A stretch of 54,965 nt of DNA from Lenisia limosa. Its lineage: Eukaryota; Protista; Breviatea. The DNA lies in NCBI GenBank assembly GCA_001655205.1, contig LPNZ01008506.1, positions 1-54,965 on the forward strand, in the 5' to 3' direction. Below are positions 1-54,965 of the stretch, piece by piece (within the stretch, counting starts at the first letter, position 1; every line of letters starts with the position of its first letter). Made by a program: the position numbers and the translations under genes. The notes under the pieces were generated by a model. The model saw nothing but the letters and a program-made list of their open reading frames with translations, was not told the origin of the DNA and did no database searches.

Positions 1-585
1 CATGCTGACGCGAATAGGCGACAGAAGTATCGCAGTTGAGAGAGCAGCTTTCACGGCGAGTTACCAACCTGCCCACTGACGAGTGAACGTAGGTGTTGGA
101 TTTGAGGGGTTATTTAATCTCTACTAAGGTTCTAATTATGTCGTTATTATTGTAGAGTTGACGCTGAGCTTAAGAGAACTTGGGGCCCTCTTTGAATAAG
201 ATCTTTCTTGCTTGTGTTATTCTTTCTTTCGATCTTTCTTTCTTTATTTCTTTATTTATTTAAGGTAGTGGTTCGTCTTTATAGGTCCGTTGTATTATAG
301 TGTAAATGCTATGTCTAACCAAGTGTACAAGAGTGGTTGTAAGGCTTTTGGCGTTGAGCTAGACAATTATCAATATGGAATCGTGGGTTTCATCAATGTA
401 TCGTGAGCGTGGGTGTTCTAAATATTCTTGTCATTATGCAATAAGCCAGAGATGAGTTATGACCCATTGATGGCATTGATAAACACCCGTCTCGATGAAA
501 TGAACACATACTCAAGCACAAAACATGAAAACAAGCCCCCAGTTCCCCTGTTGTTAGTTTCAATGTTTCAATCTGTGCGAAGAAC

Positions 586-719
586 AAGGGGCCTCCACTC
601 ATGAAAATTTTGTGAAAATTAGTATTTCACCAGTCAAATAGTGGTAGATGATGGAAACTCTTGTTGCCAGTTGTTTTATTTGTTTTTTCAAAAAAAAAAT
701 TCATGAGTGGAGGCCCCTT
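586..719. mobile_element. 134-bp MITE-like element (family A) with perfect 20-bp terminal inverted repeats
   Basis: AAGGGGCCTCCACTCATGAA at 586-605 and its exact reverse complement TTCATGAGTGGAGGCCCCTT at 700-719, with an AT-rich spacer. No clear TSD. Confidence 0.7.
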
Positions 720-971
720 AGCAAGAACGAAGATAGAATGATAGCCGTGATAGATAGATCAAAGCTGCCAAAAAGCTGCCACAAGCAGCAGCGGAGGAAT
801 TATTCTTGGTGCGTACCGGGAAAGCAAATTCCACGTGGTATCCTTTTTTGCCCCTCCGCCGTTATATTGTTTAAAAGTGCGAGTTGCAAAGTTTTTATTG
901 AACAGCCCAATTCACGTTAATTTAGCATTATTTGATTTTTCTAAGGAAACCTATTCGAAGAGAGAGCCTAA

Positions 972-3900
972 ATGCTTCACGTTAGTCGTGCTGGACGCAC
1001 CCAATCCGCTAAACGGCAACCTAAGAAGGCTGAGATCCCTAAACTTCAGGAATTTATTGAAAAGCATGACTTTCTCGGTGCAGTAACACTCCTTGAGGTG
1101 AGATCCTGGTCTCCTTTGTTGCCCTTCAAACCCCTTCCTTACCTCTTTAGTTCCAGATCAAGTCAGGAGAGGATACAAATGAGAATTATGAGTGGCTTGC
1201 CTACGCTTATTCCAAAACTGGCGACTACGTCAAGGCCCAGAGCGTTTGAGGGATATCACCTCTTCTGCTTGTTTTGTGAAGAAACATTCTAAAAGAACAA
1301 CACGTTATTCTTTCTGGGCTTCAAACACACATCTTAGTTGCATCTTAGTTGCATCTTAATTCCTCAGGCCTTAGACGTGTTGATCGGCAGGGGGGTGGAC
1401 AATCAGAACATCCGGTTCTACTGGGCGGTGTGTCTGCTTTACATGGGAGAGTTCGAGAAGGCAATAGAAGCCACTGCCAACCGTAAGCAATGGAGACTCT
1501 GTGCAGGGTTCTGTTAGGGCGGTATCTCAAGTCTTAACGTTGCTTGGTTTCTAATTAAAGGCTACTTTGTATCATAACTCTGACTTGGGCCTCTTTACTT
1601 TTGCAGTCCCCGAATCGAAGGAGCTCAACCGTTTGGAGTTCCATTTGGCTCATCGTCTTGCCGATGAGGATAAGCTTCTTGTCCACCATCAGCAGCTTGA
1701 CGATATTGAGGAGGACCAGGTGGGTGTCGGGGGCAAGAGCCGAGTTTATTACTGTTTTTTTATTATACTATAATCCAATACCTCTTATTAACGTGATGGT
1801 GTGGATGGCTTTGTCCAATACTCCCTTGTGTTTTTCTTATTTTTACGTACTATTATTTGCCGTGAGTGTCAAATGAGATCTCAGATCATATAGACTCAAC
1901 GGTTTTACAGAGAGTCTAGGCAGTACTGCCACTCAGCCTCTTATGTATTAGCTCTCGCTGTCCGCAGTGCACTATCTTCGCGGTCATTACCAGGAGGCTA
2001 TCGACGTCTACAAGCGACTTCTCAACGAAAGACCGTGGGCGGTACCTCGGATTGGAAATAATGGGCTTGTTATACTTGCAATGTTGCATAAAGCGAACAA
2101 TGATTTTGCGTCATTAGAACATGTCATATCATATGTGCCTCATCTATTGTCAACTGAGGCTAACTGTTACAGTGAATGGGTGGCACTAAACGTGTTTATT
2201 GCGCTTTGCTACTACAAGCTGGACTACTATGACGTTTCCCTCGAGGTTCTTCAGGAATACCTGCAACACTTCCCAGATTCAGCAGTCACGGTCAATCTCA
2301 AAGTGGGCATATCCCTGGATGGATAGTTTCTATTTCAATGGGAAGATTATCAGACATAGTATATATATATGTAGGGCTTGGCTTCCCTGCGGTCCGAAAA
2401 GACCAGTAAAATATAGATATTCATCAAGGATTATTGAGGAGTTCTTTTTTTTGAGGACCACATGGTATCCCACATATCATATGATATGATACTATGTACG
2501 TGTATATACATATGTATGTAATAGAGAATCACTTCACTAAGATAAACACCTCTCCCTATTTTGAAATGAGACAAACAATGGTTGCACTTGCAGGCACGTT
2601 CAAAAAGGATACTGGAAGAAAGAAAAACAAAAAAAAAAGAGAGAGAAGTAGCATGCTATCTAATAGTAATGATTCTTCAGTTACCCCCCAAATGGTTAAT
2701 CATTTGTTTTGTTTTATATATTTCCCCTTTTTAACCCCCCCCCAAGGCCTGCAACAACTTCCGGCTGTACAATGGTAAGAGTGCGGAGGACGAGTTGAAG
2801 CCTTTGAAGGAGCTGCTGGCCGGTAACCCAGCCACGTACGGTGCCGACCTCATCCGACACAACACAGTGGTGTTCCGATACGGCGACGGGGCATTACAGG
2901 TGTGTGGTGTGCGCTTGTTTGTTTATTTGCCCAAATGTCAGTATATTTAGCCGATATGGAGCCCTTTCTCAACGGTGATGTTTGAAGTAACATCTTATGT
3001 CCCTTTTCACCATCACAGACCCTCCCTCCCCTTGTCGATGCCATCCCCGAGGCCCGGCTGAACCTTGTCATCTTCCACTTGCGCACCGAGGATTACGACG
3101 CCGCCTACGACCTGGTCAAAGACATGGAGCCTTCCAACCCCCAGGTTAGTCTCGGACCGGTCGGATGAATTACCTGAGTTATCGAGTAACCCCCAATGAA
3201 CACCGATATTTGACCGCTCCCGGCACCCGGCGACAGCTGAACCGCTTGGGCTTCACTTCGGTTCGAATTGCTGTAATAAATCGATATTGTTTGTTTATCG
3301 AGAAATTCAGTCTTTTTTTGAACCGAAGGAAGCCCTATTAACTGCCCTTGGTATCTGTTGGTGACAGCTTAGGAGTACATTATTAAGGGAGTCGTGAACC
3401 TCTGCATGGGATACCACGCTGAAAACGGCACTGAATTCCTCAAACAAGCCCAAAACTATCTTCACCTTGTCGGCACATCAGGTGAGGGGGAGGGGTGCGT
3501 ATTATTACCTGGGATCAGAGATCAGCAGAGTTAATATTATACCAATATCTCTTATAAGCGTGATGGTTTAGACGGCTTCGGTCAGATACAACCTTATTTT
3601 TTATTTCTCATTGCTATATATTACTCACCCATTAGCATCGGAGTGCGACACTATCCCGGGCCGGCAATGTATGGCTGCCTGCTTTTTCCTCCTCAAAAAG
3701 TTCGATGACGTCATGGTCTATCTCAATAGCATCCAGGTGGGGCTTTCCTTGCTATCATGATGATTCCATGAGATAGAAAATCGTATATTGCTCTGCTGCC
3801 TCTCGATCCTTACCCGAACATTTGCCCTCACGCATTAGTCATACGTGCCGACCGATGATGACTTCCTTTGGAACCTGGGAATGGTCAAGTCGCAACTCGG

Positions 3901-5131
3901 CGAGTTCGAAGACGCCCTTGAGAGCCTCACAACAATCACCACTGAATCACTAAAGGTTCGATAATTGACAGGGTCATATCAAACATCGTATCCATGAGCG
4001 CATCAACTATATTTAAAGCATGTTATTTTGACAATAAAAATAGATTTATTTCTTCTTGACTACTTAGAATGAGTTTTCGTATCAGGCCATAATGACGAGA
4101 TGCCGTAAGCTGGATGGTGGTTATCTTATCATTTGCCCCAATTCATATACCCATTTACCTTTGTATGTTGCTAGCCAACAAAGTTGATTTTGGTTTTTTT
4201 TTTTGTTTGTTAAATTTTCAATTTTCCATCGAAACTTCCTTCGTTTTACTNNNNNNNNNNNNNNNNNNNNNNNNNNNNNNNNNNNNNNNNNNNNNNNNNN
4301 NNNNNNNNNNNNNNNNNNNNNNCCTGTACTTGGGCATGTCCAACAGCCAAGATGCCTACGCCATCCTGCAGATCATCGCCAATGACTGCTATGAAGTAAG
4401 CCCCCTTCCCCCAATAAACCTTCAGTCTCACTATGACTCCATGAAACCGAACAAAAAGAACAACTGCTATTCTTTTTCATACTGCGTAACATGGCTTGTT
4501 TTCATACTGCGTGCGTGACATGGCTTGTTGTTTTTTCTTTGAGTTGACACCGCAGATGGGTGCGTTCTATTATTCGGCCAAGGCCTTTGACGTGATAGAG
4601 AGATTGGACCCCTCTAATGAGTGCTGGGAAGGCAAACGAGGTGNNNNNNNNNNNNNNNNNNNNNNNNNNNNNNNNNNNNNNNNNNNNNNNNNNNNNNNNN
4701 NNNNNNNNNNNNNNNTTATCGAGAAATTCAGTCTTTGTTTGAACCGAAGCTAAAGTAGTAATGATGGTGATAGCACATCGTATTTGATAGACCCAACCTG
4801 CATTCAATTTTTTTTTTTTTTTAATAGCCACTGGCATATCATATGATATGGATCATATGTTGTTGTCAGCCCTCCGACCGCCGTATACAGCTTTGTCTCA
4901 TGCCTTAGGGAGTATTCCAGCAAATTGTCGCCAAACAAGAGCCGGAGGAGTCCTTACCCGCCATCATCGCGCTGCTACGCAACACAAATAACCCCCAGGT
5001 AAGCCCATATTGAACAGTTTGATATGGCAGCAAAGGAGACTCTTGCAAGCGTTCTGCAACTCACCCTGTAGGTTGAGTATATCGTGAAAGTCATGCAGAA
5101 GTGGGCTCAGAACAATGGCATTGAGATTTAG
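972..5131 (+). CDS. IFT56: Intraflagellar transport protein 56 (TTC26/DYF-13), TPR protein, about 16 exons
   Basis: Spliced peptides match the TTC26 family: [155 protein letters not shown]. Stop TAG at 5129-5131. Parts of two exons fall in N-gaps. Confidence 0.97.
1761..1845 (+). repeat. Dispersed ~100-bp repeat (family E, SINE-like), degenerate copy 1, in an IFT56 intron
   Basis: TATTATACTATAATCCAATACCTCTTATTAACGTGATGGTGTGGATGGCTT resembles the copies at 3530, 30820, 35523 and 54894. Confidence 0.7.
3248..3335. mobile_element. 88-bp MITE-like element (family B) in an IFT56 intron
   Basis: Imperfect TIRs GGGCTTCACTTCGGTTC ... GAACCGAAGGAAGCCC. Its internal TTATCGAGAAATTCAGTCTT is shared with 4716-4750 and, in reverse, with 41280-41375. 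Confidence 0.8.
3530..3622 (+). repeat. Family E repeat, copy 2, in an IFT56 intron
   Basis: TTAATATTATACCAATATCTCTTATAAGCGTGATGGTTTAGACGGCTTCGGTCAGATACAACCTTATTTTTTATTTCTCATTGCTATAT aligns with the other copies. Confidence 0.8.
4716..4750. mobile_element. Partial family B MITE; left part lies in the N-gap
   Basis: TTATCGAGAAATTCAGTCTTTGTTTGAACCGAAG is nearly identical to 3295-3328. Confidence 0.65.
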
Positions 5132-5273
5132 TAGTTTTAATTGTTTCAGTTTCTTATTTTATTTACTATGTACATTAATTGTATTTTGAAGACGCCGTGA
5201 CAACTTTCCTCATTAGTGGTAGTGGTACAACATCATACATAACCTAGCCACGCAACACCGTGGCGATAAATAG

Positions 5274-8200
5274 CTAGCCCGCCCAAGTCGGCTTCCAGTT
5301 CTTGGCTGTGACAGGCTTCAAAAGGGTGACCTGGTGGGTTAGAGGAATGTAAGGAAAGGTCACGTGAATGAAGATTGGGAAGCGTTCCACATGAGGCCAC
5401 AAAAAGACAAAAAGGTTTTATTAGTATGAGGAGACCAACCCCCTCCCCACCTGGTTTTCATTTTTGAACTTGACCCCCTTGGAAGCCGGAAGGGATTTGC
5501 TCAGATCTATGATCTCAACGTGGTCGTCGGTATTGAGGTGCGCAGATGCGCGGCGTGGCTTCAAGAGGGCTTGTCTTGCAGTGACCTTGCCTCGAAAACT
5601 CGACGCTAACCCTGCTTCTCTGGGGGTGGGGGGTTACACCAGTAAACAGGAAATAATATGATACTGTAAAACAAGTTCGTAATGTACTGAGAATAAGCTC
5701 CACTATGAAATACCACAGAAGCAAAAGACAGCCGATATTACCTTTGTGGGAGGGACGGAATGTTGCTTGAAGGCCCAAGGTAGTTGCCAAAAACCTCGTC
5801 AAGCGACACCGTGACACGTGGGTCTTTGAGGGCTGGTCGGGGGACAAGACCCTCGAACTGTCCCGATGACGCGCTCGACATCAGCGCCTGGCAGATGAAA
5901 CAGATGGGAAATGAAGAATGTGCCATTGATACCACTCTATGTATTTCGGATGGAAACAAGATGATACAGTATATATTATGTACATAATATGATATATCAT
6001 ATATATATGAAATGAAATAGAAAAAATCATATATATATTACTATATCATATCATATGTCTATGCATGCATATCATATACAGTGTATATTACACACTTGCT
6101 CAATGTCAATACTATGCCAGAAATAATAATGTACCTGGGGTGTACGAGGGCGTTGTTTCGTGAGCATGTGCCACGTGTCCGAATTAAAAGATGACCCAAA
6201 GCTTTCGGCGGTCCCGGGCCTTTCTTGACTTTCTTTACCTAAACAGAAAAGTTATTCACAGCGGGGAAATAGCGACTAGATAATCAAAAATCAGTCTTTT
6301 GACCATAGTTGTACAACACCTAGGGCTTCATACCTGAATACAAGTTGCCTAATGCGGAAGAGCTCTGCGGGCGTGTAGATGAGGCGGAAAACGACATATT
6401 TGGTTGGACCATTGCCGCTAATAGTCGTGGCCCTGCTCCTGGATAGTGAGCTTGGGGCTTCGGTCGGATATGACCGGAAAAACGATATTTATGAGGAACA
6501 TTTAAAAGGCTTCTGGTACGCCAATAACGATGGGCAGACCTAAGCGCGGATGTGACGTGCTGAGGTCGGCGTTTTGTGTCACTGTTGGTCAAAAGAGAAG
6601 GAACATGTCAGAACTCATACCTCCGATTCTCTTTCGAATAAAGGTGTCAAGTCTGGGGGTCCAAGCCCGTTGCACTTTTGGCTCGGCTGGAGCTGAGGGG
6701 TCAGAAACACAGTCAAGGGGCTCAGAGCAAATCCCTATGTTCTTTTTCTGATAACGGATTTTGCTCATATTAATGTGAATATCTGGGGTATTCAAGAAAA
6801 TCAAGGTGAAAAACAACCTACATTTGGGTCTGAGTGGAGGCCTTGGTCTTCTTTTCGGCTCACTTTCCTACAGGGGTAATTAATATCCTTCAAATGGGAA
6901 GGTGATTATGTTAATAGAAGCCCTATGTATTTTGCTGTACACCCAAATGTTATCCTTTTGTTATTACGAAAAGCAATTTAAGTCAACGTTCATACACAGG
7001 GTTCAGGCTCCTTGTTGATTGCCTTGACAGCTTTGGACCATCGTTTTCGCGCCTCCGTGGCGTCTTCAGAGAGGTCCTCTTGCGATGACTGTTTGACCTT
7101 TTCTCGCACCTGGAATGTCAAAGACACGCCACCATTTTAGCCATTGTTAATTGTTGCATTGGTAATATGAAGGAATAAGGAAAAATAAGGTTTGTCAGTC
7201 CTCACTATCATGAGTCCTACAAACTTTCTTCGTGACCCCCCCCCCCCNNNNNNNNNNNNNNNNNNNNNNNNNNNNNNNNNNNNNNNNNNNNNNNNNNNNN
7301 NNNNNNNNNNNNNNNNNNNNNNNNNNNNNNNNNNNNNNNNNNNTGCAGTCCGGAGCCGTATTCCTGCAAAGTTAGGCGTTAGCATCACAATATCCGAATT
7401 CTACCATGAACTCTCAAGAACCGTATTGCTAAATCATGAGCAAAAAGCAAGATCGCTTGTTTTTGGAGTTTCAGATTATTCAGTTCGTGATTTGTACCTT
7501 TACGCCATTATTCTTCATCGAAATTTCCTTCGTTTTACCCCCCCCCCCCANNNNNNNNNNNNNNNNNNNNNNNNNNNNNNNNNNNNNNNNNNNNNNNNNN
7601 NNNNNNNNNNNGCAGCCTCCTTTTCTTCTTCCATTTCTTGCGGGGTTGCGGGCGTGCTGAAGAGTCATAAACAAGGACGCTTGAAATGATAATTTACAGG
7701 GGGAAAGTTGTACCAGTTGTACCACGACTCTCACATAACGCTAACAATACAACGTGTTTTTGGTCTCGGAACCCCCGCACACCTGTCATGGACGGACCGA
7801 GCAGTTGGCGGACCCGAAGTAGACATCGGCGATTCAGACTCGAAAGCAGTGACCACTTCCGCCTCAGACAGCTGCGACCTAATTCTTCGTCAATTCTGTT
7901 TGAAACAGTGTCAAATTGCAGGCTCCAATTGCGATAATGATTTAAAAATGTCAACCTTCTAAGAAGCTCTGTGAAGTCGAGTTTTGACAGAGACGGCGCT
8001 TTCGGTCGCTCCGGTCCGGACCGTGGTTCCTCCGGGGTGCCACTTCGCGAATGGGTTGGGGTCACTGCTGGGGCTACGGGGTAACTTTGAATATATATCA
8101 TACAGTATAGTATATATATACTGTATTTTATGTACACATATGATATATAAAAAGGTTATATCATAGAGAGAGAGAGAGATGAGAAATAAAAAGGTGATTT

Positions 8201-11200
8201 TTTTATCATATAATATATTATATGATATAATGCTTCATCCCTCCTGAACAGTGAGATGAAAAGCACTCTTTACGCTGTTGAGCGGACCTGTGATGATGGG
8301 TACGTAGTTCGCAAGGCCCTTCTGTACGTACTGCTCCATTGCCACAACCTGGTCCTCCTCAATCGCGCGTCGACGTAGCGCCTCAAGTCGCGCCTTTTCT
8401 CGAACCTGCGTCGTCAGTTGATTGGCAAGCAAAGCTGAACAATAGTCGAAAACAATAATCTCGATTTTCATGCCTGTGAAAACTGTAGCTGGTTGTTACC
8501 TACAGTAGCTTAACTTGCACTCCTCTTTGCCTCACCTGTACAGCGGCGGTGTAGAGTTTGTCCGAAGCAGATAANNNNNNNNNNNNNNNNNNNNNNNNNN
8601 NNNNNNNNNNNNNNNNNNNNNNNNNNNNNNNNNNNNNNNNNNNNNNNNNNNNNNNNNNNNNNNNNNNNNNNNNNNNNNNNNNNNNNNNNNNNNNNNNNNN
8701 NNNNNNNNNNNNNNNNNNNNNNNNNNNNNNNNNNNNNNNNNNNNNNNNNNNNNNNNNNNNAAAAGACCACCTACATTCATCTTGTTTTGGGAAACGCCAG
8801 CGCCAAGTATGGCGGCAGCGCGTAATGCTGCAGTTGTGGATCTCCATCTGTCAAGTCAAATTACTGGGAGTACCACAATAGAGACAACACCACAACTCAC
8901 CGCCTTGACGCCCTATTGGTCCGTTTGTCTTCCGGCGGCGGTAGCGGCTGTTTCTCACTGGAGGAGGGGTCCGACTCTGTTTAAATCAGAACTGCTTTTT
9001 ATGTTAAAAATACATGATATCTGATCCAATCAACAGGAATAGGAACTAAATGTTATCCTATGTCACCTTTTTGAGGGCTATTTGGCTCGGCCTGTTCAGT
9101 AATGTTAGTGAGGATGCCTTGTTTTGACCCGAAAGCTGCGGCTGAGGGTTTGCTCGGAGGGTGGGTGAAACGCTCCTTCATTCGTTCGTTCTTTTGGTCG
9201 ATTTTTGGCATCGCAGTAGGGGTTGGAAGCGATGCCTGAAAAGTGAAACCTTTTTACTTGGAAGAACCCAGTGTGATTCATGTTTTTTTATCGGGGTTTT
9301 ATTGAAGGCTTCAGTCTTTTATTATGCTTCTTTTATTTGTCACTCCTAGTCATCATCGATATTTCCTATTACCCCCCCCCCCACAGGAGCCTCCAGAGCG
9401 AGGGCCGCCAGGCGGGTATCCGCAGCAGAGAACAGTCCCATGCTTGGTGGCGGCTACTGCGGTTAGTGCGACTGGAATAACGGGGCTTCGCCTCGGTAGA
9501 AAAAAGGGCAAAGTTGTCAAGAATATGCTTGTTGATAAATATCGTTATGATACCAGTTTTTAAAACACGTGAATTGCTCTTACCTGCTCAACAGGTTTAG
9601 CTTGCCGCTTTGGTAACCTACAACATGAGTACAAAGATAAGCGCCTCACAAGTCTAAGTCTAATCGTGTGTACAATGCTTGCCAACAGATACAGACACCC
9701 CCCCCTCCGACTTCAGAGCAAGGTGTATGAATGAAATGAGATCCAAATGATCCAACGGAGGCTCATCTAAGACGCGGCCGCACATCTGAAGGGTCAAACT
9801 CCTGGGTCTGAGAACTAAAAAGAGTTTCACAACATAAGGCAGGTGCAATAATGATACCCCCTCTCTCTCAGAGATGCCAGTAGACGGCAGATAAGTTCCA
9901 AAATACACCTTCCCCACCAGGAAAGCACGGGCAGCAAATTCAGGCGCGACTCCAGCGTCTTCGAACGGCTCAAAAACACGCTGAAAAAATGACATCGGGT
10001 AGGATTATATGGTGAGATGATATCAAACTATATGTAGTATGTATATATCATACGATGTGATGGGTCAAGGTTACTTCTTCAGTAAATACTAATACTATCA
10101 CTTAGATATTATGAGGAAATGAGAAATACTAAAAAGCTATGCATCTAGATAAGGACGCAACACCACCAGAAAAAAGAATATGAATAAAGTATAACATTAG
10201 AATTTGGGTCACATTTTTGTGAAAGCTTTTGACAATCAAAAGACAGAGCCACTTACATAGGCAATTCGGAACTCTCGTATCTCAGAAAACCTAGAGGGAA
10301 TGTGAAATTCGACACAAAAAAAAAACAACAAGAAAACAGAACCAAAAGGACAGATCAGACCCGAGTCAGCTACTGTAAGGATTTAAAGATTCAAGAAACA
10401 CAGCCAGAATGCCCACGATGCTTGACTTAGGGCAACAAGGTCTAGGACTGACTCGATCTGATACACCTTCGTCACCATTCGGGCGTTAATGTCACAGTTC
10501 CTGAAGTGTTATTGATAAAAAGTGTCCACCATTACTTTCCTCTGAATATTTCTGTATATGCGCCCCTTGTATCGATGTGCGTTATTATTTATTGGCTGAA
10601 AAGTCTCTAATGATAAATGGGACAAAAGAAATTCTATCAGGTGTAATTCTCGGAAACTCTCAAAAAATCGCACAACGTAACATGTAGGTTCACAAGGATC
10701 CGCGGTTGCTTACGGCTTGAAAGCAAGCAGATGCTTGACGGTGGACTGTGACCATAAAGAAGCGAGACGCTCAATATCAATGGGACTAAAGGGTGAAGAA
10801 AATGCACAGAGGGCTCAGAGTGTATACATGCGTTTCTCTCACGTTGACATTGGGAGCATGTTGTTTTTCTTTTTGCCACTTCCGCCTCTCCTAATCGATG
10901 AAAAGAAATAACAAGCTGAGTTTTTCATTAGATGATACTGAAGTGAATGTCAGTCAACAAATTGAGTAGTATCACAAGCACCCCCATACGGTCTTCGAGC
11001 TTTGAGAACAGGGTCCTGGAGTGCCTCAATCTAGGAGGTCAGTAATAGAATGTTTCTCCAATCTAAAAAACAAAACAAATAGAACTTCACAACAAAATAT
11101 TTGACAGAATATTTTACAAACCCCTGTCAATATCGAAGAACTTATATCCTCTTCAGTCCTACAGGGATTGGGGACGGAGTTGGCTCCAGGCCGGGGGACA

Positions 11201-12235
11201 GTGACCCTGTTGATAACGTGTTTTGCATAATGGGACTAAACACGTCATGAGCCTCCGTCTTGATCATGAGATCCTCGGCCGCTGTTGGAAGGTCCGGGGT
11301 GGAGGTAGTCATGTCAGAACTGCGTGTTAAATGGTAATTTGATTTATGCTAACCCAGGTATTGTTATTTAAATTATTTTCTTGCTTTCAAACAATAACAA
11401 CTGTGTACAAAGGTGAAGCTCGGCCTCACTTATGCGACACATTGGACATTGTAGGTGACGGAGATGACGTGGCTTCCGGGATGGTGTCGGTACTGATGAT
11501 TGTCGGCGTTGCCATCTGCTTCGGCGGCAGCATCTGCAGTCGTCAGAACATCTTCATTTCAAATATCGATGTTAATAAAGTCTGAGAACCCTGGCATACC
11601 ATAGACCCAGCCCTGTTCCGTGTTGGTGATGCGGCAACCGGCTTGGTGAACGAACCTCTTCTACTGCCGTCAGTATCAAATTGGGGAGGGGGTTATAACA
11701 TCCGGATTAAAACCCCAGGGATAAATCAAGTTGATGAAAGCAACCACTACATGATTGACGTAAGGATTCCTCGCCTTTCCATCAACTTTGCATTAGTGGG
11801 AACACCTACCTGGCCATTGGCGAAGCCGGGCTGAAGTCAGCCATAAGGCCCTCAAGGGGTGTTGGCGGGTTGCTCGACGGGCCCCTCTTTCGTACCCCCA
11901 GGTCGAAGCTGAAGCCCCGCGTGAGCTGCGGTGCATCACTTCGTCCTGCTTGCATAACAATCCTGATCACAAGAGTTTGCCTATACTCCAGTGATACTGA
12001 AACAAACGTGCCAAATCCAGCTTACGTCTATTGGGAAGGTCAGTTCCTCTGTATTCCTTGTCACCAACTCCAATGCTCCGAAGGTGGGCATGGGTGAGTT
12101 CAGGGAACTAAAAACTGTCACAATTAGAGAGAAAACTTACACCAAGAGCCAGCAACGCCTGATTTAGATCATGCCTAGACATTAATTAGAGAGAGGTGGA
12201 AAGAAGACGCCTTACCAGTCGAGTTCTTTCTCCAT
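5274..12235 (-). CDS. Large multi-exon hypothetical protein (may be more than one gene)
   Basis: A run of GT-AG bounded open exons on the minus strand: MEKELDW|HDLNQALLALG|FPELTHAHLRSIG..., PIDIERLASLWSQSTVKHLLAFK, RVFEPFEDAGVAPEFAARAFL, QVREKARLEALRRRAIEEDQ, LDFTELLRRLTFLNHYRNWSLQF, ...KGVKFKNENQ|VTLLKPVTAKNWKPTWAG*. No family recognised. Three N-gaps interrupt it. Confidence 0.55.
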
Positions 12236-12566
12236 TTTAAAAAAAGTTGAAGAACTTTCCCACTTTAGTTATGATTTGGGATACATTTTAGCTGTATTAA
12301 TAGTTTCACCTGATCAAAACTGTGTTTTATTCAATCCTGAGTTCACAACAAAGAACAAAGCGTAGATACTATTAAAAATGTCAATAATTTAATTGACTAT
12401 TAAAAAATATATTATTAACCGCAAGGTTTTTGAATAAAGAGCGATTTAAACTCAAAATATGATGAAATGACAATTACGAAATTAATTTTTAATGAACTGA
12501 ACTGACACTTTGTTCCTGGTTTTTGTGAACAAATTTTCGTGGTTATCTCAATCAACTAGTTTCAAT

Positions 12567-13636
<1,070 letters not shown>

Positions 13637-13812
13637 GCTTATTTATTTGCATTTTTGTGTTGTATGTTCTTTATATCTGACTCCGGGTATACTCCCTTTT
13701 TTCTTGATACACGAGTTGGCTTGACGCCTTTTCATTTGGTTGTTTCAAGGGGATGGGACCATGTTGAAATGGCAAGAAACATAAATCAAAATTGACACTA
13801 GAAACCATAACA

Positions 13813-16800
13813 CTACTGTTGGTAGTCCGTCATAGAGTACTCTCTCAGAATAACAGGGACTGAAGTTGGGGGAATGCATCCTCGTTCGGTCACAACAGCC
13901 TATACAATGTAAAGGAAAGGGTCCATAATAAAATGCAAGATGTAATAACAAACACAATCCCATGTACTTGGATGTGCTTAGGAGGAGTAAGGTCGTATGT
14001 TGGGTTCAGCAATGATAGGTTTTCAGTCTCCTTCCAGCCTGAAGAAGTTATCTTCTGACCTATTCCGCTGCACAACAACAAAGGGACTCATGTCATTAGA
14101 AAAGCCTAAAGCCTTGCAACAATGGATGTCCTCCCCCCTCCCCACCCTTTAGCTCATCAATTACAAGGTCATCAGGGTTGCCTAAAGTTGTCAGAAGATT
14201 GTGTCACAAAACTCAATTAAGACATGACTAAAACTATCCTTATACAACGCAGAAAATACCGTATTCGTTGGCAACAAGCGAGTCGATCTGGGCCTTTTCG
14301 GAGAACTTGTAGGTTTCACAGCACACCAGGACAGGCACATGGTGGGCACTTGCCATTGCCGCAATGGCGGCGGTACTGGAAGGAAATCAAGACTTATTGG
14401 CATATTTCGGCATATTTCGGCTCATTGGAAAGCATAATCCAAGTTGTTTGCTGTAATCACAGTATGCATTAAGCAGAAATGTTAAGGTAAAGGAAGAAGT
14501 GTCAAAGAAGCCACCCCAAACCCGCATCTTGAAAGCATCGCACCGTTACGCAAAAGGGAACTGGCCTACTCTGTGAGAACTGTTCGGAAGCTGCATGCAA
14601 GTTTTTCATTTGTTATTTCTCTTTGGTTTTATACATAATTATGTATGATATGATATTTTCTTTCTTATTATTCAAAAAGTCCCGCCTACTCCAAGAAGAA
14701 CTTTAGTTGGCTTTTGAGAGAATGCGAAAGTGGTGGCATGGTAGGCGGCATAGGAAACGTTTAAGCCAGCTCTACTGAGGCGCATGCTCAAGTTCATGCC
14801 TGGGGGGGGGGGTTAGCGAAGGAACTTTCGATGATGAATATTGGTGTGGAAGTACCAATCACCTAAAACCCAAAAGTAAAAGAAAAGAAAATCACACACA
14901 AAAAAAAAATGCATGAAAGAAATACTTGTTGGCATGACATTAAGACACCAATATTATAACAATGATCAGGGAAACACTACAGCTCCCCAACTCATTACTA
15001 CGCAAATCACAAACCTTCATTGTGCGGGCGAGAATTGATCACAATTACTGTGAAACACTAAATAGTTAAATTAAACAAATTCTTTCCTAGAACAATAATA
15101 CAAAAACCTGTATCACCTTTCCTTCATTGTGTGCTGCGACAAGAGCGCTTTCGACAACAGAAGAACAACCATAAGTGATGACAACATCTCCATTGGTCAC
15201 CTGGACAAATATGAAGGAAGTGCAAGTTGATGCCCAGTTATAAAAGAAAAACATAATGTACCTTCGATGACACTTCCCCTGAAATGGCTTGGAGGGAGAG
15301 GTCAATACGATCGGAAATGAACTGGTCAATCATCTCACATATGTAGTTCTTGCACTGGGGAGGGGGGGGGGAGGTAAATGACTGAAAAGACAATAGTGCT
15401 TCTTAAAACCACCCAGGTCGCTTACTTTCGCTTCAACAGCAGCCTTCTCGGTTTCTTCGATGGTGTGGCATGAGGCAATAATCTAAAAATGTCAAACTCC
15501 TGGGGGGTGGGGGGTCCAAAGAGAATATAACTACAGCCTCACACCTTTTTGATGTAGTTGATGGTGTTGCCCATTGGGAGGCTGATTTGCCTGCACGACA
15601 CAAGGAAAGAGATTTGAGGAGTCAGGGCAGTAAGGAGATCCCTGGAGAGGGGCTTGGACTCGGGGGTCGTGTAGTCGTTGACGAAATCCTGTGCAGTCAA
15701 ATAAAACTGCTACATATGATGGTATCATAATTCAGCTTTTCGTGAATAAACACCTACAGCTGTAGATTATAATCGAAAGTCTCATAAAATCTTCATTTCG
15801 CGGGCTTGTCCCACTCACACGAATGGCCTTGGCAGTTGCTACGCATCTTGCGTTGGACCCCTTGATCCGGCCATCCGCCATGATCAGACCCGTTGACAGG
15901 ATACTAGGGTGCACTGCAGCAGTCAAAATACATCTGGTTGAAGTTGACCATCACAGAGGGTTTTGATTTAATATTTGGACCAAGTAACAAATAAGTCTTC
16001 TTATTCTAATACGAAAGAAATGAGAAATTAAAAATTCAGCGGAAGCAGCATCTCGATGATATTGATTATTTTACACAAAATATATATCACCAACCGTTTT
16101 CTGTTAATGAAACTGTTTTCTCTTGGACCGGCTCGGGTTTGATTTCAGCTTCCACAGTATCTGTGAGTTCGTCAGGCTTGGCAGCAAGGGTGGGCTTTTC
16201 TGCCTTCTTTGGTTTTTCAGTCTTCTCAGAATCAGCAGGCTTTTCCACAGTCTTGGCATTTTTGGCAGCTCTTTGCTTCTCCTGAAATGTAAAGTGGTAA
16301 CAGCACAGTAAAGCTCAGGAAAGAAACATACCATCAAAGCTCTTCTCTCAGCCTTGGACATCTTCTTTTTATCCCCCCCTTGTTCCCCGCCTTTCTGTGC
16401 GTTCTGTTGCTGGCGCTTTACTTCGAACTCTTTCTTTCTTGCCTGCGGAGTAATGAGCGCTTTCTTGTTGGACAATGTCATCCCAAAATACGGGTACTTT
16501 AATAACGGCATCTTATGCTACTTCAATAAGTATGAAAACGTTTTTCTAATCTGGGTCATATTATCATGCTTGAAGGAGAAATAACAGTGTACTTTGTATA
16601 TGGCACAGAAAGTAATGATTGTGCTCCATACCTCCTTCTCAGCAGCCTTCTTCGCCTTAGCATCTATAATGTGATCATCATGATATATAAAAAATCCCTT
16701 TCCTTAAAGAATAGGTGATTTAGCTCACCTTCAGTAATAGCTGGCTTTGTCTTGGGGGTGGTGGTGGTTGGTTCATTTGTCCAGCCTGAGAGTTGCGATC

Positions 16801-17552
16801 TAAGAGGTCAGGTACATACATTTTTTTTATTTTTATAGAAATGTAAAAAATATCCAGCCCATACAAAGCAAGGTATGCAGATTTTAAGCTCCATAGTTTG
16901 ATAAAAAAAGTGGTGATTTGGCAGATGATGTTGTTTCTTCGCAAATATGAGTCTCCTGCAACTCTTTGATTGGAGCAAGCCCCCGCCAACTTGTGAAGTC
17001 TGACGTCGTCAGGAACGGAGGATGAAAGGATGTTGGAGGGAGGAGAAACGACATTGGGCGAGATGAGTGGCTGCACGGTGGCGTCTGTTGCCGCTAGAAA
17101 TATGAAGAGAAGAAGACTCAGCTAGAAATATGAAACCCAAGAGAGGAAGACTCAATAAAACGCGAAACGANNNNNNNNNNNNNNNNNNNNNNNNNNNNNN
17201 NNNNNNNNNNNNNNNNNNNNNNNNNNNNNNNNNNNNNNNNNNNNNNNNNNNNNNNNNNNNNNNNNNNNNNNNNNNNNNNNNAATGGAAACCTGAAATGTT
17301 AATCAGAATGAAACAGGTCGCAATAAAAGGGTGATATTATTCAAACCGGAACTGGTTGAGGTACGACAGGGGCAGGGGCATCTGGATCCTACAAAGATGA
17401 GTAACAAAGGAAGGGAAGGGGATTCCAGAAGCAAGCTTACTCCAATTGCATCAGCATGTAAATTGAAACCAAACTAAAGAATAAGACAATGTGGGGCTTT
17501 TTACACGTTGACAAACCTGCTGCCTCAGCGGCTGGGATCTTTCTTCGGTCAT
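13813..17552 (-). CDS. EIF2B4: Translation initiation factor eIF2B delta subunit
   Basis: Low-complexity K/E/P-rich N-terminus followed by [65 protein letters not shown]|[89 protein letters not shown]. The 5' exons near the N-gap are less certain. Confidence 0.93.
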
Positions 17553-17907
17553 TTTCCCGTAAATTGATTGTAAATGCAAAAACTAAATGGCTGATAACGA
17601 TAGGAATGAAGGAAAGGCGTTATTTCTGCGAATTTGGCAGTGAAAAGAATAGAACTGGTACAACACTTTTTATACCAAAAAGCAAATCGCTGGAAAGCCT
17701 TTTAGAAATTGTTGTGCTGAACAATCGACCTTTGTTATTCAATCTGGTAGAGCGAACATAACTAGCAAAGGCAGCTTCCCCAAATTTTGTTTTTAGTGAG
17801 TCAGTCTGAGGCCCTCTTCTTCCTTCTGGTGTGTTTTTAAGTATAATAGAATGTAATACGGGGTAATCGTGGCACAGAACAGTGGAATGTAGACAAACTC
17901 AAGCCAC

Positions 17908-18219
17908 TTATATTTCACAATGAATGCCTCCCATCAAACGACGCATTTCTCTGATAGAGTCGTTGAATTGCTGCGACAAAAGGTTGGAATTGCTTGGTTA
18001 CACTGAGGCATGATGTTGTTTTCTCCTCCTCATTATAATTTCCAATTTATTCAATTTGTGATCCCAGTAGAAACTTGGCCCAAATGAATTGACCGAAGTT
18101 GTACGGATGGCTTCATCAGTTGTGCTCATTGACCTGAAATGCCTTGCTGCCCTTATGAAGAGGGCGGGTTTGACGCTCAGCGATAAGCGTGAGAGCGTTT
18201 TTGTGATTTCATACAACAT
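17908..18219 (-). CDS. Putative small protein with a presequence-like N-terminus; 3' exon structure uncertain
   Basis: ORF 17998..18219: MLYEITKTLSRLSLSVKPALFIRAARHFRSMSTTDEA... Candidate acceptors at about 17973 and 17826. Confidence 0.35.
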
Positions 18220-18365
18220 GATTCCCTGGGCTTTGGTTTACAAATCGGTATCTCTCTATATTGTAAAGAGTATTATATCCATTAAATTGCGGTTAAAGAT
18301 TTAATAATGTCGTTGTTTTAGATTCAACGTTTGTTACGTTAACCTAAATAGAGGTACTCTGGCTT

Positions 18366-21300
18366 ATGACGGACTTATCTGAGGAGCGAACAACGTCGAT
18401 TTCTTTTGAGTGCTTCATTCGATTCCTAGCAAGGGTTTGTGGAACGGGTTTAAGTATTGTTGATGCGTGTGAAATACTACTATTTCGAACATTCTTATTC
18501 ACAAACTAACATTTTATCTCAATTTGCACTGCTGTGAAATGATGACGCAGGCTACGCCGTTACCCCACCTGTCATCATCTGCGTTCCTGCCCGTGTCTTC
18601 GGCATCGTTCTCGAAGGAGCCGTACGTTGCCGCCGAGCCGGTCCAGACCCGACCGGACCCATTGTCAGGACCGGAGACCGAACTATCCGAGCAGTCCGAC
18701 GAAGAGCTGAACCGGCAAGTTAGAGATGTCGAGGCAGTTTTGGTTGAGTCGAGCCCGAAGGTTGGCTGCTTGGGTTTTCTGTTGCATTTTTAGCTGACCG
18801 AGTTATGTTCTGAAGATCAAATATCATATCATATAATATATTATGGAATATGTATGTATGGTATCAAATACATGCTATGTATACATACATTTTGCGCTCA
18901 TATATTATCCCTTGAACCATATCCACTTTGTATATATGGGGTTAATTTGACTGTCTAGGCCGAAAAACGGCGAAAGAGTTATCAAGAAAAGCGTAATAAC
19001 ATTCGTGAAAGTATTGAACGTGAGCGTCAAGAAAGGCTACAACGCAGTCGTGGAGGTAGCCAACAAGAATTGGATGACCTTCCGGAACCTGAAGACCAAA
19101 CATCAGACCTGAATCTGTCATTTGACACAGAACAACATCTGAAGGAAGCGGATGCCGCCTTTGCAGCTCAGAAGACCCGGGCCGCAGAACATGAGGAACG
19201 TGAACACCAGACGTGGGCCCGGGCCAACGACTGTCCAGTCAACCGGGGTGCCTCGGGCTCGCCGGGCAACCTTGATGAAGAACACAATGCTAAGAGGCGC
19301 AGTAAAAAGGAAAGAAAGCGCCAAGACGCAAAGAAGAAGCTTGAACATAGGCTGAAGAAGCTGAAGGAAAAGGAAGCAAGGGAAATTGCCAAGTTTAATA
19401 AGGTGTATGGGGACAGTCCCGTCAATTCCCCAGATTTTGAACAGGAGAAGTTTGAAGAGAAGAAAGAAGAGAAAAGAGAAACAAAGAAAGAAGAACCGAA
19501 ACCGAGACCTGAGGCCCTGCCACGCCTCCATCTCTCATCAATCATCCAGTCGGCATCTCATACCACACCGGGTTCGGCTCGGTCCACTCCGTCCGAAGAC
19601 GCCTCCGTGGCCCTCCCGCCCTCCATCGCCAACTTGGACATGAGCCTCGACCTGGATAACATCAGTGAAGGGTCGGTTGAAACGCCGTCCCTACCGTCCT
19701 TCCACACGCAGCAGGCGGCGTCTCCAAGGGGTATCACGCCACGTGATTCACAGAAGCAGCAGCGCAAGTTCCAGCCATCACCCTTCCCTATTACCGAGGA
19801 AAATCTTTCCGAACTGCCGGAGGAGACGATTCTCGGTTCTTCAGGTCCGCCTGGGCCGCCGGCGGAAGAGGGCTCCGACGGCGGAAGTGAGTCGGAAGAC
19901 ACGCAGAACCTTCCTAATTCAACCCTTCACACTACTGTCATTCTTCACCAGGACGATGACATCTCAGACCTACTATCCGAGCCAAGCGAACCGGAATTGG
20001 AGGCGAAAGACGATCTTGATGATTTTGCCAAGTCTGATGGTCCTGAACATTCGGTGCAGTCTTCTCCTTCCTCGATCAACACCGACGCCCTTATCACTCC
20101 AGAAGTCTCTCCAGGTAGGTATAGGCCTTGTGCCCCCTAATGAGTAAAGTGTATTGTTAAATTGTCTTTATTTCAACCAAGAAATACATTTTGAAATACA
20201 TATGACAAAGGCATCATTTAAACAACCTTGGTAACTTGATGAACGAGCTTGCCGGTATTAATGCCTAGTTATGGAACAAGAGGAAGCGTCGCCACCCCCC
20301 GAAGATATGTGGTCTGAAGTGGACTCAACACCTGCATTCCAACCCCCAGGTTCGCTGAAAAGCAAGCATCAAACACTGCAAATATGTGTTAATCTGTCTA
20401 AAGCACTCCTTTGTGGTATTCAGGTTTTTGATTCTTTGCTTCCATTTATTATGCAGCAGCAACCCTTCGGGACAGCACAGACATTCGTAGTCTTCCAGCC
20501 TTCGCCACTCCCTCCTCGGGTGTGTGGGTAGTGTCAGGTTTATGATGGCCAAAAAGTAGTATTGTATATGAAATAATGGGTTGTTTATCTTCAAATTATG
20601 TGTAATCCTCCAGAAACACTTTCACCCACGACACGTCGACGCCTCAATACGCCACGCCGCGCATCCGACACCCATTCTCTCGCCCACCTCCAGTCAAGCT
20701 CAATGTCATTCTCACCGCCCCCCGCGCGCACCCCGGAGTCCTCACAACGAAGTCATTTCAACCGGAGTGCCCGTGACGCCTTTACGAGTCAACAGGAACG
20801 GAGGCCCGGCCTGGAGTCACGTGCCCCCACAGCCACCCGGTCGTTGGAGTCTTTCATTCCGCTGTCCCAGCCTCCTGCATATCAGTATCCCCAGCATCCA
20901 CAAATGGTAGGACATTACAACAGTCGCGAACCCAATCTCAGTACTGGACTTTGTTATCGATATTTTGTTACTTTCCAGTCCTTGCACATCCCATATTCGC
21001 CTGCCGCCTCGTCCCTATCATACCCCATTTCACAAACTGCCAGCCAGGCTACTACCCCGACCACTCCAATGGTCGGTTGAAACTACTGCTGGGGGAATAT
21101 AAGAATGGATATTCACTAGGGCTCCGAAAATTTGAAGTGGGACGTAGTGTAACAAGAACCCTATTTCAGACACTTTAATTTCTAATTATGTCAATTAAAT
21201 TTTTCAAAACAATTAATTGCACGGGGCCCTAATATTTACACAATTTGGAAGGCCGCAAGGACAACCACGAATATGAATTTTCATTTCGATTAAATAGATA

Positions 21301-22970
21301 ACATCATATGATATAGAGTGATAGATACTTGATGACTTAAGCAGTGTTGCTCTTTTACTATCTAGCTTTCCGAACCCCAGCGTCCCCGCTCCCCACCACC
21401 ACGAGCACACAGGTGACTTTTGATATTGCCACTGTCATTGAAGTATTAACCTCAAACAGGGCTAACACAGACCCGAACCTCACCAGCTCCTTCACACAAC
21501 CCCGCAGCCAAATCCTCCCCTCCTCCTCTGTTCTGAATCAGTCTCTCCAACAGGTTGGCTGCACTTGACACTTGTGCTGATTGCATTTAACAATTCATGT
21601 TGTAGTAGTTTGTTCTTCCCAAATTTTTTTTTATATCGTTTAGCCTGATACTAAGTTCACAATGTCTTCCCTTCATCCCCAGCATTCGCACAACCCAGGT
21701 ATTGAAATGTGTTGAGATTGGGTTACCAAAACAGACTTAATTTCTCGAGATATCGTGGTAGTATCTCGCTATTTTACGTATTATGATATAATATTACTGG
21801 ATAGAATACCCCCCAAAAGAGAGTGCAACTAACCCTCCAGACCAAAGCCGACGCACACGGGGAGGGTCCGGAGCCTACTTCCATCTCAACCCCGAGCCGC
21901 CATCTTTGGCTACTTCTTTCAGTCGACCATCTGAGGTTTGCCATATACAGTAATAGACGAGGTTGGGACCGTCCAAGACTGCGTTCATTGTTCTCAGAAA
22001 ACTGCCCAATTTGTTACCATTTAGCCCGTTTCTGCTCAACACTGCTTCTCTCCTCCCGCATCCTCGTTCTTCTCTCAGGAGACCCCAATTGTATGCCAAA
22101 TCTCTTGCCATCTCTATTCACTTCTATAGTCACTCACCATCCCCCAGCACCATCAGGTATGCCCTCTTTGTCACCTTTACATGGGTTTTTGTTTTGGCGA
22201 AACAAATAGAACCAAAATCGTGTGTGACCTGTGTGTTTGACGTAACCAGCTTTGTGTTTGGACCCCCGCGATATTTTTAGCTTTTTAACTTGCTTTACAT
22301 TAACTCTTTGTAGTCCACACAGCGTCCTGCCGTGAGGCATGATCCATATTACAGGGACATATCAAGGTTGGAACGGTTATTGTGAGCTATTTACAGTAAA
22401 AGTGATCATCCCCAATCCCAGTCACCTTTTTTGTTTCATAAACTAGGTATTAATTTCATTTTCAAGATTCACTTTTTAGATCTCGTAGTCCTTCCCCTGA
22501 GCCTGAATGTTTGCGCATTTATCTTCGGGTCCTGTGACTTATCACTTTCTCTCAAACTTTTATGAATTATAATTTTCATTATAGTCTTTTATTTTTTTTT
22601 AAAAAAAGAAGTCACCTGCGTTTTGACCCTCCAGTGAGCAGAGTTCCAATTGGCCACTCAGCTCGTCCCTCTATTATCACCGAAAATCCTCCCGAACCCA
22701 AGGAATTGTTTGATAATGAGCCCTTGGTATGAAGGACACATGTCAAGATTAGGAGAAACAATTCTATATCTTCGCGTTTCATAATACAGGCTACTTCCAA
22801 AATCACCTTTTAGTCAGCAAGGTCGTCATCAGCCCCTTCCATAGACCCCAATCTCGATCTTGGTAGGCCGGATTCTGACAATAGAGTATTTACTTTAATA
22901 AATGTTTCATACTTTCAGACTTGTCATGTCATATCTCAATGTTACGAGAACATTTGGAACGGTATAGGTT
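18366..22970 (+). CDS. Hypothetical S/P/E-rich low-complexity protein with a short Lys/Glu coiled-coil segment, multi-exon
   Basis: ATG at 18366. A long exon of about 18958-20114 (356-aa ORF) and further GT-AG bounded exons at about 18540-18760, 20612-20905, 21000-21075, 21365-21410 and 22630-22722. The 3' end is approximate. Confidence 0.6.
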
Positions 22971-23257
22971 TGGTTGAATAGATTTATTTAAGGTTCTAAA
23001 TTGACACTGGTATGATGTATTACCCCCCGATTAGATGTGTATCGCAACTCCAGGAAATGAGCAAGAAAAAAAAAAATCCAATAGAATAAACACAACCAAA
23101 ATCGACGAAAAAACAAAAAGAAAGTCACCACGAAACAAATACAAGAAAGCCGTAGAAATACCTAAAATAACACTAAGATCAATTGTAACAGTCGTCAAGA
23201 AGAGCGTCCTTGAGATTTGTGAGGCTCAGAGTACCCGGGGTGTGGGCAAAGGAGTTC

Positions 23258-25297
23258 TCACGGTTGTTGAGGGAGGTTACGGACGAAGATTGGTGAAGGT
23301 GGCGCTAAATTGGGATGAGAGGGAGGGAAATCCTCAGCATATCCTACCGGGTATGGAGACATGGACTCTGATGAAGTAGGGCTGGCTGAGACCAACTCCG
23401 GAGAAAGGTTCACATTGCTGCGATGGTAAAGCGGAGAAAATAAGGTTGTTACTATGTCATCTCACAGGTCCGACTTACTATGATTTAGGAAGGATTTTCT
23501 GTCCAGTTGGACTATAGAAGTACGGGATTCGCTAAGCAATTAGCAAAGAAAACCGAGAGAAAAATATCATCATAATCATGCCTAACTCACTTTTCGTCCG
23601 GCTACAGCCTTCTTAGGATTCGGGCAATTCGTACGGGAATGACCTGATAAGTTAGATCAGAGATATACCGCCACACTGGGCCCTTCAATGCTAGGTATCT
23701 TCCTCCCTCTCACCTAGAAGGCCGCAGTTGTAACACACCATACGAGCCTTTCGTTGAATTTCACTCCTCTTACAACAGGCAGCGGAATGATCGTTGGTTT
23801 GGCACAGCTAAGAGGTGAAAAAGATGGGAATGTCGGAAGCGGGTGAATTATTTCCACCTCACAACCCAGTAAAATAACTTTGAATTCAACTACCAACAAC
23901 AAGACAATTTCTCGATATTTCAGCGATGAATATTGATAGTAAACGGTCTCTTTTCGACCCTAGTGAAGCTCACTATCGATCTACTCAATTTCCAACAGAA
24001 GAAGAATGATATGGGACATACCGGGCAAGGGCTTTCGGCGGAATACGGACAGTTAGCAATGAGGTGGGCTGCGGAACCGCATCGGAAGCAAAGTCGGCTG
24101 CTGGCATCTATATCCTCCTCTGTTTCGTTAAAAGGGTCGCAATGCATGACAGACAAATGGATCCCTGCCAACCCGTTCTACTTGGACAATCTCTACGCAA
24201 GTGGCCTTCAAGCCCGCTAGAGGATTATTCTTATTTCAATTGAATTGCGGCGGTGGGTATTTCATCATGATATGAAGAAAGAAGATCACACATGGTATGA
24301 TCCCATATTGAAGAAAGTGTTGTCTTATTTAATGTAGAACAAAGTTTTATCCGAAAATAGTAAAAACAATTGAGGCCTACCAAATATAACAAACTCGATC
24401 TTCTAAAATCGGCTCATTACGCCCTAAATCAGTTAAAGGTGCAAACTGGGCCTGAAACATCCAAGGTAAGCACGTGTGGCGTTATCTACCGCTTTAGTGG
24501 ACTAATTATTTTGCCCAACTTACGTCTATATCTCCGTTGGTTCATGTTGTTCATGTGGTTTTGCTGGCTCGGAGGATGGTATCTGGCCTGGCCGTGGTAG
24601 GGGTTCTGTGAATACTGGGGACTGACTTGGAAGTAGCGGTCATGCATTNNNNNNNNNNNNNNNNNNNNNNNNNNNNNNNNNNNNNNNNNNNNNNNNNNNN
24701 NNNNNNNNNNNNNNNNNNNNNNNNNNNNNNNNNNNNNNNNNNNNNNNNNNNNNNTCAGAGAGCAAAAGTAAATAACACGTCAACACACCTTTGGAAAGAC
24801 TGCTGATTGAAAAACGACGCGTGTTGAGGAGCAGCAACACTCTGGTAGGCGATCTGTTGCCTCGGATAACGCGGGTCGGAATGCAGGCCCCCGTATCCTG
24901 GCTGAATCTCTTGACGATAAGAGAAGCTCTCTTTTGGGCCCTGCGAAAACTGTCGTGATAGCACTTCGGGCGGTTGTGAATATGAAGCCTCCGCATAGGA
25001 ACGCGGGACCGCAGTAGGAGACGTTGTGGCCGCACTCCAAAGATCAGACACCACATGGCTAGGCGAGACTGGTGCATACATCTGCTGGGCCAACAACGCC
25101 GATGGTGTCATTGGCGACGATGGCGTGGGTGACGAAAGGGGAAGGAGAACGGAGGGAAGGAAGAATGCCGCGGGTGACAAGGGGGAGTGTTGTCCAGATG
25201 GTTGTATGCTGACATTCGCCGGGGGAGCCATGAGAGGGGGCGGCCTCTCACGCCCCTTGAACCGCGAGGAGAAGTTGGAATCTTCAACGTCCGTCAT
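23258..25297 (-). CDS. CCHC zinc-knuckle protein (4 knuckles), Air1/Air2/ZCCHC7-like or CNBP-like RNA-binding protein
   Basis: Spliced knuckles: CYIC|GLEGHLRRDC, CFRCGSAAHLIANC, CP|LCQTNDHSAACC, CYNCGLL|GHSRTNC. Flanked by S/P/Q-rich low-complexity regions. TGA stop at 23258-23260. Confidence 0.8.
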
Positions 25298-26174
25298 ATT
25301 TGAGAAGGTGCACTGGAGAGTTAGAGTCTGAACCTTCAGAGTACCAAAGGCAAAAATCTCAAAAACAGCAAAAAGAAAACGGTCAGTAGACGGATTAAAT
25401 AATGATAACCGACCACCTTCCAAGCATAAAGCCAAAGTAACCCAGAAAAAAACCACGGATTCAGTCCAAAGTTAAACATTTCCTCGGATAATGTTTTGAA
25501 TTAAACTTATTATGCCTAAATTATTGCCAATTGGTGATGAAAAAGCCTCCACAACAAGAAAACAGAACACTTCCTGCTTTTACTCAAAATTCCTTTGAAA
25601 ACAATAGGAACTACTATGTAAGTAATAAGACGGCAAAGCCAATCACGTTCAAGCAATTCAATATGTGAATGACTGCCTCAGCGCTGAAAAAACACTGGTA
25701 TATCAACCCTAATATCCCAAAAATCACCAAAGAACAAACCTAGGAGAACTAAATCTGAAGAAAGACCATGAAGTCGTCAGCAAACAGGACTAAAACTCTT
25801 TGTAGTTGCCGCAATATTCTTATTTGACTAAATATGAACAGAAATATGAGTGAAATTGGTAACTTTTGCAGTTTCGTCCAAAAATAGGGGAGAGCGCGAT
25901 ATTTCTTCTGGCTCGGTTTGTCACGATTAAAAACCCTCCTAATGTTATAATTTAATGTAACTCTAGACAGTAGAATTTAAGCTAAATTAAAACCGTGTTT
26001 TAATATTAAAACAAAAAAGGCTGATCACATTACGGTCGCGGACTGAGTCTTTTACATTTTTCAAAAATAGTTAGAGGACTTTTTAGACACTCATAAGTTA
26101 CACTCAGCGTCATTTTAAGGTCGTTTGTACAGTTAATTTCTCCTTTTCCAAAACTTTTTGGTACAGCTTGCAAA

Positions 26175-27962
26175 ATGTAAGTTCCCTTTTCTGAGGAATC
26201 TCTTATCCTTTAGGGCCCCTGAAAAGGTTACTATTATCGGCTCCGGCAACTGGTATGTGTAAATTGTGATTTTTTTGATCTCATGTTTTCTTTCAGGGGT
26301 TCAGCAATTGCCAAGGTTATTGGAACCACTGCTGCCAAATGCGACAGATTCGACACAGATGTCAGAGTAAGACTAGCCTTCACCTTTGCCTAATTTCCCA
26401 GATGTGGGTTTTTGAGGAAGTTGTCAATGGCCGCAAATTGACTGAGATCATCAATTCTGAGCATGAAAACGTGAAGTACCTTCCTGGTAAGCTGCCCAAT
26501 GGACCAGTTTTTTTTTCTTATGATCAGGCATCAAGCTTCCCAAGAATGTTCGCGCTGAGCCTGACCTTGTCAAGGCGGTCAAGGACTCCTCTATCCTTGT
26601 GTTTGTCCTCCCCCATCAGGTCTGAATAAATGGATTGATGATATACATAAGGGTTTTTTACTGACACCATTAGTTCATTGGACGTGTGTGCAAGACAATT
26701 CGTGGTCACGTTTCTCCCAATGTCAAGGCTATTTCCCTCATCAAGGTATGTGAAGGCACGCCAAGGAGATGGTATTTCTTCAGGCCCAGTCTTTGTTGGG
26801 TCTCTATTGGCAGTTTTCCACGCTCTGTCATCCTGTGTTTTCCTCCCGATGTTGGCAATCAACCTTTTAGGGTGTTCTCTTTGACGACAAGGGTGTTGTC
26901 CTCATCTCGGATATGATCCGCAAGGCCCTCCAGTGCGAGGTAAGATTTGACAAGAATCATTGTTTAATAACACTCCCAGGTTTCTGTCCTTATGGGTGCC
27001 AACATTGCTACCGAGGTTGCCCGCGAGCAGTACTGCGAAACCACTGTCGGTATGCCAGGAGGGTAATGAATTCTGGAATATTCCATGTTATCGCCACGTG
27101 CTGCCTGACATGACACTTGTAGGAACCCGCAACCCCGAACACGGCGAACTCTTCTGTGAACTCTTCCGTGTCCCTTATTTCAGAGTACGAGCATTGCAAC
27201 ACCTCCCACCCCAGTTACCCTTGTTTTCACTTCTTAGCCCTCTGCCGTTGGTGATGTTGCCGGAGTTGAGCTCTGCGGAGCCCTCAAGAACGTCGTCGCT
27301 CTCGGTGCTGGCTTCTGTGACGGACTGGGGTGAGAGTTGCTCCTTGTTAAATATTACTTCGGGCTTTATCTTACACGTCCATATACGTTCACCGAATGAC
27401 GGGTGTGACTATTCAGGCTTGGAAACAACACCAAGGCCGCCATCATGCGTCAAGGTCTTGATGAGATCAAGCGCTTCTGCCAGTACTACTTTGCAGGTGT
27501 CAAGGAGTCCACTTTCCTCCAGGTATGGCTTTGCTTCATTCGGTCAATTGACTTATTTCTTAGTCCTGCGGTGTGGCCGATCTGATTACGACCTGCTATG
27601 GAGGACGTAACCGCAAGTGTGCCGACGCTTATGCCAGAAATGGAGGTGAAGAGGGGCTGCTTTGTTGGCTCTATCCTGGCTCTGTTTGGCCCTTTGGGTT
27701 GTTGGATTGGAGTTAACCATTGAAGGTCGCAAGGGATGGGAGCAGCTTGAGAAGGAGCTTCTGAAGGGACAAAGTCTCCAGGGCCGTACCACCAGCATGG
27801 AGGTCCATCATATCATCAAGCGTGACGGGCTCCTCAAGGACTTCCCCCTTCATGTTGCTGTCTACAAGGTCTGTCTCTCCCATTGTCTTCCGCATCCTCA
27901 CCGTTTAGGTTTGCTACGAAGGCATGGCCCCTAAGGACATCTTCCGTGAAATTGCTCTTTAA
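26175..27962 (+). CDS. GPD1: NAD-dependent glycerol-3-phosphate dehydrogenase (GPD1 family), 14 exons
   Basis: [128 protein letters not shown]. Stop TAA at 27960-27962. Confidence 0.97.
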
Positions 27963-28248
27963 ATTGTGTGCCTGTGTTTTTCTGTTGTTTTCTTTAATTT
28001 ACCTTTTCAATCCCTCACATGTTAACTTTAGATCAAAGATCCCTTCCAGGTCTTATTGCCCTTTGGCCCGTTGCTCACGCAAAGCAAACCTGGTTGGACA
28101 AAAGGTGTAGCGCGGCCAAATTAAATTATATCAGTGGCAAGTGACCTCCTCTCTCTCGTGATTCTCAAGCTTGATGGCAATTTGAAGGAAAAAAAAATAA
28201 AAAAAAAATACAAAATCACATGAATCAGAGAAATCAGAACGGGACACT

Positions 28249-31200
28249 TTAGGTCTCATTAAACAGGAAAGGAAGGTGGGACGTAACAATGTCAAAGTAG
28301 TACTGCCAAAACTCAGCCTCGGCAATGGGGTAGCCCTATGATCGTTAATGGTATATTACATAAATTTAACAAGTTCTAAAAAAACAGCCCACTCACTTCG
28401 ATCCACGGGAGAATCCATGGTTTGATGTAGCCCCACATAAGCATGACGATAAGAGCGAAACTAATGATGTTGATGAGCCACTCCCATTTATCAGCCCAAG
28501 CCTCAATATTCTTCAGTGTGTTGTTCTGAACAAGTTATTTAACTGACATAGCGCATGAAAAGAGGTGGAAAGACATCGCAATCCTCACCTCAGCGTTAAT
28601 ATTTTTGAGGTCCTCAGCAGCGTCAACCTTGAGAGTCAGCACGTTGTACCTTTTACACTATCATACTTACAGTGACCGGGATAAGTCTTGACCGATTTTT
28701 TTTAGGAAATCATGGCAAGTCGGTCAAGACTTATCCAGGTCACTGTAATATTACATAAGCAGAAGAGCCAACACTCGCATAGACGCCAAACATACCTTGT
28801 TCATTACCACAACGACAGGAACCTTATCGCCCACGTTCTCCCGTTCCTCAACCTGAAACGTTAACACTCATCAAATCATCCAAATAACAAGAACATTTGA
28901 GGCATATTGCCTTTTTTGTTCCAAAAAGATAACATGAAACAAAGTATCACCTTTATTGTAGTGGCCATCCATGCTCAAGTCACAACGGCTTACCTTGGCG
29001 GCGGCCGCAGCGGTGCCGAAGAGCTGCTTCCCTCTCCTCATGGCCTCGTGCATGCCTTCACCAACATGGAGCAAGTCCGTGAAGCCGAACCTACAGATGA
29101 GTTGCTGCAGACTGGCATGGACACAAACCTGACGAGAACGTTGTGAGACTTGCTAGCCTTCATGGGCTGGACATGGACTCGTCTCGGCAACGTGATTTTG
29201 GCCTTCTGTGTGGGGAGTTCGGAGAGCTTGGTTGTGGGCACAACTTGCTTGTTCTAAACGGCAAGTCAGTGACAACAGTTATGTGGGTAATTATTCGAGA
29301 CAAGACGGGGGCAGGAGAACGAAGGGGTTTTTCTTTTTTATTACATCCTGCGTAATATTTTTGCAACAGTTCTTTTGATCAATAAAATTAAATTAAACAA
29401 AACAAAACAAAAAAGCCTACCCGCTTTCGCTTGCGCTTGCGTTTTGAGCACGACTCAGCACCTTGATCCATGGCATCTAAGGGTGTCAAAGCAGGAAAGC
29501 ATGCGCAAAAAAAGAGAGAATGGTGTCGCTTACCTTCCTCATCCTGTTCTTCCTCTTTGTCTTGGCTCGGCTCTTCCTCTTCCTCCTCTGCCTTCGGATC
29601 ACGGATTCCACTGATGATGATCTTCGACTTTGGTCTGGAGGGATAAGCTCCACATAAACAGCATTAACCACCTATAAGTTGGTCCGTTACACTACGGCCA
29701 CACATACCTGCTGAGTTCGACAGCCTGGAAGGTTCTGATCTGCTGCACGTCCTCCTCGTCTTCCTTCTGCCACCGTTCAACATCCTCCTGCAAGAGTGAT
29801 GCTCATCCAAGGGGGGGGGGNNNNNNNNNNNNNNNNNNNNNNNNNNNNNNNNNNNNNNNNNNNNNNNNNNNNNNNNNNNNNNNNNNNNNAAAGATCACTC
29901 AGTGAGAGGAGAGGGGAAATATTCTCCATGTGATGCGGTGTTGCAGTACGTACATATATTATTGTTCATTCATTACAAGTTTCCAAGGCACACCTTCGTT
30001 GGTTTGCCATTTTCGTTCTTTCGGACGTAATCTCGCCTCGATCTGTTCTTCCTCAGAATCTTCTGCCTTGCAAGCTTAGCTATAGTGTATTAGAAGAGGT
30101 ACATACCATTTGCCAATCTACATCTTCAGTTAACAAAAGATCGCAAATAAAACAAATCAGATATTTCTCAATGAATTCTGTTTGTCTTATTGAAGAATAC
30201 AGATATGGAAGTGATCACATCCTATACCTTTCTCGGCCATTTCCTTCTTCTCGGGCTCCGGATCCTCGGCAGAAATTGACTGCAATCTAAAACAGTGACT
30301 GACTGCTGAGGTTTCTCATGCGTCTTAAACCTGCAAAGACGTGACCAGATAATATGCTTAACATCATTTTAAAAGCTCTTCCTCCAAGCTTCAAGGGAAT
30401 TCGGGCAGGCATTCAAGAAGACCCCCCCCCCCCCCNNNNNNNNNNNNNNNNNNNNNNNNNNNNNNNNNNNNNNNNNNNNNNNNNNNNNNNNNNNNNNNNN
30501 NNNNNNNNNNNNNNNNNNNNNNNNNNNNTGCGGCTGAGGTGTGAGTGAACGCAGTCGCAAAATGAACCATATTTATCCTTTCATACCGATTTGTCGGGAG
30601 CACTCCTTCGGGATAATAGCAGTAACAAAGAGATCACCAGTAACTTCCATTGCTCCTAATACGTCAGAAAATAAGAACGAGGCTGGGAAGGTAGTTTTAA
30701 AAACCAAATCTGACCATGTTGCTTCGATTCGCCTTCATAATGAGTGAAACTGTCCTTCCATTGTACCGTAATTTCGCCATGCTACATGGTGACATCACTC
30801 CTTGTATCCAAGCCACAAATGATTGGGTGAATTAATATTATACTATAATCCAATATCTGGTGTGGACGGCTTCGGCCTGATACAACCTTATTTATTGCTC
30901 ATTATATCCAAGCCACAAACCTCTTCCGGGAACGGCTCGTCACTTTCCATCGGCCGTCCGTCCTCGAGGTACTTCATGTTTTGGAAGCTCTCCAAAACGT
31001 CATCTGCTCCCTCCTATACATAATTAATATGCGATATAACATTATTCTCTTCCCCAACAACGTAACATTGCTACATTACATACAAAAGTGAGAATTCTGA
31101 AGCCTTCCACCATCACGGTTCCCATATTACAATCCTCTTTCTTTGGCTCACCAAAAGTGCGTCAACGATATTGCGGTCTTCAGGGTATGTCGTGAGGTCG

Positions 31201-32608
31201 ACGGGGATGGAGGCAGAGATGCGGTGGAACTTATCCAGCAGGTTGGCCTTGGTTTTGAAGGTGGCGGCTGTCATGCATTCCTAAAAAGTCAACCTGTGGT
31301 TTTTGGGGTGAAAATATTTATAGATCTGCAGAAATGGGAAACCAAATGACCGGAACTGTCCAAATCTCATGTTTAGGATGATAGGAAAAGCTATCATATT
31401 AATTGCCTGGGAAGACCTCAAATCCTTAAGTGGCCCATTCGATTAGAGCCCCCTCTCCCTCATGCTTACTTCAGGGGTGGTGGCCTCGAGCATGTTAATC
31501 CAGCTCGCTGTGATTCTGGGGTGTAAGTAAAGGTTGCAGATCAAAATACAATAATATATTGTTCCTTCGAGCATGCTCTGATCAAAATTCTCAATTCTGG
31601 ACTTCTCTCACTTGGAGCCTTCATTTGTGACAAAGAGACGGTGGGTGACTGGGGGGTAGTCGTCTTGTGCGAAAGAAGGGATGAAGGAAATGGGGGAACC
31701 CTTTGCGGCTCTGGCTGCCATAAACTAAACAATAAAATTCCATCTTTTCAAATTATAATTTTGAAAAACTCGTTTCCTATACCCCGCTTTATTTAGGTTT
31801 AAAATAATCCTGGCGTATTGCACTACCCAGTGCATCGGCAAACCTGGAACGCGCCGGGCAGGATGGCGTCTCCCTTGGGGTTCTTGAAGGCTATGCCAAC
31901 AACATCCAGTCCACCAGGCATGACGGAGGCGACCTAACAAGTGTGTGAAGAACACAAGTGATTGGGTCGAATTAAGAACACTGATGTATGATATATTTAG
32001 TGTGATTTGATAGAAAACAGAGTCTACTTTTCTAGAAAGCAATTCACTCTAATACATTAGAAAATTTAAAGCTCAGAAAGCCAGGTTCTGCGATGAACTA
32101 ACATGCACCGTAACCTTAGTAAAACGCTTTGCTCACACATTTACCCATAAAACCACCACAAGCTTCGCAAATCACTGTGGCTAACCTTCATATTTCATTC
32201 ACATGCATGTTTTATAGGATGATTAAACAAATCATGACATTGTACTGTAGTAATCTTCAGATGCATGAAACTGAAAAAAGAAGTCATTTCCACTTACATG
32301 TCCGCAGAATAGAGCAAGCGCCAACCCATTAATGCCTCCATTATCTATCAAAATAAGACGGAGTAATCAGGGATTGATTGTAAAAAGGAGGGGGAAGGTA
32401 CATACCGGTGAAAACATCACAGGGAATTGCCGAAAGTACATGAACGCGACTTCCCCACTGCAAAAGTGAGCAAAGAAAGCAAGAAGAGAATTAGGTCAAC
32501 GCTAACCCTTCCTATAAGAATGTATATTCCTCCTGGTCCGCCTCTTTTGGCGATTTCCTCCTCAACAAAGGTGTCTATGACGACCTGGTTCGCCACTTCC
32601 TCTCCCAT
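28249..32608 (-). CDS. ODR-4-like protein (MPN-like N-terminal domain, C-terminal transmembrane helix), multi-exon
   Basis: N-terminus MGEEVANQVVIDTFVEEEI...IYILIGR|WGSRVHVLSAIPC...FCGH|VASVMPGGLDVVGI resembles the ODR-4 QVSRMLPGGLLVLGV motif. An acidic/basic linker follows, then a C-terminal hydrophobic helix WLINIISFALIVMLMWGYI. A single gene across two N-gaps is assumed. Confidence 0.62.
28670..28745. mobile_element. 76-bp Tc1/mariner-type MITE (family C) in an ODR-4-like intron
   Basis: 26-bp TIRs CAGTGACCGGGATAAGTCTTGACCGA (28670-28695) and TCGGTCAAGACTTATCCAGGTCACTG (28720-28745) with 1 mismatch. TA on both flanks. Confidence 0.88.
30820..30904 (+). mobile_element. Family E repeat, copy 3, flanked by a 15-bp direct repeat (probable TSD)
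   Basis: TATCCAAGCCACAAA at 30805-30819 and 30905-30919 brackets the repeat body. Confidence 0.8.
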
Positions 32609-32841
32609 TGCAGAAGAAGAAAGAAAAAAAATTGGTTCTTGTCTTTCTAAACTATATTAGCTAGTTCTGTATACACAGTGATGCTAAAATCTTGATCGGA
32701 CAGTGAGTTTCCTGGAAAACAAAATGTTTTACAATGATTACGAAATTAGACTGCTTAAAAGAGCTGCTTCGATTCTCCTCAGCCCTCTTTCATTATAAAT
32801 AATAGAAAGCAATACGATCAACTGAATATTTGCAGGAAATA

Positions 32842-35148
32842 ATGGAGAGACGGCTTCCCCCTCACCCTCCTCCTTGGATCAAGTCCTACTTCGCCTTCTT
32901 TTCCAAACTTCAGGTCGGGAGCATTTTCTGTGATACATTCTCTAAATATTTAACATTTTAGTTTTCGTCAGCGATAGCGTCGTGTAAAAAAGGAGGACTG
33001 GACTCTGCAGCCGATTGTGGGAGAATCTACAGTCTCAAGAACATCTTGTTTGCATTGGATGTCAAGCAAAGGCGAAGTGTTTTGTTTTCGGTGAAATCCG
33101 GATTTAATTTCTCTTTTAATCATATTCTTAATCCTTAGATTTTCACTTAACTGACACTTCTAAGGATAACGGTTGCATTCATTTATCTAGGTGTGACCTT
33201 GGGGAAGCGGAGGACGCTAGAAACTCAGCATCTTTTGCAGATGCACGATTCAGTTCAGTGGAAGTATGCTCTTTTTTTTTTGGCCTTTTTTCTGTCTTCT
33301 AATGGATGTGGATAATAAACTTTATCAAAGTACATTGAAGGAGCTCATAGCCTAGGCGCTCAATAATCGCTATGTCACCATCACAAACGAGGCGTCCCGC
33401 GTTATAGATGAGCTCAATGGTGGGTGGTTCTGTCATATTAGGTCCTCATGGTGGTCTCAAATGGGGAAATCGATTTCGACATTAGCTATGTTTTATTTAT
33501 TTTTGAAACAAGAGAAATTTAGGGAACAAATAAATACGATACCATAAACAAATTACCATACTCTCGTGCCCACGCTCCTTGGCGCCACTACCCCGTAACA
33601 GACTAGGTATTTGGATACTGAATAACCTTTCAGAAAAGTCGACATTTACCACCACGAAAGGTCACCATACAAGAACTGCGCCCTCACCACTGACTAAGTT
33701 GGGCAGCTATCACTGATCATATATATCTATCATACTGTATCAAATTTGACACCGGATCTTTCCTCCTCTTGAGGTGCTGTTTCACATTTTGAAACAATCA
33801 CACCATTGTACCATGTATTGAAACTCTATTATGTTATCTGACACCCAGCTCACCATCAATGGCTATAACAACTGGAAAGTCAATTTCATCTCCTACTTCT
33901 GTCTCAATGGTAGGCGGATGGAATGCGACTTTACCTTTACTGAATTCCTCGAAAGTCCTCACAGTGTGTAGAGCCCAAATGTTGCAAGTCCCACTTTAGA
34001 CGTTGGGGGGTTAATGACTAATACTTGCCTTGTTTCTCTGTCAAATTTTCCTTCATTGCTTGCAGTACCAAAGCGGCGAGCCCGGGTCTTATGTTGCTCG
34101 TGATGATCCTCCTCTACCCCAGGTTCCTACTCCGGATTCACCTTTGGGTAAGGAAACTTCATTTGGAAGGATTTGTGCTGCAATCATGAAAGAATGGAAA
34201 AAATCATTTTGGCTACAGTTGGGGTATTATGCAATGTGTAAATAATTAACACTAATTATTTGTTTTCGTTTCTCACACGAGGGCAGTTCAATCTTGGCCT
34301 ATTGCTATCCTTCAAGATGTTTGTAATTTGTCAATCGCATTCCAAGCAGTTCTTCAAATGTAAGGAAGTGAATATTCTCACATTAGCTCTCACACTGCAT
34401 AGCTATATGGCCCTAACAAGTCCAAACACGGAGTGGAAGGTTCAGGCTGAAAGTGCACGACAGGTTGGTCACTGGCTGGTTTTCAGGACATTTCATTCGA
34501 AATTTTCTTGACATTGTAGATTGGAGTGGCGGTGTCAGAGAGGATTTGCCACCCTCTTCTGTCGCCTTATAGAAAACATTTAGTGTAAGAGACCTAATGT
34601 GCATCAATTCATAACTGTTTAGTTGCGAAGTGACTCTCTTGCACCAGATTTGTGCTGTACATCATGATACAACTAATTTGAATTTCTTGGTTGGAGGCTT
34701 TCCTGTTCTTTCATTTTTAAATATGATATGACATCAGCAGTTGAGACTTATTCAATCCTCCAGGATTCCTCTCTTCTGATCCCTCGGCTCATAAAGGCTA
34801 CAAAGATGTTCAAACAGCCCGAAAAACCAGAAAGGGGACAGGTATTTTTGGAAATGAAGAAAGCAAATTCCTAAAAACAACAAGTTACTGACCACGTAGA
34901 CGCTGTTCCTCTCCAATTGGCTTTACCTCTTCGCATTTCAGGAGCTTGTCCGTTTTAGCTTGCTATTTGATTCCACATTACGCTCGCACAGTGTTTCCAA
35001 GAAGGTATGTACGGTATACAAAGCATTTTAATTGAAATGGAATTTTCGATCTGATTAGTTTAGCACCAGTTCTTCCAATCATTCCCGCGACTGCCTCAAA
35101 CTGCGCATTCCCTCGACATCCCAACATTGTGGGCTGGCTGTATTTTAG
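32842..35148 (+). CDS. Hypothetical multi-exon protein
   Basis: MERRLPPHPPPWIKSYFAFFSKLQ| then GT-AG bounded exons (RRVKKEDWTLQPIVGE..., ETYSILQDSSLLIPRLIK..., TLFLSNWLYLFAFQELVRF..., ...QHCGLAVF*). Frames of the middle exons are ambiguous. Confidence 0.45.
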
Positions 35149-35263
35149 ATAATGAGTAGTACCACCATGCTGGTGTGGGGATACAGTCTCATACAATACA
35201 CTTAAAATGTACTGTGGCCAAAGTCGCTCTTACGCTCTTATTTCTTGGATTCTAAGCCTGTTT

Positions 35264-37240
35264 TTATATTCCACTTAGCGGTAAGAGATGGGTATCCTGC
35301 CCTGATGTATTGGCAATACTTGACGTTATCTGACTGTTTAGACTGAAGGCCGTATCTTCCAGCGTCTCCATTTTGCTCTTCGCTGTTGGTGCTGACCTGC
35401 AACCGGGCCAAGAAACGCCGGTTCGGGGAATTTGCTTCGTGTTAAGGGGCAAGAAGAGCATTCTCTGCCTTTTCTTTTTTGATCAATTATCACCAACCTT
35501 TTTATTGGGGCTTCGTATGCTGGGGAGGCACGCAGAAACTGTGTGCACAGAGTTGTAAGGCAAATGATACAATTCAATATCTCTTATATGCGTGATGGTG
35601 TGGACGGCTTCTGCCAGATACAACCTTGTTTTTTTATTTCTCATTGCTCTATAATATATCGAGATGCTGAAGGTCCAAAATTATGTCGTTAATTCGAATT
35701 AATGTCGTTAATTATTTACGGTCGCCAAATCAGCTATTCCCCTTCAACACAGTAATATACACACTTTATTTGTTTGTGAAGGGAAGAAAAGAAAAAAAAT
35801 AACCTTTAATTTTACTTTTTGCAAGATCAACAAACTTTATCGCGAAAATAATTATTTTATTTTTTTAGCGCTTCGCTCGCGCAATTTTATTTCAGTTTAT
35901 GCTCGCATTTTTCTCATATGTCCTTTTTTACGAGTTAAATTGTTGTGAAAAGTTGACCGTAACATGAAAAAGAGACAGTCACAAATTAACAACAATAATT
36001 CGACTTAACAACGTTTAGGACCTCGAGCATAAAGTCATTTGCCTCATTAATGACGATTTTAGGGCTACGTTTGCCCAGATAACGAAAGAGATCCGCCCAT
36101 TCTCTCTGGAATGCAGGCTCATCCATCTCTCTTCGCGTTCCCTCTCATGGTTTGTCCAAGTTGAATTTTTTGTCCTTTTTTTTCTTTATTTTCCATACAG
36201 AAGTGAGCTACTTTTACAGATCTATCAAACCCATTTTATACCGTAGACTGCGGAGGCGTACCAAAACTTTTGGCCATCCATTGTATCGATGGCAATGACG
36301 TTGGCGCCGCCGGAGTCGTTTGTTGAAAAAGGCAAGGTGTGTGACGGAAGGTTCAAATAAGCCCATTGTATTTCACAAGGTACTGTACAGTGCAGATGGC
36401 GTGACAAGCGAGCAACCCTTGGTTATGGATGCAATGTAAAAGTGAATATGAGAAAACAAGCATGTTTATTGGTTGTGTTGCACCAGTTTTACAAGGTTCC
36501 TTAGACAAAGCTGAAGAAGTCATCCGTTACCTTCAGCGACCGACACGCTGGTTTCTCCTATATTGTTGCGTAGGGGGGGGGGGTCCCCTTTTTGTCCGCA
36601 AAAGGCTCCGTTCCGTGGTTCTAATTATAGCAGACGGCCTGATAACCGATTTTTCGTTGCTTGTGTTTACGCTACTGCTAATAAAAGTACAGATGGTTGG
36701 TGGGGCATACGCAGTAATACCAGAAAGTTGTTAGGGGTGACAAAACAGCCACACACATAACTACACTGAGCTACTTTGTATTATGAAATGCGTGCATTAC
36801 TAGTTGGCGGACTTGGTATGATGTTAATAGTATAGTTGCTGCCATGTCTGTGGTGGAGTCCACAGTTTGCGCCTTACAGCCCCATTTCATGTTAAGTAAA
36901 CTTGGAACTAGGTTTGCTGATACTGGGAGGTCTTGCCTGATTTTTTTTATTTTTTATCTTAAGACAGCCTTGATTGTCGCCTTGGAAGTGCTGTGATAAA
37001 TTTTGTAGATGATTTTGCATCTTTGTTGTTCTTATGCCCAAAATTACACGGTATTCTGTCAAGGCCAAGATGGGTCGGTTTCTATGCTGTGGATGTTCTT
37101 TTGTTTCCTTTTCAATGTATTTAATGTTTTACGGTTTAGAAAAGAATTACAATTTTTTTGGCATCATTATATTCAGATCCTCCTCGATTCAGATATCCAT
37201 GAAATCATATTGCCTTTTAACATATGTACATACAAAAAAC
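35264..37240 (-). CDS. Possible hypothetical multi-exon protein containing one PQQ/beta-propeller-like motif
   Basis: Candidate exons GANVIAIDTMDGQKFWYASAVYG (about 36230-36330), MDEPAFQREWADLFRYLGK and a last exon 35264-35467. Start and exon chain unresolved. Confidence 0.33.
35523..35657 (+). repeat. Family E repeat, copy 4 (longer form)
   Basis: CAATATCTCTTATATGCGTGATGGTGTGGACGGCTTCTGCCAGATACAACCTTGTTTTTTATTTCTCATTGCTCTATAATAT. The upstream GGAGGCAC.CAGAAA..GGCAAATGAT is shared with 54894. Confidence 0.78.
35664..36030. mobile_element. ~367-bp MITE-like element (family D), full copy with ~48-bp imperfect TIRs
   Basis: Left end ATGCTGAAGGTCCAAAATTATGTCGTTAATTCGAATTAATGTCGTTAATT matches the reverse complement of the right end AATTAACAACAATAATTCGACTTAACAACGTTTAGGACCTCGAGCAT. 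The body is shared with 38691-39002. Confidence 0.85.
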
Positions 37241-37415
37241 CATGGGTAGTAAAAGAGAGACAAAGACCCAAATAAAAACAACACATGCAAAAACCAAAAA
37301 CTAAAAATGTGCAAATATCATAGAAAATCAAAAAAATCAAGAACTAAGATTAAATGTGGAATTTAACCAGTTAAATCACTATTAAACAGTCAGATTAGTT
37401 AAATCAGTGCTCAAG

Positions 37416-39983
37416 ATGGCACCAAAGAAGTCCAAGAAGGGTAACTGTAAGCACTTGCTTCTTGTTATCTCGCCTCCTGAGTACTCCTTCGTTTGAATTT
37501 AACCATATGCAGCTCAAGTACTCATTGATAAGCTTGAAGGGGCCCAACGCACAATGCTACAGCTTTACAACTCAACGAAGGTGGGCACTAATGCCTTTCT
37601 TTTTCGCTTTGCTGTTGTGGTACAACAGTTTTTTTATTGAATCTGTCAAGTTGGCGTATGTATCCAAAGTTGGAAATAATTCCAATCAGGTGTCCCCAAT
37701 GCCTGAAATATATCATGCCCTTCAAAACGCGATCAGTGAGAAGACCGCTCTTTCACATGTGGGCTTTGTCACCTTTTCCAGATTTAGAACTATGGCTTTT
37801 CTAAATTGTTTTCTACATTATTTTTTTTAAGGATTTTATCGGTAACATCTATTATCAAAAAGAAGAAAACCATGAGGAAAAGCGAGAGAGTGGACTCGTG
37901 CTTATTCTGCAGCTGCTTTTCAACGACGTTGTAATCCGGCCTGGAGACGTGGAACCCATTGTCTCGGTGGTCGAGTCCTTGAGCATCAAAGTCTGTCTCT
38001 AAGCTCTTCCTCTACCACCCATTATATCCTCTTGTCACACGCCCCAGGCAGTAGCAATGTGGAGAGTAACAGGTTCCATGTGGTCGTTGATCGAGAAGCT
38101 TGGCAACACAAGTGTGAAGACCCTGGAGATCATGGATACTGCGGTCAATGAGACAACAACGGTGGCTCTAAAAAGGGTTTGTTGCCCTGCTTTGTTCTCT
38201 CCAAATAAATATAGATTCTAACGGTATCAGATATTTGAGGGACCTTTGGGTGCATCTTTGACAAAGGTAGTGTTGGACCACACCCCCATCGGAGACGCTG
38301 GCGCAATTGCCATTGGTATGAACAGGCTCCCATGTTATATGCCTGTCTAGGGAGGAACTGTTAGGTATTAGACTGGTGTTCTTGAAAACGCACATCCCTT
38401 GTTTTTCTGTTAACTGAAATTGTGTAGATAACTGATTAGTGCACTAATATTCCACCATAACAAATTCTTTATAAGGTTGTCTTCACCTAGAGACATCCTT
38501 TTATATATTTATCCTTTCTTCCCGTATATAAACGTAATGTATGTACAATTGCACACATTGACACTCTTGCAGCTGAGGGGGTTCTATCCATACAAGGAGT
38601 GAAGCACTTCAGTGCTAGGTTGGGGGGGGGGGTGAGCTTCCACAGTTTTAAAAAGAATATTTGATTTAGATCATATTTTCTTCTTCACCAAATCAGCTAT
38701 TCCCCTTCAAAACAGTAAAATATTTCTGAGATATACACACTTTATTTGTTTATGAAGGGAAACAAAGAAAAAAATAACCTTTCAAAAATTTTTATTTTGA
38801 TAGATCAGCAAACTTTATCGCGAAAATTTAATATTTTTTTAGCGCCACGCTCGCGCAATTTTTTTTTCAGTTTATGCTCATTGTCCTTTTTTACGAGTTA
38901 AATTGTTGTGAAGTTGACCGTAACATGAAAAAGAGACAGTCACAGAAAATTGAATTAACGACCATAATTCGAATTAACGACAAAGTTTAGGACCTCGAGC
39001 ATATATTTATTCCCTTCACCTTGCTTTTTATTTCATCAAAATCAGGAATTTGGATTGTTTTCTGTTGGTATTCCAACCGAAGCTGCTTACTGTACCCAGA
39101 TACTGCGGTATTGAAGCCGAAGGTGCCGCCCGCTTGTCCGAGGCAATAGCTTCTTGGCCGGTTCTTCAGATCTGTGATCTTGGGGCGAACAGGATAGGCC
39201 CCGGCAGTTACGCGTTACTACGTGCTGTAGCGCACCATGGAGGGTGAGGCGGAATCCAAGGACTCTTTTAAAGCATCAAAAAACTTATTAAGCCTGAATA
39301 CCCACTATGATATATCATTATAAGCTTCTTTGATGCTATCTATTTTTTCTCACCGCTACGTAAAAAGTATGCTCTGAAGTTAACTGATTAGGTTGACCCA
39401 CTTGGATATGACGGATAACTACATATCTCCTGATGAAACATGTGAGTGTCTTCTTTCGCTTTTTTTTCTGACTTGAATCAAGTTGCCAGAGTATACCCCC
39501 CTCAACAGACACACCGAAATATCTTCATTCTCTGACTCAGCAGCTAGAAAACAACTAATCATTCAGTTGTCACCCCCTGCATCTCCGCCATTCAAGGCTG
39601 TAAGACTCTGACATCTTTGTTCCTCACAGGCAACCCACTCCCACTGGTTTGAGCAGGAGGTGCTATTAGATTGTTTCTTCTGGAATCAAATTTTTAGTAT
39701 CGTTAGCCCTTTAGTTTGGCCCTTACCTCATTAGGCCTTTGGACCTGCCCTCTTAGAAGCGATCTCAAAAACTCCACCTCCAACCCTCATGAAGGTCTCT
39801 TTACCGGTTTGCAAATTTTATCTTGAACATCATCTTCTCATATCTCATACTTGACATTTGTTTTAATTGTTTCATCCTCTGATTGTGTAGCCGCATTTGG
39901 ATTTGGCGACAACCAAGTCCATTTTGGAGCTACTGAAGTCTCGACTGAAAACTGTGCGTGGAATTCATGCTTCCCTTCAATAG
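37416..39983 (+). CDS. RNI-like leucine-rich repeat protein, multi-exon
   Basis: MAPKKSKK| start. LRR units LTKVVLDHTPIGDAGAIAIAEG, YCGIEAEGAARLSEAI, LQICDLGANRIGP, LTHLDMTDNYISP. Stop TAG at 39981-39983. Confidence 0.8.
38691..39002. mobile_element. Family D MITE, left-truncated copy, in an LRR gene intron
   Basis: Colinear and highly similar to about 35728-36030 (AAATCAGCTATTCCCCTTCAA ... TTTAGGACCTCGAGCAT). The left TIR is missing. Confidence 0.85.
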
Positions 39984-40246
39984 TAATTGACAATAAAGTC
40001 TAACGGATAATAATTCATAACCATGAATGATTCACTCACAATTTTAGAAGAAAAAGAAAAAGGTGAAAAAGTGAATCCAAGGTACTGTATTGTTAGGTAT
40101 ACCCATGATAGTATGTTTTTTTATTTTATTTAAGTGTATTTGTTTTTTCCAATTGGTGTTTTCTAAATCACTCCATTTAGATTGAAACCTTGACCACTAA
40201 CCATAATACCATAACCTATTCCTTGTGTTTAATAATCAACCATAAC

Positions 40247-43200
40247 CTATTCCTTGTGTTTAATTCGTGAGCCAAGAGCCGCCGAAGTTAAGAGGAGACA
40301 TGCTAAAGGACAATCACATACAGTTAAAACTTGTATTAAGAAGCACATATGATATTATGAAGGTACAATGTTAAGAATTATATGTGTATTATAAAACCCA
40401 GTACCAATAAAAGAGAACACCAGAGAGGAGTCTAAAGGCCACTTGTTCTGGTGAAGACTGAACGTGAAAAGGTAGCCGCAAATCAGTGGGCCGACGGCAC
40501 GACTACTCAGTAAGACATGGACACTTCGGGGACTGGTCCAGAAAAGGTCAAACTTGGCTATCAACACAGGTGAAAAACAGCAACAAGTTACGAGTTTTCT
40601 TTCCAAAATGGTTAATACCCCAAGCGTAAGGAAAACCACACAAAGTACACCATCCAGCAAACCACAGAGACGCAGTTGTTTGTCCGATACCGTTAACTGC
40701 TCCCACTGCTCCCGGAGGGGCCGCATCGGAAATGATAATAAAGGATGATGTGAAACTGGGGGAGGCATGAAATTAACATCAATATAATACAGTCAATTAA
40801 GAGAATGAATGCAACGGTTTTCTGATATCCTCTTACGAAAGGTTGGAAAAGACCTGTCTGAAAATAACAAGCAGAATCAAAGCACCCCAAAGAAGAGTCG
40901 TGTCATAACGTAGGTATCGTGACTGTGAAGTGAAAACAAAAAAGAATCCTTACATAGGCCCAAATAGCAATGACAAAAGCAAAGCCTGTGCAGCCTGTCA
41001 TGTAGCACTAAAAAGGTGAGAAACGACAGCAAAGGAGTTCACAGTCAGCCTCAAACCCGTCTGTTACCCCATGCTCTCTGCAGCCTTGGGAAAATGAACA
41101 ACTGAAAGGTTAATGAGCATCCATAATCATATGTTTAAAACTACGACAACATCAGTCCTTGCGAGAATCTATCGCCCCTGTTACCTGGAAGATGATAGAA
41201 GAAAGACCCGCGGCAGCGTAAAGGGCTCCAGTTTGAGACGACTTCCAGCCAAGGCCACTACAGTAGTCAGACATGGCTAGGGCTTCACTTTGGTTCGAAA
41301 ACAGACTGAATATCTCGATAAATCTTCAAAAACTATCAGTATTTTACTGGTCTTTTTCGAACCGAAGTGAAGCACTAGGAACGGCTTCTGGGCAGTTTCA
41401 TAATATTTAATGAACCTAAAGCTTCTTTCAGATGCGAGTTTTCCGCATCTGAAAGCAGCTTTTGGATATCTTCCCGATTTGTCAGTGATCATTTATGTGT
41501 AGATCTGCGTCCACTTTAATGCCGTGCCGAGATTATCAAAGGTTCATATTGTAGTCATAACCCACTCACCCCTTATCAGTTGGAGTGGCAGCCCAAACAG
41601 CAAGAATGTCATTGAAAGCAAAACCTGCCATCCCAAGGAGTGCGTAGGATAACACCGCAAAGAATACCTTTGTCGTCATGTGGTCATAGAGATGAGCATT
41701 TGACATTATACAGTATCATATGATAAGCATGATGCGGCACCACTATTTGAGGTGAAGCCTACCTGGGAACGCTTCATGAGAGACATAAACCTACAAGGTG
41801 AGTACGGTAGTGAATGTTCGCTTGAATCCCCACATAGTTGACATCAATTAACTCATTATAACGCGATAAAGTGATCTCATTATCAATTCCAGGCATCCAA
41901 CCTGTGATCCTCGACAGGTTTCGTGAGCAAAGGAGTGGCATCACTTGGCTGAAAATGTGACTAAAAACAGGTTGTTTTTCAAGACCTTATAATATCATTT
42001 AACCAACCTCTGATTTGTCCGTTTCCCCCACGTTAACAACTGCTTTTTGCTACAAAGTTAGCGCTATATCAAAATTAAAGTACTCAATATTTGAAATTCG
42101 CATCGGTTTGATATGCCCCCAAAATAGTATCGAATTGATATAGTACTCCCAAAATAGTATCGATTTGATATGCTCCCAAAATAGTATCAGGATGCTTAAG
42201 AAACGACCCGTTAAGTAATACAGTCCCCTTTACTTCAGCAGCATGGGCCTTCTTTGCAAGGTCTCTTGCCACCTTATTGTCACGCCATTTCTGGAGGAAT
42301 GTCAAAGTTGATCAAGATGTAACAATGAGAAACGCATAATAAAAAAGGTTGCACCCAGGGTGATTTCCTACTTGGGGTTCTGAGAGAATGAAGGCGTCCA
42401 TCAAAAATGCGACAAAGCAAACCTAAAAGTTTGAGGGGGGAACATCACATGTCCAGACGTTAGAGCTCAGAAATGATTGGGCAAAATGGAAATATAAACT
42501 CATATTTCATAACAAAACTCAAAGTTTTAAGCCTACCGCCCCTCCGGCAAGGCAGGGCAGTAAGTAAGGCTCATCGCAAAACAGTGGCGTGGAGTCTTCA
42601 TTGAAGTACTGGGGGTGCTGGTCACAGGGGGAAGACAGCCATCCTCCTGCTAAAGTTCCAACTGGATAGTGAATGACCATGAAACGTGGAGGAGAGTGAC
42701 ATCTTTTCTCAAGTACACGATCACATGAGTCCAAAATATCATTTGGTGCATAGTATATGATATATGGAACGAGTCCTGACAAGTTGACAACCTCATTGAG
42801 ATGTGATGAGGGCGAAAAACACACAACCGCTCACGAATCATGCCGATTGACCAGTTGAAACCCAGGAGAGAAAATCCCTTTCCCTGAATAGTGAGCGCCA
42901 AACGTGGGAAGGTGGCGTACCTTGTTTGTTGTATCCGTGATCTCAGAAATATAGGTTTTCGTTGTGGAGCTGAGAGGTTAGTGCACTGCCAAATCCAGGT
43001 GTGAAGGACGAATTGAAATTATTGGGCATTGTATATCGAGGATTTGGTACCAAAAGTTACCCCTACAAATATCCAGTAAAAGATGCGCAGAAATAGAGTA
43101 ATATGAAAACATGAAGCCTCTCACGTGACCCCATTGAAGCAACCGCCAAGGAAGCGCATAAGGACTGCCATATAGAACGAGCTTGAGATCCCGAAGAGGA

Positions 43201-43703
43201 CTAGGAATGTGCCATTGAGGATGACTCCTTGCATAATAATGAACCTGGCTTCAGGTAAGTACCGTATTGGAAATTCATGTGTTTGTCACCAGCTTACTTT
43301 CTCCCGATTTTGTCCGAAACACGGCCCCAGGTATATCTTAACGAAGTCAGACAGAAAGGCTTTTAAGGCAAAGAAGGTCAGACCTAAGGAAAGACACACC
43401 ACATACCCGGAAAGGAACTGGCCGAAAGTGTAGGCCCCGGCAATCCACCCAGCAAAACGAGCTACGTCATTTTCGGTTTCTCCGATGCCAAAGTCACGGA
43501 CCATGAAGTACACAAAAGGGAGAAGGACCTGAAACGTCCATTCACAAGATACCACACGGATACTATCATATCACCACGCGATTAACTTCAATTCTTCCCT
43601 GGCTTACAGTGAGAGAAAACCCATTGGCAAGTAAACTAATTGAGAGGGCAATGACGGTAGGGGTGTGCAGGGGAGTCCGCTTGGCGATCTCGTCGTTGGC
43701 CAT
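40247..43703 (-). CDS. Major facilitator superfamily transporter (ZIFL/DHA1-like), multi-exon
   Basis: MANDEIAKRTPL..., VLLPFVYFMVRDFGI, AGWIAGAYTFGQFLSG|YTWGRVSDKIGRK (MFS motif A), LFGISSSFYMAVLMRFLGGCFNG, KTYISEITDTTNK|GKGFSLLG. Many hydrophobic exons. Stop TAG at 40247-40249. Confidence 0.93.
41280..41375. mobile_element. 96-bp family B MITE with TA target-site duplication, in an MFS intron
   Basis: TA|GGGCTTCACTTTGGTTCGAAAA ... TTTTCGAACCGAAGTGAAGCAC|TA. The interior is the reverse complement of the 3248 copy's internal motif. Confidence 0.85.
42110..42190. repeat. Short tandem repeat (about 3 x 27-30 bp) in an MFS intron
   Basis: CCCAAAATAGTATC occurs three times with TTGATAT spacers. 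Confidence 0.8.
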
Positions 43704-44172
43704 GTTGGACGCTGCGAAGTAAAAAAATAATTTTATAACATGAGTGAATCAGTAATTCCGTAGATAATTAATCCCAGAAGAACACAAGAAAATCAATGAA
43801 ACTATTAAACTTGTAAATTCATAAGGTTTGGCTCACAATGGGAGATAGGAGATGGGAGGATTCGGATATCAAGCAAGAGGGGTACGTGCCAAGTCTACAA
43901 AGTGCTTTCCTCCTGTCCTCCCTGTATCCCTGCCACCAAGTGACCAATAAAAGCAGAAAAAGAGGGATGATGGAGGGTTTGAAGGCTAACACCTTGTATA
44001 ACATATTTGTACTGGTGTATATTTAAGTACTTTCTATGACATTTTTCAGAGCATACAACCTGCTATATACCTTAAGAGAGAGTGTATACTATATATAATA
44101 AGAATTTGGTCCTAATTTGAGAGATGTAATCGATAATTACCACATATCTCTAATGTTGAATCGCTAACTGCC

Positions 44173-47100
44173 ATGGCAGAAACCCCGTCTTTCAAGCAGT
44201 CCCTCGCGGCTCTTAATGAGTTTGCAACAGGTGATTTTGACTTTGGAACCCCCGACAACAACCGAGTTCGCGATTCGAGCGATGTGAGCGGGATCTATCA
44301 GTCCTTTTCTTTCATAGAACATATTCTTGCCTCCTTCTATTCAGGGGTCACCCAAGAGTTTAATAACAATGATGTGTTATGAATGCAGATGATAAAAATT
44401 TATTTTCTAAGGGATAAGTTATGGCAGATCACAGACTTCATTGTGATGGCCTGTTTTTTCGTGTCCCGCATTCCTGTATATTCATCATACTTTCACGCTT
44501 GAAAAAATATCATTGATTTTACACACACAAACGGTGGAATATTTGAGATGACATTTGACTGTTCAATTGCACTCACCCTCAAGGATGAGTCACTTGTCGG
44601 TTACGGCGACGGTTNNNNNNNNNNNNNNNNNNNNNNNNNNNNNNNNNNNNNNNNNNNNNNNNNNNNNNNNNNNNNNNNNNNNCGTTGCTGTATTGGTATT
44701 TTTTTGGATGTTTATTTTCTGATAACACTAGATCTGAAACTTGCGTCAAAAGGCGCTTTCAGTGTCTTTGAAGATAACGACGTAACCGTCAATGTAACAT
44801 CTGTCATCAATAGCGGGCAGCTTAACCAGTAAGAGGATAATTATCAGACACTTCTCGGTATTTACATCCTTCTGTGCTATATTGGCGCATTATTGCTGAA
44901 CTCCATAACTGCCACCAGGTTTAAACAGTTTGAGAAGAAGTCTCCAGTCTCAAATGAAAATGTAGGATCCCATACCTTTCATATACTCTATCCCGGTTTT
45001 TATCAATTTGCTCACCTGACAGATTCTCACCAACCAACAACTGACGGTCCACCCCCCACACCCGAATCTAACTTCACAAAACTTCACGACACACTCAGTG
45101 GACGAGTCATTATCCATTGATATTACCGGGGTGATATCGGGGACCCCAGGCACCCATGGACTCTCGGCCACGTTGGACTCACCGGTCGGTCAAAACAGCG
45201 GAAGGGACACAACAAGTGCTTCCGAAGTAGACCTGAAGGAGTTCCAGAACACACTTCCCTCATTTGGAAACGCTAGTGTGAGTAGAATCTTCCAGAAGCC
45301 CGTCACAATTGATGAAGACGTCACATTCCCTACCTCGGAACCATCAGACACGGGAACCGAGCCATCGGCTGCCAAGTTCAATGTTTTTGCCGAAGACACC
45401 ACCGATACTTTCCGACGGACTGGAAATTTCGCCCAGGTTCGTGCTGTTCGTTAAAACAAGTCCCCCCGCTTTATTACTGAATTCTTCCTGTTTAACCCCT
45501 TAGGATCGAACAGCGGAGTCCTCTCAGGCGCCTCAGACTCTCTCCGAACCATCGTCTTCTTTCCCTGTTTTCTCCGATTCTCCAATTCAATCGTCACAAC
45601 CATCATCCCAACACAGCTCGCAGCCTTCATCATCACAGCCATTCCAGATGTTTGAAGATGACAATGTGACANNNNNNNNNNNNNNNNNNNNNNNNNNNNN
45701 NNNNNNNNNNNNNNNNNNNNNNNNNNNNNNNNNNNNNNNNNNNNNNNNNNNNNNNNNNNNNNNNNNNNNNNNNNNNNNNNNNNNNNNNNNNNNNNNNNNN
45801 NNNNNNNNNNNNNNNNNNNNNNNNNNNNNNNNNNNCCACAACCATCATCCCAACACAGCTTGCAGCCTTCATCATCACAGCCATTCCAGATGTTTGAAGA
45901 TAACAATGTGACAATTAATATTCCTGTTGTTCCCTCCTCTGGTGGTCTGAAAGTACACAGTAGTCCTGCTCCGAAGTCAAACGCTCTGATGTTCACTGAT
46001 GAGGATATTACCCTCAATTTCCCCATGAAGAAGCCCCCAAAGCCCAATCAAAAACCACCACAGAATCCAATTTCCCAGCCTTCCTCTTTCCCTGTTTTCT
46101 CCGATTCTCCAACTCAATCGTCACAACCATCATCCCAGCACAGCTCGCAGCCTTCATCATCACAGCCATTCCAGATGTTTGAAGATGACAATGTGACAGT
46201 TAATATTCCTGTTGTTCCCTCCTCTGGTGGTCTGAAAGTACACAGTAGTCCTGCTCCGAAGTCAAACGCTCTGATGTTCACTGATGAAGATATCACTCTC
46301 AATTTCCCCATGAAGTCACAGGTTTCGCCAGCCTCTGCAGAACAGGTCCCTACGTCCACAATGTTTACCGAGCTCCCAGCCAGTGCCAGCAGTCCCTTCA
46401 GCTACAACGGTACGGCCACGTCATCAAACGATCAGACCAAAACGGAGAACATGTGGGCAGAAGAAGCCATGAAACTCTCATCTGAGCATACCGCGTTGAA
46501 ACCCGAGGCCGGCCCGGAGCCGACTGAGAATACTGCGCCTATTGACCCCATGGAGCTGACAGGAAAGTCGCCACAAACGCCAGTGGCCACGTCATCGCTG
46601 TTTGTCATGGAAGACTCGCCGTTCATCGCAAAGAAGTCACTGAAAAGGTCCCCGCCTAAGTCGGTCTTGCCACAAAACCAGCCTGAGCCCCAAATTAAAC
46701 AGCCGACATTCGAGCCAGCCCCCTTTTCCGGTGAGTCTCCTGATGCTAACTCCCACTCCCCCCTGGAGCCGCAGACGCTGTTCACGGCCCCCGTGACGGC
46801 CAACTTGAAACGACCCTCCCCAGCGCCAGTCTCACAACCCGGCCCAACCCAGCCAAGTCCCCCCGCGTCTCCTTCACCCGTGCCGCCTCATGTCCAAGAA
46901 CATCAGAAGGAAATCCCCCTCAGTCACCCCCAGAGCGGACAGGTTCAGCGCAGTCCAGTTCAGGTCTTACAGAATGTAACTACTGCGACAAAGTCGCCCA
47001 TTCGTCTTCTCCCAGCAATGAGCCCCTTCCGCACGTTGCCGCAACCCGCAATGCCGAGCCCTGGCATCTTCGCCCAGACCGGACCTGTCAACAGATCGCC

Positions 47101-50100
47101 TGTTCAAAGCCCCATAGTCAACTTGACAAGCACGTCGTCCCTCTGGGCTGCCGACACCACTCTGCACGTGACTGATGTGGCTATTGAACAGGAGGCTTCG
47201 CTTTTGGTCTCAGAACCCACTGCCACTCTTGCCCGCATCCCAGTCCCAACTGAGGAACCATCTGAGACTCCTGTAGATATCCCATCCCAGTCATTTTCCG
47301 CACCGCCAACACCCACTCCGGCCGAGGCACCCCTCACACCATCCCCCGAAACACTGCAGGGTCCCAGCACGCCGAAGCCTGAAGAATCCCCACTAGCTCC
47401 ATCCCCCGTCGCAGTCAAGTCCTTCGCCGTTGCCGAGTCACCTCTTCCAAACATGTCACGCCGACGCGCGGAACTCATGTCGCCTAGCTCTCCGCACTCC
47501 TCTATTGTCCGCACGTCTCAGTCAATGTCTCCTTTTGCGGCCACGGCACAGTCTTCGAAACAGTCGCCGGAGATTAAGCAGGAGCGACTGTCCGCGTCGG
47601 TCACTTTGTCGCCCCAAGCCATCGCGAATGATAATGAGGTAGGATATGGGAGGAAAATAACAAATGTATGCATGCTGTACATACCAGCATCTCTTTTCAG
47701 TGACACTTTCATTTCCCTCGCATATTATTGGATATGATCAACCTGACTAATGCGCCAGGCTGACGACAGTGTTATCATCATTGAGCCAGAAAGTCCAAGC
47801 AATCCCGAAATTGAACCAGGTTGGTAGGACCTTTTGTTGCATCATTAACTCTAGAACGCACCCCTGAACCCTTGGACTCGCCGCCTGCTTCTCCCACGAG
47901 CGAACCAGAAGAAAGCAATCAAAGCAATCACGACTCGCCACCTCAGGAGCCAGTCCAGCCCCCCTCAGGTCTCCCGGTGCCCACTCTCAGCAAGCCTCTT
48001 AGCAATGACATGGCAGATGACATGGCACAGACCCCCCAGGCCCGTGCGCCTATACAGCCGTCTCCCGTGCCGACGGTTAACACCAGTGCGCTCAGCCCCA
48101 CGCCGTTCACCCCGAGACGGCCAGTCTCTCTCATGTCTGCCCGGACAAGGGGCACGCCCTTCACGCCTGCTCGCACGCCATTTTCACGCAACACCCCGTT
48201 CACACCCCGCTCCACTTACACAGGTTGGAACGTCAACATTTTCATTTCATTTCTTTTTTTAGCTTTTTTCAGCCATAATTTTTCTCACCTGTCTAGGTCG
48301 AATCCCGTTCACCCCGGGTACCTCATATTCGACCATGACTCCGCCGCCGGATATGTCCATTCCTTGCGTCATTAAACAGCTTGAAATTGACACCGTGCAC
48401 CCCCAGGTTAATGACGCGTAGGCGGTTTGAAACCTGCCACTTTCATCATCAACAACACGTGCATTTGTTCAGGGTTACCCCCCTCCCCCAGACCTGAGCC
48501 TTTCAACGAAAGTGACAGTTTCTTGGTCCAAGCTCTTCTGGTGGCTCCCAACACACGTTACACTCTTGAAATGTGCAAACGCATGGTGGGCTGTTGTTTC
48601 TTTTTTTTAAAGGATCATAACAAATATTCGACTGAAATGGATGCTGTCAGTTAGCATCTTTCACTCCCAAAGGAGATGTATCTTCAGAAGCACTCCGGCC
48701 AAACGGCTGAGATTGAGAACGCGATCAACGAAGACTTTCCAGCGTCTCTTGCTTACAGGCTGTCTTCATGTGAGGGGGGGGGGGGTTCATAGGACTACTA
48801 TTAAGATACTACATGCGTTTTGTTGCTCATAGATAATCCTCTGGTCTGGAACAGTTCGAATGTGAGTGACCACACCGTAGTGTCTTCTGAAGAGTTGGAG
48901 GAAATGAAGGACTCCGCCGATCGACTGTGGACGGAATTCAGAGCAAACGTAAGGGGATAATTCGAAACTAATTGGGTGAGATCACGGTGTGAATTTTCGC
49001 AGTTCGAAATAATTTTCCATTACATAGGCTTTCCAAAATTGAGACGGAATGGCAGGTTTTCAAGAAGCATCTTTTGATTAGGAAAATTGAACATTTAGGC
49101 AAACCAAATCTGGTGCCGTTACCGTAGCAAAGAGGAAGAAAAGCTGCTGGAAGTCTTGAATCGAGTCAACACCAGGATTACAAGGGTGGGTCAAGCTGCA
49201 AGGAAATATTATATCTCTTACTTAAGTGTATATAATCATTTCAATTACTGTACATCGACTATCTCTCCAATAGGAACTCACGACGTTCACGAAGCCCTTC
49301 TCAGATTGACTCTTTAGGATACCATGGTGTTAGNNNNNNNNNNNNNNNNNNNNNNNNNNNNNNNNNNNNNNNNNNNNNNNNNNNNNNNNNNNNNNNNNNN
49401 NNNNNNNNNNNNNNNNNNNNNNNNNNNNNNNNNNNNNNNNNNNNNNNNNNNNNNNNNNNNNNNTTCAGGTGTAGTGATGGTGACTAACGTTTTAGTTTGG
49501 ACAGTAGGTTCCAAGGGCTACTGAAGGAAGGAGACGGTCTTGCTGCTCAGAAGTCTCAGGCCACGATGCGGCTGCAGAAGGCAAAGAAAGACATCGCAAG
49601 ACTGAACGTTGGAGGACAATATCGAGAAAGTAATACTGTCTTTTTTTTCTTTTTGCTTTGCGCTCCTTGTTCCACGATACGAATAGCATAAGGGTTCTTA
49701 CCAAGAGGAATTACCGGAGAAATGACTCTTGATTCTGTAAATATGTTAGGCTGAGGCTGAGACGCTTCGAGTTGAGCTTCGAAGCACTGAGCAGAAGATG
49801 CGGAGTATTGAGAGAGAAAACACGGCCCTCAACTCTCGACAGGCTGTTTTGGATACTGAGAAAGGTGTCGGTGACAAGCACTCGGTATGCCCCTGCAAGT
49901 TATCAAACACACTTCATGAACACTGTGATAATATGATAAATAGGCTTGAGTAATTGTGTTTTTGCTTCAATTATACTACATTTTGGTCATTCAATTGGCA
50001 GACTAAAAAGACTTCACAAATAATAACATAATATTTAATAAATACATGGACTCTCTTCTTCAAACCAGTGGCTCACCTTTGCAGTTTGAGTCGGACCGAT

Positions 50101-51156
50101 ATGGTGTTGTGACGTCTTTGGCAGAGTACAAGACTATCATCATCACACCTTTGGTTGGTTCACATAAATGTTCATTCGGTCCAACAATTGTTTTGTGCAT
50201 GTCTTTAATCACACAAGGAAACGAGAGTATCGTTCTTGGAGGGAGCCTTTGAGTTTTCAGCGCGGTACAGCACAGCATCAGTCAACGATGGTTGGAATTG
50301 TCTTTACAAGAGGCAAATCATTATTGAGCATTTTTCTGTTTCTTTGACATCCTGCTTATTCATCATCAAACTCCTTAAGCTATGACCTTTTACCTTATCA
50401 TTAACCACCATACAGACGGGTCAAGACCGGTGGACTTCTGTTCGTTTGTGCCGTCAGCACTGCTCGGCAAAGCATCCTTCCTCACTGCTGCCGTCCACCA
50501 CGCCGACCTCAACCGCCTGTGCTGCAGAGTCGTGTCGTCGAAAATGGTCCCTCTGGTAGGGCTTTCCTCCTGGCTATTGACTCTCTAGGTCCTGTCCCAA
50601 ATTGGCCTTGTCATCAGCCGCCTAACCGAAGCCTTCAAGGACCTCTGCGCTGTTGACACTCAGGTTTCTTCGGCTGTGGAGGACGACGGTACCCCCATTT
50701 TCACTGTGGAAGTCAAGCCCACACCGGGGTTGATATATCATGGTAGGGCCAAACTGATTTTGTGTCACCTCTCTATGATACGGTCCCAGCTTCAATATAG
50801 ACATTTACAGTAAATTGTTCCATCTTATTGAGTAGCGTCCTTTGTTTTGGACTGGAACTATCCGTTCCAGCCGCTCGAGCTTCGGACCATTACGGCGGTG
50901 TCCGGCGGCGTGGATAACGAGGCGGTGAAGGAGGTGCGTCCAAGGTTTACATTCTGAGTGCAAAGGAATATCGAAACTTGTGAGAATTTATCAAGAATTC
51001 AGGCTTTTTAAGAATTGAATTCAAGTTTATATGGTTCAAGTACCGTATTCTAAACACGTTATGTTGACATCTCAGGCGATTCTTGATACCAAGCCCGGGC
51101 CGGACCTCATAAATCGAACTATTCGGGCCATGTGCTCCACTTCAACTCATCTCTAG
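44173..51156 (+). CDS. KNL1: Divergent KNL1/Spc105 (CASC5)-like outer kinetochore scaffold protein
   Basis: Architecture: long S/P/T-rich disordered region with repeats and a literal MELT (46550-46561), then LLVAPNTRYTLEMCKRML, a coiled coil (ETLRVELRSTEQKMRSIERENTAL) and a C-terminus resembling the KNL1 tandem RWD (RVSFLEGAFEF; VPLVLSQIGLVISRL; FVLDWNYPFQPLELRTITAVSGGVDNEAVKEAILDTKPGPDLINRTIRAMC). Stop TAG at 51154-51156. Three N-gaps. Confidence 0.75.
45545..46315 (+). repeat. Coding tandem repeat, 285-bp (95-aa) unit, at least 3 copies, within the KNL1-like gene
   Basis: The MFEDDNVT/MFEDNNVT codons start at 45648, 45890 and 46175; the last two are exactly 285 bp apart. The copies are nearly identical at the nucleotide level. 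An N-gap (45672-45835) lies inside the array. Confidence 0.92.
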
Positions 51157-51317
51157 GTTGGTGTTGTTTGTAACCCCGGAATCCATTTGATTTTTTTAGA
51201 GAAGACCCCTCCCCCCTGTTATTTTACTTTGTACTTTAGCGTTTCTTGTTAGTATCTATGTACTCTATTTCACTGTCTACAACTTATCACGAATTTCATC
51301 AAAATAGTGACGGCGGT

Positions 51318-53136
51318 TTAACCTTTTGCTTTTGATGGGTCAGCGTCACAATAGATAGTCAAAGGCAATAGCTTCCACAGATGGAATTTTGTCCTAGACG
51401 AAATAAGTTTGATGAAAGGAAAAAGGGTTGCAATCATCTTTGAAAGGGATGTTCATTATTATAGCATAAAGAGGCACTTACCCCCAAGTTACCATTGTAA
51501 ACCCATCAGGGATTTCCAGGGACTGGCAGCGGAGTAAATACTCAACAACACGGGGATGCCTTTTTGCAAGTTTGAGAAGGGGAATTCGTGCTTCAAAGTC
51601 AAACTCATTCAAAGTTTAATACTGTGTAGTAAACGACATAATTCAAATCAGTTTGATCATCTTGGCAAGCAGACTTACAGAATGAAACATGATCCTCTGA
51701 TGGGTCGAGGCCGTTCTTGCATAAATACTCCACAATCTCCACCTTGTCATACCCAGCCACCCACTTCAATGCATTTCGGTTATCCTAATAATGGTGAGAG
51801 GCCTCTTTCCCTACATTATCCTGAGCTGTAAGATCAGCACCATGAAACTTCAAAAGCTGGACCATTTCAAGATTACAGTTTTTGGACATAACAGCCAAGA
51901 TGATGGGCGAAAACCCACCCTAAAGCCTTAGAAAACCAAGGTAAATATCTTACATCACACCTGCAATTTACGTCAGACCCTTGCAGGATTAGATATTCTG
52001 CAGTTTCAAGATGTTGATTCAAAACAGCCCGGGATAATGGAGTTCTCTTAAACTAAAAGGTCAAATAGCCATTTGAGACAAAAGAATTAGGGTCATTCAA
52101 TACCAATATTAATCGAGAATTTTAGGAAAACATTCTTTTTGGGAACGATATGACTAAAGCGTGGCACATCCTTCTCACCCCATCTTTGTGAGCAATATCA
52201 GCCCCGCAGTCCACAAGGCAGGCCACTGTTGGCAAATGGCCGAGTTGGGCCGCCTTGTTGAGGGCGGTCACATTTCCCTGAGAGAAGTTAAGATGTGTTT
52301 GAGGAGTGATTGCAATATGAATTGATGTATGGTGCAGATTTATGACATGAACCTCACAGTGACGTCGGCCTCAACATCATGACGGTACCCTTCTTCCAAA
52401 AATTGTAGGGTCCTCTCAGTATCTCCTATGATCGATTAAATGATGGGGTCAAGTGTTAGGTGTGGCGTTTGCAAAATAAATCGTTATCCCTTATAAACAT
52501 GATGGTACAGGCCCCTTTATTTACTTGTCATTCCATTGGACAATATGAAGTCACAAGATAGAACAATGCAAGAAATGTTAATTGATGAAGGCCCTTTTCT
52601 TTAATCTCACCTAATACGGCACTGTGAATTAGTGGCAGGTGCTACATACTAAGATTCATAACAGTTTTCCCCTTCACCCAAATCAGTGAAGCCAGCATAC
52701 ACTGAAGACGGCAGCGTTCATAAAGCGTACGCAATGTACCTGAGCTTCTTCAAGGAAGGTAATTGGTGGTGGTAGTGACTATGTGGAAAGTTGTTAAACG
52801 TGGAAAGGAATGTCAGGTTTGGAAGAGAGTTGGAGAGGTGGAGGGCAAACAAAGAGAAAATCGTGTGCAAATAAAAAACTACATACAAAAACAAACAAAT
52901 AGAGGAGAGGTAAGGAGAGAGAGCTTGGCCGGTGGATCAAAGTGTCCCCGGGACGGGCGATACTAATTTGGTGAAAAGTTTAATTTGGGAAGTAAAAACA
53001 ATAAAACTGTGTATATGAAAGAGTAAGGATAAACAGGTTTAAAGAAGAGAGGTATAGTCAATCGCAACTGATGGAACCGTTTTCCAGCTTCACGACTCTT
53101 TGGAGTCTTGTGAACCGCGCTTTTGCGCATCATCAT
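51318..53136 (-). CDS. Ankyrin-repeat protein, multi-exon
   Basis: LPLIHSAVLG|DTERTLQFLEEG, GNVTALNKAAQLGHLPTVACLVDCGADIAHKDG|RTPLSRAVLNQHLETAEYLILQGSDVNC|GGFSPIILAVMSKNCNLEMVQLLKFHGADLTAQDN|DNRNAL. Both ends are approximate. Confidence 0.8.
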
Positions 53137-53164
53137 GCAGTATTCGAACAAAATCAGAAACATA

Positions 53165-54965
53165 ATGGAGAGTAGGGCCTCTCAGGAAGTTCATTTATTT
53201 AATTTTTCCAGCTTCACCTCCGATGCGCTTACAAATGAAGTCATACAGGCGCTTGAGAAGCATAGATCATTAATTCTGAAGCCTCAGGACATTAAGGTGT
53301 GTATTTGTTGTTTTGTCTGTTGTAAAAGCTCACCTATAAGGTTCCCAACGCTGGCCCCAATGATAATACCCCAAGACTACATGAAGAGAGGATGTACTGC
53401 CTTCACATCCTTTTAAATTGTCTCAAAGGTTGGAGACGTTTCGCTAAATTGCGCAGCTATGCTTACAAATTGCGTAATATTGTATAGGTTGTGAAGATAT
53501 GAGCATTTCGCCCTTTTTTCGCCACTGCATTATCGAATTCGTTGACTCTCTGATGGGGAGCGGACTCATTGTCAATCTTGTTGAGGATTTCAAGGTGAGA
53601 AAACGCGAAATTGACCAGTTTTCGATAGGAACTGTGTTTCCCTCCCTTTGTCTTCACATTCTTTGTTATTTGTAGTTCATAAAGGAATCAACTGTCAGCT
53701 TGTCGCAAGATATTTAGAATTATCTGTAGTTGCTTCAATGCTATTTGGATTGGATGAGCATTGGCAAGTTAACGCAGTAGAACCTTTGTGGCATGACTCC
53801 TAGCACTCCTGCAGCCGTGCCGCTGAGAGATGCCGAGCGCTCCGTCGTGACTAACTGCATCTTTTTCGCTCTCTATTGGGTATGTTGGCTTGCCTGCGTG
53901 TAAGTTGCTGTGTTGGGCTATTTATGTTGTTTGTGGTTGCAAGCTTTTCATAGTGACGGCCTTAATTTTGGTTGAAACATGTGGTGAAGAGGGTATCTGT
54001 TGTTGTCACTTTGCAGCCACGCACCATGGTCAATCCCTCGGATCTCAAGTGCATCATCGAGGCCATCAAGGTGACGGGTTAACCGTTGAATTGACCTTGT
54101 TTTATTTCTCATTTCATATCGACATTATTCACTTGAGTTTTTTCAATTGTGAATTGCTGTTGTCATTTGAGCTCTTCTGCTCAATTTACTTGTGCTATTG
54201 GGAGAAATCAATATGCCTTCGACAAATATCGATAATTTTCAAGACATTTGGAAACGGAAGAGAAGTACTAGTTATCGTATAACCCCCACAGACAGTTGGT
54301 GACAAACCAGACGATTCCGTTGCAGCCGACTCTGCTGCCTCAATGGTTTGCCTTCTAATTAATATCTATGGCATAAGAAGCAAATGGTTCTGTATGGGGG
54401 GGGGGGCTATGATTAGCATCTTAGACTGTATTCTCTTGTTTTTGATAATGTGCTGCAAAACATTGTTTTCAATGATTTGACTCATTGATTAGGCGCTGAC
54501 AGTGTTGTGTTTGACATTCATGGTTGCTTCAGCCAACATCAGCAGGAAGCCAAAGACGGGCGAACAGATCGAGTGGGCTGAGATCTAAGATCCTAACACC
54601 AACGTCTCTTGTTTACCTCTGTAGCACCCCCCTCAAGGACCGCACGTTTGTGGAACAGATTTCAGCCAGTGTCGGCTCAGGCTGGTTCAACTCTTCCCTT
54701 CGGGGCTTCCTTGCTCTGGTGAGTACAATGAAATGCGAAACATGATAGACCCTCTTGCAAGCGTTTTTGAGAAACAAATTCATTACATAGAGTGTTGGGA
54801 TGCAACACTTTACATAGAGATAACGCAAACCTAAATTACAGTTTCATGTTTGCGCTACTTGCTTCGTGGTTCATATCCCATATTATCTAATATGGAGGCA
54901 CACAGAAAGCTGTCTACAGGCAAATGATTGGGAATTAATATTATACTATCATCCAATATCTCTTA
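53165..54965 (+). CDS. 5' part of a hypothetical alpha-helical protein; continues beyond the window
   Basis: GT-AG bounded exons: DALTNEVIQALEKHRSLILKPQDIK, LHEERMYCLHILLNCLK, FFRHCIIEFVDSLMGSGLIVNLVEDFK, PSDLKCIIEAIK, QISASVGSGWFNSSLRGFLAL|. The start codon is uncertain. Confidence 0.6.
54894..54965 (+). repeat. Family E repeat, copy 5, cut by the window end
   Basis: GGAGGCACACAGAAAG...GGCAAATGATTGGGAATTAATATTATACTATCATCCAATATCTCTTA matches the left parts of copies 3 and 4. Confidence 0.75.

Follow-up and report, generated by a model that had tools for sequence, protein, structure and literature searches.

A candidate divergent KNL1/Spc105 orthologue encoded by a 21-exon gene of the breviate Lenisia limosa

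We report a single multi-exon gene that fills positions 44173-51156 of the forward strand of Lenisia limosa contig LPNZ01008506.1 (the window analysed spans positions 1-54,965, i.e., 54,965 nt), and which we consider, with a probability of roughly 0.65, to be a divergent KNL1/Spc105 orthologue. The gene, its splicing, its repeats, its composition and the order of its parts were observed directly. In the published KNL1 layout, a disordered repeat-bearing region is followed by a coiled coil and a C-terminal domain (PMC4558858), and among the proteins known to us it is KNL1/Spc105 that the layout of this gene product appears to fit best. A KNL1 protein is also to be expected in this organism, since one has been inferred in the last eukaryotic common ancestor and is present in all supergroups (PMC4558858). 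The identification is carried by layout, with none of the sequence or fold tests that we ran confirming it.

Results

Gene structure and transcription

The gene model comprises 21 exons and encodes at least 1,566 aa, a length that includes the minimum hidden parts of two assembly gaps (69 aa for gap 2 and 28 aa for gap 3). All coding features described below lie on the forward strand. Eleven splice junctions, each with canonical GT..AG borders, were confirmed by polyA-RNA contigs. A preliminary description had proposed a gene of about 20 exons encoding disordered repeats, a MELT motif, a coiled coil and a C-terminal domain; such a gene is indeed present and transcribed, and the peptides on which that description drew (VSFLEGAF, PL/VLSQIGLV, LDWNYPFQPL and SGGVDNEAVKE/AILDTKPGPDLINRTI) all occur in the RNA-supported product. 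The RNA-confirmed joints, all in frame, are 45436/45504 in the 5' part; 48769/48881, 48948/49099 and 49607/49750 in the middle; 49884/50085, 50153/50218 and 50290/50416 further 3'; 50555/50589, which removes an intron of 33 nt; and 50742/50836 and 50933/51076, the last two within the coding region. Together they keep the frame down to a TAG stop at 51154-56. Past 51156, the RNA contig continues in letters located from 51200 on, revealing a 43-nt GT..AG intron in the 3'UTR (51157-51199) that begins directly after the stop codon.

At the 5' end, exon 1 (44173-44230) was read from the sequence, with an ATG at 44173 and an inferred donor (CAG/GTGATT) that is in phase with the acceptor for 44732; for an alternative donor at 44283, no AG acceptor in the right phase is available. 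Exons 2-5 follow at 44732-44828, 44919-44961, 45023-45436 and 45504-45671, with joint 45436/45504 confirmed by RNA and the others modelled as canonical GT..AG junctions in frame. Gap 1 (44615-44682) falls inside modelled intron 1 (44231-44731) and may hide an exon, leaving the 5' model uncertain. Gap 2 (45672-45835), which the DNA contigs do not bridge, interrupts a 285-nt repeat array; by repeat register its missing bases number 207+285n, such that the frame is kept across it. For gap 3 (49334-49463), a bridging DNA contig gives a true length of 168 nt. Across this gap, a 386-nt RNA contig carries some 85 letters with no place between 49185/6 and 49496, and joining the two sides directly would require TG..AG borders and break the frame; gap 3 probably hides an exon of ~86 nt (~28 aa) that restores the frame.

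Downstream of gap 2, a large S/P/T/Q-rich exon (45836-47638) holds 601 open codons in one frame. Three exons modelled from the frame in the stretch outside RNA coverage come next (47759-47819, 47855-48223 and 48297-48406). An intron following position 47819 can be drawn as 35 nt (GT..AG) or as 20 nt (GT..TTG), either of which keeps the frame. After 48406, frame analysis of the same uncovered stretch points to a mini-intron of 23 nt (48407-48429, GT...TTTG), inferred because it was the sole splice found to keep the frame into exon 48430-48585; a 66-nt GT..AG intron at 48407-48472 was rejected, as the resulting peptide is implausible and the frame downstream cannot be regained. Two further candidates, an exon spanning 49030-49098 and one beginning at 48833, were likewise discarded, since RNA shows an intron there.

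RNA contigs cover 45230-46152 and 48675-51200, with none over 46230-48630, and repeat region and C-terminal part are therefore linked through an open frame of 601 codons and splice models that keep the frame. This coverage, together with the need for one non-AG mini-intron of 23 nt and a second, ambiguous splice, would accommodate two adjacent genes, namely a Ser/Pro-rich repeat protein ending at ~47638-48400 and a separate coiled-coil protein downstream. We regard such a division as quite improbable, however, given that (i) the frame is open over 601 codons, as far as a good donor at 47638, (ii) five further introns can be removed in frame without meeting a stop, and (iii) no in-frame ATG preceded by a stop offers a new start before 48675. 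That a single gene of this kind was missed by ORF- and profile-based tools can be attributed to its 20 introns (of which some measure 23-35 nt and one probably ends in TG), its three assembly gaps and its very divergent C-terminus.

A disordered, repeat-bearing N-terminal region

By a composition measure, model residues 1 to ~1140 consist of 42-65% S/T/P/Q/G/N and 8-25% Pro, after which these values fall sharply. The N-terminal ~1,140 aa would thus form a long, mostly disordered region, as is expected of a KNL1 protein. Exons 2-5 (44732-45671) encode the motifs FSVFEDNDVT, SIDIT, IDEDVT and FNVFAED. They lead into a repeat array (45555-46315) with a period of 285 nt (95 aa) and at least three copies at 96-97% DNA identity (187/194 and 114/117 identities between copies), which marks the repeat as recently amplified. 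Each 95-aa unit carries FPVFSD, FQMFEDDNVT and LMFTDEDIT. No relatives of the 601-aa exon were recovered in a protein library search.

The sole exact MELT is encoded at 46550-46561, in the context PIDPMELTGK. Its broader form, M[ED][ILVM][ST], is present a single time, with 0.15 occurrences expected from shuffling (P=0.15). The acidic threonine motifs are more strongly enriched, with at least five occurrences of [DE][DEN][ILVM]T (0.41 expected) and four of F.[DE][DE].{0,2}[VI]T (0.02 expected); the majority of them lack the Met of MELT. A further motif, F-x-[VM]-F-x-[DE], which fits the ABBA-type Cdc20-binding consensus, appears seven times in four contexts against 0.08 expected. Five TPF[TS][PR] motifs with S/T-P-x-R sites are encoded at ~48100-48320. 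With respect to PP1 docking, the model contains no [SG]IL[KR] (SILK) motif, with the caveat that its 5' exons are uncertain and gap 1 may hide an exon, and no N-terminal RVxF; its one RVSF falls within the C-terminal domain.

Helical block, coiled coil and C-terminal alpha/beta region

Beyond the disordered region, a helical block low in Pro and high in charge is encoded by exons 48430-48585, 48655-48769, 48881-48948 and 49099-49185 (joints 48769/48881 and 48948/49099 being RNA-confirmed). A resemblance of this block to the conserved WYEWR-type stretch of Spc7 was considered and dropped, as Pfam searches with spliced pieces and PDB searches gave no match; Pfam Spc7 was silent on the block for its exons and for a 90-aa spliced piece alike. 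The coiled-coil exons (49496-49607 and 49750-49884, with RNA-confirmed joints) are Pro-free and charge-rich, and a crude heuristic score places a heptad-type segment at model residues 1293-1340. The putative coiled coil would thus lie directly before the C-terminal domain, the position that it takes in KNL1.

The C-terminal alpha/beta region spans ~206 aa, includes NYPFQPL, and can be divided into two halves with RNA-confirmed joints: a candidate RWD-N of 94 aa (50085-50153, 50218-50290 and 50416-50555) and a candidate RWD-C of 110 aa (50589-50742, 50836-50933 and 51076-51156, stop included). Internal similarity between the halves is weak (P ~0.1). The second half is ordered as helix, strands, NYPFQPL and helices. 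For exon 50589-50741, AlphaFold returned a helix plus beta-hairpin (H2-20, E22-30 and E36-44; pLDDT 78.5, for the single exon), to which the following exon adds a third strand and NYPFQPL, an order known from UBC-like/RWD domains. The 46-aa exon 50418-50555 yielded one helix at low confidence (pLDDT 55). UQ_con accounted for 68 of the 100 language-model neighbours of exon 50589-50741 (score 0.87), with UFC1 and E2-CBASS also present. RWD belongs to the UBC-like superfamily, as do UQ_con, UFC1 and E2-CBASS. The neighbours of two further exons were uninformative, and fold searches with a 51-aa fragment gave noise. The language-model lean and the single-exon helix/hairpin model, which are the sole hints of fold, thus point tentatively to a UBC-like domain.

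Were the C-terminus neither UBC-like nor RWD, the gene would encode an unrelated disordered coiled-coil protein whose likeness to KNL1 is coincidental. We find this highly improbable, since a helix, three strands and then Y-P-x-x-P-L form a specific signature, and one superfamily accounts for 68 of the 100 language-model neighbours. Within that superfamily, the sequence has no HPN-Cys C-terminal to the YP motif and is therefore not a catalytic E2; the domain stops ~45 aa past the YP loop.

Searches for KNL1 membership

The KNL1 RWD pattern that the preliminary description assigned to the C-terminus fared poorly in the tests that we ran: Pfam was silent, phmmer against PDB sequences retrieved no KNL1, and Smith-Waterman scores were at shuffle level. 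Specifically, Spc7 (PF08317) and Knl1_RWD_C (PF18210), the profiles that the description had singled out, gave no match at E-values up to 10 for ten exon/ORF pieces, nor for spliced pieces of 59, 52, 90 and 110 aa (spliced queries for profile and PDB searches being at most 110 aa each). Pfam RWD and UQ_con matched no exon, nor the spliced 110-aa last domain or the 90-aa helical piece, and Pfam UEV did not match this second-half domain. Searched by phmmer with five exons and spliced pieces, a PDB set that includes full-length human KNL1 (8ppr_K) as well as 4nf9 and 4nfa returned no KNL1, Spc105 or RWD protein. As a pairwise bait we used the C-terminal 60-mer of human KNL1 (residues 2278-2337, an exact match to 4nfa/4nf9/8ppr_K). 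Its Smith-Waterman score against the whole protein was 34, versus a shuffle mean of 33 (z=0.2), with the best alignment outside the C-terminus, and restricting the target to the last 120 aa gave z=-0.47. At the pairwise level, the KNL1 motif match is thus not above chance.

Relatives from which a profile could be built were likewise absent from the protein libraries searched. The 110-aa last domain gave no match in a library that is without proteins of the Lenisia limosa genome, and no relatives were found among JGI metagenome loci. A search of representative proteins with the 51-aa exon retrieved one bacterial repeat protein (P0001), which was judged spurious. Pfam found nothing in five neighbouring ORFs. 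Many accepted protist KNL1s required custom profiles (PMC4558858).

These uniformly negative sequence-level tests of membership, the absence of PP1-docking motifs, and the fact that a UBC-like lean does not distinguish KNL1 among RWD, UEV or E2-like proteins all favour a coiled-coil scaffold with a UBC-like/RWD-type C-terminus that is not orthologous to KNL1. It might be a different RWD-bearing protein of the kinetochore or checkpoint, or an adaptor specific to the lineage whose long disordered phospho-motif region is coincidental. We consider such a scaffold unlikely. Mad1, Csm1, Spc24/25, CENP-O/P and Kre28 are short or fully helical upstream of the domain, and to our knowledge none has ~1,100 disordered aa with acidic threonine arrays and an exact MELT; moreover, the C-terminal region is sized for two RWDs rather than one. 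Taken as a whole, the KNL1 reading in the preliminary description is partly supported, with its four-part layout present and its RWD pattern finding no support in the tests that we ran.

Discussion

Proposed function

For the fold, partners and function of a KNL1 protein in Lenisia limosa, we infer the following arrangement. The ~206-aa C-terminal alpha/beta region would fold as a tandem RWD and dock on the Mis12 complex, and a Zwint/Kre28-like protein would be the partner of the helical/coiled-coil block. Short acidic threonine motifs (F-x-[DE]-[DE]-(N)-[VI]-T), along with one true MELT, would be displayed in the disordered N-terminal two thirds. Phosphorylation of all these motifs by an Mps1-type kinase would then recruit Bub3-Bub1 for the spindle checkpoint.

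More speculatively, if the protein is indeed KNL1, its docking array might have been rebuilt on a non-MELT module that pairs F-x-[VM]-F-x-[DE] with an acidic threonine site, allowing direct recruitment of Cdc20 or another WD40 protein. We hold this to be a long shot. It could mean that the scaffold recruits Cdc20 or another WD40 partner and does not act via Bub3-Bub1 alone.

Significance

Breviates branch beside the lineage leading to animals and fungi. Published kinetochore surveys note that sequence data for them are poor (PMC10630089), and a full-length KNL1 candidate from a breviate would fill one cell of comparative kinetochore tables. It would also add a further example of rapid, lineage-specific turnover of checkpoint-docking repeats. 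As such turnover is the published norm (PMC4558858), the characterization of the protein in the preliminary description as a "strongly remodelled KNL1" was overstated. The general picture is unchanged, since the last common eukaryotic ancestor had earlier been inferred to possess KNL1 (PMC4558858).

Comparison with known systems

Among E2 and UEV proteins (UQ_con and the Tsg101/Vps23 UEV), the E2 YPFxPP loop resembles the YPFQPL found here; the Lenisia limosa protein differs in having neither HPN nor catalytic Cys, and in matching neither Pfam UQ_con nor UEV. Mad1, Csm1, Spc24/Spc25, CENP-O/CENP-P and Kre28 share with it a coiled coil that runs into a small C-terminal alpha/beta domain, of putative UBC-like type in the Lenisia limosa protein. 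We know of none among them with a disordered motif array of ~1,100 aa; most have a single RWD, compared to which the globular part here is about twice the size.

Relative to KNL1/Spc105/Spc7 (CASC5, Blinkin; the outer-kinetochore scaffold of KMN), the protein differs in that (i) it has no detectable similarity to Pfam Spc7, Pfam Knl1_RWD_C or human KNL1 in the PDB, (ii) the Met of MELT is missing from most of its repeats, (iii) F-x-[VM]-F-x-[DE] replaces a clear T-x-x-aromatic plus SHT, and (iv) no N-terminal SILK/RVSF site for PP1 was found. Against these differences stand the same order and sizes of parts and a C-terminal region that, at ~200 aa, is the right size for two RWDs. Homogenised repeat units are the published pattern for KNL1 arrays (PMC4558858), and the 96-97% identical repeats of Lenisia limosa display this same homogenisation.

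Gene model and transcript evidence

The candidate KNL1/Spc105 kinetochore scaffold gene lies in DNA that reads as eukaryotic and rich in introns, and was modelled on the forward strand as 21 exons with a product of at least 1,566 aa. Exons 1 to 4 occupy 44173-44230, 44732-44828, 44919-44961 and 45023-45436; exon 5 runs from 45504 through an assembly gap (gap 2, 45672-45835) to 47638; exons 6 to 12 lie at 47759-47819, 47855-48223, 48297-48406, 48430-48585, 48655-48769, 48881-48948 and 49099-49185; exon 13 is placed within a further gap (gap 3, 49334-49463); and exons 14 to 21 follow at 49496-49607, 49750-49884, 50085-50153, 50218-50290, 50416-50555, 50589-50742, 50836-50933 and 51076-51156.

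Contigs from a 2016 polyA metatranscriptome and from a DNA run (X2) of the same study, the only sequencing runs found to contain this DNA, were compared with 45230-51200. Ten coding-region joints were seen in the RNA contigs, all clean GT..AG on the forward strand: 45436/45504, 48769/48881, 48948/49099, 49607/49750, 49884/50085, 50153/50218, 50290/50416, 50555/50589 (removing a very short canonical intron of 33 nt, 50556-50588), 50742/50836 and 50933/51076. A single frame passes through the RNA-joined exons and ends at the TAG at 51154-56. From the loose end of an RNA contig, which resumes at 51200, a 43-nt GT..AG intron was also placed in the 3'UTR (51157-51199), its first base directly after the stop. 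Two exons first guessed within 48833-49098 were discarded, as RNA shows an intron there. All peptides quoted in the preliminary description, VSFLEGAF and PLVLSQIGLV among them, are present in the RNA-supported product.

Three parts of the model lie outside RNA coverage. At the 5' end, a weak point, there is an alternative donor at 44283 without an in-phase AG acceptor; gap 1 (44615-44682) falls within modelled intron 1. After 47819, the intron would be either 35 nt ending in AG (47820-47854) or 20 nt of the form GT..TTG, with either choice keeping the frame. Between exons 48297-48406 and 48430-48585, a 23-nt GT...TTTG mini-intron (48407-48429) is proposed as a candidate non-AG tiny intron because its removal is the only one found that preserves the frame.

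Assembly gaps

For gap 3, the window holds 130 N against 168 real letters in the bridging DNA contig. The RNA contig across it (386 nt, 301 placed) carries approximately 85 letters between 49185/6 and 49496 that match nothing in the window. A direct join would be TG..AG and hits a stop, whereas an exon of approximately 86 nt puts the downstream frame right; from contig letter counts and frame, gap 3 thus seems to contain an unseen coding exon of that size. Gap 2 has no bridging contig and sits within a 285-nt repeat, the surrounding copies of which are 96-97% identical. Repeat register on either side indicates that 207+285n bases are missing, a multiple of three, so both sides are compatible with one frame. 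The window differs from X2 contigs by single letters at 46121, 46199 and 49273; the two differences inside the 285-nt repeat probably come from another repeat copy.

RNA contigs do not cover 46230-48630, so the model joins the repeat region to the C-terminal part on the strength of an open frame of 601 codons and of splice models that stay in frame. This is the stretch across which two genes could have been read as one, a reading to which we give only slight weight.

Protein architecture

By composition, model residues 1 to ~1,140 are rich in S/T/P/Q, with 8-25% proline. Here lie a single exact MELT (46550-46561) and acidic Thr motifs of one family (FEDNDVT, SIDIT, IDEDVT, FEDDNVT and FTDEDIT), the pattern [DE][DEN][ILVM]T occurring five times against 0.41 expected. 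The pattern F-x-[ILMV]-[FHY]-x-[DE], the ABBA-type Cdc20-binding consensus, occurs seven times against 0.08 expected (44745-46200; model residues 29-446), in four sequence contexts (FSVFED, FNVFAE, FPVFSD and FQMFED). Immediately before the structured C-terminal part, five TPF[TS][PR] motifs are packed into ~45 aa (48100-48320; 0.03 expected), several of them making S/T-P-x-R (CDK-type) sites. After the S/T/P/Q-rich region come a charged helical block without proline, a heptad-type segment and, at the C-terminal end, 206 aa with an alternating hydrophobic pattern; their final 110 aa are ordered as helix, strands, NYPFQPL and helices.

RWD belongs, together with UQ_con, to the UBC-like superfamily. 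Of the 100 closest language-model neighbours of exon 50589-50741, 68 were UQ_con clusters, and UFC1 and E2-CBASS were represented too (score 0.87, graded by the method as a lead only). Folded alone by AlphaFold, this exon gave a helix and a beta-hairpin (pLDDT 78.5), and the next exon contributes a strand and a Y-P-x-x-P-L loop, after which no HPN-Cys occurs, which excludes a catalytic E2. A second exon folded with low confidence, fold searches with the small exon fragment returned noise only, and a weak V-x-D-D-G-x-P-[VI] hairpin likeness links the two halves of the globular region (P about 0.1).

Proposed relationship to KNL1

Exons were searched singly and as a few short spliced pieces (up to 110 aa). 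Pfam gave no Spc7, Knl1_RWD_C, RWD, UEV or UQ_con match to these queries, and phmmer against PDB sequences retrieved no KNL1, Spc105 or other RWD protein, although the set does include human KNL1 (a bait peptide retrieved 4nfa, 4nf9 and 8ppr_K). Human KNL1 residues 2278-2337 aligned to the modelled protein no better than shuffles did, with the top match outside the C-terminus. The earlier proposal that the C-terminus follows the KNL1 RWD motif pattern thus did not rise above chance in any of these three comparisons. No relatives were found in large protein libraries or JGI metagenomes, so no profile could be built.

What speaks for KNL1/Spc105 is the layout: ~1,100 disordered aa, in which a true MELT accompanies acidic Thr motifs in a homogenised array, are followed by a coiled coil and finally by a C-terminal domain that is twice the size of one RWD and has a UBC-like signature. 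To our knowledge, no other family fits it. This layout is specific, but a profile match, pairwise similarity and N-terminal PP1 motifs were each sought and not found; membership is not demonstrated. A non-orthologous coiled-coil/RWD scaffold would accommodate those negatives, but less readily so specific a layout, and we regard it as unlikely, if less so than two genes read as one. We put KNL1 orthology at roughly two in three.

Every eukaryotic supergroup has KNL1 orthologues, which are notorious for their divergence and for the speed with which their repeat arrays are rebuilt (PMC4558858). A KNL1 in this genome would thus be unsurprising, and so would its escape from standard profiles. If the KNL1 reading is true, it would add a further KNL1 from the breviates, a lineage for which surveys of kinetochore genes have had only poor data to work with (PMC10630089). 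One aspect of such a KNL1 would be less ordinary: at the level of sequence motifs, the repeat module fits the ABBA-type consensus and not a classical T-x-x-aromatic/MELT/SHT unit.

Follow-up and report, generated by a model that had tools for sequence, protein, structure and literature searches.

A recent coding tandem duplication with an acidic threonine motif in a single-copy gene of Lenisia limosa, a possible KNL1 orthologue

The window analysed here, 54,965 nucleotides of contig LPNZ01008506.1 from the breviate Lenisia limosa (assembly GCA_001655205.1), carries on its forward strand a single-copy, multi-exon GT-AG gene with a tandem repeat in its 2.1-kb main exon. A stop-codon count on the joined exons finds no interruption in 1,017 codons across six GT-AG introns, all consistent in phase; the whole gene is estimated at roughly 1,400–1,600 codons. 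An exon at 44746–44828 holds an old copy of the repeat unit (FSVFEDNDVTVNVTSVINSGQL) and ends in a GTAAGA donor. Its frame chain is open and its 5' edge, just past an assembly gap at 44615–44682, is uncertain. Splice-path enumeration gives an open chain through a candidate 43-nt micro-exon at 44919–44961 (FKQFEKKSPVSNEN), flanked by introns of 90 and 61 nt, both of the GT-AG type. This micro-exon is provisional, since a single GT..TG intron at 44829–45018 keeps the frame too. The exon at 45023–45436, an open frame with the degenerate motifs LSIDIT, IDEDVT and VFAEDTT, is joined in phase 0 through a 67-nt GT-AG intron to the large exon (45504–47638). The latter contains the array and the later motifs MFTEL, PMELT and MEDS, is open on both sides of an internal gap and would comprise ~726 codons if that gap measures 207 bp. 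It is rich in serine, proline and threonine (P 15%, S 15%, T 10%) and predicted to be disordered.

Downstream, a 61-nt exon at 47759–47819 (ADDSVIIIEPESPSNPEIEP) encodes an acidic-hydrophobic motif and is flanked by GT-AG introns of 120 and 35 nt whose junctions agree in phase. Two further exons, 47855–48223 and 48297–48406, form an open chain with phase-1 junctions and carry a cluster of TPFTP and TPxR (Cdk-type) sites. Between 48868 and 49869 lie candidate helical, coiled-coil-like exons (EELEEMKDSADRLWTEFRAN; KEEEKLLEVLNRVNTRIT; LAAQKSQATMRLQKAKKDIARL; AEAETLRVELRSTEQKMRSIERENTALNSRQAVLDTEK), which are reading-frame pieces with provisional borders around a gap at 49334–49463. These pieces are poor in proline and glycine, charged and heptad-like. 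The candidate last three exons (50589–50741, ~50871–50933 and ~51075–51156, the last with a TAG end) may together encode ~100 residues, whose pattern, judged by eye, is a helix, four strands and helices. AlphaFold2 modelled the first of them with a pLDDT of 78.5, as a helix (residues 2–20) and a hairpin (22–30/36–44). Foldseek and VIA-align returned no significant fold match for this 51-residue model, and its nearest named Atlas clusters were UBC-core fragments with a score of 0.87, below significance. The UBC-like (RWD superfold) leads for this exon are faint. The 3' gene model as a whole should be regarded as provisional.

The repeat is a coding unit of 285 bp (95 residues), for which copy-to-copy comparison reveals three copies, A, B and C, that are 96–97% identical. 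Copy A (45555–45671, forward strand like the others) spans unit positions 1–117, has QMFEDDNVT at the gap edge and is 97% identical to C. Copy B (45837–46081) spans unit positions 41–285, with QMFEDNNVT, LMFTDEDIT and a 51-bp linker, and shares 96% identity with C across 194 nt; copy C (46082–46315) spans unit positions 1–234, with QMFEDDNVT and LMFTDEDIT. The linker (KKPPKPNQKPPQNPISQP) is seen once, between B and C. Copies A and C differ at 3/117 positions (2 synonymous), A and B at 2/77 (both non-synonymous), and B and C at 7/194, 4 of them synonymous and 3 of these within the E-D-I-T codons. Differences between copies lean towards synonymous changes. Searching the 49-Mb assembly with the repeat DNA and protein returned the locus itself as the sole match, and it is therefore single copy. 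The AlphaFold2 model of 46082–46366 has a pLDDT of 53.6, slightly higher at the motifs, and no secondary structure; the unit is thus predicted to be disordered. The array is a true recent coding tandem duplication in a long disordered protein of a single-copy protist gene, and the near-identical 285-bp units with two motifs each, described in an earlier sequence-only reading of this DNA, lie where that reading placed them.

How many units the array contains depends on an assembly gap of 164 N (45672–45835), which would cover the rest of A, a linker and the start of B. As written, the gap breaks the frame, because codon starts lie at 0 mod 3 before it and at 2 mod 3 after it. Both flanks have an identical codon phase relative to the 285-bp unit, and a length of 207 bp (+285k) restores register and frame together. 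From this arithmetic, the gap probably measures 207 bp in reality, or 207 bp plus a multiple of 285. Merging A and B through their overlap (77 bp, 2 mismatches) likewise keeps the frame. Since both solutions are frame-compatible, there may be 2, 3 or more copies, in agreement with the earlier caution that the gap leaves the copy number uncertain; three copies are most likely. It is unlikely that the amplification is smaller, with A and B representing one copy or two alleles whose contig ends were left unmerged at a spurious scaffold gap, so that a single duplication produced two units. Such an artefact, which is frequent in scaffolding, would account for gap flanks that share 77 bp of sequence with 2 mismatches, and the reading frame survives the merge. 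However, gap sizes in the window are varied and estimated, the estimate of 164 is near the 207 bp of three copies and far from –77, and A matches C, not B, at both A/B mismatches. At least one duplication is real, because no gap interrupts the sequence from B to C, the two copies differ at 7 sites and the unique linker lies between them. The earlier proposal of a recent block amplification of a coding unit is borne out.

A 12-residue motif, M-F-x-D-[DE]-[DN]-[VI]-T-[VL]-N-[IF]-P, occurs twice in each unit, within the predicted disorder. The young forms are QMFEDDNVT (45645–45671 and 46172–46198), QMFEDNNVT (45887–45913) and LMFTDEDIT (45986–46012 and 46271–46297). As the sequence-only reading had noted, older, degenerate forms are found upstream, namely VFEDNDVT (44764–44787), LSIDIT (45110–45127), IDEDVT (45308–45325) and VFAEDTT (45383–45403), and a canonical PMELT (46547–46561) follows the array. 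Also downstream of the array are MFTEL (46361–46375) and MEDS (46607–46618), also read as VMEDS. After removal of the young copies, the pattern acid-x(0-1)-[DN]-[IV]-T is still found at 4 distinct sites (7 overlapping regular-expression matches against 0.14 expected), a ~50-fold excess over shuffled sequences that was equalled in 0/5000 shuffles. All acid-flanked sites fall within the N-terminal portion of the protein.

The only part shared by the two half-units of the repeat is a 13-residue motif (E 3e-5), and the older upstream exon at 44746–44828 aligns with the unit over 22 residues, 12 of them identical to FQMFEDDNVTVNIPVVPSSGGL (E 8e-7). This indicates that the motif has been retained while its surroundings decayed, and comparison of the half-units suggests that the two motif copies per block diverged anciently from one short linear motif. 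The threonine-centred acidic motif is therefore shared by the old half-units and retained in the older upstream copies, as previously claimed; the aromatic position, which had been counted among the kept ones, is absent from the older SIDIT and IDEDVT. In the dominant motifs, positions relative to the threonine are D, E or N at –3, D/N at –2, V/I at –1 and I/F/V at +3. Set against the MELT consensus M-[ED]-[ILVMF]-T, the gene has one PMELT and one VMEDS; across nine further readable [DEN]-[IV]-T sites with flanking acids, position –3 is D/E/N in 6/9, I in one and A in one. The label "Met-less" given to this dialect is imprecise, as methionine sits at –7 (Q-M-F, L-M-F); the part that stands is the replacement of the hydrophobic –3 anchor. 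The V-T-V-N-I pattern lacks the hydrophobic run required of a SUMO-interaction motif, and none of the FFAT, LIR, clathrin/AP2 and B56 motifs fits both motif types.

Comparing the gene with KNL1/Spc105/Spc7 reveals several points of likeness. Its layout runs from an N-terminal motif array through an S/P-rich linker and candidate helical exons to a small, putative α/β end, and KNL1 proteins are likewise large and disordered with a motif array in the N-terminal part (PMC4558858). Fresh block duplication over older decayed copies is common to both, as is a core of acidic/Asn –2, aliphatic –1, Thr and Pro +4, alongside one canonical MELT (PMC4558858). In KNL1, the arrays are shaped by block duplication and homogenisation, show altered consensus forms and recurrently carry a proline at +4 (PMC4558858). 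Candidate helical exons followed by a small, putative α/β domain at the C-terminus would extend the likeness, and both have a single locus per genome, the repeat gene being single in the assembly. Unlike KNL1, the repeat gene has no detectable sequence homology and no SILK or RVSF in the readable 5' part, replaces the hydrophobic –3 anchor by D/E/N at most sites, and has a longer conserved block, whose 12 residues include F at –6 and M at –7. For an RWD domain, the repeat gene offers leads below significance.

The homology searches were empty throughout. Pfam scans of 19 exon and ORF pieces of the gene found no family, and those of 9 other ORFs in the window gave nothing useful. An exhaustive HMMER search of the 597-residue exon piece against 1.84 billion representative proteins returned 0 hits. 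A word search with a 633-residue piece was dominated by low-complexity candidates and yielded nothing useful, and one with the C-terminal piece was empty, the short C-terminal exons offering low search power. The Atlas search with the large exon, two metagenome scans and PDB sequence searches (phmmer) were likewise empty, and Rfam gave no match on the window. In the whole assembly, PF18210 (Knl1_RWD_C) found no match and the Bub1/Mad3 TPR family (Mad3_BUB1_I) was not detected; PF08317 (Spc7) gave one weak match, on contig C9898 (a 1144-residue ORF without a Pfam family), and none on the gene's own contig. Pfam revealed no better KNL1 candidate elsewhere in the genome. No SILK ([SG]ILK) or RVSF PP1-docking motif occurs in frame in the readable 5' exons, where the gap at 44615–44682 may conceal an exon. 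L. limosa does have a canonical kinetochore, with Ndc80 found on contig C210 at 80 bits. The Ndc80 gene and the repeat gene share an unusual AG|GTTGG donor. The earlier identification of the protein as KNL1 is thus matched in layout and finds no backing in homology (Pfam, PF18210, 0 hits in 1.84 billion proteins, PP1-docking motifs). The likeliest reading is nevertheless that the gene is the KNL1/Spc105 orthologue of L. limosa, and its motif the local version of the MELT repeat, with a probability that we put at about 0.45.

The –3 position bears directly on this reading. In yeast Bub3, the hydrophobic –3 and –1 residues of MELT are buried in a pocket, which for –3 is deep, hydrophobic and placed on an exceptionally conserved surface; the –2 Glu and the phosphothreonine lie opposite arginines, and the +3 Phe stacks on Lys193 (Primorac 2013). 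The dominant motifs, with D, E or N at –3, do not suit this pocket at that position; their –2, –1 and Thr positions fit. Divergent MELT-like motifs are already in print, including the Met-less IDLT of yeast Spc105, which still recruits Bub3-Bub1, more weakly (PMC7292645), and the DMSLT and MEET of insects and EP[MI]EEE of drosophilids (PMC4558858). They resemble the present array in their consensus drift, SIDIT being of the IDLT type, and differ from it in that they retain a hydrophobic –3 (I, M) or alter other positions. Among the variants considered here from these two papers, an acidic or Asn –3 does not occur as the dominant form. What would be new in the proposed repeat dialect is the –3 residue; Met-less and altered consensus forms as such are not new. 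Precedents for lineage-specific checkpoint-recruiting motifs with co-adapted readers may be seen in Arabidopsis KNL1, which is reported to have no MELT repeats (PMC10786300), and in C. elegans KNL-1, whose TF motifs are reported to be read by the BUB-1 TPR (PMC10996584); the motifs of these proteins are unrelated in sequence to ours. In its most far-reaching form, the KNL1 reading would describe a deep-branching protist whose Bub-recruiting repeat lacks the hydrophobic –3 anchor buried by all studied Bub3 proteins, with either a changed Bub3 pocket or the upstream M-F pair or another reader taking over. We regard this as rather unlikely.

The same observations would suit an unrelated, lineage-specific disordered scaffold, in which duplication and an acidic Thr motif serve another reader, for example a different phospho-binding domain or, given the alternating V-T-V-N-I, a partner that binds by β-strand addition. 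We consider this a real possibility. The readable 5' part without PP1 motifs, the lack of Pfam or other homology and an acidic –3 that misfits the known Bub3 pocket all favour it, and helical tails are common among disordered proteins. However, an N-terminal [DEN]-[IV]-T-hydrophobic array with Pro +4, PMELT and MEDS within the array, block duplication, a long linker, helical exons and an α/β end of ~100 residues form a combination that is unusual outside KNL1, and the genome offers no alternative KNL1 candidate by Pfam.

A CENP-C-like scaffold, or some other protein of the centromere or kinetochore, is very improbable. By textual resemblance, the acidic-hydrophobic exon DDSVIIIE recalls the CCAN-binding motif of the EFIID type and SARTRGTPF reads like the beginning of the CENP-C motif; Cdk-type sites in a long, disordered protein are also in its favour. 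Yet SARTRGTPFTPA is without the aromatic-Trp end of the CENP-C motif, TPFTP occurs four times, suggesting a simple repeat, and the exon pieces match neither the CENP-C cupin nor any other Pfam family; the helical exons and the predicted C-terminal helix-plus-hairpin exon, with its long helix, would also sit poorly with an all-β cupin. A secreted or surface mucin-like glycoprotein, whose NVT would be an N-glycosylation sequon in a Pro/Ser/Thr-rich repeat, is hardly credible. P, S and T make up 40% of residues and the NVT of the type-1 motif is a sequon, but every second motif has DIT or DVT instead, which is no sequon; as these are not N-x-T, the conserved element is [DN]-[VI]-T and the sequon explanation is rejected. 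Moreover, the candidate start MAETPSFKQS has no signal peptide, no hydrophobic C-terminal anchor is present, and helical exons with Cdk-type TPxR sites indicate an intracellular protein.

We propose that unequal crossover within the large disordered exon duplicated a 285-bp block in one round or, more probably, two, leaving an array flanked by weaker motif copies (FEDNDVT, SIDIT, IDEDVT and FAEDTT upstream; MFTEL, PMELT and VMEDS downstream). The invariant threonine may be the target of an Mps1- or Plk1-type mitotic kinase, acidophilic and with the consensus [DEN]-x-T-hydrophobic, in which case the array would offer multivalent docking through its phosphorylated motifs. Under the KNL1 reading, the motif would be a local MELT that retained an acidic residue at –2, an aliphatic one at –1, Thr, a hydrophobic residue at +3 and Pro at +4, and lost the hydrophobic –3.

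The gene also illustrates how scaffolds of this kind can evade annotation: it is divided among many small exons, its main exon is without relatives in 1.84 billion proteins, and its repeat interrupted the assembly. Should the gene prove to be something other than KNL1, it would simply add to the lineage-specific disordered proteins that carry a duplicated motif, and its interest would be limited. If it is KNL1, a lineage with an unusual repeat consensus would join the known picture of rapid KNL1 repeat turnover, and its motif would offer a concrete peptide for testing how strictly Bub3 requires a hydrophobic –3. Should the –3 anchor indeed have been lost in a KNL1, the array would represent a natural experiment in rewiring a very conserved phospho-reader interface.

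Direct-repeat detection and base-by-base comparison located three copies of one 285-bp (95-residue) unit in a candidate KNL1-like gene on the + strand, bearing out the near-identical 285-bp units of the sequence-only reading, all of whose quoted motifs lie where it had placed them. Copy A (45555-45671) covers unit positions 1-117 and stops at a gap of 164 N (45672-45835), copy B (45837-46081) covers positions 41-285 and copy C (46082-46315) positions 1-234, where similarity ends. The linker KKPPKPNQKPPQNPISQP (unit positions 235-285, + strand) occurs once, between B and C. Base-by-base mismatches number 3/117 for A versus C, 2/77 for A versus B and 7/194 for B versus C; four of these seven are synonymous, three of them in E-D-I-T codons of the second motif. 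Because B directly adjoins C yet differs from it, one duplication or more must be genuine, and the repeat is not purely an assembly duplication. The array reflects real and recent duplication of a block that carries its motifs in predicted disorder. Tandem Repeats Finder did not detect it in the window (an entire scaffold, 54,965 bp; GC 0.44; 12 N-runs of varied, estimated length) because the gap interrupts it, and neither unit DNA nor protein matched outside the locus in the 49-Mb assembly.

As written, the 164 N shift the frame: codons begin at 0 mod 3 on the 5' side of the gap and at 2 mod 3 on its 3' side, although measured against the repeat unit the two flanks share one codon phase. A true gap of 207 bp (164+43), or 207+285k, would place A and B at least one period apart with the frame restored, and continuity of the open reading frame across the gap is well supported. 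Merging A and B into one copy, through a 77-bp overlap with 2 mismatches, likewise leaves the frame intact. The copy number would then be inflated by unmerged contig ends, whether the gene is KNL1 or an unrelated scaffold. We consider this improbable, and three units are our best guess, because the estimated 164 is near 207 and A matches C, not B, at both mismatches; two units, or four and more, are possible.

Between them, the half-units have in common solely M-F-x-D-[DE]-[DN]-[VI]-T-[VL]-N-[IF]-P (MFEDDNVTVNIPV versus MFTDEDITLNFPM, E 3e-5). An older unit copy, FSVFEDNDVTVNVTSVINSGQL, lies in an upstream exon with 12/22 identity to the unit (E 8e-7), in agreement with the degenerate upstream copies proposed earlier. 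Together with the recent block, these matches imply at least three rounds of duplication: one that left the old upstream copy of the unit, one behind the old division into half-units, and the latest one of the whole block. The motif was retained while the surrounding sequence decayed. With the young copies excluded, acid-x(0-1)-[DN]-[IV]-T occurs at four distinct sites, all within the N-terminal part (seven overlapping regex matches versus 0.14 expected; 0/5000 shuffles). Weaker relatives are SIDIT, FAEDTT, MFTEL, PMELT and VMEDS. AlphaFold gave one unit a pLDDT of 53.6 and no secondary structure, with confidence slightly raised at both motifs, and on this model the motif is a short linear motif within disorder. 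Its [DEN]-x-T-hydrophobic core would suit acidophilic mitotic kinases of the Plk1 and Mps1 type.

The + strand exon chain, with GT-AG introns of 90, 61, 67, 120, 35 and 73 nt in consistent phases, comprises 44746-44828, a 43-nt micro-exon (44919-44961), 45023-45436, the gap-containing exon 45504-47638, a 61-nt exon (47759-47819) encoding the acidic-hydrophobic ADDSVIIIEPESPSNPEIEP, 47855-48223 and 48297-48406. The frame is open for 236 codons up to the gap and for another 781 beyond it. The micro-exon, a canonical GT-AG alternative, is provisional because one 190-nt GT..TG intron (44829-45018) also joins the exon end ...SGQLNQ in frame to QILTNQQ. Four TPFTP-type repeats cluster with TPxR Cdk-type sites at 47855-48406. 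The exon model is not settled past 48407; candidate helical, charged exons with unsettled borders come from reading-frame pieces at 48868-49869, followed by small exons and a candidate gene end at a TAG stop (51154-51156, +). Just 5' of another gap (44615-44682), the open piece GGIFEMTFDCSIALTLKDESLVGYGDG (44540-44614) may extend the gene by one more 5' exon, with a further site of F-E-M-T type. Further upstream, GIEAEGAARLSEAIASWPVLQICDLGANRIGPGSYALLRAV (38978-39244, +) resembles ribonuclease-inhibitor-type leucine-rich repeats and is probably an exon of a neighbouring gene. The donor AG|GTTGG recurs at 47820, 48224, about 50154 and about 50292, and also flanks a 36-nt intron (about 1640-1675) of Ndc80, a gene on a different contig (G000:C210); introns of just 35-36 nt lie beside such donors in both genes. 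Sharing this unusual donor, which looks like a signature of the organism, places both genes in one organism.

The architecture of this single-copy, intron-rich gene is KNL1-like, and we put the probability that it is KNL1 at about 0.45. Tromer et al. recognised orthologues by SILK/RVSF motifs, MELT-like repeats, a C-terminal RWD and a coiled coil, and noted that some KNL1 proteins lack a discernible MELT and that Pro recurs at +4 (PMC4558858). Compatible with KNL1 are the N-terminal motif array and its growth by block duplication, the Pro at +4, a single genuine MELT, an extended S/P-rich linker carrying TPxR sites of Cdk type, candidate helical exons, and a last stretch of roughly 100 residues that reads helix, four strands, helices. 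Within that stretch, a candidate 51-residue exon (50589-50741) is predicted as helix plus hairpin (pLDDT 78.5); the named Atlas clusters closest to it consist of UBC-core fragments (score 0.87) and UEV domains are among its weak Foldseek rows (E 1.6-3), both below significance, and VIA-align returned no match. RWD belongs to the UBC/UEV fold class.

An unrelated disordered scaffold is a serious, somewhat less probable alternative. SILK/RVSF had no in-frame match in the readable 5' part, no Pfam family matched any exon piece, no homologue appeared among 1.84 billion proteins, and word, PDB, Atlas and metagenome searches found nothing. Across the assembly, Knl1_RWD_C had no match and the Spc7 profile only a weak one (E 0.46), in an uninterrupted 1144-residue ORF on another contig (G000:C9898:5097-8531, minus; no Pfam at E 0.1), probably a repetitive coiled-coil protein and unusually long for this intron-rich genome. 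No Bub1/Mad3 TPR family was detected in this fragmented assembly. These negatives carry little weight, because sequence-based detection of KNL1 is notoriously hard (PMC4558858) and the exons here are short, although nothing positive stands in their place. Against an unrelated scaffold stand the N-terminal array, Pro +4, true MELT and candidate helical exons. A glycoprotein is unlikely, as is a CENP-C-like protein: SARTRGTPF (47855-48406) looks like the opening half of the CENP-C motif, without the aromatic-Trp that closes that motif. Acidic-hydrophobic stretches similar to ADDSVIIIEPESPSNPEIEP occur in SUMO-interaction motifs and in the CENP-C EFIID motif.

In the yeast Bub3-Bub1-MELT structure, residues -3 and -1 (counted from the motif Thr) sit deep inside a hydrophobic pocket, -2 Glu and pThr lie opposite three arginines, and +3 Phe stacks against Lys193; the surface involved is exceptionally conserved (Primorac 2013). 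The motif of the gene fits at -2 (D/N), -1 (V/I), Thr and +3 (I/F/V), whereas its dominant forms carry D, E or N at -3, which, set against the hydrophobic pocket, makes canonical Bub3 docking doubtful. Calling the motifs Met-less is imprecise, as the young ones do have Met at -7, with Phe next to it at -6. Of the aromatic, acidic and Thr positions proposed as kept, -2 (acidic or Asn) and Thr are, but the older copies SIDIT and IDEDVT have no aromatic. Docking might instead use a shifted register or a changed pocket, or the motif may have a different reader. Met-less IDLT is functional in yeast, weakly (PMC7292645).

KNL1 repeats are known to undergo block duplication and homogenisation and to adopt altered consensus forms such as DMSLT, MEET and EP[MI]EEE (Tromer et al., PMC4558858). 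Since such forms are already described, KNL1 identity, if true, would be a variation on a known theme, to which this Lenisia limosa gene would add an altered repeat consensus.
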